A stretch of DNA of 64,000 bases from Perkinsela sp. CCAP 1560/9 (GCA_965644495.1 CBFFSA010000001.1:3968001-4032000), one strand, 5' to 3'; shown: positions 1 to 64,000, counted from the first letter of the stretch. The notes: generated from the letters alone by a model not told the origin. A program made the numbers and translations.

Positions 1-5
1 CGGTT

Positions 6-2585
6 GTGCTCGACGGGGAGAACTACCTGCGTCTTCATCGTGTCCCGTTGTTGCACCAGGCCTCCTCTCGTGATCCTATGGGAGCCTACGGTGACTGGGT
101 GCTCCGCACCGCCCAGGCGGTTCCCCAAGTGCTCTCGGCGGTTCGCTACCTTCGTCGTCACGCCCTTGTCCTTTCCCGGGACCTCCATGGGGAGGACTGG
201 TCCGGGGCGTACGGCAAAGCGGCCGTGGATACCGCATTCCATGCCCCGGCGATTGTTGCCGCTCTCTCCCTGCTCCACGCCCAGGAGGACCGGAGCGCGA
301 TTCCCGCGGTCCCCTCCGATGCCGCGGAGCTCGTCTCTGGGGTATTTGCCGAGGCCGTGCTGGAGCTCGCTAAGAATCAGGGAACCGTACAGCACATTTT
401 GACGTACATGCGCGAACGACACTTTTTTCTTGTCAAACCCACGAGTGGTGGAAAGTTTGCCGTCCCGGTGGAATCGGACGCGCACAAGGAGGCGCAGAAG
501 AAAAAAATAGAGCACGAGAAATCCGTCCCCTCGGGGGATCCGGATGCGGAGAAAAAGAAAAAGCAAGAGGCGGCGGCGACCGAGGACGGGGGGAGTCAGA
601 AAGAAGGTGAAACCACCCCGCTGGAACAGCTCTCGTTTACGGAGGTGCTTCGTCGGCTACGGGTCGCGATGGAGGACCACTTTGGGTATTATGACAACTC
701 AAAGGCGGAGAACCCCGAGGGGTATCGCTGGGAGCAGAAAGGAAGCCAGCAATGGAGCTATGAGCGCCGCGAGGCGATTGCAAAAGCCCGGATGCGGCTA
801 CGCAAGCTGTTTGGCCTTGTCACGGATGACCCGTTGCAAATCTCCACGCTTGCGGGAACCGGGGAGGCGATTTTGGGTATTGCCGGGTGTCTACTCCCTC
901 CCGAGGGAACCCCCGAGTTGCGAGCCATTGACGAGATGCCCGAGGAAATCGACAACGCCCCCTATCCCACACATGGGCACAAATACGTTGCAGGAGGTGA
1001 GGAAGAGGAAAGCTCTTCTTCTTCTTCTTCCTCCTCAGGCGAGCACGAGCACAAAAAAGAATCCGCCCCCTCCTCTCACCCCCATCAACCCTTTGCGGTC
1101 TACAAACAAGAAGGGCAAAAACAAGAAGAGGAAGGCACCGAAACGAACCCAGACCCCGACAGCGACACCCCCATGGATGAGGACGAGGAGATTCGTGCCA
1201 CCATGCGTATGTTATCCGGGGGGATGCATGCTGCCCCTGCCGTGAGTTCCTCAATGGCTGGATCCTCTTCTTCATCCTTTGCCCGTCCACATCCGAAACG
1301 GTCCCATCAAATCTCATCCAGTTCTCGCGCCCATGGCGCCATGGACTATGAGAAACTCTTAAGGGGACATGGGTTGGATGGGGAAGAGGACGATGATGAA
1401 GAAGAAGACCTCTATGGCGGCCATGGGGATCACGACGACATAGAGCACTGGCTACGGATGCAGCAGTCCATGGGGCCTCGACGAGGGAAAGGGGCCATGG
1501 CTTCTTCTTCTGCAGGTTTCGCTTCGGCCCCGGGAAAACGGGATGAGTCGTCTTCGTCGTCTCGTAAACGGGATCGAATGGACAGAGGGGGTGGCATGTT
1601 TGGAGGCATGGCAGGAGGAGGCGGGATGGATTTCCAAACCTTGCTGGGGATGCTAGGCGGCGGGGCTGGAGGGATGATGATGGGGGGAGCAGGAGGTGCT
1701 GGAGGTTTCGCTTCTCATCACCCCCACGCCGGGGGTCATGGGATGGATGCGGAGGAACGCATGATGCGACGGATGGGGGGAGGTGGTGGTCGTCATCCGC
1801 GAAGTATGGCGGGGTTAGGAGGGATGTCGGCGGGGGGACATTCCCATCATGGTATGGAGGGAGAGGATGAGGACGCGATGCTACGACTTGCGCAACAACG
1901 TTCGTTGAATGAACAACAGCAGGAAGGAGCCGCCGCCGCCGAGTCTCCCGCAGCCTCCTCGGATAACAAAAAACGGTTCTCCGACCCGGAACTCGCACGT
2001 CTCGCTGCCCATCCCCCACATAGTATTAAAGAAGAGGATTACCAAATTGATCTCTATGGCACTTTTGTGGTCGAGGCTGCGTATCTACTCGGCACCAAGG
2101 GCGTCGACGTCGGCGGGGGTCAAATCTATGGGGACTACGGGCGTAATGTCATGGAGAGCGCCGCGGAGCGGTTATCCCCTCCTGAACTTGCCGAGCTAAA
2201 ACGAAAAGCACAAGCAGCGGTACGACTGGAATGGTACCAACGCCGTAACGAGGCTCCGAGCGGAGGTATGATGGGAGGTATGATGGGTGGACATCCCTAT
2301 GGAGGTGCCGGGATGGACCCCTATGGCGGGATGAATATCTTAGGCGGCCATGTGCCTCACCCCGCGATGGGACACCATCATGGGGGACGCCACCATGGGA
2401 CTCAGGGGGATGCGGTGATGGAGAACATGACTCCGGAGGATATTGAGAAGATGTTTGAGGTACAGGAACAGCGGGAGGCTCAGCAGAAGCAGGAGGCGGA
2501 GTCGCTGCGTGCCTCGGTGGAGCATTTGAAGTCGTCCGTGGAGGGGGAGGACGAGGGCGAAACTCCGCAACTTAAACAGGAGTAA
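6..2585 (+). CDS. Hypothetical low-complexity protein (5' end outside window) with two UIM-like motifs
   Basis: 859-aa ORF open from the window edge; acidic, Ser-rich and Gly/Met-rich tracts; DEDEEIRATMRMLS and EDEDAMLRLAQQRSLNEQ resemble ubiquitin-interacting motifs. Confidence 0.75.
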   Translation: MLDGENYLRLHRVPLLHQASSRDPMGAYGDWVLRTAQAVPQVLSAVRYLRRHALVLSRDLHGEDWSGAYGKAAVDTAFHAPAIVAALSLLHAQEDRSAIPAVPSDAAELVSGVFAEAVLELAKNQGTVQHILTYMRERHFFLVKPTSGGKFAVPVESDAHKEAQKKKIEHEKSVPSGDPDAEKKKKQEAAATEDGGSQKEGETTPLEQLSFTEVLRRLRVAMEDHFGYYDNSKAENPEGYRWEQKGSQQWSYERREAIAKARMRLRKLFGLVTDDPLQISTLAGTGEAILGIAGCLLPPEGTPELRAIDEMPEEIDNAPYPTHGHKYVAGGEEEESSSSSSSSSGEHEHKKESAPSSHPHQPFAVYKQEGQKQEEEGTETNPDPDSDTPMDEDEEIRATMRMLSGGMHAAPAVSSSMAGSSSSSFARPHPKRSHQISSSSRAHGAMDYEKLLRGHGLDGEEDDDEEEDLYGGHGDHDDIEHWLRMQQSMGPRRGKGAMASSSAGFASAPGKRDESSSSSRKRDRMDRGGGMFGGMAGGGGMDFQTLLGMLGGGAGGMMMGGAGGAGGFASHHPHAGGHGMDAEERMMRRMGGGGGRHPRSMAGLGGMSAGGHSHHGMEGEDEDAMLRLAQQRSLNEQQQEGAAAAESPAASSDNKKRFSDPELARLAAHPPHSIKEEDYQIDLYGTFVVEAAYLLGTKGVDVGGGQIYGDYGRNVMESAAERLSPPELAELKRKAQAAVRLEWYQRRNEAPSGGMMGGMMGGHPYGGAGMDPYGGMNILGGHVPHPAMGHHHGGRHHGTQGDAVMENMTPEDIEKMFEVQEQREAQQKQEAESLRASVEHLKSSVEGEDEGETPQLKQE

Positions 2586-3107
2586 GGAGCTTCAGAATAC
2601 GAAATTCGATTAAACTTTTGTCAGTGAATGTGAAACTAGATTGTTAATGCTGAAATTGGTTTTTGCGAGACCCAGATTGGAGTCAAATAAATTTTCAGAG
2701 ACTGTGGGTTTCGCTTTTGTTTTGCTTGATTTGACGCCGCTATCGTGCCGTGCTGAGATGTATTAAATATGTGGAAACAGCGACGTTCTGCTAAAAATTA
2801 TAATTTTCCTACTTAAAAACTACGCTTGGGTATTTCATCCCTTTTCATGATTATTTTCCTTTGTTTAGATTCGCGAAGATTCGAATGTATTTTTCTCTTT
2901 TCGCTTGAGTCAGAATTTTTACCAATGTATATTTGTGACCATAAAAATGAACTGTATTCCCTGGAATTTTTTTTTAATCATCTAATCCGAATCCATTAGC
3001 TTGTTTCCACTCATTTTTCGATCTTTTTACCTAACCCTCCTTTTTACCTAACCCTCCTTATTTCTTATTCCTTATTCCCCTTTACATCCCCCCTCCCCCT
3101 CTCTTCC

Positions 3108-3725
3108 ATGTCCCCTCCACCCCCCACCCCCACCCCCTCCGTCTCCACCGCCCTCCTCTCCGCGGCCCACACCATCGAGCGCGCCCTGGACGACTCCCTT
3201 GCCGCCGATCTCCCCCCCTCCGACTCCCTCTCCGAGCTTCGCTCCCGTCGCCTGCACGAACTCCAACACATGGCGACCCGCAAAGCCCAGTGGCTCTCCA
3301 AGGGTCACGGGGGCTACGTGTGTGTCAACTCATCGACTGAGTTCTTTAACGCGGCTAAAAATCACGAACGTGTGATCTGCCACTTCTCACGCTCCAGCAC
3401 GGAGCGCTGCGATTTGCTTCGCACTCATTTGGTACAACTCGCCAAGGTCCACTTTGAGAGTTACTTTATTGAGGTGGACGTGGAGCGACTGCCGGGGCTG
3501 GCCAGCCGGCTCCGGGTCTCGATGCTCCCCACGCTGGGGTTGGTGGAAAAGGGGAATCTGTTCCACAGCGTGATTGGGTTTGATGAGATGGGTGGGGGGG
3601 ATGGGTTTCGCACGGAGGCGTTGGGGAGGGTGCTGGGGCGGTATGGGATGATCAATGTGAAGGGGATGTTTTTTAGGGACGGGGAGGGGGGGGAGGAGGA
3701 GGGGGAGGGGGAGGAGGAAGAATAG
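3108..3725 (+). CDS. Phosducin-like / thioredoxin domain-containing protein 9 (PLP3/TXNDC9 family)
   Basis: ELRSRRLHELQ..WLSKGHGGY, RVICHF...ERC, YFIEVDVERLPGL..RLRVSMLPTL, IGFDEMGGGDGF are characteristic of this family; pyrimidine tract upstream. Confidence 0.9.
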   Translation: MSPPPPTPTPSVSTALLSAAHTIERALDDSLAADLPPSDSLSELRSRRLHELQHMATRKAQWLSKGHGGYVCVNSSTEFFNAAKNHERVICHFSRSSTERCDLLRTHLVQLAKVHFESYFIEVDVERLPGLASRLRVSMLPTLGLVEKGNLFHSVIGFDEMGGGDGFRTEALGRVLGRYGMINVKGMFFRDGEGGEEEGEGEEEE

Positions 3726-3897
3726 AAACAAAAAAGGGGGAGGGGGGAAATACTGTACCCCCCCCCTAGTTATCTGTCACCCACCCCCACCCCTAGTTAT
3801 CTGTCGCTTTTTGGTCCTTCGAACAATAAAAAAACAAGGGGGGGGGGTCAGTAAGGTTGGAACGGTAAAGAATAGGATGCTTCATTTTTCTTGGTTA

Positions 3898-4997
3898 CCG
3901 TCAAAGTACTTATTAACGGAATAAAAATCATTGGAATAAAAATTAACGGAATATTAATTACACTGCCGACTACGACGGCTACTGCCGACTACTGCCGACT
4001 ACTCGCTGGGCTGGGTGAGGGTGGTTGCGCGGGAGCGAATGGCGTAGTTGCGGGGTTGTTTGAACAGAAAATCAACGCACCCATGAACAAAAAAGCATAC
4101 CTCCCCAGTAATAGAATCGATTTTGGACCCGAATCAACGGTCCTCTATTACTGGGGGTCAGCCCAAAAATGGCCAAATCTCTGTTACTGGGGGGAGTCTA
4201 TTATTGAGGGGGGTATATAATATTATTGAGTTTTTAATTATTGGCGAAGCTATGCAACTTTCAAATAAAAAATCAATAATTTTTGTAGAAATTTGTACAT
4301 ATCGACAAACGATAGAAGTTGTTGGTAGAGGGGCGGAAAAAATCCAAAATTACAGTAAAAGCCACTATTCTGAGAATTGGGTGTTGAACGTTGACACGGA
4401 AAATGATCTTTAGTGGTCACTATTCTCAGAATTGGGTGTTGAACGTTGACAGAGCCTCTTTTGATGCGTCAATCATGAATTCTCATTTTTACCAATTGAA
4501 CGTTGACAGCCCAATTCTCATTTTTAGTGACTCTCAGAATAGTGACTTTTACTGTAGGTCAAAAGGGTTTTTTTTCTCTCAAAAAGATTCAAGAATTTTT
4601 AGGAGGAAGAAAGCTGCTTTTCACCAAAACGTCATTATACCTAGGAGGTACAATAGGTAAGGTGGTTTGCATCTCTCTGTCAAATGCGTTGTGGAGGGCA
4701 TGTTATTAAGTGGTCATTAAGTGATGGGATGCGGGTGTGATCTCGCATGATTTAGTCGGTTGTCGGTCTGTTCATCAACAAAATTCAAAATATTTCTCTC
4801 CTGAAGAAACAAAACGACTTCACCGCGAAAGGATCAATCGATTAAGACGTGTCCGCAGAAGTTACAAGATAGATCTCTTGACGCTTAAATTTTGTTAGGA
4901 ATTTAGTAAAAATCATAGGAATAATATTTAACGGAATAATTTCCGCCCAAAAAAACATTCCGTTAATTATTATTATTGTTAATAAGTACTTTGACGG
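3898..4997. mobile_element. TA-flanked TIR element (Tc1/mariner-type MITE) carrying nested elements
   Basis: TA|CCGTCAAAGTACTTATTAAC ... GTTAATAAGTACTTTGACGG|TA. Confidence 0.85.
4353..4554. mobile_element. MITE, CAGTAAAAG-TCACTATTCTGAGA family
   Basis: TA|CAGTAAAAGCCACTATTCTGAGA ... TCTCAGAATAGTGACTTTTACTG|TA; relatives at 8028-9636, 8098-8998 and about 38500-38634. Confidence 0.85.
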
Positions 4998-5733
4998 TAG
5001 AAAGGGTTAGTGGATATTCGACTAGAACGTAGTTTCGGTATCATTGAAAGTGCTCTAGGGGTCGAAATGGGACTCGTCGAAACTACCCTGGGCAGTTTGA
5101 ATGAGTACACGTAAGCATATTATACACTGGTGTCCAGCGTTCTTTACCCCCCCCCTACAGGTCTTGTAATGGTCTTGTAATGTAAGGTCTTGTAATGGTT
5201 ACAGGGGAGGAGAAGTAATATCGACGAAAGTCGAATCAACAAAAAGCCGTGTTAAGGCGAAAAGGGTGGTGGGGAACAAAAGTATGTTAAAAAATAGAAT
5301 GGTTCCTTGTTTTTCGTAAAACAGGTGCATACTCGCTCTTTTCCCTTGAAGCCAAGGTCATTTGATCATGGAGAGTGCGGGTTCAGGAGTATTACAAGAC
5401 GCTCTGACACTGCCATCTCACTGATAGAGGGAACTTAAGTTGTGTCAACAATCCCATAAATCCACCGAGTAACACCGCCAAGTTTGGGACATGTCCCAGC
5501 TCTAAAATTAATTACGAGCCTGTGTGATTGATCTTATGACGTTAGACCCTTTTGTGCGAAGTAATTCACTATGTGCTTCCAACGTAGAGTTTCGACTCAT
5601 TTCGTTCAATAATTCTTCCGCCTTTAGAGATATTTTCGTCCAAATTTGCAATGCAGAGAGAAGCTGAGAAAGGTGTCAGATCGTCCTCGCTTGTCCTATA
5701 GTAATTACTAGCCGATTAGTAGTAAATTAATGA

Positions 5734-6460
5734 TTTCCTTTTTTAGCCTCTTCGTTAAACGAGGTGGTTTTCAACTTAGAAGTCATTCATGCTGCGCGCT
5801 TCGCGTTGAAAACTACCACCGCGTTTAACGAAGAGCCTAAAAAAGAAAAATTGGTAAAGGATCATGAATAATCTATTTTTTGAGGTGAAAAAGCTGGATT
5901 TTTCGGCAAAAATTGCGAAATTTTACACCAAATTTGGGCCGTTTTTGATGCCTTACCAGTAGGGGCAGGAGTCAAATCTGACGAAAAAAAAGTCGTAGAA
6001 TGGTAGCTGAAGTCCCAAACTCTCCAAATAGGGTTTGGAAGTCGATTTCGGAAAAATAATATTTTTACTTTTTTCCGGGTCAAAAAACGTTTTTTTGTCA
6101 TCCCAAAAATTTCGGAATTTTCAACCTTGTCGGACCCCTCCAGCGCGTACCAGGGGGGGGTACCCCCAGGTGGGGGGGTGGAAAGTCATCGCCGCGGCCT
6201 ACTCTACAACTTCCCTGCGCTCGATTTCGAAAATCAAGATTTTGAAAATTCAAAAAACGACGTATGCCCCCCCCCTGGACCCCCCCCTCCATGGATCCCC
6301 CATTTTTTGCAAAAACAAAATTTCAGTTTTGGACCACCGGAGCCCCCTTTTATATTTTTTTCTTCTATTATATTACTGTGTTTCTCTTTATATTTTCACT
6401 GTTTTTATTCACTTTTTTTTAATAATCGAGGGTAGAGAAGAAGTTATACTACCACAGCAA
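5734..6460. mobile_element. Hairpin-ended A^T element, subfamily B, degenerate copy
   Basis: Long terminal palindrome (TTCGTTAAAC..GTTTAACGAAGAG), CCCCTGGA tract and decayed right end (..CACAGCAA); collinear with 62465-63187. Confidence 0.8.
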
Positions 6461-6912
6461 CCTAATTACGGTTAATCTATTTAAGATTAAAGCTGACATT
6501 TTTATTTTCCAAGCAAAATATTTTTATGCGCCCTATGACTGGAATATCAGGAAGCAGAAAGCCGCCTGGGCGAGGAATAGAGCGACTGGCATTCCTCGTG
6601 CAATGTGGAATGCGCCACCATGTTGCTACATAGTATCAGATAATTGCATTACGAGGGGCTTGCAAATATTCTAGCTTGGATTTGGCTACGGGGAACGCAA
6701 CGATGATGCGGATACCACTAGAAGAAAACAACAACGCACTTTCGAATCTAGCGGGTATAAGATGCAAATTCGTTGTGGGCAACGCATAACCGATTTTCCC
6801 TATTTACGGAATTTCTTAATTACGGTTAACCGATTTAAGGTTAAAATCGACGAAATTTTAACCGTTAACCGTAATTAAGATATTCCGTAATTAAGTAACG
6901 CCCGGTAATTTA

Positions 6913-9677
6913 CTAAACCACCGTCCGGGTTATTATACCTAGAGACACCTATTGTACCTCCTAGGTATAATAAGCGTCCCCAGGGTCCTTATTATACCTC
7001 CCCCCCTACCGCATCAGAGGCAGGTGCAGAACTTACAGGACCGTAAATTTTGATCTGGGAGGGGTCTAAAATTTGTAAAACTTGGCCCATTTTGGAAAGT
7101 TATAGCGCATTCGAGAGCTCTGGAACTGGGCTCATGAACGTGCAGGCACGGAATCCTCGTTATTTGGATTTTCGAATGCACATGGAACACTTTGTTTTTT
7201 GGTAGACAAAATGTTTCATTTTTCACAATTTTTCTGATTTCCCCCCCTGTTTTATGCCACAAAGACGGGATTACGGACGATCGCCCTAATATAAAGTATT
7301 GTTCACAAAAATGGCCGACACAAAAAGTATTGTATTTATTAGTATCGACCATTTTTTTGAGTTTTGACCAGAATTTTAGTTGTTGTTTTTTCGAATTTTC
7401 AGGAAATTAGCATAATAAGTTCTGATATACGCGGCCACTTGATCATCTCGAGGGAAGCTGAGTGATTTCTCTCCTATTTTTATGCTTCACTATACGTTTA
7501 CACAGATCCGATATGATAATGTTCAACTTTTTGGAGGCCAGTGGCAACTCGTGGAAATCGACGAAAAGTATTGTATTTATTAGTATCGCCCAAAAATTCG
7601 TGGCCGATACTAATAAATTACAATACTTTTTGGCGGGGGTGTAATTCTTCACCTGGACACGTAAGTTGTTGTAGACTACGAAGCAACACAATCTTTCCCC
7701 CTCACTGCGCGTAAATTTCAATGTTGCGTTTGATGAGGGAAACTTACCAAGAAGTCAGATTGACATTGTCAAGAGTTTTGACCAGTTGGGGTATAGCAAC
7801 CACGAAAATACATGTACTCGTGACATTTCATATTCTTTTACCCTGAAACCCAAGAAATCAACCCCACCCCACGCACACGTTCCCCCCGACGTCCACAGGT
7901 GCCCCCGGGAAACTTGCAAACGGATCATAACATGTTGTGGGCAATATGAAAAAGAACGCGCCGCGAAGTGGCGCGAATTTTTTTTACCCTTTTTGCAAAG
8001 CAAAGTTATTACACCTAGGGACACTTACAGTGAAAGTCACTATTCTGAGAATCGTGTGTTGAACGTTGACACGAAAAATGATCTTTATTGGTCACTACAG
8101 TAAACGTCACTATTCTGAGAGTCGCTAAAAATGAGAATTGGGCTGTCAACGTACAACTGGCTAAAATGAGAATGCACCTTGAAAAATGAGAATGGAGCTT
8201 CGGTCATGTGTCAACGTTCAATTCAATTTTACACTCAAAAATGAGAATTGAAAAAAAAGCGCTTTCGTTTTCTCAATGATTAACTCACTGCTTCATCTTC
8301 ACTCACTGGAGAGTTTGGACCCAAATGGCCAAATCTCCGTTACTGGGGGGTATGCTTTTTTGGTGGGAAAAAACCTTTTTTACTCATGAGTTCGTTGATT
8401 TTCTGCCCTGACAACCCCTCAACTACGCCATTCGCTCCCGCGCAACCACCCTCACCCAGCCCAGCGACCCCCACCCGCCCAAACACCCCCCCCCCTCCAA
8501 CCACCCTCCCGAACCAAATCTCTGTTACTGAGGGTCAGCCGAAAAATCGTCCAATCTCTGTTGCGGGGGGGGTCTATTACTGGCACACAAATGTCTTAGT
8601 GAGACCAAAAAAAGAGAAGACAACATTGATTTAAGTGACTACGAGTAATGAAACTTTGTTTTTCTGAAAACAAAACGCTATTACACAAAAGGAAAACTGG
8701 CGCTGTTTGACTGCGCGGTGTTCTACTGATAGAGCGGCGACTCCGTAAACCGAGGAGATAGTTGGAGATCACTGGGGGTCATTTTTGTGCACCCAAAGCG
8801 GCCAGTTGCTCCGCTGCTAACGTGTTTCTTGCGAAACGTTTTCTTTTTTAAAAATGAGAATTGGGATTTGACCTCATAAAAAAGTGCCTGTCAACGTTCA
8901 ACAGACCAATTCTGAGAATAGTGACGAAAAACGACAAGAAAGCCGTTTTTTCTGTGTCAACGTACAACTGAGAATTCTGAGAATAGTGACGTTTACTGTA
9001 TTCTCAGAATTGGGTGTTGAACGTTGGCAGAGCCTCTTTTGATGGGTCAATCATGAATTCTCATTTTTGAAAAAGAAAAGTACAAATTTATTTTCGAGAG
9101 GATTAGATTTTCGAGAGGATTTGCAAGGCACACTAGATCTGAAGGCACATGGATTTGACAAAAAAAAATGGTTCTAATATGGATCCTGATATCTCTCCTC
9201 AAGAACATGAAGTAGTAAATGTCGACAACAAAAATATTGAATCCTATGATGCCGTGGGAGAATTCTCCCTTGACACCGACACCGAAGAAGAAGAAGGCGG
9301 ACCAAGTGAAGAAGAGATTACTGTAATAGAGCGAATGCGAATTATTTAAAGGGCGACACAAAAAGTATGCCCGTTGCCGACACGTCTGTACCAACAAGGT
9401 ATAGAAACTGTATCTTAAAGGGCAACATAGAATAAGAGGAAGAAGAAGACTTACAACATTGTATATCAATTCAAAAAAAATGGCATTCTCATTTTTTGGG
9501 TTACATTCGAGTTGAATGTTGACATCAGAAGTTAAAGCCCCATTCTCATTTTACCATTGCATTCTCATTTTTACCAATTGAACGTTGACAGCCCAATTCT
9601 CATTTTTAGTGACTCTCAGAATAGTGACTTTTACTGTATTATACCTCCTAGGTATAATAAACCGGACGGTGGTTTAG
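6913..9677. mobile_element. Non-autonomous TIR element hosting nested MITEs
   Basis: TTA|CTAAACCACCGTCCGG ... CCGGACGGTGGTTTAG|TTA; a related copy without the nested MITEs lies at 25506-26352. Confidence 0.8.
8028..9636. mobile_element. CAGT-TCACTATTCTGAGA family element containing an inverted nested relative (8098-8998)
   Basis: Both have TA duplications; removing the inner one restores GGTCACTATTCTCAGAATTGGG as seen near 4415. Confidence 0.85.
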
Positions 9678-9765
9678 TTAGGGTATCACTATAATGCAGT
9701 AATTTGACTGTCATTTAGAGGAAATCGACACATCTCGTTTCTCTTTTTCTGTGTATACTATCACA

Positions 9766-10599
9766 ATGATATTTTTCTTAGATGCTGCGGATAGTGTACC
9801 TAAAGCGGCTCGGGTGCGTGGAGCATCCCTCCCGCAAGAATATGAGCTCTGTCGTGTCTTGCATAACATTTCAAATCAGCATCGCTCATGGACTACAGAG
9901 ACTCCCGCATGTAACTGGAAAGGTGTAACATGCGAGTCTGCAAAGATGCAAGTCATTAAAATCAGGTGGGAGAATATGGGGCTTGAGGGAACACTATCGT
10001 GGAGGTATATTCCAATGAGTGTACAAGTCTTGACTCTGGGTTGTTTCTTTAATTTAACACCGAATGTAATCACAGGCTCGCTCCCTGTTTTTGAGTTGCC
10101 CTCACGGCTAACAAAATTCGTGGTGGACGGCAACAAGATGACGGGGAATATTGACTTGGAACATCTTCCTGCAGAGTTGATTTCTTTTGAAATAGCGGAA
10201 AATCGCTTTGATGGAACTGTATCTCTATCATCTCTACCTCGTCATCTGGTTTTGTTAGATCTTCAACATAATCTGTTCTCTGGGGAACTTGATCTAACAA
10301 GATTATCTCCAAACTTGGAAACACTGAATTTGGCTGATAATATGTTTAGTGGTAACTTGGCTCTTAAGAATCTGTCAAAATCACTCGTACGACTTGAGCT
10401 AGACAATAACAAACTAAGTGGAGAATTGGAGTTGCATTTTCTTCCACCTCAAATGAGGTGCCTTGTACTTAAGAATAATGCGTTTGAGGGACACCTTGAC
10501 CTCCGAAATCTGTCAGAACATTTTACTATACTGGATCTTCGGGGTAATAACATCACCTCCGTTGTGCCAACTCCTTTTCCACATTTTTTTAGAAAGTGA
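9766..10599 (+). CDS. Leucine-rich repeat protein (plant-type LRR with LRRNT cap), family member 1
   Basis: RVRGASLPQEYEL leader, W....ACNWKGVTC cap, 24-aa LxxLPxxLxxLxLxxNxFxG repeats; first ATG at 9766. Confidence 0.9.
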   Translation: MIFFLDAADSVPKAARVRGASLPQEYELCRVLHNISNQHRSWTTETPACNWKGVTCESAKMQVIKIRWENMGLEGTLSWRYIPMSVQVLTLGCFFNLTPNVITGSLPVFELPSRLTKFVVDGNKMTGNIDLEHLPAELISFEIAENRFDGTVSLSSLPRHLVLLDLQHNLFSGELDLTRLSPNLETLNLADNMFSGNLALKNLSKSLVRLELDNNKLSGELELHFLPPQMRCLVLKNNAFEGHLDLRNLSEHFTILDLRGNNITSVVPTPFPHFFRK

Positions 10600-10622
10600 T
10601 TTATAACCCCCCCTCGCTTATA

Positions 10623-10988
10623 CAGTGGTTTCAATTGAACCCCCCCGCGGAATTTTGAGTTTTTTGTCCGTTTTTGCTCATTTTTGTTACAAACGAGAGA
10701 TCTCGTTCCCCTAGTGAAGCGCTTTGGCACCTTTTTTCACAGGAATCCCCTAGTGCTCATATGATGACCCGAAAAACAGCCAAAACAAAATTTTTGATAA
10801 ATACGAACCTTGGAAGGAAGTCTAAAATCATGTGTTTTGGACCCAGTGGGTACCGGGGGGTCCCTACAAAAAAAGGGCAGCAAAGCGCTTCACCAGAGAA
10901 ACGAGATCTATCCAATGCTGCGAAAATGAGAAAAAACAGATAAAAAAACTTAAATTTCCGCGGGGGGGAAGATATCTTGAAACCACTA
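10623..10988. mobile_element. TA-flanked MITE (CAGTGGTTTCAA TIR)
   Basis: TIRs with TA flanks; inverted full copy at 63312-63678 and a fragment near 42330-42400. Confidence 0.85.
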
Positions 10989-11144
10989 TACACTGTATAC
11001 ACTTACGGTTATACAAGGTTGTATGTACACATACACTTATACACATACATATTGTATGTATATTGTATAAATATCTTTATACACATATTTGCTACTTTCG
11101 CTTATAAACACTTTATAATATATACATGTATATACTTACACTTA

Positions 11145-12755
11145 CACTGTCGTTCAGCTATAAGTCCCCCCCCTCGAATTTTGAAAAACTGGTCTGTTTT
11201 TTATCATCTTTTTTTTAAACGTGTAGAGAATTTTACGTAGGTGCGTTTCCCGCCGTTTAAATTGGTTTTTTGCGACTCATTAGGATCGAATTATTTTTTG
11301 AAAAACAAAATGAGCCGAACAAATGATTTTTTTACAAAAATGTTCCATTTTTTGATATAAAAATATCTATATTTAATTATATTTAAAATATCTATATCTT
11401 TTTATTTGCCGGGTAAAACCCCATAAATACACTCACCGCAGGAAAAGAAGATTACACAAAGACAAGCTTAATATCCAATATTCCACCCCCCGCTCTCCAA
11501 CACCTTGTTCATACGTTTTAAGTACTCTGAACACATTTTTTTTGACCACCTCCCCCATTTCCCTCTGTACCCACTCAAACGTCACACGTAAAGCTTCCCG
11601 TAATTCAGTTCTATTTTTGGGGCGAAGCGTTTCTTTTATGTAGCGCGCCATCATGGCCCAAATGTTTTCCACAGGGTTCAGGTCAGGAGACTTAGGAGGC
11701 CAGTCTAAGCGCCTGTTGATCATCTGAGCCTTTGTGATGGTGTGTGTCGGGGCGTTATCCAGCTGAAGCACCGCGTGTCTGTGATCGCGAATGTATCGTA
11801 CAAAACCGATATCATTCAACGCATCCCACACCGTGGTGGTCTTGATGGATAACCCCCCCTCAAAGACATGAAACCACCACCCATGAGTATCACTATACCC
11901 CATCTATACCATAACCCCCGGACCACCAAACCACTTCTGGTGCGCTGCGGTCATCCGCATGCGTGGGGCGTCGCGTTGGCCAATGTAGTAAAGGCGCCGC
12001 CCATTGCGACTGCAATTGAACAATTTTTCATCCGTCCAGATCATATTGTTTATTTGGGCTGGGCTCCAAGTGAGAAGTTCACGGGCCAGTGCAACGCGCT
12101 TCATGCGCTGCTCAGTTGTAAGTCCCAAGTCTTTGCTCTTACGGATGCGCCCGTAGTCGTCGCAATCCAATGCCCTCTTCACCGAGGAAATTGATCCTCC
12201 ATGCGAATCTTTGATTCTTTCATGGATGGCGGTGAAGGAAGGACACCCATCTGGGTCTTCCCGTGCAAGCTCCAAACAAGCACGCCCTACGGTATCGGTC
12301 CGTTAAGGTAGTTTTTTTTCGGGGAACTCGCTCTGGGGTGGTCAAGTCATTTTTTTCATCGTACATTTTTGCCCATTTTCGTACCGTTTTTTTATCAACT
12401 TTATATTTTTTAGAGATGGAAGTGATGGAAGCACCGCATTTTCGTTCAATAACAAACGAAATGCGCATTGCGAGCGTCGTACGCTCCGAGTTGAGGTAAC
12501 TCGGCCTGTGGTTCCTCACCATGGGTATAAAAAGGGTAGTGTCAATGAGAAAAAAGGGAAAATTTGACTGTACATTAGAAAATCTCGTTTTCGACCAGTA
12601 TTTTGAGTGCCAAAAACGTATATTAAGTTTTAACAAAAAAAGGAAGACCGGCAAAGATAGGCTAGGGATCGAGATCTCTCGTTTGCCGCTGGAATTAGGT
12701 CAAACGGACGCGCGACCCAAAAATAAGGGGGGGGACTTATAGCTGAACGATAGTG
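11145..12755 (-). mobile_element. Tc1/IS630-like DNA transposon
   Basis: TA|CACTGTCGTTCAGCTATAAGTCCCCCCC ... GGGGGGGACTTATAGCTGAACGATAGTG|TA enclosing a transposase remnant. Confidence 0.92.
11468..12522 (-). pseudogene. Tc1-like DDE transposase, disrupted
   Basis: HTH (ISKKYKVDKKTVRKW), WTDEK, LDNAPTH, WPPKSPDLNPVENIW; frameshift near 12277, in-frame TAG at 11904-11906 (VMV*MG, Trp expected), probable frameshift near 11520. Confidence 0.9.
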
Positions 12756-12759
12756 TATA

Positions 12760-13110
12760 CAGGGGGGATCACCAATATCGGGACACCTCCCATTTTTGGG
12801 CCGTGGGTCCGTTTCACCTGATTTTTGTTGCAAAGGAGAGATCTCGACGCGAATATGGTCGGAACGACATTTTGCGCCTATTTAAACACACTTGTAAAAA
12901 AAATTAAAAAAAATACTAAAAAAAACTCCAAAAAATAGTTTGTAAAAATCCCTTTAAAATTGTCTATTAAAGGATACAATTCTCTTTTGTTAAGTTTCAC
13001 ATGGGAAAACAACATAGATTAAAGCGACCATGTTCCATCATCGTTCTTGACAATGCACCGGGTCATGGGCAAGTCCGTCGTGCGGGATTGCAAGCAGGCC
13101 TAAACATTAT
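12760..13110 (+). mobile_element. Deleted Tc1-like element (second family)
   Basis: TA|CAGGGGGGATCACCAATATCGGGACACC end; VLDNAPGHG fragment; inverted relative at 26351-26831. Confidence 0.8.
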
Positions 13111-13427
13111 TGGAGGGAGTGCAAGTGGACCTACGAAGGTCTCAAAAAATACCTACAGCGTTCGCCACCGGTCGTCACCGATCGTCACCGACTCCCAGAA
13201 AACGACACTTTGAAGGCCGAAATGCTCAACTTTATGACTGACTGATCAATATAATTATACATCGGCAAAAACAATTTAGCATTTTATACACCACCAGTTT
13301 ATACATTCCCAACTATTTTGTTAGTTCCATTAATGCAAAATTCTCGCTGTGCTAAGAAATTTTGTGATACTTGTGGGGAAGATTAATGGTCGATCCTTCG
13401 AACCTCAAAAAATACCTAAAGGGGGGG

Positions 13428-13552
13428 TACACCCACTATTGGCAATCACCCACTATTGGCCAACTCACCCACTATTGGCAATCACCCACTCTTGGAAATC
13501 ACCCACTATTGGCAAACTCACCCACTATTGGCAATCACCCATTATTGGCAAA
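13428..13552 (+). repeat. Tandem 17-19 bp repeat CACCCACTATTGGCAA(T/ACT), about 7 units
   Basis: Directly visible; probably subterminal repeats of a MITE. Confidence 0.9.
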
Positions 13553-13823
13553 TAATTAATTACCTCAAAATTTGTTAAGATGGAATTTCTAAATGTACAT
13601 TAGTAGCAACTAATGGACACCTTGAAGGCTGCGGCCATAAAGGAATATTAAATTATAAATTAACTGATAATAAAGTTCTTTATTTTCTTTTTTTGAAGTA
13701 TGAAGGGTGGCATTGCCTCTATTTTGCCCAGTAGACGAACCAAGTACTGTAGGTCCATTGGGGGGTATATGAATTGAAAACAAGCAATCAAATTAGCAAT
13801 TTTACTTTGTTTTTATGCAAAAA

Positions 13824-15058
13824 CAGGGGGGACATTTGTCTGTGTAATACTAATCTGGAGAACATTAATCTGTGTGCTATTAATCTGTGTTAATTCGAAA
13901 ATATTTGGCCGGACGGAAATCTGTGTTAAAAAAACAAAAATGCGCCGCAGGCGAAATTTTTCTTATTTTAGTACATTTTTACGTCTTTTTCTCTGAAATT
14001 TTCCTTTTTCTTTGCAAAACTGGACAATTTTTTGAAAAAATATCATAGCTCCGGCATACCGAGGGGACATTTATCTGTGTAACATTAATCTGTGTAACAT
14101 TAACTTTTTTAGGCTCTTCGTTAAACGCGGTGGTTGTTTTCAACTTAGAAGTCACTCATGCTGCGCGCTTCGCGTTGAAAATTACCGCTGCGTTTAACGA
14201 AGAGCCTAAAAAAGAAAATTTAGCCTGGAAAACGGAAAGATTATAGCCAAAAATAGCCGAATTTCGGGTAAAAATGGGGTGATTTTCGCGTATTTTTGCT
14301 CTCAGAGCACTAAATCCGACATTTGCGCGTGGGAAATCACTCGTAGTCATGAATGGAAGCCTACCGAACGTATTGGATAGAGAATGCGACTCCAACCATA
14401 CCATTCTTTCGGCACAAAAATGCCCCTTTAGGTCCGAAAAATACTTTTTCACCTTTTTCAGTCAAAAATGGGTCATTTTGAGGGCCGTACCACGGTTTGA
14501 AGAAGTGATACCTTGCGAAAACAACTGCGTAGAAAGCTAGTGTAGGTCCCAAACTATCAAAATACAATAGGGGAAACGATTTTGGAAAAATATTTTTTGT
14601 GCCATTTTTTTCGCCAAGTTGAATTTTTTTTCAAAACATTTTTTCCGAAAAAATCCGAACTTGGCGGACCCGTCCTGCGGATACGCGGGGGGGTCACCTC
14701 CGGGTAGGGGGGTGGAAAATGCGCGCCAAGACCCCGGCTACCCTTTCTGCGTTTTTTTTTCGAAAACTAATTTTTTCGAAAAAATTTGCTCGACCATGAC
14801 CCCCCCCCCTGGACCCCCCCCATGGACCCCCCCCATGGACCCCCATTTTTTTCAATTTTGTTTTTCAGTTTTGGACCACCGGAGCCCCCTTTTATATTTT
14901 TTTCTTCTATTATATTACTGTGTTCCTCTTTATATTTTCACTGTTTTTGTTCACTGTTTTTTCAATAATCGAGGGTAGAGCGGTAGTTTTACAACCACCG
15001 CAATCTGTGTTAATTTTACGAATTAACACAGATTAATGTTAGACAAATGTCCCCCCTG
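13824..15058. mobile_element. MITE (CAGGGGGGACATTTGTCT TIR) hosting a hairpin element
   Basis: CAGGGGGGACATTTGTCT ... AGACAAATGTCCCCCCTG|TA with ATTAATCTGTGT subterminal repeats. Confidence 0.8.
14104..15003. mobile_element. Hairpin-ended A^T element, subfamily A
   Basis: Splits the host repeat CATTAA^TCTGTGTT with no extra host bases; palindromic end with about 41-nt arm; fixed end GCGGTAGTTTTACAACCACCGCAA. Confidence 0.92.
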
Positions 15059-16143
15059 TAAAAAACATTCTCTCTCCTTCCCCTCTTTCTCTCTCACTTT
15101 CTCACCTCTTGACCTACTTTTCCCACCTTTCTCCCTACTTCCCTACTTTCCCTTACCCAACTTCTCAACTTTTCAGGGAGGGTAAGGTCTCCCTCAGCTT
15201 CGCCTCACCCGGCCTGCAGGCGGCCCCTCAACCATTCACGCGTTTCGGACCGGGTCTTTCGACCACTCCTCGGCCTGACTTGTGAACCCTTCCCTTGTTA
15301 TACGGGAGGGCGCAGGCGCGGGCCTGTGTCGACAGCGACACGGTCGCGAAACAGGATGCTGGCCGACTGGGAGGAGATTCACTACCCGTGTACTACCTCA
15401 CTTGGTGTACCTAGTCCTCGCGGGCTAGGCGTGAGCATAGACTCTGTCGGCCCGACCAGCATCCAGGCCAGTGGTTTGTGGCCCCGCACATGGCGCCTTC
15501 GCCATGCCCCTAAGCGCCTTCAAGGGGGGCGTTAGGGTCACTGACAACTATCATGGAGACCATCATCCGAGCCTGGGAACGCATCAACGTGATATTAAGC
15601 TCTTGCAAGAGGATGTTTCGTGCCTGAGTGTCTGTCAAAAGACCGTTCGACACGTTGGCACGTAACGCTCCCACCTTCCACAGGACCGTCAAGGCACTTC
15701 TGCTCCATGAGCCGAAGGACTCAACAACCATGGCTGCGAACTGTAACTGAGCCGCTTCCGCTTCCTGGCGCTGCTTCCCTTTCGTTTCAGAGAAGTGTTC
15801 AGCAAAAGACCCCGCAGCCACCCAGCTAGCATTACGGACTGAGTCCAAATACTTCAATTGCTGTGCATGGGTGACTGCGAAGTCTAGAACCATGCCGCCT
15901 CCCAGTTCATAGTTGGGGAGAAAATCGCCTGGTCTGGTGAGACCTCCAGGTCCCCGATTTCCGAGACTTTATTCCCTTTGCGGAGCCATATTGGCCTTGC
16001 TGCAGAAGGAGGTGAACTGTTGGCAAATCGCATTGTGGCGGGTGATGAGACCGTGCCCGTTCTTACACATCAGAGCATGTTCCGCATTTTTTAGGAGTGG
16101 TAAGTCACATCCTTTTGCTGGACAAGGTCGATCCTCTACCAGT

Positions 16144-16459
16144 GAGGGGTATCCCCAGGGGGGGGGGCGGAAAATTATCGCCGCGGCCTACTCTAGCACT
16201 TCCCTGCGTTCGATTTCGAAAAGCAAAAAATTCGAAAAAACAATCTTGACGTATGCCCCCTGGACCCCCCCCCATGGACCCCCCCCTAGACCCCCCATTT
16301 TTTTCAATTTGTTTTTTCATTTTTGGACCACCGGAGCCCCCTTTTATATTTTTTTCTTCTATTATAACTTATTACTGTGTTTCTCTTTTTTTTTCACTGT
16401 TTTTGTTCACTTTTTTTGCAATAATCGAAGGTAGAGCGGTAGTTATACAACCACCGCAA
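16144..16459. mobile_element. Truncated hairpin element (subfamily B, fixed end only)
   Basis: Matches about 62870-63187; ends ..CAACCACCGCAA followed by T. Confidence 0.85.
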
Positions 16460-16460
16460 T

Positions 16461-16806
16461 GTACCGGGTACCCTTTTATACCGGGGGGGTATAATCGCTA
16501 CCCAATATACCCCCCCTGGGCACCGTGGAAAACAAGGGAGTGGGGGGTATAAACGCTCAAAAAAAAATAGAGCGTTTATACCCCCCACCCCCTTGTTTTC
16601 CACGGTGCCATCATGTATTGCCCCTTTTAACCTCTTTGGATACCGCAAAAAAACAGGTCTTCTTTGGTTTACCGCAAAAAAACATTGGAGCTAATATACC
16701 TAATGTACCTCCCACCCACCCGCATTATACCCCCCACCCGGTATAAACGGTAAGCGAATATACCCCCCCTTAATATACAGGGTACACTTTATTATACCCC
16801 CCCTGT
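16461..16806. mobile_element. MITE-like element with internal inverted repeat of about 40 bp (16519-16609)
   Basis: GGGGGGTATA/TATACCCCCC repeats and a GGCACCGTGGAAAACAAGGG...CCCTTGTTTTCCACGGTGCC hairpin. Confidence 0.65.
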
Positions 16807-17599
16807 ACATTAAGTCATACCCCCGTTTAAATCCTTGAGCTTACAAGGGGTCCCAGTCGTCCATGTCGGCTGCGTGAGCGACAGATTAAACGTATGCTGC
16901 CGTTGCGTGCAGTGTAGACGATCTGAGACCGAAGCCTCCGTGGCGCTTCCTTCGTAGTATTTGATCACGTGCGTGGGGGTCCAGGGAAAAAAGTGCCCAC
17001 TCTACAGCCGTCATGACAGAGTCGTCTAGTAAAAAGCAAAGATGGGTAAGGGCCTGTGGGGGTGTAGTTCGGAGGGCGTATACCATCTGACAGAACCCCG
17101 TGCATTGACGGATTAGAGCACAGGCTACTTTGGGGTCTCCTATTAAACCTATGGCGGCTAGGGTCTCACGTGCTGGGTCGATGGCGTATTGCATCAGGAA
17201 CTCCGCGCAGTGCTCGTCCGACCCGATCGGGCTCCCAAGGATATCGAAGTTCCCGTCATGCCGGATTTTCGCCTTTGGGATCTCGGGAAAAAGCGTTGTG
17301 AGATGAGCCGAGGCAGGTGGCGTTATGATTTCACTTTTCGCAGGATTTCGCCGCCATTTTTTATTTTATTTTTTTTTTCTTTATTTTTTTTTAGTTGTCT
17401 GCCCATTGCGCTTAGTTGCGTTTTTAACATTTCCAAGCTATTTATACTTGATGGTACTCCGAGCAAGGAGCAGACCACTGGCAGGCATGGCACACAACCA
17501 TGCCAATCTGCCGACCAACCTTCATCTATACCAACCCCCTTCATCTATCTCCCCACCTAACCACGGTAACCTTCCGTTACCCCATTCCGGTAACCAACC

Positions 17600-17937
17600 C
17601 CGTTCTCTTCTATCCCCAGTGTACGCGGTATTGCATTACGAATATCATTATATTCTCCTGCATATCAAGGGTCATATTCTGAATATTTATGACAGTTTTT
17701 TTGAACATGCCTCAGTAACAGGTCGGGCTAACGTCAAAATTTTCCGAGACAGACTTAGAAATACGCTCAAAGGATCCTTAATTGATGTATTTTGCCAAAT
17801 ACCCTCAGCAAATGCCTGGCGAAAATACGTGCGGACTGCACGTAATTAATATCTTATGTTGTTCTCTATTTGGTGTCGAAAAAGAGTATTTTAACAGATC
17901 AACACTATGCGATGATTGGTCTCCACACCTTAACTAG
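17600..17937 (+). pseudogene. Ulp1/C48-like cysteine protease remnant
   Basis: HYILLH...IYDSF in one frame and QQMPGENTCGLHVINIL in the +1 frame; homologous to 31606-32175. Confidence 0.65.
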
Positions 17938-18283
17938 ACAATAATTTTTATCAAATTCATAAAATTTACCACTCCTGATGTGAGTGCGTAATAGGGAAGC
18001 ATGGTCGGGACCTCCTCGTGGTCTTCCCTGGCACTGCTATCGTAGCGATAGTACAGACGCCGACCTTCATTAGACAAAAATAGAGAAAAAAAACATAGAC
18101 AAAAAAGGAACCGGTCATATTGAAATTTTATGAAAAAATGTTGACTCCCCCACTTAAGAGTCCAAACGCCCAAAATCGGCGGACTCTTAAGTAGGGAGGG
18201 ACAGCAATATTTGTGCTTTATTTTGACAGGAGGAGTATCTAAATTTACCTATTTCTCCCACCTATCTACTTTTCTACCAACAC

Positions 18284-18601
18284 ATGTTTCGACTCCTGTC
18301 ATCCCTCCGCAAAGGTTCCCTTCCTTCCCTTCGCCCCTTGGGTCATCGCATTCTTATCCAACGCACAGAGGCTGCGAAACAGACCTCTAGCGGTCTTCTC
18401 ATTCCGGAACAAGCCCAAGGCCGGGTGAATGAGGGCGTCGTGATGGCCGTTCCTAAGCCCACGAAAGAATTCAAGCCCGCAGTAAAAGCTGGAGATACGG
18501 TGCTGCTGAGTGAGTATGGGGGCACGAAGGTCAAGGTAGATGGTGTCGAAATGGTCATGTTTAATGAGGATCAATTGCTGGGTGTGGTGGTGGGGAAATA
18601 A
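18284..18601 (+). CDS. HSP10: Mitochondrial 10 kDa chaperonin (HSP10/CPN10), paralog 1
   Basis: LRPLGHRILI, SGLLIPE, EGVVMAV, VKAGDTVLLSEYGGTKV, LLGV; basic presequence-like N-terminus. Confidence 0.96.
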   Translation: MFRLLSSLRKGSLPSLRPLGHRILIQRTEAAKQTSSGLLIPEQAQGRVNEGVVMAVPKPTKEFKPAVKAGDTVLLSEYGGTKVKVDGVEMVMFNEDQLLGVVVGK

Positions 18602-18968
18602 GAAGTGGAAAGGGGGAAAGGATGGGTAGTTCTTTTGGGCCATCTATGAGGTAGAACAATCGTACGAAAGGGGTGAACAAATTTGCTAAATAATCTCTTT
18701 TAAAATGATCATGACAAAAGAAGCAGCACGTTGCATTTGTTTGTTAAGCTTGTGGGAATTATAGAAGATGCTGCTTTTTTGGTTTGCTAGTTTCCTTGGC
18801 TGTATGCAAGTTCCTCAACATTTTTCACAAAGGTACGGGTGTCGCAACGCTTATTCCTGTGGGTTTCATATATCGCTAACATTAATTTTATACAATACAT
18901 TTCTGTGTGCTTTCACATTATTTGGGACTAAAAATTAAGTCAACTTTTTTTTCGCTTTTTATTGCGCA

Positions 18969-19277
18969 ATGTTTCGTCTTAGTCCGTACGTGGCTCGCAA
19001 ATCTATTCAACCTTTAGGGAAACGAGTGCTTATCCGACGAGCCCAAGCCGCGAAGGAAACCCAAAGTGGCATCTTAATTCCTGAGCAAGCTCAGGGAAAG
19101 CTAAACGAAGGTACGGTTGTGGCTGTAGCCCCCGCTACTAAAGAATGGACACCCAGTGTGAAGTCCGGGGATCGGGTCTTGCTGAATGAGTACGGCGGAA
19201 CAAAAGTAAAAGTAGAAGGAGAAGACCTGATGTTGTTTCCCGAGGAGCAACTTCTTGGTGTTCTGACCGGAAAATAA
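18969..19277 (+). CDS. HSP10: Mitochondrial 10 kDa chaperonin (HSP10/CPN10), paralog 2
   Basis: QPLGKRVLI, SGILIPEQ, EGTVVAVAPATKEWTPSVK (trypanosomatid-like), EYGGTKVKVEG. Confidence 0.97.
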   Translation: MFRLSPYVARKSIQPLGKRVLIRRAQAAKETQSGILIPEQAQGKLNEGTVVAVAPATKEWTPSVKSGDRVLLNEYGGTKVKVEGEDLMLFPEEQLLGVLTGK

Positions 19278-19710
19278 AAGATGTAGGGCCGTGGGAGATA
19301 TAAATTGTTTTTGTGAGATATTTTATTTCGCAGATCAAACAATCACTGAGTATAAATTCATTCTTCAAACGTTATTTTATTACCGAATCTCTGCTTGGGA
19401 GCTTTGCCTGGATCTTACAGGTTTCTTTCACAATTAAAATCTAAAATTAAATGAACGTTCCTTGAATACAATATGACGGATACATGCATGTACCACTAAA
19501 CTAAAATTTTGCTTATTTATTGCTCAGTGTAACTACAGGTTTCTACTTTTCTATCGACACCATAACCCACAAATTTATTTTTTCAATTCAACAAATTACC
19601 TACAAAACCTTAATCCGAAACTATTTCCTCTTTTTTCCTTTACCCCTTTATCTCTCCTCCATTTTCTTCTCTTTCCTTATACTCCCCCTTCTCCACCCCT
19701 CTTTCTCCTC

Positions 19711-20199
19711 ATGCACCGTTTTCTTACCCCCTCCCCTTCCCCCTCCCCCCTCCTCCTGGTCTTCGCCCACCGCCTCACCCACCCCGACCTCCAGGAGCCT
19801 CCACTGGACCAGCAGCTCTTCCGCACCAAACCCTCCCGCGGCCCCCCGGTCGCCCACCAGCTCAATGTCTACACCCGGGCCCACAAACTTCACCAAAGTG
19901 CGAAATGGAAAAAGGCCAATCTCACGCTCAACTTTGCCGGGGGGAAGGACTTAAGATTACGCGATACCCACGGGGAAGGGAGGCTGGACGCGGACGGGAT
20001 GTACCGGGATTGGCTGTATGGCACCGAGCGACGGTCCGCGAACCTGCTTTGTGGGGGTCTAGCGGTTCTGGTCGCGCTGCTGTATTGCTATTCCATGCAT
20101 TTGCTGCGGCAGGATACGTGGGAGATTCCCGCGAGTTTGTTGCACAAGCCCAAGGTGGTGGGGGGTGGGGAGGGGGAGAGGGGGAAGGGTGTGTCGTGA
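19711..20199 (+). CDS. Small membrane protein, COA3/CCDC56-like cytochrome c oxidase assembly factor
   Basis: RRSANLLCGGLAVLVALLYCYSMHLLRQDTW resembles the COA3 RN..G....Y.Y....Q transmembrane motif. Confidence 0.6.
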   Translation: MHRFLTPSPSPSPLLLVFAHRLTHPDLQEPPLDQQLFRTKPSRGPPVAHQLNVYTRAHKLHQSAKWKKANLTLNFAGGKDLRLRDTHGEGRLDADGMYRDWLYGTERRSANLLCGGLAVLVALLYCYSMHLLRQDTWEIPASLLHKPKVVGGGEGERGKGVS

Positions 20200-20418
20200 T
20201 CGGGTGTTTGTTGCTCTATGGGGAAAGGTATTATGTATAGTATGTGTGATCCAGAAGTTCTTTTTGCCCCAGTTCTTTTTGCCCCTGTATATGTGATCCT
20301 CCTGCATGTACGAATGCATACAAAGCTCTGCTACCCACTCGCTGCTACTTATACGGTTTTTTGGATTTATAGTATTTTTTTCTCTTGTTAGTGCTGCTAT
20401 TTTTTTTGTGTCCTCTTC

Positions 20419-22332
20419 ATGATGCCTCGATATCTATTTCTTCGTTCCCTCTCTCTTAAACTGGTTCGATCTGGAACCCTTCTCCACCTTTCGCATCGTT
20501 CCTACACCAACGCGATCGTCTATGGCTCGGGCAGACTGGGTACCGCTCTAATTGCTGCACTTTCCAGAGCTCACACTCCCCCCGAACGATCTACCCGGAA
20601 GGAAGAAACGAGACCCAAGTCGAGTACGAATCCTACTTCGAGCAAACGAACCAATTCTTCTTCCTCTCCCTATTGGAATGCCTACCGTGCGCTATCGCTC
20701 CCTCTTCGCCTGGGGTTTGTTGTGCGAGACACCGAAGCGGCTCAGAGCTTACGTCATAAACGACAGTCACCTGTTTTTTCGCAATATCAGTTGCCTCGTT
20801 CGGTTTCTATTCTTTCTAATGGCTTGGAGATGGAATCGTTCTTAGAATCGCCCTCGGAAAGGGACGATTTGCCTCCTGTTGTTTTCCTAGCGCTCCCGGC
20901 TCGTGCACTACGGGAGGTGATTCAACCCGGGAGCGGGTTTCGTGCTCTATTTCCAAAATCCACAAATTGGCCTTCGATTTCCCCAATTGTTGACTTAAGA
21001 AGTGCGAAATCGAAACAAAAACTCGGAGAACAGGAGAAAAAAGAGACAACGAAAACGCAAAATGAAAATACGGATTCCGATGATCATTCTCAAAGCTCTG
21101 CTTTGAGAAGGAAGCCATCTTGTGTTCCAAAAGACGCCCCCCTCCCTCTCGTCGTGTTGGCTACCCGTGGAGTGGATGAGGAGGGTCGGCTGCCTCACCA
21201 GTACCTTCCGTGTGGAGTCCCATACGTCTACCTCGGTGGTCCAATGGATCCGAGTGATATTGTCGACGGCAAGCCGACATTTATTGTGGCCTCCGGTAAT
21301 GCGGGTGAAAAATATGAAACCCTTGTTCGGGAAATGCTCACCTGCGAGGATCTGCGGTATCCCTTTGTGGTTGGCACTGTGTCCTCTAGGAAACAGCCGT
21401 CATCATCTCCGGACACACGCGTACATCACAGTACCCCTCTGTCGGGTATTGGTGTGCTCGACCTGCCTCTGATTGCCCAGCCGGAGGGGAGAAACAATCA
21501 AACCAGCCCTCAATGTAACGAAACCGGACAAGATGAAAAGGATTCAGCTCCAACTTGGGTTTCCCCTATTTCTTCCTCTTCTTGTTCATCTGAATTCTCT
21601 TCGCTAGAGACCGCAATTTGTGCCGCATTTGGCCATTTCATCGCTCTCGGCTGTGGGGTGTTAAGCACCCAGTGGGGAGGCTCCTTCTCTCCGTTCTGTG
21701 CCTACCTCACGCGTTGTACCGAGGAGGTCCATGAGTTTCTCCACGCTCTCGGACTGAACGCTTCTGTGGCCTATTCCGTCGCAGGTCTTGGAGAGTTTCT
21801 CTCTTACGCCAGCGCGCGGAGGAGTTCATATTTTGTAATGGGCACACGACTCGCCCATGGCCTCCCGGGGTCGTATATTTCGCAAAAAACCAAACATCAC
21901 GAGCCCCATGAAGCGGCACTGGAGCTGTTGGGGATTACCAAGTGGTTGGATCATGTAGAGGGGTTGCTGGTGAGAGCCCGGCAGAGCCCATCTCCGGAAA
22001 AAGAGCAAAGAAACAACGCTGCCGAGGGTTTGCAATATGGAGAGTGTGAGACAAATGGGGAGGACGAACGCTCTCCGCTACCTTTGCTGCGCGCCACAGT
22101 GAAAGTGCTCCGAAATGAGCGCCGGGTATCGGAGTTTGCGGTGCTCGCGCTCGCTCCCTCGGCTGAGCAAATGAGGTATCGGAGTGTACAACATCCGTTG
22201 CTGTCCACCATGAACGTATTTTTTCATCACGTCGAACAGCCTAGTACACAGACAAAGGATGCAATGGAGCAACTGCGATTGTCGACCCCCGCGCCCCCGC
22301 CCGCGATACGCTCCTGGATGGGGATGAAGTGA
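20419..22332 (+). CDS. Divergent NAD-dependent glycerol-3-phosphate dehydrogenase-like protein
   Basis: AIVYGSGRLGTAL (Rossmann), FLALPARALRE, ATRG, LGGP, IALGCG and AGLGE occur in GpsA/GPD1 order, with long insertions. Confidence 0.75.
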   Translation: MMPRYLFLRSLSLKLVRSGTLLHLSHRSYTNAIVYGSGRLGTALIAALSRAHTPPERSTRKEETRPKSSTNPTSSKRTNSSSSPYWNAYRALSLPLRLGFVVRDTEAAQSLRHKRQSPVFSQYQLPRSVSILSNGLEMESFLESPSERDDLPPVVFLALPARALREVIQPGSGFRALFPKSTNWPSISPIVDLRSAKSKQKLGEQEKKETTKTQNENTDSDDHSQSSALRRKPSCVPKDAPLPLVVLATRGVDEEGRLPHQYLPCGVPYVYLGGPMDPSDIVDGKPTFIVASGNAGEKYETLVREMLTCEDLRYPFVVGTVSSRKQPSSSPDTRVHHSTPLSGIGVLDLPLIAQPEGRNNQTSPQCNETGQDEKDSAPTWVSPISSSSCSSEFSSLETAICAAFGHFIALGCGVLSTQWGGSFSPFCAYLTRCTEEVHEFLHALGLNASVAYSVAGLGEFLSYASARRSSYFVMGTRLAHGLPGSYISQKTKHHEPHEAALELLGITKWLDHVEGLLVRARQSPSPEKEQRNNAAEGLQYGECETNGEDERSPLPLLRATVKVLRNERRVSEFAVLALAPSAEQMRYRSVQHPLLSTMNVFFHHVEQPSTQTKDAMEQLRLSTPAPPPAIRSWMGMK

Positions 22333-22700
22333 AAGGCGAAAGTTTAGCAAAACGGAATTACGTTCCCTCACACAACACGTATGGAAGACAAGCCAAAGTA
22401 CTGTGTTGGATACAGCTTTGCGGGTCGTTGTGGGGTATGTCTCCACTGACCCTTAGTTTTCTCTTTCTAAAGAACCATAAGTTCTTTTAGTTTCTTGCAC
22501 CTTCTGATCCAGAAGATTAAATTTATTTCTAAAGTGTTAAGCCGAATAAAAATGCAAGTGATGTCGCCTACGTCTATGAACTTATCCGTTACTCAAGGAT
22601 TTTCGGGGTTTGTTTGAACACGCTATTTTTTCAAGTTGTTTATTTCGTGAGAAATAGAAAGCCGAAAACGCCCTTGGATAAGATTAATCTTGCTTGTAAA

Positions 22701-23603
22701 ATGTTTCCCTGCTTTTATTTCATGCTCATCATGACGTTAACGCTTCACGTACATCTATCGGATACACAACAACCTTCAATCAAACGTCAGCCAACCGATC
22801 CTAGTTCAGAGTTTCCTATATCGATTATTCGTGCCAGTAAAGTAAACACGAATCTACCACAAGAATATGAACTCGCTCGATTTATTGAAGATATGAAGAA
22901 TCCTGACCCTTCATGGAACACATCGACGCCTGCGTGTGAGTGGAATTATGTACACTGTGATGATAGCCAACGTGTTACAAAACTTGATTGGAAATGGGTA
23001 AGAAAGACTCATAGATCCGCTCTGGTTGCTGCAGGAATACTAAGATGGGAATGGTTGCCTCGAACATTGCTTTCTTGTGACGTATACCACAACCTGTTTA
23101 CAGGTCCAGTATCGCTTGATGTGTTACCACCTCTCCTTATTTCGCTGAAGCTATCATGGAACAAGTTTACCGGTTCATTGGACTTTATTCATTTGCCGCC
23201 CATGTTAGAAGAACTCCGGTTAAACAAGAACGAATTTGAATGGCGTGTTGACTTGACACAACTGCCACAGAATTTACGTCATCTAGACTTCTCGGAGAAC
23301 AACCTTTCTGGTCATCTTCAGCTTTCTTGTCTACCGGACAAAATGCGATCTCTTAATTTGTCATCGAATCAATTTTCGGGATCTCTTTCGCTCCAACATT
23401 TACCAGCCTCGCTTAGAGGTCTAACCTGTTCCTCTAATTCCTTCTCGGGTTCAGTCAAGTTTGATTCTCTTCCGGCAGGAATGAAACTACTGTGTCTAGG
23501 GATGAATATAGATTTGTATGGTGAGATTGATGGGTCCCTTTTACCTAAGAAGCTGAAGACCTTGAATTTCCACAGTACAAAAATTGTGTATAAACGCGGA
23601 TAG
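22701..23603 (+). CDS. LRR protein, member 2
   Basis: RASKVNTNLPQEYEL leader, W...TPACEWNYVHC cap, 24-aa LRRs; start ATG uncertain. Confidence 0.9.
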   Translation: MFPCFYFMLIMTLTLHVHLSDTQQPSIKRQPTDPSSEFPISIIRASKVNTNLPQEYELARFIEDMKNPDPSWNTSTPACEWNYVHCDDSQRVTKLDWKWVRKTHRSALVAAGILRWEWLPRTLLSCDVYHNLFTGPVSLDVLPPLLISLKLSWNKFTGSLDFIHLPPMLEELRLNKNEFEWRVDLTQLPQNLRHLDFSENNLSGHLQLSCLPDKMRSLNLSSNQFSGSLSLQHLPASLRGLTCSSNSFSGSVKFDSLPAGMKLLCLGMNIDLYGEIDGSLLPKKLKTLNFHSTKIVYKRG

Positions 23604-24596
23604 CTTTCGTTCGTAACATGATCATCTTATCTTAATCCCCACCATCTAAGATAGGGATACAGGGGGGAAAAAAGTTATGTCAACGAAAGTCGAGGCAACA
23701 AAAGTTGCGTGAACAAAAGTCGTGTTACACTCAACACAATTATTTCTGTAACAAAAAACAGGAAAACAAAAATTTATGTATTTTTTATTGTGCAAAATTT
23801 TTAAAAATGAAAATTTTATTTAAATTTGTTTTGCTCAAATTCCAAAAAAACTGATTTTTAACCTAAACGAGGGTCCGGTTTAGCATACCTGTGAGCTCGC
23901 ACCATACCGGAGGGGTTATGGTACCGTGCGCAGGGCCGATAGCATACCCCCCCCTGGTTTTTAGTAGTTCCCCCTGGTTCTCTTTAGCAGTTCTGAATGG
24001 TTGTGCCTAACTCCTTTTTTGTTTGTGTTTAACTTTCTTTTCAATATACACACACAGTACATTACTATTCATACCGAATTACCTTCATACCATTACTATT
24101 CCACATCTGTCTTTGAATGGTCTGGCTTACCAGTGAGCGTCCGGAGCAATCCGGAATGATTTGGATTGGATTGGATTTATCCATACCGCCTACATTTCCC
24201 CCAACAAAAAAAATCTCCACAAATATTTGTGCAACAGAAATTTGTGAATTTTTTATTGTGCAACAATTTCAAAAGTGATCAAACCCCATTACTTGGAAGG
24301 TATGCCTGTTTGGCCAGTTTCTTTTCTCCCAACTTTGTTTGCGAATTTATTCTAATTTTTTCTTCTGAAGACTTATTAAAACGCTTATTTGGGTTACTCC
24401 CGAATCCCCCAACATACGGACATACACCCCCTACTCCCTATACTCGTCCTGTGGGTCTCCGATCCAAACCTCTCTTACTGGGGCCCAAAAAGGGTGAAAC
24501 CTCTATAGCTGGGGGGTGTATTACTCGGGGGGTCTACGGTAGATGATTATCCATCTCCTTCAATAAATATTTTTCATACTTCAATACTTTTCCTTT

Positions 24597-25166
24597 ATGG
24601 ACATCTTTCGTGCACATAAAGTGCGTGGTACTTCTCTTCCGCCTGAGTTTATGCTTATTCGAATGATTGAAAATATTCAGAACCCGCATTCATCATGGAC
24701 GGCAGATATACCAATATCTAAGTGGAAGGGGGTAATGTGTTTGGAAAGCGGTGACATTGACAAAATTAGGTTTGAAAGGAGTAAGCTACAAGGACCTCTA
24801 CGGTGGGACATGTTGCCTCGCTCACTGACACACTTTGGTGTTTATTCAAACAAACTAATGGGGGAAGTAGACCTCAGTGAATTGCCCCCAAAACTGAAAT
24901 TTTTAGATGGTTCTTATAACATGTTTACGGGAGGACTTGATTTATGTCATCTTCCAATGTCACTTGAAGAGATCTTCTTTTCTGAGAACAAGTTAAGTGG
25001 GCGAGTTGATTTTTCTCATCTTCCACATCGTTTGTGTTCACTTGCTTTGAGACACAATCGATTACTTGGGGGTGAGATGCGTCTTCGTGAACTTCCTTCA
25101 AGTTTAAGTTATCGTCCAATATTTGAAACTTCGATTGTAGTTATTGATGATTCTGCAATAAACTAG
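24597..25166 (+). CDS. LRR protein, member 3
   Basis: RAHKVRGTSLPPEFML leader, W....ISKWKGVMC cap, LRRs. Confidence 0.88.
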   Translation: MDIFRAHKVRGTSLPPEFMLIRMIENIQNPHSSWTADIPISKWKGVMCLESGDIDKIRFERSKLQGPLRWDMLPRSLTHFGVYSNKLMGEVDLSELPPKLKFLDGSYNMFTGGLDLCHLPMSLEEIFFSENKLSGRVDFSHLPHRLCSLALRHNRLLGGEMRLRELPSSLSYRPIFETSIVVIDDSAIN

Positions 25167-25505
25167 GTAGCATACTACTTTAAGTACAGTGGTGTAAGAT
25201 GTCGATTTAAAACAATAGCATGGTTGAATGAACGAATTACATACACTATCCTATTACTGAATTACATACTGTATCTTACAGTAACTCAAGAAAGTGTTCA
25301 AATGTTTCGACATTTTTCCATATTTCTATTTTGGCCAAAGAGAATCAGAAGATGATGCCGTAGTATAAGGTAATAGTGTAGGGTGGAGTAGTGCTTACAT
25401 TCAACTTTGTCAACGGTCCTCTATTACTGGGGGTCAGCCCAAAAGGATCCAAACCTCTATTACTGGGGGGGTCTATTACCGGAGGGGTATACGGTAACAA
25501 ACCAT

Positions 25506-26352
25506 CTAAACCACCGTCCGTGTTATATTACCTAGGGACACCTATTGTACCTCCTAGGTATAACAAGTGTCCCTAGGGTCCTTATTATACCTCCCCCCCT
25601 ACCGCATCAGAGGCAGGTGTAGAACTTACAGGACCGTAAATTTGGATGTTGGAGGGGTCTAAAATTTGTAAGCCTTGGCCCATTTTGGAAAGGTATAGCG
25701 CATTCGAGAGCTCTCGAACAGGGCTCATGAACGTGCAGGCACGGAATCTTCGTTATTTGGATTTTCGAATGCACATAGTACACTTTATTTTTTGGTAGAC
25801 AAAATCTTTCATTTTTCACAATTTTTCTGATTTTCCCCCTGATTTATGCCACAGACGGGATTACGGACGATCACCTTAACGTAAACTCTCCGAAAGGGTT
25901 AATTCTTCGCCTGGACACGTAAAAGCATACTGGTGCATGCCCTTTGTTGTCGACTACGAGTTTTCTCCTCACTGCGCGTAAATTTCAATGTTGCGTTTGA
26001 TGAGTGAAACTTACCAAGAAAGCAGATTGACATTGTCAAGAGTTTTGACCAGTTGGGGTATAGTAACCACGAAAATACATGTATTCGTGGCATTTCATAT
26101 TCTTTTACCCCTGAAGCCTCAGGAAATAAACTTACTCCCACACTCGCACACGTTCTCCCAGGCGTTCCCCCAGGCCCGTCCCCCCAGGCGCAAGAGGGAA
26201 ACTTGCAAATGGATCGTAACATGTTGTGGGCAATGTTAAAAATTTCGCGCCGCTTCGCGGCGCGAAATTTTTTTCACCCTTTTTGCAAAGCAAAGTTATT
26301 ATACCTAGGGACACTTATTATACCTCCTAGGTATAATAACCCGGACGGTGGT
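25506..26352. mobile_element. Second copy of the CTAAACCACCGTCCG TIR element
   Basis: Collinear with 6913-9677 once nested insertions are removed; right TIR clipped. Confidence 0.8.
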
Positions 26353-26831
26353 GACCCCCCAACAGCGGATATCCCGCTTTTCTGTTAGGAGATATTCAAT
26401 AGCCTTGGGTATGGCCTCTCGCAATTCATGCCTATTTTTCGGACGCAAAGAACTATGAATGTGGTCATCCATGATTGACCACAAGTTTTCTATCAAGTTT
26501 AAGTCAGATGACTTTGAGGGCCAATCAATAATGTTTAAGCCTGCTTGCAATCCCGCTCGACGGGCTTGCCCATGACCCGGTGCAATAACAGAGAATTGCA
26601 TCCTTTAATAGACAATTTTAACGGGATTTGCACAATTTTTACATAAATTTGCATATTTGTTGGAGATTTTTTTTTATTTTTTTATACCAATTTTTACAGG
26701 TGTGTTTAAATAGGCGCAAAATGTCGTTCCGATCATATTCGCGTCGAGATCTCTCTTTTGCAACAAAAATCAGGTGAAACGGACACATAGCACAAAAATG
26801 GGAGGTGTCCCGATATTGGTGATCCTCCCTG
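26351..26831 (-). mobile_element. Deleted Tc1-like element with transposase fragment
   Basis: APGHG..DWPSKSSDLNLIENLW; end GGTGTCCCGATATTGGTGATCCTCCCTG|TA; relative of 12760-13110. Confidence 0.85.
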
Positions 26832-26996
26832 TATTATTTAAATAGCGATTTAAATAATATACCGTTCCCCGGGTTACACTAACTTCGCTATTTTTCTTTA
26901 GTTTCTTTTGAACCGCTTTTTAATGGTTACAAAGAACACAAAACAACACCCCTAGCCTCCCCCCCGTAGTCTCGCACGTCGTCTCAACATCATCAC

Positions 26997-27953
26997 ATGT
27001 CACCTCTTCCCCTTCCATTCCACCTCCGTACCCTTACCTCCAGTACTATCACAACCCCCCTTGCGTCGTTTTTTCACCCCTTCTCACTTCCTTACCCAAT
27101 CCCCTTCTCTCCTCTCGGCTTCCCCTCTCCCCGATCCGATATCATAATCCCCGCCCCATGGTCCTTCCCGAGTCGTCTCCCTTCCCGTTCTCCCCCAACC
27201 CCCACAATCACAACAACCCCTCTACTTCCTCCCCACTCGACCTCCATGCTCTCACGACCACAACACCCAACTCATCTACACCCCCACACCCCCTCCCCTT
27301 CCCCCTCCCCCACCCCCACCCCCCTCTACACCACCAGTCCCTACTTTCAAAAATCCTTTTTCTCTTTTTTATTTCTCTCCACACTCTCCTTCATGGTTTG
27401 GCTACGTAACCAATCCATTGCCTCCTGCTCTGTAGGAGACCCCAACGAGACCCTTCCCAACGGGTCACCTTTACAAAACAACAGTTGTTGTAATCCCCAC
27501 AACTCGTGTAACGGATCACCACGCCTTAAGTATTGTGACACCCCCGAGGAGGTCGAATCCGTGATCCGCTCACGTGACCCGAGGCGACCCCCTTGGCCGG
27601 TGCTTCACCACAGGGCCACACAGATGCGTGAGGGGAAGCTCCCTCTCACGGGGGTGCAGGAGCTGTGGGAGGCCACCGCCTACTACTACCCCGCGGACTG
27701 GCTGATTCCGCTGGAGTTGGCCCAGGTGTTAAAGTACACCACGGGGCGGTACCTGAAACGAGTGGTACGGGACCCCGAGGGGTTCCGACGGGAGCTGATG
27801 GTCCAGCTGATTCAAATCAAGCATGGACGGGTGAGAGGGGTGGACCGGGTGAGTGGGGAGTTGTGGGAGATTTTGAGTGGAGCGATTGAGGAGTTAAGTC
27901 GGATGGATTTTCGGGATATGGAGGAGATACCGATTGCACCGACCCATCGGTAG
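26997..27953 (+). CDS. Hypothetical protein with one predicted TM segment and a globular C-terminal domain
   Basis: 318-aa ORF; Pro/Ser/Thr-rich N-terminus, FFSFLFLSTLSFMVWL hydrophobic segment, ordinary-composition C-terminal half. Confidence 0.75.
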   Translation: MSPLPLPFHLRTLTSSTITTPLASFFHPFSLPYPIPFSPLGFPSPRSDIIIPAPWSFPSRLPSRSPPTPTITTTPLLPPHSTSMLSRPQHPTHLHPHTPSPSPSPTPTPLYTTSPYFQKSFFSFLFLSTLSFMVWLRNQSIASCSVGDPNETLPNGSPLQNNSCCNPHNSCNGSPRLKYCDTPEEVESVIRSRDPRRPPWPVLHHRATQMREGKLPLTGVQELWEATAYYYPADWLIPLELAQVLKYTTGRYLKRVVRDPEGFRRELMVQLIQIKHGRVRGVDRVSGELWEILSGAIEELSRMDFRDMEEIPIAPTHR

Positions 27954-28766
27954 ATGTAGGGGAGGGGGCGAAGAGGGTTGCGATGGAAGAGAAAGGGGAG
28001 GAGGGGGGTAGAGAACAGAACCTGTAGATTAGAATGGGTTCAATTTTTGAGAAGAATACGTTTCTTGTGAAATGTTGAGTATGTTTATGGCACACCGTTT
28101 TGAGGTGTTACTACACACCTCAGGGTTAAAATGCATTACAAACTACTGTAAGCATGATGTCTTGGGTACAAAAATATCTAACTCATCCGTATTCTGGGAA
28201 CGCTTTTTGATAGGTGCGGCAAGGTTTTTTAGGTAAAGTCCCCCTCATTTTCTCAGACCCCTCCCGTACGATATAAACCATGTTCCAGGATAGTATACCC
28301 ATGCCCACTTAAACCACATACCCGTTTAACATACCTATACCTTGGATAACATACCGGGGGGGTATGTTATTCTGGTCTGCGACAGTTAACATACAACCCC
28401 CTCGTCCCACGTCTTTTTTTGTGCAACGGTACAAAACTCCAACCGTAATATCACGTACTTTTTTAACAAAATGTTTCTTTTATACGTTTTTAGATGTATT
28501 TTGATACGTTTTAGCATTTAGTACTACACGCGGTTAGTACTACACCCCCCCCTTTAATATGCACCCCCTTCCCTCCCCCCCCTTAATATGCACAAATTCC
28601 ATGTTGAATTTTCGGAACGTTTTTTTGAGAGCAGATGTTTTGCCTATTTTTACCCAATTTCTTCAAAGGGCTTTGTGCTTTTAAGCCTCTGATGCGCATC
28701 TATGTATGTGGAGATAATATATATTTGTATACTTGTTCCTCTCTTTCTCCCGTACTTTTCACCCTT

Positions 28767-31060
28767 ATGTCAGATACTGACGGAGTTCCGACCACAGTTC
28801 ACTCTGTGCGTGGACCTCTGACCACTTGGCTTCGGAAGCTCCCTCCCCAACCGCAAGTAGGGGAGCGCACATCCCTTATTATTAACAACACCCCGACGGT
28901 AACAGTTCAGGAAAAACGGCAGCGTACTGAACTTACTATATTCGAGAAACGAGAAATTTGTATGCAAAGAATCGAGAAAGCTCTACCATTTACACTGAAA
29001 TGACACGTCTAACTTATTCTCTGAGCGGGATTTACATCGATGTAATTCGTTCTGGGTGGGTTACTGACGATGTCTATGAGCGAATGTTAAAGAAATATTT
29101 ACCCTATACTCTTGACAACCCCTCGACGGTTATTATCACGGACGATTTCTTTTTTAGGCTCTTCGTTAAACGCGGTGGTTGCTTTCAACTTAGAAGTCAC
29201 TCATGCTGCGCGCTTCGCGTTGAAAACTACCGCCGCGTTTAGCGAAGAGCCTAAAAAAGAAAATTTAGCCTGGAAAACGGAAAGATTATAGCCAAAAATA
29301 GCCGAATTTCGGGTAAAAATGGGGTCATTTTCGCATATTTTTGCTCTCAGAGCACTAAATCCGACATTTGCGCGTGGGAAATCACTCGTAGGTATGAATG
29401 GAAGCCTACCGAACGTATTGGGTGGAGAATGCGACTCCAACCATACCATTCTTTCGACACAAAAATGCCCCTTTAGGTCCGAAAAATACTTTTTCACCTT
29501 TTTTAGTCAAAAATGGGTCATTTTGGGGGGCGCACCACGGTTAGAAGAAGGGATACCTTGCGAAAGCAACTGCGTAGAAAGCTAGTGTAGGTCCCAAACT
29601 ATCAAAATACAATAGGGGAAACGATTTTGGAAAAATATTTTTTTTGTCATTTTTTTCGCCAAGTTGAATTTTTTTTCAAAAAATTTTCTCCGAAAAAATC
29701 CGAACTTGGCGGACCCGTCCTGCGGATACGCGGGGGGGTTACCCCCGGGTAGGGGGGTGGAAAATGCGCGCCAAGACCCCGGCTACCCTTTCTGCAGTTT
29801 TTTTTCGAAAACTAATTTTTTCGAAAAAATTTGATCGACCATGCCCCCCCCCCCCTGGACCCCCCCCCCTGGACCCCCCCCCTGGACCCCCCCCCTGGAC
29901 CCCCCCCATGGACCCCCCATTTTTTTCAAATTTTTTTTTCAGTTTTGGACCACCGGAGCCCCCTTTTATAAGTCTTTCCGTTTTCCAGGCTAAAGTTTCT
30001 TTTTTAGGCTCTTCGTTAAACGCGGTGGTTGCTTTCAACTTAGAAGTCACTCATGCTGCGCGCTTCGCGTTGAAAACTACCGCCGCGTTTAAGGAAGAGC
30101 CTAAAAAAGAAACTTTAGCCTGGAAAACGGAAAGACTATAGCCAAAAATAGCCGAATTTCGGGTACAAATGGGGTCATTTTCGCATATTTTTGCTCTCAG
30201 AGCACTAAATCCGACATTTGCGCGTGGGAAATCATTCGCAGGCATGAATGAAAGCCTACCGAACGTATTGGGTAGAGAATGCGACTCCAACCATACCATT
30301 CTTTCGACACAAAAATGCCCCTTTAGGTCCGAAAAATACTTTTTCACCTTTTTTAGTCAAAAATGGGTCATTTTGGGGGGCGCACCACAGTTCGAAGAAG
30401 TGATACCTTGCGAAAACAACTGCGGAGAAAGCTAGTGTAGGTCCCAAACTATCAAAATACAATAGGGGAAACCATTTTGGAAAAATAATTTTTTTTGTCA
30501 TTTTTTTCGCCAAGTTGAATTTTTTTTCAAAAATTTTTTTCCGAAAAAATCCGAACTTGGCGGACCCGTCCTGCGGATACGCGGGGGGGTCACCCCCGGG
30601 TAGGGGGGTGGAAAATGCGCGCCAAGACCCCGGCTACCCTTTCTGCAGTTTTTTTTCGAAAACTAATTTTTTCGAAAAAATTTGATCGACCATGCCCCCC
30701 CCCCCCTGGACCCCCCCCCTGGACCCCCCCCCCTGGACCCCCCCCATGGACCCCCCCCATGGACCCCCCATTTTTTTCAAATTTTTTTTTCAGTTTTGGA
30801 CCACCGGAGCCCCCTTTTATATTTTTTTCTTCTATTATATTACTGTGTTCCTCTTTATATTTTCACTGTTTTTGTTCACTTTTTTTTCAATAATCGAGTG
30901 TAGAGCGGTAGTTTTACAACCACCGCAATTTTTTTCTTCTATTATATTACTGTGTTCCTCTTTATATTTTCACTGTTTTTGTTCACTTTTTTTTCAATAA
31001 TCGAGTGTAGAGCGGTAGTTTTACAACCACCGCAATTATACCGCTCATAGAACGAATAAT
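28767..31060 (+). pseudogene. Pogo/Tigger-like transposase remnant, internally deleted and interrupted
   Basis: KRQRTELTIFEKREIC (CENP-B/psq HTH start); SGWVTDDVYERML..VIITDD rejoins in frame to YTAHRT when 29146-31035 is removed. Confidence 0.75.
29146..31035. mobile_element. Hairpin-ended A^T element (subfamily A) with a second copy nested at 29971-30928
   Basis: Outer target GACGA^TTATACC, inner target TTTTATA^TTTTTTTC; no TSD in either. Confidence 0.93.
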
Positions 31061-31222
31061 GTACCAACGAATTGTGATCCACAGACGATACCCGGAGGGT
31101 GTACGAAAGCCACACAATTCCATGATCGCGTTTTTAATCGCTTATTCAAGCGTCAATATAATGAGCTTCTTAGCGCGTGGCGACTTCGAAATAGCGTCCA
31201 GAAGGTTACTCGTGCGCTTGTT

Positions 31223-32175
31223 TTGCAATGGATTAAGGATGCACATGCACATGTATGGGCAAAAAACCAAAGCACTTTATTAAAAGTAGCACAAACTTAC
31301 ATTTTGCGACCTGCGACTGAGTACCCTTGGATTGAGTCAAGCGTTACAGTTGGCTCAAAAACTACTCTTGGAATATGTCCTGAACATGCCGTCTCACCCT
31401 CCTCAATTTCAAAAGGAGAAAAACTCACACAAGAATCCATTGTGGTAGAAGATAGTGCGGGCAACACGTCCCACTATGACAAAGAGTGGAAACGATTCCG
31501 CGGTCGAAAGCGATTTCTTACGACGCATGCTGTTGATACATTATGCGAAAATGTATTGCAGGCATACCGTCTAGCCCCTTCCGCAGACAAAAAGAATAGT
31601 TTGTTTTGAACACAGGAAAGACTCGATTACTTTTAGGTTTTCAGCGCAAACTGTTCAGTCAAATTTTCCCCGACTCACGAATTATTGCGGTGCTCTTTTT
31701 TAACAACCATTTTTTTTTCGTGGAACTCCGAAAGCATCTGTTGACAATATTTGATAGTTACGAGGATTATTCTCCGATTTCTCGTCAAGATTTTCTTCAG
31801 TGCTTTCTAAAATTATTCTGTCCTCTTCTTGGTCACTCAATAGAGGATGTTCGTCTTCGACATGCTCCAGTCATGCAGCAGGAGCCTACGCTAAATGAAT
31901 GTGGAATACATGTAGTGAACAATTTATGTTCATTCCTGTTCTATCCTGCCACATTCAGTAGGGTGAATAATGTTTTGACCCGAAAGAATCTTTCTAAGTC
32001 ATGGTGGCCGTGCGGACCAGGAATTCCATCACTTCCTGAAAAACAAAGTACTGACGAAGAAACCGTCGGAGCGCTCCGTGACTCAGATTCCGATTGTGAG
32101 TATACAATCAATTTGATAAAAGATGTGCAGTTTGAAGATGCGACCGCGGATGGATGGGAGCTGTCCGAAAATTAA
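31223..32175 (+). pseudogene. Ulp1/C48-like cysteine protease, frameshifted near 31607
   Basis: FLTTHAVDTL, FFNNHFF, IFDSY and QQEPTLNECGIHV give the H-D-Q-C motif order. Confidence 0.7.
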
Positions 32176-32210
32176 TGACGGAGATGCAAATTCCTATCCA
32201 AAATAAGTTT

Positions 32211-33074
32211 ATGTGCGCGCTATTATACTCAAATTTTACACTGATATTTTTGCTTGACTTCTGCTTGACTTTAAGAAAATCTTCTCGAGTTCGTGGGGCT
32301 CTACTGCCGCAGGAATACGATCTTTCTCGAGCCCTGCGCAACGTTCCTAATCTTCGAACCACGTGGACCACAGACAATTCTGCATGTAAGTGGATGGGGG
32401 TAAAATGTGATGCTGACCTACAGGTTATAGAAATCAAGTGGAGTTATATGGGCCTTGAGGGTACGGTTTCATGGCGAGATTTTCCTCGAACACTTCGAGT
32501 TCTTATCATGGGACAATCTGCAGCATGGTACAGGAATAGGCTCACAGGATCTCTATCGAGTCCTGATTTACCACCGTTACTCGCAATGTTTAACATCGAA
32601 TTCAACAATTTTAGCGGCGAAATAGCCCTAGAATATCTGCCAGCTAACCTTCTATCATTTGAAGTCGCACAAAATTCCTTTGAAGGCACAGCATCAATTC
32701 ATGCACTTCCTTTGACACTAATTAAGCTGGATCTTGATAAGAACCTTTTCTCAGGGCGGTTAAATTTAATGAATTTGCCTTCAAAATTCGAACGTCTTCT
32801 CATGTCGAACAATATGTTCAGTGGGAGTATCGTTCTGACGCATCTACCAAACACGATATTGTACGTTGATTTGTCAGACAACAATCTAAGCGGAGAAATT
32901 GATTTGTCCTCTCTCCCACCAGTACTCACTGATTTATCTTTACGTAACAATAACTTCTTCGGACACATAGACCTCTCTAATACGCCGGATTCTCTGTTAC
33001 GGGTAGATCTTCTTGGTAACAACATTACTTCTGTGACACCATACCCATTCCCCGACATTTTGCTTCTTCGCTAA
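32211..33074 (+). CDS. LRR protein, member 4
   Basis: SSRVRGALLPQEYDL leader, W....ACKWMGVKC cap; closest to member 1 (shared GNNITSV.P.PFP end); start uncertain. Confidence 0.9.
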   Translation: MCALLYSNFTLIFLLDFCLTLRKSSRVRGALLPQEYDLSRALRNVPNLRTTWTTDNSACKWMGVKCDADLQVIEIKWSYMGLEGTVSWRDFPRTLRVLIMGQSAAWYRNRLTGSLSSPDLPPLLAMFNIEFNNFSGEIALEYLPANLLSFEVAQNSFEGTASIHALPLTLIKLDLDKNLFSGRLNLMNLPSKFERLLMSNNMFSGSIVLTHLPNTILYVDLSDNNLSGEIDLSSLPPVLTDLSLRNNNFFGHIDLSNTPDSLLRVDLLGNNITSVTPYPFPDILLLR

Positions 33075-33417
33075 TTGGGGATACGGGCATTTAAATGCAA
33101 TCATTGCAATGCATTTGCATTCTTCCCATCTCCAACTCTTGTTTTGCTATTTGGCACAATATGATATTGTGCCCTCTTTCTTAGACACTGTTATTCACTC
33201 ACTAGGTTTTTTTTGAATCCATTTTTTGTAGAATCCATCACCGCCATAAAAATGAGAAATAGAGAAACACAGTACCAGCATATCTCTCTTTTGTTTAGAA
33301 AAACAGACATTTAGGTATTTTCTATAACCACAACCTCAGAACACATGAGAGAAAGAATATTACTACGTTGCACATTCATTCCTAAGATTTGCATTTCAGA
33401 GCAGTGAAACGACTTCA

Positions 33418-35380
33418 ATGCTAGTGTATCACTACATTTTTCTTTTACCTGTGATTCTTCTCTCGGAAAACCTCTATTGTGACTCGGCTGACCAGTACAG
33501 GCCATAAAAGTGATAGTGAAACACTTTTGCAAAATGTTTCCGAATACATCTCCCGGAGTGAAGATTTTCATGGAAAAAAGAACAACACTGTATCTTCTAC
33601 GCTGGAAGATCCTGCATTAGTGTCAAGAAAATTTGATAATAAATCTACGCTCAACACATTCGCTACTCATACGGGGCGTTCACACGGAAGCGAAGCTCGG
33701 GCTATACACCCTCCCAAAAGCAGCCGTGCTTCTTTGAGGACACACCACAGATTTCTACATGGTCAGGTTTCGCGATGTGCGCATAAAAATTGTGCCGTCG
33801 AGAAATCTGTTTTTGACGTACAGCGCAAAGAGCCGAAGGGCAGGACCGGAGGAGTCCATCTTTCTAAGCTACCACAATCCAAGAAGAAAAATGAATACGG
33901 TCGAGGTACCTTGACAAAACAAAGAGAACGGTGTCATGCATCACGTAAACCTTGTCCTTCTTTAAAAAACGGCTTTAGTTCAGGAGAAACTAAAAAGGTT
34001 GGTACGCGTCTTCAAGCGAGTGAAGTCTCTAGAAAATCAGACCGTGGTGCAAAATGTATGGTAAAAACAACGAAAAAGAAAACTAAGAAATATGTAAAAG
34101 TAGACAGTTCATTGAAGGGCAAGCCAGAGAGTGTCCGAGCACAATCGAACGGTGATTCTCAAAATTCTTTTCTAGTAAATGCGCTACCCGATTTACCATG
34201 GACACCAAGCCTTGCAAATATCTCACAAATGTTATCAGAGTATTTCAATTCTGGCTCGTATAATGAAAAAAGCATTAGTACTCTGGAGCCTGAAGACAGC
34301 GTAACTACCTTAATGAATCATCATACTGTCTTGCCTCAAGGGCACTTAAAGGGTGCCCCTGCTCAAAAAAAGACCATATTGTCTTTACATTTTCCTTCTG
34401 GCAGTTCTTTGGTTTCTGATGCAGGTCTGTCAAGTTCCTACAATGCAGAGGAATCTCTAGATCGACTTTTAGATCAACTCTCCGAACTCAAACCAGTGGA
34501 TAGCATCTCGTCTCTGGAAGAAGCCATGCAAGCTGATGGCTATCCAAGTTTGCCTGTCAATCGTAATGAACAGGTGGGTCGCAACGAAAGGCTAGACTCC
34601 AGAAATGACGACGCTACCCGTCCATCGGTCGTATCGCAACCCTTACGAAGAACGAAGAGTCCAGTTCTTCAAAATTCTGAACTAAGCTACGATAGCGTTT
34701 TATTGGATGTCAGAAATCCCTTCACAGGTTTTAATTTGCTTGAATCGCCATCTTTTTACACCTCAAGTTTGTCCAATTTAACGAGTCTAAGCAACGCGTG
34801 GCTTGAAGAGAATCCCTATGAAGGAAAATCGTATTCCGATTCCGAGTTTGATTTAGAATCTTATTCCGATGTTAACTTTCCGTTACATTCTACAGATCCT
34901 CTGTATTTTTCCGATAGGCCGAAGTCCCGTTCTTCTTTGCGAGGTGATGAAAAGGAAGCAGTCATTCTTACCACGCCGCGTAGTCCTGCAGGAATGAACA
35001 CAAATCCGGACTTTAGTCCAATACCATGGAGATGTAGTCATATAGAAAAAACGAATTCGACCTCATCGGTACGTGTTCCGTGGTCACTCTCTGGAACAAA
35101 ATCTTATTTTAACCCAAATTTTCAGAGCGAACAAAGTCCTTTATCACAAAGGCCTGCGAATGTGAGGCCTCATAAGTCAAATTCCGGCAGATTAGGTGTA
35201 GATTCTTCTGTCCTTGGTGATAAAGTTGTCAGTGGCTGTGCTGTTTCGGACCAGAGTGAGAAAGAGAGCAAACAGGAAAACAGTGGTACACGAGAAACTC
35301 CTATCTCATCGCTTTGGACCTATGTTGAGCGAATACTGGAATGTTTCACATTCCTTTTTTGTAGGTGCTTTCAGCGTTGA
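33418..35380 (+). CDS. Hypothetical disordered protein; probable frameshift after a hydrophobic leader
   Basis: 633-codon frame 33479-35380 has no early ATG; ATG 33418 gives MLVYHYIFLLPVILLSENLYCDS in another frame. Confidence 0.6.
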
Positions 35381-35582
35381 ATGCTCTTCTTAAGTAGATT
35401 AGAGCGTTTGTGCAGTATTACTTCGTGGATAGGTTTCGCCAATACAGATTGCTGAAATTTTGCTTTTGAGCAAAATCAAAGGCGGTCATTGTATGACCTA
35501 GTAGTAGAGCATAAAATTTTTTAGTTAGAGCCTCACTGAGTTGTATTCTTGTAGTTTCTATGCTTGCACATGTGATAAGCTA

Positions 35583-35677
35583 CTGGACCCCCCACTAGTT
35601 ATCTGTCACACCCCTACCCCTCTAGTTTCTGTCACCTTTTGACCAAAAGTAGTGACAGATAACTAAGGGAGGTACAG
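35583..35677. mobile_element. Short TA-flanked MITE
   Basis: TA|CTGGACCCCCCACTAGTTATCTGTCAC ... GTGACAGATAACTAAGGGAGGTACAG|TA; relative starts at 3753. Confidence 0.7.
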
Positions 35678-36069
35678 TATATTGAACGTGTTCTAACAAT
35701 TACCCCCCCAGTAATAGAATCAGTTTCGAGCCAAAATAGTTAAATCTCTGTTAGTGGGGGAATGTTTTTTTGTAGGAAAAGAGCTCTTTTACTCGTGAGT
35801 GCAATGATTTTCTGCCCAGCCAGGCCCGCAACTAAGCGATCCCCGCCCGCCCAATCACCCTCATCCTGTCCTCAATAACTTCTTTTCATTTCGCTTCATG
35901 AACTTTTCAAATGGACACTGCAAGTTTACCCTTTCTGTGGATGGCACAGGATGGAACGAAATGGCACAGGATGGCGCGGCGAGTCTAGTTTTAGGAATCT
36001 TCATCCTCCTAAGTAGCATTTTAAAATTGGAGTAAATTTTCGGATGCTCTTTTGTACTGTAGTTTTGCA

Positions 36070-36968
36070 TTGCGGTGGTTGTAAAACTACCGCTCTACAC
36101 TCGATTATTGAAAAAAAAGTGAACAAAAACAGTGAAAATATAAAGAGGAACACAGTAATATAATAGAAGAAAAAAATATAAAAGGGGGCTCCGGTGGTCC
36201 AAAACTGAAAATTTTTTTTGAAAAAAATGGGGGGTCCATGGGGGGGGTCCAGGGGGGGGGTCCAGGGGGGGGGGCATGGTCGAGCAAATTTTTTCGAAAA
36301 AATTAGTTTTCGAAAAAAAACCGCAGAAAGGGTAGCCGGGGTCTTGGCGCGCATTTTCCACCCCCCTACCCGGGGGTGACCCCCCCGCGTATCCGCAGGA
36401 CGGGTCCGCCAAGTTCGGAATTTTTCGGAAAAAATTTTTTGAAAAAAATTTCAACTTGGCGAAAAAAATGACAAAAAAAATATTTTTCCAAAATCGTTTC
36501 CCCTATTGTATTTTGATAGTTTGGGACCTACACTAGCTTTCTACGCAGTTGTTTTCGCAAGGTATCACTTCTTCGAACTGTGGTGCGCCCCTCAAAATGA
36601 CCCATTTTTGACTAAAAAAGGTGAAAAAGTATTTTTCGGACCTAAAGGGGCATTTTTGTGTCGAAAGAATGGTATGGTTGGAGTCGCATTCTCTACCCAA
36701 TACGTTCGGTAGGCTTTCATTCATGCCTGCGAGTGATTTCCCACGCGCAAATGTCGGATTTAGTGCTCTGAGAGCAAAAATATGCGAAAATGACCCCATT
36801 TTTACCCGAAATTCGGCTATTTTTGGCTATAATCTTTCCGTTTTCCAGGCTAAATTTTCTTTTTTAGGCTCTTCGTTAAACGCGGCTGTAGTTTTCAACG
36901 CGAAGCGCGCAGCATGAGTGACTTCTAAGTTGAAAGCAACCACCGCGTTTAACGAAGAGCCTAAAAAA
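36070..36968. mobile_element. Hairpin-ended A^T element, subfamily A, opposite orientation
   Basis: A|TTGCGGTGGTTG ... GAGCCTAAAAAA|T; reverse complement of 14104-15003. Confidence 0.93.
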
Positions 36969-37700
36969 TATTGTTTGATAATTCATAATTTGGAGGTGTA
37001 TTTACGTCACGAGTGGGGAGGTAAGTAAGCACAATCTTCCAGCTACCCTAATCTTCTCGTGCGAAAAAAGCGCGGTCGTAGTGATGATGAATTGAAGCAA
37101 ACTAACTTAGACCATTTCATTGTTTATGATAAGAATTGTACGGAAAGAACGGCTTCTTCAGATTCTCTTCACCTCACTATCCTCGAGTCATGAACTCATT
37201 AGAACTTATGGGAGAGAAGCAACGTACTATAAAAAACGTTAACCACCGCGTTTAATGGAGCGACTACAAACTTGTACTGATAGTTGTTACTGCTTATGAG
37301 TTCCTCCAATTCTGGTGCGCTTATGAGTTCCTTTTTCTAAGGCGAATGTTTTTGTACCCACTTTTCGCGAAGCGATCTTTTTATGCACAGAACCCAAATC
37401 CCAACGACCGTACGTCCCGCTGCTCTACAGACTCGCTCACTGAGCGGATAATCATTTTAGCGCCAGTATCATTGTCAAGGAGAACCCGCGGCTCTTCGCG
37501 CCGCGGGCCCGATTTTTCGCGTTTTTATGGCTCGAATTCTGGTCTGGTACGCTTATGAGTTCCTTTTTCTCAAAACCGGGGAACTCATAAGCAGGAGGGG
37601 TATAGTGCTTGGAACCACCCCGTCTTTTCTTGTAAATGGGTACCAAGATCCACATGAAGACGAGCGCCATAGGTGGTCATTGTGCCGAAAATCTTCGCTC

Positions 37701-37812
37701 TGGATGGTACAGGATGTCACGAAATGGCACAGGATAGCACCGAATGGCACAGGATGGCACAGGATGGCACAGGATACAGTAAAAGTCACATGATGGCACA
37801 GGATACAGTAAA
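37701..37812 (+). repeat. 10-bp ATGGCACAGG tandem repeats
   Basis: Visible; related array at 35939-35976. Confidence 0.8.
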
Positions 37813-38302
37813 AGTATTTTTCGGACCCCAAGGGGCCTTTTTGCGTCGAAAGAATGGTGTGGTTGGAGCCGTATTCTCTACCCAATACGTTTGGTAGGCT
37901 TTCTTTCCTGCCTACGAGTGATTTCCCACACGAAAATGTCGGATTTAGTGCTCTGAGAGCTAAAATACGCAAAACTGGCCCTATTTTTACCTAAAAATCG
38001 GCTATTTTTGGCTATAATCTTTCCGTTTTCTTCAGGTTTCCTGGCCAAATTTTCTTTTTTAGGCTCTTCTTTTTTTTCTTTCCACGATTTTCTAGGGAAT
38101 ATTCAGACATAGAGATGATAATTCGAAGATCGTAATTTCTTTTTTAGGCTCTTCGTTAAACGCGGTGGTAGTTTTCAACGAGAAGCGCGCAGCATGAGTG
38201 ACTTCTAAGTTGAAAACAACCACCGCGTTTAACGAAGAGCCTAAAAAAGAAATTACGATCTTCGAATTATCATCTCTATGTCTGAATATTCCCTAGAAAA
38301 TC
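37812..38302. mobile_element. Hairpin-element fragment followed by a 217-bp palindrome (38086-38302)
   Basis: Diverged internal fragment, then the family hairpin with 50 extra perfectly inverted bases on each side. Confidence 0.85.
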
Positions 38303-38832
38303 CTGGGCCGATAAGCAAGTACATCATTCGAAGCCCCCCTTTGCAAGTCGTATGAATTCTTTTCCAGTCTCAGCAACGGTACCCCATTCCACTGAAGGCA
38401 AACGAGACAACGCTAGGATAGGGGGAGAGTACTATTAGGTATAAAGAGGAAGTGCAGAAGCTGTATGGAACTTTTTTGGCCTTTCCCATTTTTGGTTCTC
38501 AAATGGAGTTGCACGTTGACATGGCCATTCAGAGACGCATTCTCATTTTTAAAATAGCTTTCTCATTTTTCCTAGTTGCACGTTGACAGCCCAATTCTCA
38601 TTTTTAGTGATTCTCAGAATTGTGACTTTTACTGTAACTGTATAGTGTTCAATGGACCATCGACGAGTTTAAACCCTCTTTTACTCATGGGTGCATTGAT
38701 TTTCTGTCCAATCAGACCACGAGCTCAGCCATACCCGTCCGCCCAACTATTCTCGCTCCCTCCGACTATCAACCCGTCCCCCATTTCTTGCACCTCCTGA
38801 TCCGGAAGATTAAATCTATTTCTAAAGTGTTA

Positions 38833-39258
38833 CAGTGCGCCCAGTTAGTAAAGTCCCAAAACACGGTTTTCCCAAATAGTAAAGTTTTTTTTAGTAGTTA
38901 CCTTTTTTTAGAGTTTTTCTCTTTTTCGAAGATTTTTGTGTAAAAGAAATTGATTTCATTTCATCTACTTTTTTTAAATTATGACAACGGACATTCGCAT
39001 ATAACTTGCGTTGAAAAGCGTTCCATTGAAAAGGACGAAAAACGACGAAAGCAGACGTTGTGCATGTCTCGAAAAGCGAAAACAAGGTTTGAAAATGCCT
39101 GAAAAACAGAGAAAGGTTTTCCCTGTGCTTCAACGACAATTGATTGACCATTTAGTAAAGTCCCAAAAAACGGTTTTCCCAAACAGTAAAGTTTTTTTTA
39201 GTAGTTACCCAAAGTCGGTGGTAACTACTAAAAAAAACTTTACTATCTGGGCGCACTG
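38833..39258. mobile_element. TA-flanked MITE present in only one copy of a duplicated segment
   Basis: TA|CAGTGCGCCCAG ... CTGGGCGCACTG|TA; the empty site AAAGTGTTAAGCCG is at 22531. Confidence 0.93.
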
Positions 39259-39421
39259 TAAGCCGAATAAAAATGCAAGTGATGTCGCCTACGTCTATGA
39301 ACTTATCCGTTACTCAAGGATTTTCGGGGTTTGTTTGAACACGCTATTTTTTCAAGTTTTTTATTTCGTGAGAAAGAGACAGCCGAAAACGCCCTTGGAT
39401 AAGATTAATCTTGCTTGTAAA

Positions 39422-40324
39422 ATGTTTCCCTGCTTTTATTTCATGCTCATCATGACGTTAACGCTTCACGTACATCTATCGGATACACAACAACCTTCAA
39501 TCAAACGTCAGCCAACCGATCCTAGTTCAGAGTTTCCTGTATCGATTATTCGTGCCAGTAAAGTAAACATGAATCTACCACAAGAATATGAACTCGCTCG
39601 ATTTATTGAAGATATGAAGAATCCTGACCCTTCATGGAACACATCAACGCCTGCGTGTGAGTGGAATTATGTACACTGTGATGATAGCCAACGTGTTACA
39701 AAACTTGATTGGAAATGGGTAAGAAAGACTCATAGATCCGCTCTGGTTGCTGCAGGAATACTAAGATGGGAATGGTTGCCTCGAACATTGCTTTCTTGTG
39801 ACGTATACCACAACCTGTTTACAGGTCCAGTATCGCTTGATGTGTTACCACCTCTCCTTATTTCGCTGAAGCTATCATGGAACAAGTTTACCGGTTCATT
39901 GGACTTTGTTCATTTGCCGCCCATGTTAGAAGAACTCTGGTTAAACAAGAACGAATTTGAAGGGCGTGTTGACTTGACACAACTGCCACAGAATTTACGT
40001 CATCTGGACTTCTCGGAGAACAACATTTCTGGTCATCTTCAGCTTTCTTGTCTACCGGACAAAATGCGATCTCTTAATTTGTCATCGAATCAATTTTCGG
40101 GATCTCTTTCTCTCCAACATTTGCCAGCCTCGCTTAGAGGTCTGGGCTGTTCCTCTAATTGCTTCTCGGGTTCAGTCAAGTTTGATTCTCTTCCGGCAGG
40201 AATGAAACTACTGTGTCTAGGGATGAATACAGATTTGTATGGTGAGATTGATGAGTCCCTTTTACCTAAGGAGCTGAAGACCTTGAATTTCCACAGTACA
40301 AAAATTGTGTATAAACGCGGATAG
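39422..40324 (+). CDS. LRR protein, member 5 (recent duplicate of member 2)
   Basis: Near-identical to 22701-23603; the longer ORF call from 39011 reads through a MITE. Confidence 0.9.
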   Translation: MFPCFYFMLIMTLTLHVHLSDTQQPSIKRQPTDPSSEFPVSIIRASKVNMNLPQEYELARFIEDMKNPDPSWNTSTPACEWNYVHCDDSQRVTKLDWKWVRKTHRSALVAAGILRWEWLPRTLLSCDVYHNLFTGPVSLDVLPPLLISLKLSWNKFTGSLDFVHLPPMLEELWLNKNEFEGRVDLTQLPQNLRHLDFSENNISGHLQLSCLPDKMRSLNLSSNQFSGSLSLQHLPASLRGLGCSSNCFSGSVKFDSLPAGMKLLCLGMNTDLYGEIDESLLPKELKTLNFHSTKIVYKRG

Positions 40325-40476
40325 CTTTCGTTCGTAACATGATCATCTTATCTCAATCCCCACCATCTTAGTTGGTGGGGATATGCGAATTCTGTAGGTC
40401 CCCAATCTTTTGTTCTTGTTTTGTATTTAAACAAATAACCGTTATTTTTTATAGCCTTAGTATTTTATTAGCCTTA

Positions 40477-41090
40477 CCGTATACCCCCCAGTAACAGAAT
40501 CGATTTTGTACCGAAATGGCCAAATCCTTGTTACTGGGGGGTATGCCTTGTTACTGGGTGGGGTTTGTTCATGAGCGCGTTGATTTTCAGCCCAGCCAAC
40601 CCCGCAACCACGCCATTCGCTCCCGCGCAACCGCCCTGACCCCGCCCAAACACCCCCTCCCCCTCCAACGACCCTCCCGAGCCAAATCTACGTTACTGGG
40701 GATCAGCTGAAGAATAGCCGAATCCTTGTTACTGGGGCGCGTCTACGGTTTGTCTGTTTGTCTGGCTTTTATATCCAACTAGGGACGTAGCCACCGGAGA
40801 AAGCCGGTACTTTTCCAATTGTACTGCCTTTGTGCTGTGTGAGCCATGCTATGTTTCCATAGACTTCATTTACTACGCTGACGAATCAGCGTAGCATTGC
40901 AGGCAATCACTTTATCAGCGGCAGGTAAAAAAGACTCCGAATGACACCCACCCTAGTTGTTTGATACCTTGGTATTCGATACGGCACTGTATTCGATACC
41001 GGGCGGTGTCACTCACGCATGGCCAGAAGGAGGACAGCAGGGAGGGCCGGCGAAGGGGGCGGCGACGGGTCTACGGTAGGGGGTATACGG
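40477..41090. mobile_element. TA-flanked MITE (TTACTGGGG family) with a 319-bp insert
   Basis: TA|CCGTATACCCCC ... GGGGGTATACGG|TA; family fragments near 4005-4217, 8315-8585, 24465-24539, 25415-25494, 35701-35865 and 38670-38785. Confidence 0.8.
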
Positions 41091-41325
41091 TAAGTACTTA
41101 ACCACACGCGAAGGATTTTTTCTGCTTATACTTCACGAAGCTGTCTGATCTTTGATAAAAACAAATACTCAAAAACGACCTTATTTCGCAAATTTTAGAA
41201 CACCAACTTTAGAACTTCTTTAAGAGCCATTATGTTTATGCAAGCTTCTTCCCTTGCTCTATCTAAACTTACATTTATTACCGTTATTCCCTTTTAAAAG
41301 TTTTTGCTGAACACGTTTTGTTTTC

Positions 41326-41943
41326 ATGACCACTCTGATCCCGTTCGTCTCCTCTTTCGATTCTCGCTCCAAGAAAAAGGCCAACCTTGCAAAGGTACAC
41401 GCCGCTAACCTCCCGATGGAAATACAGCTGGCCAACTTCATCCAAGACCTTGACAAGTCTAATCTCCCTCCTATTTGGCACTCCAAAACTCCGGCATGTG
41501 ACTGGCCCGGGATTCACTGCAATCCTCAAAAAGAGGTCATCGCAGTGATGTGGTATCTCCGTGACCTCCGCGGGATGTTAAGCTTTCGGCATTTACCTCC
41601 CACAACAAATCACGTGAACTTAAGCACCAATTCGCTCAGCGGGTCGGTCGACCTCTCTTGTCTTCCAGGAAAGATGACCCATCTGAATTTATCCTACAAC
41701 AAGTTCTCCGGTCCGATACACCTTGATGTACTCCCGCAGACGTTGACACATTTGCACCTAAACGATAATGATTTCAGTGGACGTGCAGAGTTTGACGCTC
41801 TTCCTCCGGGGCTTCAGCTTCTGGTGCTCTCGAAGAATAAGCAGCTTCGTGGTACAATTATTCGAACGCATCTTCCAAATACGCTTCAGGAAGTTCCAAT
41901 TATAGAAACGGAAATTCGAATGTTGGATAAACCTGTGTGCTAA
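41326..41943 (+). CDS. LRR protein, member 6
   Basis: LAKVHAANLPMEIQL leader, W...TPACDWPGIHC cap, LRRs. Confidence 0.9.
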   Translation: MTTLIPFVSSFDSRSKKKANLAKVHAANLPMEIQLANFIQDLDKSNLPPIWHSKTPACDWPGIHCNPQKEVIAVMWYLRDLRGMLSFRHLPPTTNHVNLSTNSLSGSVDLSCLPGKMTHLNLSYNKFSGPIHLDVLPQTLTHLHLNDNDFSGRAEFDALPPGLQLLVLSKNKQLRGTIIRTHLPNTLQEVPIIETEIRMLDKPVC

Positions 41944-42575
41944 TTAAATGAAAAGTTTCTTGAGTTGTTTGGTTATGTTTTGTTGTGTGTTTTACGTTTC
42001 GCGTATAGCATAATATGGTCTGAATATCTCGGGTAATATATTGAGCGGCCACTCAAAGAATATCAAAGAAATTTTCAACCAAAATATTTTATTTCTTACA
42101 AAAATGAAGTCTGTTGATGTATAAAGTGGGTGTGCACCAGTGTACAGTAAGTGCATTCACCAATGCAAACGAATATAAGGATTTATAAAACAATGAACAT
42201 TAGCTTTTCAAAAAGGCTTGAAATCGCTATCAATCTCATGCGATCAATCTTGTATAAGTCAGGCGGCTCTTAGACCATTTTTAGAGCTTCTAAGGGGTAT
42301 CGCCCCAAGGATCTTTTGATCTTTTTCCCGTTTTTGCTCATTTTTGTTGCAAACAAGAGATCTCGTTCCCCTAGCGAAGCATTTTGCATCTATTTTTTCA
42401 CCCTGAATTACACATTAGTTCGGGGCCAAAAAAATGGGATTTTCGGGCGACGTCTTTAGAACCAGGCCATATTCAAACATTTCTTGAAGCTTCACACTTT
42501 TTTTCATAAACAAATACAAGAACAAGCACCTTTTCTTTTCATCTCCCTACCTCTCCTCTACCTCCTCCCCACTCC

Positions 42576-44024
42576 ATGGTGCGTCCCACCCCCCCTACCC
42601 TCCTCTATCTCCTCTCCTGCACCCTTCTCCTCTCCCCCTCCTCCTCTTCCCCCGCCTTTTCCCCCCTCCCCTTTCTCACCACCGATATAGACCACGCAAC
42701 CCCCTCCTCCTCCTCCCCCACCCTCTCCACCTCCTCCCCTCACCGCAAGAAGCCTTCCTCTCTCCCCATCACCCCTCCTACCCCTTCGGAGGAACAGGAA
42801 GATCGGGAGCAGGAGAACCCACCCCTCACCCCTTCCATCCCCACCCTCTCGGATTTGCTACCCTCCCCTCCTCGTACCTCTCCTATTACCCCTCGGATTC
42901 ATCGAGGGGTACACACGAGAGAGAACCCCTTAACAGAGGGAAAAGGAGAAGAAAAAGAATCTAAAAAGAAGGTAACGGAAGGTAAAGAGAGGGTAGCTGA
43001 AGGTAAAGAGAGGGTAGCTGAAGGTAAAGAGAAGCTAGCTGAAGGTAAAGAGAAATCTGAAACCTTAACCCAAACCCACGGGTTCGTCTCTTCTTCTTCT
43101 TCAACCTCTTCCTCATCTTCCTCTTCCTCCTCATCATCGCCCTCCTCTACCCCCACCCCAACCATCCCCACAACCCAAGGGTCGCTCTCTTCCCCTTTTT
43201 CTTCTTCTTCTTCTTCTTCCTCTTCCCCCTCCCTGAGCCCCGATGCCAGTGTCATCCTCTCCGACGTTCTCCGCTCCCTTCACCGCTCCCCCCACCGGCC
43301 CTCCCACCCGCTCCCCTCACGTACCCTACGCGGTGAGTTGGATGCGCCAGCGGGGGAGGGGGAGGGGGAGGGGGAGGGGGGGGATGTGAACGACATGGGG
43401 GGGGAGTTCACCGACACGGTGGCCTCCCCGGGGAGGGAGGGGGAGGAAGAAGACGAAGAAGAAGGCGGAGGCGACCGTAAGAAATATCCAGAGGGGGAAG
43501 AGGAGGAGGAGTACGTAGAAGAAGATGGGGAGGAGGAGGAGGAGGAGGACTCCGAGGCGATGTTGAATGCGATGATGGATCAAACTTTTGCGGAGGTGAT
43601 TGGGTCGGGACCGTCTCCAAAGTCGGTGGATGCGTTTTTTGCGCATTCCGTGAGTGATGGGGAGGAGGAGGGGGGGAAGGGAGGGGGAGGTTTGTTGTTG
43701 GATTCGGATGCGGATTTGACACCGGACGAGGAGGAGGGGGGGGAGGGTTCGACGCATAGTGTTTTGGGGTCGATTTGTGCTGCGTTTTGGCGCTCTCCGG
43801 TGGGTCGTTTTTTGCGGTGCGTGGGCAGATGGATCTCTCGTATTTTTTGCTGTGGTGAGACGGAGTCAAGGATGGCGGAGAATGGGGAATCGGAAACGTG
43901 GGTTGCCGAGGATGTTGCGTCCGCGCCTCCTGCTGAGGCTCGTAGCTCATGGATACCTTCCTTTTTTCAAAGAAAGAAATCTCCCGAGAAACTTTCAGAG
44001 GAAGATTGGGTACTTATGGAATAA
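42576..44024 (+). CDS. Hypothetical low-complexity protein with hydrophobic leader
   Basis: LLYLLSCTLLL leader, EGKERVA heptad repeats, acidic tract, amphipathic segment ending IFCCG. Confidence 0.8.
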   Translation: MVRPTPPTLLYLLSCTLLLSPSSSSPAFSPLPFLTTDIDHATPSSSSPTLSTSSPHRKKPSSLPITPPTPSEEQEDREQENPPLTPSIPTLSDLLPSPPRTSPITPRIHRGVHTRENPLTEGKGEEKESKKKVTEGKERVAEGKERVAEGKEKLAEGKEKSETLTQTHGFVSSSSSTSSSSSSSSSSSPSSTPTPTIPTTQGSLSSPFSSSSSSSSSPSLSPDASVILSDVLRSLHRSPHRPSHPLPSRTLRGELDAPAGEGEGEGEGGDVNDMGGEFTDTVASPGREGEEEDEEEGGGDRKKYPEGEEEEEYVEEDGEEEEEEDSEAMLNAMMDQTFAEVIGSGPSPKSVDAFFAHSVSDGEEEGGKGGGGLLLDSDADLTPDEEEGGEGSTHSVLGSICAAFWRSPVGRFLRCVGRWISRIFCCGETESRMAENGESETWVAEDVASAPPAEARSSWIPSFFQRKKSPEKLSEEDWVLME

Positions 44025-44637
44025 GGCTTTGGAGCTACAAGTAGTAATTCCTGGCATATAAGGAATATCTGATATCAGGTTCGAGTCAATATGGAACGAT
44101 TTCGTGAAATATTTTTTAGACTTTTTACGTAGAAATGCTTTACTCCGTGCATTCATTCGATAAATTTTATTAGGACAGCTTCTTTGTTCACTCAATTGTT
44201 GTGCAGCACACATGTTTTCCATGTGATTGCTAGAGTCATTTTTTCTGGCCTTTAGTTTGGAATTCGAATGTTACAATATGACATAATGTAAAAAGACAGA
44301 CATAATAGGTCTGTCTTTTTCACTACTTGTGCGCCACATATCCATGTACTTTACACCACGTAGTAATTGAAATGAAATTTACTTTGTTAAAATTTTATTT
44401 TCTGTAACTTTTTCATGGAATTGGGCACCTGCCTCTCATTGCCCTGGTTTACGGAGCCGTATGACCATCCGGCCTTAAATTATCGTTTTTCAAAAATTGA
44501 GCTTTCCTTCGATTAGGTAATGCAACACCTGTACACAATGAGTTTTTCCAAAGGCTCTTTCACGAAGAGAACACCATACAAAGTTTCGTGAAGCTTGCGG
44601 AGGCAAAGCCTTTTTGCTGTGCTCCTCCCCATAAAGA

Positions 44638-47600
44638 ATGCTTTTTAGATGTCCTATGTGTCGACATGCACTCAAGGATAGATTTTCCAAACGTTCTCTT
44701 ACCCCTTCAAATCAGGACGACTGTATCCATCTCCGGGCATTGCTTCGCGCTTTACCAGGTCCGAACTCCTCGATGATTCCATTTTACCAATTTCTACATC
44801 GCCTACCGCTCACATCTATTCGATATTTCGCATCCCTCCACTCCAAAGGTCTGGGTGCCTTCCTTTTCGAATACGTGCGAATGTTTGATGTAAGAAAGGA
44901 TCGGTTACAGAAAACAAGAGAAATTCGCGAAAACGAGTGTCGCGTGATGGCAACAAAATGGAAACCGAAACAAAGAGTAGATCCTATTCAAATTTTCGAC
45001 AAAAAAGCAACAAACCCTACCCCAATCTCACGGGACCACACAAAAACGAGCCAGCCCCCATCCACCCTACCCCCCACATCACGCACAACCCCAAGCCTAC
45101 CTCCTTCTCCTCTCCCCCCTCCCCCCTCCTTATCCCCTGCATCCCCTACAACTCTATTTTCTGCCTTCTCCTTTCTTCGCTCTTTGCAACTTGAAAATGA
45201 AACCTCTCTTCATGCGACTCTGGCCGACACCCACAGCTACACGTTGCGGCACCGGTACGAGATGCCCACACTTCTTTGCTTCTTTCTTCATTGGCGGTTG
45301 AAGCAGCAGCCCGGGTGGCACCCCGCGGATCGGGTCTCGGAAATGTACAACACCCTGGCGGCTCATCGGGATCAAGGGAATAGAAATAAAACGGCAGGGG
45401 ATACAAATGAAACTACAGGGGACACAGATGAAAAAAAAGATACAAACCATAAAAACAGTTTGCCTGTTTCGTTGTTTTCGCTGCCCTCTCCATTTTCGTT
45501 ACGGTTGTACTTACGAAAAGGTCCGGGGTCGAGATATGCCACCGTGAGCCCTTGTGGGTTCTGGGTGTGTTCGACCTCGTGGTATTTACGTGCCTCACGA
45601 CCTCCTCCGCCTTTTCCGGAGTTTGACCGATTTATGTCGGCAGCAGTGGTAACAGGGGAGGGTGGAGATGCTGGGACGGAGAGTGGAAAAGATAGGGTGG
45701 GTAGGTCTTCAAAAACAGGCAAAGAAGTACGCTTGGTGGATGAGGATTATTCCTCAACTGTACGGAGTGCACTTCCAGGAATTGTTTTGGAAAAACTTCC
45801 ACAAACACTTTCGTGTTTGTTAATGAAGGAAAAAGGGCCACAAAATATATTTGCTACGCAAGAATTGCTGCAAAAGAAAGAATTTCACACAAATACCTCC
45901 CGTCAGATTCACGTGCAGCGCTCGGGCACCGATTTAGAAAAATCTCTGAACTTGTGCGATTTTCTTGCTCCACCCCCTGCCGTTCCTCTTCGCATTCTTG
46001 TGCAATCGTTGCGTTGGGCAGAGACCTCTGAGCTTCGTAAATCAGGTTACACAAATCTTCTCCCGTTCCTAATTGATCACCCCGAAAGGTACACCCTACG
46101 TTTCTCTGAGCAAGATCGTCAGGTCACCCAAACAGCCGATGACACAAAAAAAGAGCTTGAAAGTACACAAAGCTCTGTAGCAAAAACTGTTATAGCAGAA
46201 ACATCTTTATCCCATTCGCACAATTCATTCTTTTCAGACGAAAAAGAGAGCGGAAAGTGTTTATCAAAAAGGAGTTCTGAAAATCCTTCTTCCCACTCCG
46301 ATTTACTATGTGTTGTGCAATCCACCCCGCTGCTAAGTTACCGTCGCACTTTGCTTCGAATGCTTGCGAGAGGTCAACACTGGACTCCTATCCGAAGTTT
46401 TGTTCCCCTTTTTTGGGTTCCCTTGATTGCGGTCGAGAAAGCTCTTCCTTCGCATGTTTCAATGCTCTATCATCGATGTGATGGCATCAACGGATTGTTG
46501 CACGTCGGGAGTGGAGTACTGTTGGGAGAAATTCGAAGTGCGTGGCGTAAAAGAGCTCTTATTCTGATAAGAAAGTTGGAGATGTCACCCACGAATGGGA
46601 ATGAACGTGCGGAAAAGGAAGGTGAAAGCGTAAAGCACAAGGACATTAAAGAAATAAATGGAAAACGTCTACATTCAGACGAACGCGTTAAAGAGCCTTT
46701 GGGAGATTCCTCGAGAAGACTTTCAAAGGTTGAGGAAGATTCTCAGTTCGCAGATTATCTTCTTACACCGAAACTTCTGAATTCTATCTCGTATCTTCTT
46801 CCGCCGAACGGCTTCATTACCATAGGTGCACTACGATATCAGTTACGTCAGAAAGGAATGAAATTTGGTGGAGATCGGACGTCAGCGAAGAACTCCGTTT
46901 CAATTCGCAAATACTCCGAACAAACCAAACCAATCAGTGACCCACAATCTTCAGTGTACAAGTCGGATGCATCCTGCTTTAGTCCTGCCCACTCCGCATG
47001 GCCACTCGATCTTATTCTTGCATTTCGCCCCGATTTATTCGAGTGTTGTCCTGCACAAGGAGTACGAAAGCGACACGCTCTTGTGGAGAAAAATAACATA
47101 AAATCACGGGAAAATACGAAAAACGCAGAATTGGCATTTTTTCGTCCACCTGTAGGGGAACGTATTACGGCTACACTTTCTCATGTAAACCCGTGCATTC
47201 GCGTTGCATTTTCAAAAACGTTGAAACGTCAAGAATATAAAGCCATTGCGCTTCGACATGGGGCACATTACAGCGAGAACGACATTGTAGAAAAAGTGTA
47301 CAGCTTACTTCCTTCGAACTCAGCGCAGGATGGGATTAACTCTTCCTTTTCAAGGGCAAGTAACTCCTCTGCCAAAGCGGATTCTCGTTTCTTTCATGAA
47401 AGTTCCGACTTAAATGAGGCTGTACCCCTTGCCGTTATTTCGTCTCGTCTGCAAGGGCTTGCTCCTGGCATGCTGGAACAGGTCTTGTTCCGCCACGATT
47501 CCCTTCGCGAATTCTTGAAAAGGTTTCCAACCAAATTTGCCTGGAAAAAAGTTCCCTCCTTAACTCCTGGAGTCGACATCTACGGAGTGCAACGCTATCG

Positions 47601-49137
47601 TAAACTTCCTTCGTCTCCTTCCACGTCGATCGAGAGCGTCCCGAATCCCTACTTCTGTGAAGAAAAAATGTACCAAGCAGTGTACCAAACGTTTCCCCGA
47701 CATTATGTTGGCAATCTTTCCGGTGGAACACCGAGTAATGCCGTAACCTCCGAAAACAACTCTCCTGAAGATAAGGCCTCCCCTTCACTCCACGATGCAT
47801 TCGTCATGCAGAACGGACTGTCTCGCTCACATTCTCCCTCTAAAGAAGCTAAAAACGGCTCCATTTCCTGCCACGAATCCCGCAAAGGTCTTCCCCTACC
47901 TCAACTCATGGAGCGGCTCCCCGAGTTAGCCCGTGAGGCCCTGCATGGGTACTATGGTGGCGCCCAACGTTATTTCTCCAATCGCCCTCGCGACTATCGC
48001 ATCGTAGAGACCCATCCCAGCCAGGCCTCTCTACGCAGTGAGTCTCAGACACAGAAATTAGGTAAAATCCGTCCCTCGGCCATGTTTGTCTACGTGGTTT
48101 ATTTGAGAAATGTGAACCGAGGATTGCAGGAATCTGCGGTTCCCCCCTCACGCCATAAAACCCGGATAAAGACAAATGACGATGTTCATGTGGAGCCAAA
48201 GGAGGCCGAGAACAGGGGAAAACAGAATGTTTTGATGGACAAGGCTTCCAAAAGGAGGAATGAGGCGGCGGTTAATTTGAATTTGCTTGAAAGTCGCCCG
48301 GTAAAACCTAAAGCTTGCGATAAAAATCATTTTGAAAATCGCGATCACGGGTCCTCTGAAACGAAAACTGGTGTTTCTGAAACAAACGGGAGCTCAAAAA
48401 AATTAACAGCAAGTCCGCCCTTATTTCACATTTCTGATATTCTAAAGGGAAGCATGTCAGAGGATAATACTTCTAGGGTCTTGTCTGAGCTTCTATTTCC
48501 GTCTTCTGTTGAGCAATTTGCTGAACAATATGTTATGCTTCATAAAATGTCACCAAATCTTCAACGTAACACGTGTCCAAGAAAGGATATGCTGCGCACT
48601 GACTCTTGTGAGAATGATAAATTACCCGATACACGACTCGAAAATGCTACGAAAAGCGACTTCATAGAAGTAAAAACCGAAAACGTAGTGCACCGGAAGG
48701 AAGAAATGAACGTTTCGACCACACTGCATAACCCCTCTACGAATCCGTCTAGTGTAGAGGTAAATGGCACAAGCTCAAATTCCTCAGTTGAAAACTTGAA
48801 TATCAACTCCAATAAGAAAGTGTTGTCCCCTGTTTTGAGTTCTCCGAGCGCGAATTCTGGTTCGGGTGTTGCGCATAACTCAGCACCAGAACTCTATGCG
48901 ACGGACTTTAGCTTAAGTAAAGCAACCAAAAGCATTTCAGGCTTACCCGTTCAATCTCATTTATCCAGGAATTCACAACACTTGTCGGCTACGCTGTCCC
49001 CGTATCTCAATGACACGTGGAGGTGTGAGTACGACCGGTACGTACGCCACACATTGCGCGGAGTGCTCAAGCCTAAGGGTGAGGAAGATATCGATTTGGA
49101 TGATGACCTCGCCGAGGAAGGGGGAGATCTTCTGTAG
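44638..49137 (+). CDS. Large hypothetical protein, possibly with repeated LOTUS/OST-HTH-like domains
   Basis: 1499-aa uninterrupted ORF; recurrent (V/L)PL..L...L......L..FL...P..(F/Y) motifs. Confidence 0.8.
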   Translation: MLFRCPMCRHALKDRFSKRSLTPSNQDDCIHLRALLRALPGPNSSMIPFYQFLHRLPLTSIRYFASLHSKGLGAFLFEYVRMFDVRKDRLQKTREIRENECRVMATKWKPKQRVDPIQIFDKKATNPTPISRDHTKTSQPPSTLPPTSRTTPSLPPSPLPPPPSLSPASPTTLFSAFSFLRSLQLENETSLHATLADTHSYTLRHRYEMPTLLCFFLHWRLKQQPGWHPADRVSEMYNTLAAHRDQGNRNKTAGDTNETTGDTDEKKDTNHKNSLPVSLFSLPSPFSLRLYLRKGPGSRYATVSPCGFWVCSTSWYLRASRPPPPFPEFDRFMSAAVVTGEGGDAGTESGKDRVGRSSKTGKEVRLVDEDYSSTVRSALPGIVLEKLPQTLSCLLMKEKGPQNIFATQELLQKKEFHTNTSRQIHVQRSGTDLEKSLNLCDFLAPPPAVPLRILVQSLRWAETSELRKSGYTNLLPFLIDHPERYTLRFSEQDRQVTQTADDTKKELESTQSSVAKTVIAETSLSHSHNSFFSDEKESGKCLSKRSSENPSSHSDLLCVVQSTPLLSYRRTLLRMLARGQHWTPIRSFVPLFWVPLIAVEKALPSHVSMLYHRCDGINGLLHVGSGVLLGEIRSAWRKRALILIRKLEMSPTNGNERAEKEGESVKHKDIKEINGKRLHSDERVKEPLGDSSRRLSKVEEDSQFADYLLTPKLLNSISYLLPPNGFITIGALRYQLRQKGMKFGGDRTSAKNSVSIRKYSEQTKPISDPQSSVYKSDASCFSPAHSAWPLDLILAFRPDLFECCPAQGVRKRHALVEKNNIKSRENTKNAELAFFRPPVGERITATLSHVNPCIRVAFSKTLKRQEYKAIALRHGAHYSENDIVEKVYSLLPSNSAQDGINSSFSRASNSSAKADSRFFHESSDLNEAVPLAVISSRLQGLAPGMLEQVLFRHDSLREFLKRFPTKFAWKKVPSLTPGVDIYGVQRYRKLPSSPSTSIESVPNPYFCEEKMYQAVYQTFPRHYVGNLSGGTPSNAVTSENNSPEDKASPSLHDAFVMQNGLSRSHSPSKEAKNGSISCHESRKGLPLPQLMERLPELAREALHGYYGGAQRYFSNRPRDYRIVETHPSQASLRSESQTQKLGKIRPSAMFVYVVYLRNVNRGLQESAVPPSRHKTRIKTNDDVHVEPKEAENRGKQNVLMDKASKRRNEAAVNLNLLESRPVKPKACDKNHFENRDHGSSETKTGVSETNGSSKKLTASPPLFHISDILKGSMSEDNTSRVLSELLFPSSVEQFAEQYVMLHKMSPNLQRNTCPRKDMLRTDSCENDKLPDTRLENATKSDFIEVKTENVVHRKEEMNVSTTLHNPSTNPSSVEVNGTSSNSSVENLNINSNKKVLSPVLSSPSANSGSGVAHNSAPELYATDFSLSKATKSISGLPVQSHLSRNSQHLSATLSPYLNDTWRCEYDRYVRHTLRGVLKPKGEEDIDLDDDLAEEGGDLL

Positions 49138-49435
49138 AATAGCTACTGTATTCTTAGCTCTACATGTTGCGATGCCTTAAGGTCTGCGACGGACTACCGT
49201 TGGAGATCACTGGAGATCATTTTCGAGCATACGAAGCGCCTGCATGTGAAGCATTCGAAGCAGCTTCTAGTGTTGAAAATGGATTAAGTGAGACATTCGA
49301 TTTTTTTTGAATTCAAAAAATTTGTCTAATTTTATTGTGAATCAATTTGACGAAATGCACCCGTTCTTGCAATCACTATACCTACAACTTCAGAAAACAC
49401 AGTTTAGATTTTGTGTCTAACGATCTACTTTTAGC

Positions 49436-50847
49436 ATGATGGGCTCCATTATACTAACAAACAGCAGTGATCTACCTGCTAGTTCTCGCCTGGGGAAAGT
49501 ACGAGGGGCAATGCTTTCTCCTGATATACAAATGAACAATTTTGTCTCACGTGTTCGCTCCACTAAACAGCCTGACATGTTCAAAGAAACTTCCGTGTGT
49601 TCATGGTCAAGAGTTACTTGTGACGAACAGTCACAAGTCAAATCAATCAAATGGGATTTTCTAACGTTGAGCGGAAACCTTACATGGGAGTTTTTACCTT
49701 CCACAGTCACATGGCTTAAACTAGGTAATAATAATCTCACAGGTGTTCTTCCAACGGCACTCTTACCCGCAGAAATGTCCTACTTAAGCCTCCAGTATAA
49801 TGCTTTTCATGGACGTTTTGATGCTACATGTCTACCCGTAGCACTAGAAATGCTCTGGTCAGCACACAATTTTTTTTCTGGGGTACTTGATCTTACAGCG
49901 CTGCCTCCCGTGGCAAACACAATTTCTCTAATGCGAAATCAGTTTGAAGGCAAACTCGATTTAACGCTTCTACCCTCATCCTTGTTAGAGCTCTGTACCT
50001 TGTTGTTTCTGTACCTTGTTGGTACTTTTTCCTTAGTTCATCCTTTCTTTCCCCGGCAACGGGCATACTCTTACTGTATTTTCATGCCCGTTGCCGGCCG
50101 GCACTAAGGTCGGAACTGTCCCTCTTGTCGCTGAAGCAGGGGACGCGCTTTCACCACTTCACCCCTCCCCGACTCACTCCCCTGGAGTGAGTGTGCTTCC
50201 CCCTCTCGGCTTTTTTTCGACTTGTCTTTTTCCTCTCCGAGAGGGTCATGCGTCACGGTGGCCTCCCTTGAGGACCACTAGACGTGTCCTCCGCCGACGA
50301 GACTCGGCTCTCTGCACCTGGCGGTCGCCCAGCTCTCCGCACCTCGGCTCTGTCGCAGCTCTCTGCACCCGGATTGCCCCCGAAACTGTAATATGGGGAT
50401 TACGCATCCGGCTCTCTGCACCTGCACATGACAACCGAGCTCTCTGCACCTGGGACGCCAGCTCTCCGCACCCGCACACCTCCGGCGAGGACGAAACCTC
50501 ACATGATCCACCCGTCGTATGCGGGATAAGGACATGGTGAGCAAATCTCTGCACTATAAGTGCATGATAAAACCTTGCATCACAATCAATTTTCAGGTGA
50601 GGTTGATCTGACGCATCTCCCCCCTCGGTTAAAAACCCTATACTTGATGCAAAATTTGTTGAGCGGTGAATTAATTCTACAGAATCTTCCAAACTCTCTT
50701 CAGAACGTTCACGTCGGATCAAACAGTTTTGTTGGGGAAGTACAACTCAAAGATTTGCCTCCTCGTCTACATACGTTGAATATTTCGAACAACAGCAAAC
50801 CTTTGGAGATAAAAGGTGCACCGTCATCCGTCCGTGTTGTGCGTTGA
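49436..50847 (+). pseudogene. LRR protein, member 7, disrupted by a 578-bp insertion
   Basis: SRLGKVRGAML leader; ..LPSSLLEL rejoins (S/T)LHHNQFSGEVD in LRR register when about 49995-50572 is removed. Confidence 0.88.
49995..50572 (+). mobile_element. Unclassified insertion with SL-like 5' end and GCTCTC(T/C)GCACC repeats
   Basis: Defined by the break in the LRR frame; GC-rich; ends GATAAAA; no clear TSD. Confidence 0.7.
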
Positions 50848-51108
50848 AAAGCGTAACCTTGTTAAAAACTTATTTAAAAAAAGATATTTTTCATTATTCA
50901 CTAAAATGATTCATGACTACTGTGCATAATATTCCTTTCAAGCAATACCGTAGAAACGGAAATTAAGATATTCCATTCAACAGCGAATACACAATTAAAC
51001 ATTTTTCTCAATTCGAGAGAATTGTATTGCTATATCCGAAAAACAAATACAATATCTGATCTATCCCTCTAGATCATCTATAGTGGGGTTAAAACTCCTC
51101 CTCCATAG

Positions 51109-51478
51109 TAAACGGGGTCCGGTTTAGCATACCTCTGGCCTGGTGCCATACCGGGGGGTATGGTATCGTGACCCAGGGTCGATAGCATACCCCCCCCCTG
51201 GTTTTTCAGGCAGACAACATGTGATGTCGACTTCTTGTTCGAGGTGGCCCACGTAGATCATAACCCTACAGAGCATTATTCGTTTATTTTCTTTACTATT
51301 TATCGCGTTTTTCACTTCTATGACTTTTATTGGTGATATTATTAACATCCACTGGTAACTTTTGCTGGTAATCACTTTTTTACAAATTTAGCGAAACCAC
51401 TTACCATACCTGTGACCTGCTACCATACCTGTGACCTCGTACCATGCTGGGGGGGATGCTAAACCGGACCCCCGTTTA
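51109..51478. mobile_element. MITE (TAAACGGGGTCCGGTTTAGCAT TIR)
   Basis: Terminal inverted repeats visible; related left end at 23864. Confidence 0.8.
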
Positions 51479-51596
51479 ATCTTTTAGTTGATTTCCGGAA
51501 ATAAAGATTTTACAAACGAAATAATAAATTTTTTACATACGAAATAAAGATTTATAACAAGATTTAAAAAAACAATCGTAAAAAAAATTATTTTAA

Positions 51597-53477
<1,881 letters not shown>

Positions 53478-53947
53478 AAAATAGATAGTAAAGGGTGTGT
53501 GGAATAAAAGGTGTCCTTTTGTTGCTATTTTTAGTCAAAAAATATGAAATTAACATAGTGAATCGTGTTGAATTATTGTCATGATTGTCAAATTTGAGAA
53601 AGGATCAAAAGGGAAAAAACGTAAAATTAGCGAACATGCTGTGACTGCATGTGTTTTTGTTTATTTGCCAATTCTTTCAACTAAAGTTGAGTTTCACTAT
53701 CTTTTGCTTGTTTTACATTTCGTATCTCCATTTTCATGAAGATATTAAAACCTGAGCTTTTTTATTATGCGTCTATCGTAAAACATTCATTCTTACACCA
53801 TGTACCACCGTTTCAATGATTTATTATGTAAAACTATTTTTATCTCATTAGGCGCTTCCTGTAAATCTCGCTATGGACATCATTACAGGCTCATTGCAGT
53901 TTTAAAAGGAATACTACAAGTACATTATTTACAGCTACAACTTTACC

Positions 53948-54586
53948 ATGCTTATTCCTTGTGCTGACACATCTATCTCTCGCAGCCGAGTTGCCCGAGT
54001 ACGCATCCAATCACTTCCTCCCTCATTCCAACTTGCGCGCTTCATAAAAAACATATCGAACCCCTTAATATCATGGCATGCGGATAACGAACTAGGCAAG
54101 TGGGAAGGAGTTCAACGCCATCCTTTGAATTATTTATGTCAATGGCAAATTCTCTGGTCTGGTCGAAAGTTACAGGGAACATTTCCTGATTGGAGTTGTC
54201 TTCCGGAGACGGTGACGACACTGCACCTCGGAATGCGCACTACAATAGGGCTTACACATTACAACTACCTAACGGGGTCCGTAAACTTTGGAGCCTTACA
54301 TCATAAACTTGAATATCTTTCCCTTTCTGGGAATTCATTTTATGGTACTTTCGACGCAGAACATCTCCCTTCTTCTTTGCACTGTCTTGAATTGGAGGAT
54401 AACGATTTTGAGGGAATTCTATGTTTGGCCGCTTTACCCCGGAATATGTACAAAATTACCTTGCAAGGAAATCAGTTCTCTGGAAAAGTGTCGTTTGAGG
54501 CTCTTCCAAAGACATTACATAGACTTACGATTTCCACAGGAATGGATATTCAAGGCTCCATTCCTAGCTGTGTAGATTTTGCGTAG
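53948..54586 (+). CDS. LRR protein, member 8
   Basis: SRVARVRIQSLPPSFQL leader, W....LGKWEGV cap, LRRs. Confidence 0.88.
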   Translation: MLIPCADTSISRSRVARVRIQSLPPSFQLARFIKNISNPLISWHADNELGKWEGVQRHPLNYLCQWQILWSGRKLQGTFPDWSCLPETVTTLHLGMRTTIGLTHYNYLTGSVNFGALHHKLEYLSLSGNSFYGTFDAEHLPSSLHCLELEDNDFEGILCLAALPRNMYKITLQGNQFSGKVSFEALPKTLHRLTISTGMDIQGSIPSCVDFA

Positions 54587-55002
54587 ATTTTTATTTTGCC
54601 ACGCTAAACAATTGTTTCTCACCTCTTTTTTTCTACCTACTCCCCTGTTCAAAAAGAAGGAAAATGTATTTTGATTGTTATTTTCCTTTCTCCTTTTTTT
54701 GTACTTTCTTCATCTTTATCGGTCGTTTAAGTTCTTCTTCTCTTATACAATGGAGGGTTATTCCTTCCAATGTAACCAAACTCAAGAGATCACAAAGTTC
54801 TGGGCCAGTGAGTATGCTACTCGCAAATCAAGCAAAACATACAGTCAGCTAAAAAACCTTTCGAATGTTTTGAATTTTTTTGTACACATCTATTGACTAA
54901 ATAACACCGTTGCACTGGTAACTTGTTCTAGTAGTGTAGGCATGATTGTTACCTAATAGTACCCATAGATAGTTCATCTCAGTTCGTTCTACCAAAGAAA
55001 TA

Positions 55003-55894
55003 ATTTTCTTTTTTAGGCTCTTCGTTAAACGCGGTGGTTGCTTTCAACTTAGAAGTCACTCATGCTGCGCGCTTCGCGTTGAAAACTACCGCCGCGTTTA
55101 ACGAAGAGCCTAAAAAAGAAAATTTAGCCTGGAAAACGGAAAGATTATAGCCAAAAATAGCCGAATTTCGGGTACAAATGGGGTCATTTTCGCATATTTT
55201 TGCTCTCAGAGAACTAAATCCGACATTTGCGCGTGGGAAATCACTCGCAGGCATGAATGAAAGCCTACCGAACGTATTGGGTAGAGAATGCGACTCCAAC
55301 CATACCATTCTTTCGACACAAAAATGCCCCTTTAGGTCCGAAAAATACTTTTTCACCTTTTTTAGTCAAAAATGGGTCATTTTGGGGGGCGCACCACATT
55401 TCGAAGAAGTGATACCTTGCGAAAACAACTGCGGAGAAAGCTAGTGTAGGTCCCAAACTATCAAAATACAACAGGGGAAACGATTTTGGAAAAATATTTT
55501 TTTTGTCATTTTTTTCGCCAAGTTGAAATTTTTTTCAAAATTTTTTTTCCGAAAAAATCCGAAATTGGCGGACCCGTCCTGCGGATACGCGGGGGGGTCA
55601 CCCCCGGGTAGGGGGGTGGAAAATGCGCGCCAAGACCCCGGCTACCCTTTCTGCGGTTTTTTTTCGAAAAGTAATTTTTTCGAAAAAATTTGCTCGACCA
55701 TGCCCCCCCCCCCTGGCCCCCCCCATGGACCCCCCATTTTTTTCAAAATTTTTTTTCAGTTTTGGACCACCGGAGCCCCCTTTTATATTTTTTTCTTCTA
55801 TTATATTACTGTGTTCCTCTTTATATTTTCACTGTTTTTGTTCACTTTTTTTTCAATAATCGAGTGTAGAGCGGTAGTTTTACAACCACCGCAA
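55003..55894. mobile_element. Hairpin-ended A^T element, subfamily A
   Basis: Full copy ending ..CCACCGCAA|T; left boundary uncertain by 1 nt. Confidence 0.92.
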
Positions 55895-56214
55895 TAATGA
55901 ATATATACTCCCCCTCTCATTAATTTTAATAAATGACCTTCGGTATTTTTTTGCAAAAATTTATATTTCTACAAAAATTTTGTTCAATACAATTTTGTTC
56001 AGAGTCATATCCTTTTAAGTTTTTCTAAAGTACATTATTTCTATATCCCCGAAACGTTTGGACCGCACTTCGGACAACGGGCTTGGCTTTTATTTTTCCC
56101 CGCAGCGCATCGCTGATCACGAAGGAATTCGTAGAAATCAGCGCACAATCACGTTTGTGGAGACGAAAGGAAAGGAAGAATTTTCTCCAGAAAGTACAGA
56201 TGTGCCTTTTGTAC

Positions 56215-59016
56215 CAGGGGTCCGAATAACTATAAAACTTTATTATAGGTACTTTAAAGTAACTATATTTATTTTTCCCTACCTTTATCTACCTTTATTT
56301 TTTTGTCAATGATTTACGCTGTAATCGTACTATTTTTGTGAAATTTTTCAATGCCTAGACCCTCAGATAGCAACCCAGAAAGTCGCGCTGAATTTGTTGA
56401 GTCTCACTATAAGGAGGTGGAGGCTGGAAAGCGGGTATATGAATGTCAACTCTGCAATGCACCGGACAAGCGGAAATTTTTTTGCGAAAAAGGTATTCGC
56501 ACGTCATACTCTTCTGCCCTGAGCCATATAGAAAAGATTCATGAAAAAACATTCGAAGCATGGCTGCAGGAGAAGCGAGCCAGAAAGCGCGAGACGGAAA
56601 ATACTGTTGACAGCTTGATGTCAAGTCCAATAAAGCTTTCGAAGGTGTTCGAAAAGATGATCAAATGGAAGTGTGATCATGGAGTGTCGAACGCGGCCAT
56701 TCAGGATCCACTTTTCAAATGGTTGATGAACGTGGGTTCGTCCTTTGTACCTTGTGATAAAACAATAAACAGTTTCACGCTCCAAGTAAAAGACAACTGC
56801 CGTGCTGAAATGAGCGCTCTCCTTCGTAATAAATTTGTAACAATTGCTGCAGACACTGGTACTTCCCATGGTCGAACAACGTGTTCAGTATGCGTTCTGA
56901 GTTCTGGAAATGCCACAAGCTGGAGTCTGGCGGTAGTGGAAAACTTGGAAGCAGAAACGTTCAGACAACTGTTCAACAATGTAATCGTTGAGCTTAAGAA
57001 ATATCAAGTTAAAGTGGCTCACATCGTTACTGATGCCTTTTCCGCGATAAAGAAGGGCGCTCGCGAATCTGCTAAAGAATACAACGCGTCATACAGTGTG
57101 TGCTCTGTACATTCTTTGCAATTATGTATGGAATCAATTTTTAAAATAGAGAACAAAGAGCGCATAATAAGCATTGCACAGGATTGTCCCGGGTGGAAGG
57201 CACCCTGCATGACTCGCTGGTGGTCTACGTTAATTGAAGTAGAGAAGGTTTTGAAATGTGCATCATGGGAAGAGCACGCCAAAAAGGGTGAGCTGAAGGA
57301 ATGGTTGGACCTTTTCAAGCCTTACCGCGCAATTGGTCGCATTATGGAGCGTGACCATTGTTCAGTTGCTTCAGGACTCCGCATGTGGCTAGCAGTTCAA
57401 AGTCAGGCTAAGCCATCCCACCGACTCATTTTATATGACCGCTTGATTCGTGTTTTGCGGGTAGAGCACGTGATTATAGGAATACTATCTCCGCTGATAG
57501 AGTGGTCGTCAATGCACATTCGAAATATCCGAAACCTACGGGGGATTTGTCTCCCCCTTTTGTGCTCATTGTCAGGCGACGTAAGCGGCAACTCCGAATA
57601 CAAAGTGATCGATGAGGTGAATAAATGGTGTTGTGGTGATCATCAAAACGATGAAGTAGAAACTATCCGTCTATATAACGACAAAAGCTCTTTTCAATCA
57701 TTTTGGTCGGATCTTGTGACCCGACATACGTTTCCCCTTCTGTCACACGTTGCTCGAAAATTGTCGGTCGCAGTTACTTCTGAAGCAGCCTGCGAGCGCA
57801 TATTTAGCTCAGTAGGCTTTGTGCACTCCGATCTTCGCTCAAGACTGAAGCCTGAACTTGAGGCTGAAACTGCCATTCGATGTCATGAAAAGCAACCTGT
57901 AGACGTCACAAATTGTGATGTGAGCAATTCTTCTACTATTTCTGAGGAACAGCCAGCTTCTATTGACAATTGTCGCTTTGAAGACTTTATCAGTCACGAT
58001 ATGCTATCTACGAACGAGTTGCTTCTTGTAGAGTCACTCTTTGACGCTGGAGACCTCTGCGGAAGAATTCAAAATAAAACAAACCGATACCGAGTTGTGC
58101 ACCGAAATACGAGATACTATCATCCCAAGATGGGGACGTGTGAAATTAACGGTATTAAACAAATAAAGTGCAAAAGCTCGACTGCTGAGATGGCGCGTGA
58201 AATTGTGCTGGATGTGGCAGCAATTCACTCGGACTTTCGTCTAGAAAGTGCGCAGTAAAAAGAACGAGCCGTGGCAGAGCCTTCTTTGGTAAAAAACTAC
58301 GTAACCTGAGATTTTGAGTCTGTGCGTATTTTCTTTCGTTTTATTTTTAGCTTCTGACATTGTTGCATTCTGACTTTCGCCTAGAAAGCGAACAGTAAAA
58401 TGAGCGAGCTGTGCGCAGAGCCTTCTTTGATAAAAATATTGCAACCTGAGATGTTGCGTTTCAATAAATTTCGTCATTCATCCATACAACAAGAGGTAAA
58501 CGTATAAACTATTTATACCTGTTTTTAACCTTATCGTGAGCAAATAAATGTATCTTTGCTTATGGTAAAATGCTGTTGTTTTAGATGACCAGTCAATAAT
58601 AATAAATTTCTTACTCTTCCTTTTGATAACATTGACTAATCTCTTCTTACACCTTCTCATTACTTTTGATGCGCATGGCTTGTCAACGATGATTAGAGCA
58701 GGCCTGGAACGCCTGAAGTGTTTTCCACATCTGATGCTGATGAAACTTGATCGTCATGTTCTGCCTGAAAACTATAGCTCTGCAAGATTTTTTCTATATA
58801 TATTTTAGGTAAGCAGAAAAACCATTCCCTCCAACAAGGCATACTCTCCCCGATCCGAGCACCCAGATTGCACAGATTTCCCACCGAAATTTCACAAAAA
58901 GTCGACCTCTAAAAATATAGGTACATAAAGCTTTAAAGGTACTATAGGTACTTTATAGTAACTATATTTATTTTTTCTACCTATATATAAACTATATAAA
59001 GTTATTCGGACCCCTG
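56215..59016 (+). mobile_element. Full-length hAT DNA transposon
   Basis: Perfect 17-bp TIR CAGGGGTCCGAATAACT; 8-bp TSD TTTTGTAC at 56207-56214 and 59017-59024; subterminal TAGGTAC/TAACTATA repeats. Confidence 0.96.
56351..58258 (+). CDS. hAT transposase, uninterrupted
   Basis: BED finger (CQLC..HIEKIH), AADTGT, VTDAF, CSVH, TRWWS, SEAACERIFS dimerisation motif. Confidence 0.94.
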   Translation: MPRPSDSNPESRAEFVESHYKEVEAGKRVYECQLCNAPDKRKFFCEKGIRTSYSSALSHIEKIHEKTFEAWLQEKRARKRETENTVDSLMSSPIKLSKVFEKMIKWKCDHGVSNAAIQDPLFKWLMNVGSSFVPCDKTINSFTLQVKDNCRAEMSALLRNKFVTIAADTGTSHGRTTCSVCVLSSGNATSWSLAVVENLEAETFRQLFNNVIVELKKYQVKVAHIVTDAFSAIKKGARESAKEYNASYSVCSVHSLQLCMESIFKIENKERIISIAQDCPGWKAPCMTRWWSTLIEVEKVLKCASWEEHAKKGELKEWLDLFKPYRAIGRIMERDHCSVASGLRMWLAVQSQAKPSHRLILYDRLIRVLRVEHVIIGILSPLIEWSSMHIRNIRNLRGICLPLLCSLSGDVSGNSEYKVIDEVNKWCCGDHQNDEVETIRLYNDKSSFQSFWSDLVTRHTFPLLSHVARKLSVAVTSEAACERIFSSVGFVHSDLRSRLKPELEAETAIRCHEKQPVDVTNCDVSNSSTISEEQPASIDNCRFEDFISHDMLSTNELLLVESLFDAGDLCGRIQNKTNRYRVVHRNTRYYHPKMGTCEINGIKQIKCKSSTAEMAREIVLDVAAIHSDFRLESAQ

Positions 59017-59475
59017 TTTTGTACATTAGCCCTCCCTTCATTACTCTATGGGCGCTTAAGCAAATATTTATAGTTAACATCTCATAATTATCATCCTCGC
59101 TTACCCGCAATCTATCCTTACAGCGAAACAAATTGGTTCATCCTATCATCTAAAGTGTTGTATATCACCCTCCTTCCACCTACCCTCTCTCATTAATTTT
59201 TATAATTATAAATATAAATATATATTTTTATTTTTGTTATAATTTATACTCATAAAAATTAATGAGAGGGGGAGTAAAAAATTGTATTCGAAATTTTTTT
59301 GCTACCTATTATAGAGAAAACCCAAAAATTAGATGAAAAGCAATTCCCTACTAACTAACCAATTCGTTAGTTACTCAACCTCCGCAATTCATCTACTCTT
59401 TTCTAAAACTCATTTCCAAAAACCAATACACACAAAACGATCCCTACACCTTTTTTTCCTTCCTTTTTTCCTCCC

Positions 59476-60237
59476 ATGCCTTTCCCCTTTCCCTCCCCCT
59501 TTCCCTCCCTTCTTGTCCTCACCAAGGACACCTCCCCCTCCCCTCCCTCCTCCTCCTCCTCCTCCCATTCCCGTCTCGGGAAACTCCGCGCGGCCTCCGC
59601 GCCCCCGGAGTACCAACTCACCCTTCTCATCGCGGATCTCCAACACAACCAATCCACCTGGGTCACCGAGACCCCCGCCGCCTCCTGGCGCGGCATCACG
59701 CTCCACGAAGCCAACCCCGGGGAGATTGTCGAGATCCAGTGGGAGGGGTTCGGTCTCCGCGGGTCGCTTAACTGGGCCCACCTCCCCAAAACCTTAACCA
59801 AGTTGGATCTCTCCCTCAACAGTATTGAGGGCTGTGTGGAGACCTCACTGCTGCCACCCCCGCTGGTGGAGCTGGATCTGAAACGGAATTACTTTTTCCG
59901 TAGTCTGGATCTAACCGTGCTCCCCGGGGGGCTACGCACGGCAGAGTTTGGGGTGAATAATTTATCCGGACCGGTCGCGTTGCACGCGCTTCCGCGTGCG
60001 ATGCGGTTCTTGTCGTTGGAGGGGAATAAGTTAAACGGGGAGGTGAGTTTGCGAGGGCTTCCGCATCATTTGCGGACGCTCTTGCTGCGGGATAATTTGT
60101 TTACGGGGGAAGTGAATCTTGAGGAGATGCACGAGGGATTGGATGTTAATTTGTCCGGGAATCGGTTTACGGGGTATCTTCCAAAAGGAGATCTTCCGAA
60201 TGGTGTTGTGTGGGGAAAACAAGACGAAGTAGAGTGA
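59476..60237 (+). CDS. LRR protein, member 9
   Basis: SRLGKLRAASAPPEYQL leader, W...TPAASWRGI cap, LRRs. Confidence 0.9.
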   Translation: MPFPFPSPFPSLLVLTKDTSPSPPSSSSSSHSRLGKLRAASAPPEYQLTLLIADLQHNQSTWVTETPAASWRGITLHEANPGEIVEIQWEGFGLRGSLNWAHLPKTLTKLDLSLNSIEGCVETSLLPPPLVELDLKRNYFFRSLDLTVLPGGLRTAEFGVNNLSGPVALHALPRAMRFLSLEGNKLNGEVSLRGLPHHLRTLLLRDNLFTGEVNLEEMHEGLDVNLSGNRFTGYLPKGDLPNGVVWGKQDEVE

Positions 60238-60531
60238 CACGAACGAAGCACTAAGAAATACTTTTCTTGAGATACGTTCTTTAATTTCAGTTTTTTGTAC
60301 AGATCACGAAACAAAGACCCGGTTAAGGCTAACCCGTAGCTCGTTATTATATCAAGGGTACACTAAACCGGACGGTGGTTTAAGCTTTCAATAAGCTAAT
60401 ATTGTATTCGAACGCTTCACCTCAGCTTTTGTCAAATGAGAAATTGTGAATCAGTATTTTAAACAAATCTAATTTATTTCTCCCCTGTAGCTCTTAGCAT
60501 AAAGGTTTTTAGATACGTAAATCTTCGCAGT

Positions 60532-61191
60532 ATGTGCATCTCACGCTTTTTGACTTCTGAATCTTCACCTCTTCCTCGTTTGGGGCGCGTCAGCCTCGTT
60601 TCGCAGCCGCATGAAATAATGCTTTCCATATTCGTCAAAGACTTAAGTACGATCCATGGGAGCTGGAATACCTCAAATCCGGCATGCAACTGGGATGGGG
60701 TAGATTGTGATGCCAAAGGAGATGTGACAGTCATACGGTGGTACCGTCGTAATTTACTCGGTTGTTTACATTGGTATTCTCTTCCTCGTACTCTACGAGA
60801 ACTAGACTTATCTAACAATCATTTAAATGGTCTTGTTTCCTTGGGTGAGCTCCCACACCATTTACAGAAGTTGCGTTTGCATAATAATGAATTCACGGGG
60901 CAGCTTCATTTTGAAAAGTGTCCCCCGACGTTAACAATTCTGGACTTAGAGGGCAATCGGTTTCAAGGCGAAGTTAACCTTGAATCACTACCTGAAACAC
61001 TGCAACATTTCGAAATTTCTAAAAACCCGAGCCTATATGGTTGGTATAGCGCAAGAAAGTTACCTCCGCTTTTAAATACGCGTAGATTTAGAGACACAGG
61101 CATTTGCCGAAGCCCCTCCACGGCAGAGTACGCAGCGATTACGTATGCAGTGTTGATGCTGTTATGTATTGTGCACATGCATTTTACGTAG
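60532..61191 (+). CDS. LRR protein, member 10, with C-terminal hydrophobic segment
   Basis: PRLGRVSLVSQPHEIML leader, W...NPACNWDGVDC cap, tail YAAITYAVLMLLCIV. Confidence 0.9.
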   Translation: MCISRFLTSESSPLPRLGRVSLVSQPHEIMLSIFVKDLSTIHGSWNTSNPACNWDGVDCDAKGDVTVIRWYRRNLLGCLHWYSLPRTLRELDLSNNHLNGLVSLGELPHHLQKLRLHNNEFTGQLHFEKCPPTLTILDLEGNRFQGEVNLESLPETLQHFEISKNPSLYGWYSARKLPPLLNTRRFRDTGICRSPSTAEYAAITYAVLMLLCIVHMHFT

Positions 61192-61326
61192 CAGAACCCC
61201 CCCTTTGCTCGCAACCCCCCTTTGCTTTATACCGTCGACGCACTTTATTTGAAAGCTTTGTTGGTGAACACATTGAATTTGAGAACATTAAATTGAATTT
61301 TTTTCTTCTTAAAACATTTTTTGGTA

Positions 61327-61644
61327 CTGTCCCTTTCATAAATAATTATAAATTTGCCAGAATTTATAACGCTGCCATATTTATATTTATTTATGATTTA
61401 TAATTTCTTGACGCTATAATTATAATTTTTTTGGGGGTAAATTTGTCACTTTTTTTTTATTTTCCATGGATTTCTTTTGCAGAAGTTGAGAAAAAGTCCA
61501 AAGTTATTCATAAAAAAATGGACAACATGGTAAAAAAAATGTAAAATCCGTAACTTTCGTATCATAAATAATTATAATTATAAATATAATTATAAATCCA
61601 AAAGTTTTATATTTTATAATTATAATTATTTATGAAAGGGACAG
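61327..61644. mobile_element. AT-rich TA-flanked MITE
   Basis: TA|CTGTCCCTTTCATAAATAATTATA ... TATAATTATTTATGAAAGGGACAG|TA. Confidence 0.85.
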
Positions 61645-61649
61645 TATCG

Positions 61650-62300
61650 TGGTAGTTCCGATGAGTACTCATCCAAAGTACCATTGCCTCCTAGAGGGAT
61701 GTGGTAGTTTCGATGAGTACTCATCCAAACTACTATCACCGCCCTCCGACGAAAATGGAAGTACTCATCCAAACTACCACAGATCGCGTTGCAAAGGTAG
61801 TTTGGATGAGTGCTCATCGAAACGACCTCTTCACATGGTAGTTTGGATGGGTGCTCATCGAAACGACCTCTGCACATGGTACTTTGGATGAGTACTTTCT
61901 TCCGTGGCGCATCCGCGGTCACCAAAAAATATAATTATGTCCCAGGGCTACGCTCACAGTTGGGCCTTGCTCGCAAAAGGGGGCTTTTGCCTCTAGACGT
62001 GGGCTTCGCTCACAGTCGGGCCTGGCCTCCAGACAGGTAAACTGGGTGTCGCTGTCGTGGGCTACGCTCACAGTTGGGCCTTAGGTGACGAAGCGTCGGA
62101 AAATACACAATCCTTCGGAAGGGTCAGACGTTCGTAATGTAGTGTCGTGGAAAAGTACTCATCCAAACTACTATGTGCAGAGGTCGTTTCAATGAGTACT
62201 CATCCAAACTACCATGTGCAGAGGTCGCTTCGATGAGTACTTTTTTTCAGAAAACTAAAAATTCGTTTCGATGAGTATTCATCCAAACTACTGCAATGCC
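61650..62300. repeat. Cluster of palindromic GATGAGTACTCATC-core repeats in both orientations
   Basis: About 10 copies of GGTAGTTT(C/G)GATGAGTACTCATC(C/G)AAAC-like units around a GC-rich core containing GGGCTACGCTCACAGTTGGGCCTT repeats. Confidence 0.85.
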
Positions 62301-62464
62301 CATTTTTTTGGTGTATTTTGGACTTTTTACTTTTTTTGTATCTTTCCTCATTTTTTTGATATTTTCATAGTCTTGACATAGCTTTTGCAGATTTACTATT
62401 TCAGATTATTATGTTATTTATTATGTTATTTTTTAACATTAAAATGGGCTCATCAAACAGTAAA

Positions 62465-63187
62465 TTTCTTTTTTAGGCTCTTCGTTAAACGCGGTGGTCG
62501 TTTTCAACCTAGAAGTCACTCATGCTGCGCTCTTCGCGTAGAAAACTACCACCGCGTTTAACGAAGAGCCTAAAAAAGAAAAATCGCGAAAAGATCATGA
62601 CTAATCTTTTTTTGGGGGAAAAAACCCGATTTTTCGGCGAAAAATGCGAAAATTTGGCCCAAATTTAAGCCGTTTTTGATGCCTTACCAGTAGAGTCAGG
62701 AGGCGAATCTGACGAAACAAACGTCGTAGAATGGTAGCTGGGGTCCCAAACTCCTAAAACACGTTTTAGGAGTCGATTTTGGAAAAATAATATTTTTACT
62801 TTTTTTTGGGTCAATTTTTTTTGGGGGTCACCCCAAAAATTTCGGAAATTTTGACCTTCCTCCTGCGCGTACCAGGGGATGGGGTACCCCCATGGGGGGG
62901 GGGGGGGGGGGGAATTATCGCCGCGGCCTACTCTACCACTTCCCTGCGCTCGATTTCGAAAAACAAAAAATTCGAAAAAAAGAAATCGCGACGTATGCCC
63001 CCCCCCTGGACCCCCCCCATGGACCCCCCATTTTTTTCAATTTTGTTTTTCAGTTTTGGTCCACCGGAGCCCCCTTTTATATTTTTTTCTTCTATTATAT
63101 TACTGTGTTCCTCTTTATATTTTCACTGTTTTTGTTCACTTTTTTTCTATAATCGAGGGTAGAGCGGTAGTTATACAACCACTGCAA
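62465..63187. mobile_element. Hairpin-ended A^T element, subfamily B
   Basis: A|TTTCTTTTTTAGG ... CAACCACTGCAA|T; same ends as subfamily A but a different middle. Confidence 0.9.
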
Positions 63188-63311
63188 TATCAACAATATC
63201 ATACATCGTTACTTAGAAAATGCAGTTATATTTCATAGGTTTACCATTTCATATTATTGTATTAGCTTTCTCATTACTATGGGCTCATCAAACAACAATT
63301 GAGCTGTCATA

Positions 63312-63678
63312 CAGTGGTTTCAAGATATCTTCCCCCCGGGGGAATTTTGAGTTTTTTTATTTGTTTTTTCTCATTTTTGCAGCATTGGATAGATCTCGTT
63401 TCTCTGGTGAAGCGCTTTGCTACCTTTTTATGTAGGGGCCCCCTGGTACCCCCTGGGTCCAAAACACATGGTTTGGACTTCATTCCAAGGTTCGTATTTA
63501 TCAAAAATCTTGTTTTGGCTGTTTTTCGGGTCACCATATGAGCACTACGGGGTCCCTGTGAAAAGAGAGGTGCCAAAGCGCTTCACTGGGGGAACGAGAT
63601 CTCTCGTTTGCAACAAAAATGAGCAAAAACGGACACAAAGACTCAAAATTCGCAGGGGGGGTACAATTGAAACCATTG
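63312..63678. mobile_element. TA-flanked MITE, inverted copy of 10623-10988
   Basis: TA|CAGTGGTTTCAAG ... TTGAAACCATTG|TA. Confidence 0.88.
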
Positions 63679-63929
63679 TATTTTGTACACAGAAATACTA
63701 TGCACAGAAAAATAAATTCACTAAATTTTCGTAAAACGAATTCTCGTTCAATTTCCCCCAATAATTACTAAACCGCAATATTTACCTCCGCAATTCGAGG
63801 CTAAAGCAACCACCGCACTTTGTTCCCCCATCTCATTTTACCCCCTACTCTCCTAAAACCCGCATTTCACCCTTCCTTTTTCATCAAACCCTTTTCTTCT
63901 CTCATCCCCCTTCCCCTCCTCCTCCCCCC

Positions 63930-64000
63930 ATGTCTTCTCTCCTCTTCACCCTCCTCCTCTCCCTTCTCCTCCCCATCCTCCCCACCCTCGACGACGCCTC
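63930..64000 (+). CDS. Start of a gene with a hydrophobic leader (runs off window)
   Basis: ATG after a pyrimidine tract; MSSLLFTLLLSLLLPILPTLDDA. Confidence 0.55.
   Translation, partial: MSSLLFTLLLSLLLPILPTLDDA

Follow-up and report, generated by a model that had tools for sequence, protein, structure and literature searches.

The repeat at 14104-15003 raises the question of what kind of mobile element would insert between A and T without duplicating its target, begin at the same base in copy after copy and end at many different ones. We analysed this 900-base sequence in its window, which is the whole stretch of 64,000 nucleotides, and in the 21-Mb genome (an assembly of 110 contigs) to which the window belongs. 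Ends are named 5' and 3' throughout according to the direction of the transposase gene described below.

Copies, ends and insertion sites

The observation of the repeat family was confirmed. BLAST of 14104-15003 against the window recovered seven full copies plus fragments, in two subfamilies, just as the earlier note had described them. The boundaries of the copies come from BLAST together with inspection of the ends. The copy at 14104-15003 is a full non-autonomous copy of 900 bp on the minus strand, and both of its junctions are fixed by an exact paralogous empty site. Further full copies on the minus strand are found at ∼55003-55894 (outer arm 45-47 nt, with 2 nt of uncertainty at the left boundary, as the flank starts with T), at 62465-63187 (a subfamily copy with an outer arm of 44 nt) and at ∼5734-6460 (a diverged subfamily copy of ∼720 bp), and one with an outer arm of 40 nt lies on the plus strand at 36070-36968. 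Another minus-strand copy, with a 44-nt outer arm and three exact paralogous empty sites, is split into 29146-29978 and its 5' part at 30929-31035 by a nested copy of the same strand at 29979-30928, whose outer arm (29979-30047) measures 69 nt. The fragments comprise the 5' 200 bp only of a copy (16256-16459, minus strand) and a copy body on the plus strand (37810-38069) that ends within its inner arm and is followed by T-rich filler. The BLAST match of this second fragment spans 37810-38252 and so runs into a palindrome with 98-nt arms at 38082-38306 (plus strand), in which a normal hairpin with 44-nt arms has ∼50 nt of non-family sequence on one side and the same sequence inverted on the other. 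No Rfam family matched the window at gathering thresholds.

Beyond the window the family is abundant. A 29-nt motif of the fixed 5' end has 487 matches genome-wide and its reversed control none, which puts the copy number of the 5' end at ∼490. The loop motif of the 3' hairpin occurs at 73 places within the ∼340 kb of genome sequence that we read directly, and our table of junctions covers ∼140 of the ∼490 copies, partly taken from match listings.

One end is nearly constant. It reads ...GCGGTAGTTTTACAACCACCGCAA on the plus strand of the 14104 copy and in all copies inspected, and among 59 distinct copies compared the terminus is near-invariant, so the essentially invariant end with a small hairpin that had been proposed is borne out. 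In the direction of the element this 5' end consists of TT followed by GCGGTGGTT-GTAA-AACTACCGC, a hairpin of 9 bp. In the 14104 copy it occupies 14980-15003 on the minus strand, where the 5' terminal inverted repeat GCGGTGGTTG follows the TT and pairs with AACTACCGC. The other end is the outer arm of a long hairpin with a 29-nt loop. In the same copy the inner, body-side arm lies at 14174-14214, the conserved loop at 14145-14173 and the outer arm, 41 nt long with its end fixed by the empty site, at 14104-14144, all on the minus strand. GCGGTGGTTG is placed 2 nt from the 5' end; its exact complement CAACCACCGC is found at outer-arm positions 9-18, 15-27 nt from the 3' end (in the 14104 copy as plus-strand GCGGTGGTTG at 14127-14136), and the two therefore form an asymmetric pair of terminal inverted repeats. 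As single-stranded DNA both ends fold far better than shuffled sequences: the 5' hairpin at -8 kcal/mol (z -4.5), the 3' hairpin of the 14104 copy at -39 kcal/mol (z -8.3) and that of the 69-nt-arm copy at 29979-30928 at -58.7 kcal/mol (z -14.3).

The element inserts between A and T without target duplication, as exact paralogous empty sites prove. The base at -1 of the 5' end is A in 57 of the 59 distinct copies, and the base at -2 is mostly T. Of 39 clearly truncated 3' ends among the matches listed, ∼37 have T at +1. Three empty sites had been rebuilt in the earlier note from the window, and all three stand. The site of the 29146 copy, ATTATCACGGACGA^TTATACCGCTCATAG, occurs exactly three times elsewhere in the genome, and that of the 14104 copy, CTGTGTAACATTAA^TCTGTGTTAATTTTAC, has one exact match and one with 2 mismatches; the third belongs to an insertion nested within another family copy, where the family sequence itself gives the site. 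Two insertions into family copies, at AAAAAAA^TATAAAAGG and at AAAAAAATA^TAAAAGG, are exact to the base. Neither the exact empty sites nor the nested insertions showed duplicated or lost target bases. The register is ambiguous by one T, since TTGCGG...N inserted at A^T and TGCGG...NT inserted at AT^N are equally allowed by the sequence; the shifted register gives AT^N and still not T^T. At the 29146 copy, removal of the insertion had been said to restore a pogo reading frame. A frame of 262 codons is indeed restored across the junction, but the pogo label is not borne out: a Pfam search with both halves of this host frame matched no family.

A 12.9-kb partner encoding a Rep-helicase

The earlier note had taken the repeat for a non-autonomous rolling-circle element read from 5'-TTGCGG, on the strand opposite to the one on which 14104-15003 is numbered, and had suggested looking for long copies with the same ends that encode a Rep-helicase. 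Such a long copy exists. Helitron_like_N matches are found at 17 places in the genome, and the surroundings of two of them, on contigs 8 and 4, have 12.9 kb in common at 99.76% identity with unrelated flanks beyond. The similarity begins exactly after an A with TTGCGGTGGTTGTAAAACTACCGC..., which starts TTGCGG, and ends exactly with ...GAAGAGCCTAAAA before a T; its 3' junction thus ends ...GAGCCTAAAA followed by T. The 12.9-kb element contains one open frame of 2,975 codons in which Pfam recognises DUF6570 (44.5 bits, cut-off 24.3), Helitron_like_N (75.8 bits) and PIF1 (88.9 bits). The frame carries the motifs HFH, YLIKYMSK with two tyrosines and GGPGTGKS. In a PDB search its best solved relatives were Pif1-type helicases, and Helraiser (7lcc) was also matched. 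An AP-endonuclease domain (Exo_endo_phos) was not found by Pfam in either part of this RepHel frame. Downstream of the RepHel gene lies a frame of 268 codons with an RRM domain. The direction of the RepHel gene sets the orientation of the element, which therefore runs from 5'-TTGCGG... to the 3' hairpin, on the minus strand for the 14104 copy, as the earlier note had it.

With both ends in common with this partner, the 900-base repeat is probably a non-autonomous element that arose by deletion from a Helitron-like one (HLE2/Helitron2 type) and is moved in trans by the RepHel of its 12.9-kb relative. The long element opens with 1.7 kb made up of two incomplete copies of the short family, both of which reach the loop and have no outer arm.

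Variation at the 3' end and its possible sources

A palindromic end with a 29-nt loop and an outer arm that stops variably had already been described from the window, and we find the same on a larger scale. Copies in the window have outer arms of 40, 41, 44, 44, 45-47, 69 and 98 nt, and in all sequence examined the palindrome reaches 36, 37, 38, 39, 40, 41, 43, 44, ∼45, 56, 69, 74 or 98 nt, arms of ∼45 nt measuring 46-49 there on account of flanks that start with T. The outer arm can stop anywhere from 33/34 to ∼48 nt, rarely at 51-98 nt, and T is nearly always the next base. For 40 further copies the coordinates of forward and reverse matches gave arms of at most 41 nt (5 copies), 43 (1), 44 (8), 46-49 (∼23), 51 and 52 nt. 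A pattern anchored in the outer arm, for which 100 of 395 arm tails were viewed, showed clear ends at 33/34 and at each position from 36 to 44 in ∼39 cases, with ∼27 tails extending to 45 or more. These tallies were taken from match coordinates and from the arm-tail listing and were counted by eye, while arm lengths of 41, 44, 45 and 69 are fixed to the base by empty sites. When 35 copy bodies were placed on a tree (median pairwise identity 97.4%), sisters often turned out to have arms of different length (44/45, 44/40, 44/39, 69/45), but the tree is star-like and cannot tell whether arms ever lengthen within a lineage. Both of the two youngest autonomous copies have an outer arm of 38 nt, and older ends of the autonomous type measure at least 45.

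A few copies carry arms that are templated. Two rare inner variants, absent from the nearest relatives, recur in mirror image in the 69-nt arm at 29979-30047; a third private change of this copy, within the first 41 nt, is unmirrored. A copy from another subfamily has a 74-nt arm that pairs perfectly, core included; it mirrors four subfamily-specific changes and has its loop inverted, and its flanks are still A and T. Two flop copies, from two other subfamilies, have the whole hairpin inverted, with two variants at positions 38-44 mirrored in one of the two. Such cases are rare. For the main family we counted genome-wide 151 hairpins in the normal arrangement against 1-2 flops and two arms of at least 65 nt. 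Other copies show the opposite, namely one 56-nt arm with three mismatches to the inner sequence of the same copy and two copies in which changes of the inner arm, at positions 36 and 41, have no mirror in the outer arm. In normal copies the core arms differ at three fixed positions, the body-side arm reading GCGGCGGTAGTTTTCAAC where the complement of the outer arm reads GCGGTGGTTGCTTTCAAC; hence the core is inherited and not resynthesised at each event.

A derivative without an inner arm allows the signal to be separated from the fold. It is found at two loci, 99.2% identical with different flanks, both copies ending at GAGCCTAA with the same 36-nt outer arm, and it cannot form the long hairpin. 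As this derivative has still moved, it is the outer arm with its inverted repeat, and not the fold, that is essential as the 3' signal. An essential outer arm also fits the internal arm-less loops of the autonomous element, which do not act as ends.

How might such a ragged end be made? We propose that an HUH/two-tyrosine Rep would nick 5' of T both at the left end (A^TTGCGG) and at the target (A^T), and that one strand would be transferred without target duplication and with an exact 5' joint. The 3' joint might then take any available 3'-OH, so that copies would stop at varying points in the outer arm's A/T-rich foot (33/34 to ∼48 nt). The likeliest source of this spread would be imprecise cutting or exonuclease trimming of a frayed stem end. 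Cutting or trimming would account for the accumulation of ends at 45-48, for the fact that parent-child-like pairs share their ends (at 38 and 36 nt) and for the changes that lack a mirror. In a smaller share of events a 3' end that has folded back might be extended on the element's own inner arm and body; occasional extension of this kind would explain the arms of 51-74 nt. Possibly the hairpin is also recopied or inverted now and then. How cleavage, trimming or extension, and strand transfer follow one another is an inference.

It might be possible that none of the hairpin variation beyond truncation has to do with transposition, but that it arose after insertion from the instability of palindromes, by template switching during replication or by fold-back repair of breaks. 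The palindrome at 38082-38306, which duplicates ∼50 nt of non-family flank beside a broken copy with T-rich filler, looks like just such a fold-back repair of a break; in a second case of flank copying a flanking tandem-repeat unit is mirrored, and flops and long arms are rare, with ∼1-2 each per 150 main-family copies, as this explanation would have it. It does not account well for the 69-nt and 74-nt arms, which are bounded, at their full extended length, by the usual A...T flanks, nor for the insertion site of the 69-nt copy in another copy, which is intact to the base. Normal flanks and an intact site imply that the extension predates the joining to the target. We regard instability after insertion as a possible but less probable source of the variation as a whole.

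The contrary explanation puts self-priming into every event: Rep would cut at a fixed point in the outer arm (e.g. after GAGCC, position 33), and a host polymerase would refill the arm to a variable extent on the inner arm before the end is joined to the target T. Several observations agree with this. The shortest ends lie at 33/34 and every position up to ∼48 is used (among the matches listed), there are almost no mismatches beyond position 33 as against the three fixed ones in the core, private and subfamily variants are mirrored in both arms, sister copies do not inherit arm length, and the arms of 51-74 nt could be the tail of the same process. However, ∼40% of the ends pile up at 45-48, which is what precise cutting of an inherited end predicts and not what random stops would give. 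The two youngest autonomous copies both end at exactly 38 nt, and the pair that lacks the inner arm, and with it any template, both end at exactly 36 nt. The unmirrored inner-arm changes at positions 36 and 41 and the three mismatches of the 56-nt arm with its inner sequence speak against it as well. We consider refilling at every event unlikely. The earlier note had proposed that the free end snaps back and primes itself before joining the target; this survives for the few copies in which an arm is templated on its own inner arm or body (the 69-nt arm, the perfect 74-nt arm, the mirrored subfamily variants), but the common spread of 33-48 nt is explained as well or better by cutting and trimming, and the core is inherited.

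Placement of the family and its host

The family has the properties of the Helitron-like elements: in the frame of the partner a Rep with HUH motif and two tyrosines is fused to a Pif1-family helicase, and the target is not duplicated. Within these elements HLE2 is characterised by short terminal inverted repeats, lying 0-4 nt from the end on the 5' side and subterminally on the 3' side, such as are found here, and a 5' hairpin formed by the 5' inverted repeat and the bases downstream of it is a feature of Helitron2. According to HELIANO, DUF6570 is specific to HLE2, i.e. Helitron2 and Helentron (PMC11417382). An assignment to HLE2 would thus rest on DUF6570 and the terminal structure, and the family is probably best filed as a variant of the Helitron2 type. 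Against this filing stands the target. A at -1 and T at +1 is the habit of Helitron1, whereas T^T or a T-rich target is usual for HLE2. The 3' repeat moreover sits in the outer arm of the hairpin with no separate hairpin after it, which is not the Helitron2 arrangement, and the AP-endonuclease domain that marks Helentrons is absent from the RepHel.

The earlier note did not recognise the end structure as a described one, and here our result differs. Hairpins at both ends together with a subterminal 3' copy of the repeat define Helitron2 (PMC3627910, PMC5148889), and ends of variable length are known from Helentrons (PMC4067079). The match to these described termini is nevertheless partial: the repeat pair and the 5' hairpin agree, but not the A^T target, the position of the repeat in the outer arm and the ragged end. 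What differs from described elements is the A^T target, the 3' repeat in the outer arm, the ragged 3' end, the rare templated extensions and the flipped loops.

The closest likeness is to Helitron2 as defined by Bao and Jurka, whose elements start with T and have an inverted repeat within 0-2 bp of the 5' end that folds into a hairpin there, its copy on the 3' side lying 20-30 bp from the end and upstream of a hairpin (PMC3627910). Helitron-1_CRe and its non-autonomous relative Helitron-1N1_CRe have, like the family described here, a near-terminal 5' repeat hairpin with an inverted copy near the 3' end, a 3' hairpin, a T start and a RepHel without endonuclease, and most Helitron2 families lack a target duplication (PMC3627910). 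Unlike Helitron2, the present family has its 3' repeat inside the outer arm of a very long terminal hairpin (stem of 41-45 bp, loop of 29 nt), its target is A^T and not TTTT^T/C, and its 3' end is ragged over ∼12 positions. In Fusarium oxysporum, FoHeli1 and FoHeli2 have a hairpin at the 5' terminus whose sequence recurs inverted within the 3' hairpin (PMC5148889). Short duplicated 5' ends, tandem or nested self-insertions and a preferred site with A before the junction region (TNAT) are further points of resemblance (PMC5148889). However, the 3' repeat of FoHeli lies 38-51 bp from a fixed ATATTTT end in which the authors saw no variation (PMC5148889), while here the end varies and has no fixed motif. 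In mites and mosquitoes, Helentrons have subterminal repeats that are palindromic, a palindrome at the 3' end and T in varying number at the termini (PMC4067079). With Helentrons and their non-autonomous HINE/DINE-1 elements the family has in common the subterminal inverted repeats 2-4 nt from the 5' end, which are sometimes palindromic, the 3' palindrome, the lack of target duplication, many short derivatives and a variable number of terminal bases (PMC4067079). Helentrons differ in having an AP-endonuclease and inserting at TT (PMC4067079), where our family has no such domain and inserts at A^T, and here it is a templated hairpin arm that is cut or extended and not a run of T. The terminal hairpins of parvoviruses and AAV, which serve rolling-hairpin replication, are similar in behaviour only, as they combine a self-priming terminal hairpin and flip/flop loops with an HUH Rep. 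In the family studied here flop is rare (∼1%), core mismatches are inherited, the long hairpin is found at one end and the element is a chromosomal transposon; we found no evidence of kinship with parvoviruses or AAV.

A canonical Helitron1/HLE1 family whose ends have degenerated would share the A^T target without duplication and a RepHel without endonuclease domain, and Helitron1 elements such as Helraiser also have an HUH/two-tyrosine Rep with a Pif1-like helicase and a 3' hairpin in the end signal. We rejected this explanation as very improbable. The ends read TTGCGG... and ...GAGCCTAAAA(AAGAAAA), without the 5' TC and the 3' CTRR whose absence had been pointed out from the window; the stem extends right to the 3' end, where a Helitron1 hairpin would stop 10-12 nt short of it; there are a 5' hairpin and terminal inverted repeats as well; and the frame contains DUF6570, which is HLE2-specific (PMC11417382). 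A foldback/MITE-type cut-and-paste element or a SINE-like retroposon with a 3' hairpin, to which a short, non-coding, abundant repeat with a large palindrome might be likened, has next to no chance of being correct and was rejected, since the outermost ends lack inverted repeats, the target is not duplicated, there is neither a poly(A) tail nor a pattern of 5' truncation, and both ends are common to the RepHel-coding element.

The genome looks kinetoplastid-like. In the window the long open frames all lie on one strand, and one of them has a MIX domain, a Pfam family described from kinetoplastids. A survey of 57 trypanosomatid genomes reported no DNA transposons, and only Merlin is cited, in Bodo saltans and Perkinsela (PMC12278014). 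A full-text literature search found no paper reporting Helitrons in kinetoplastids. An abundant and recently active Helitron family would thus widen the range of transposons known in this group.

Recognition and finishing of the 3' end is the least understood step of Helitron-like transposition, and it underlies gene capture. The family described here is young, with hundreds of copies, an intact partner and junctions at single-base resolution. Its 5' joint is exact, its 3' joint seems to take whatever 3'-OH lies in the A/T-rich foot of the hairpin or past it, and what it needs at the 3' end is the outer arm and not the fold. It is conceivable, although we would not expect it, that the 3' end is made on the folded-back hairpin by host enzymes (by trimming, self-primed fill-in and occasional flip/flop hairpin transfer) and not by sequence-specific cleavage by Rep, and that this is at the same time the first description of an active Helitron family from a protist of the kinetoplastid type. 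If true, a 3' end made by the host would amount to a step resembling a rolling hairpin inside eukaryotic rolling-circle transposition. With this family, termination becomes testable.

Copies lacking the inner hairpin arm

In two copies of the family located elsewhere in the genome (regions L012 and L020) the inner, body-side arm of the 3' hairpin is gone, removed by an identical deletion between GTTTTC repeats in both. These copies are 99.2% identical, occupy separate loci and share the common end GAGCCTAA. Folding of the long hairpin is impossible in an element of this type, yet the element has moved. Variation is also seen inside the element, where a C-rich minisatellite built of CCCCCCC(T/A)TGGA units (window 14795-14845 and 29880-29950) changes in unit count from copy to copy.

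Composite ends and palindromes

Short duplications of the 5' end recur in five further genomic regions (L026, L027, C51, C60 and C10): TTGCGG...CTCGA(TTA) is followed by TTGCGG again, at a spacing of 35-38 nt. Among these regions there are also head-to-tail arrays, in which neighbouring copies meet either at a direct joint, GAAAA|TTGCGG, or with 1-5 nt between them. Both the duplicated 5' ends and the arrays resemble composites of FoHeli, the Helitron2-like elements FoHeli1 and FoHeli2 of Fusarium oxysporum, and Helitron tandem insertions. A possible mini-element is found in another region (L030, ~2800-2990), where a complete hairpin is preceded, at a distance of just 45 nt, by the 5'-end-like sequence TTGCGGTGGTTGT; the first base beyond this hairpin is not T. 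Within the window, a palindrome with 98-nt arms (38082-38306) consists of a normal hairpin bracketed by ~50 nt of non-family flank that is duplicated in inverted orientation. It adjoins a truncated copy and T-rich filler, and looks like a product of fold-back repair.

Content of the autonomous element

In the N-terminal part of the RepHel frame (L041:7435-8606, contig 8) a unit of ~267 bp (89 codons) is repeated in tandem, detected as staggered self-matches when copies were compared with each other. An RRM domain is encoded by a frame of 268 codons (L047:5838-6641, contig 8) that lies downstream of RepHel, within the boundaries of the autonomous element, and is possibly captured cargo.

Host element and neighbouring genes

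The 14104 copy splits a small palindromic element (window 14040-14103 and 15004-15055; GGGGACATTTATCTGTGTAACATTAATCTGTG ... CACAGATTAATGTTAGACAAATGTCCCC), of which a genome sequence search found an uninterrupted paralogue on contig 11. This host resembles a MITE or a foldback element. Across the whole window the long open frames are almost all on the plus strand, and a 318-codon frame (26997-27953) encodes a MIX domain (PF18529, E 2e-41); the domain and the one-strand bias are consistent with a kinetoplastid-like genome whose genes lie in polycistronic arrays. Finally, a frame of 635 codons (window 56351-58258) encodes a hAT dimerisation domain (PF05699) and represents a further DNA-transposon family in a lineage from which few have been reported.
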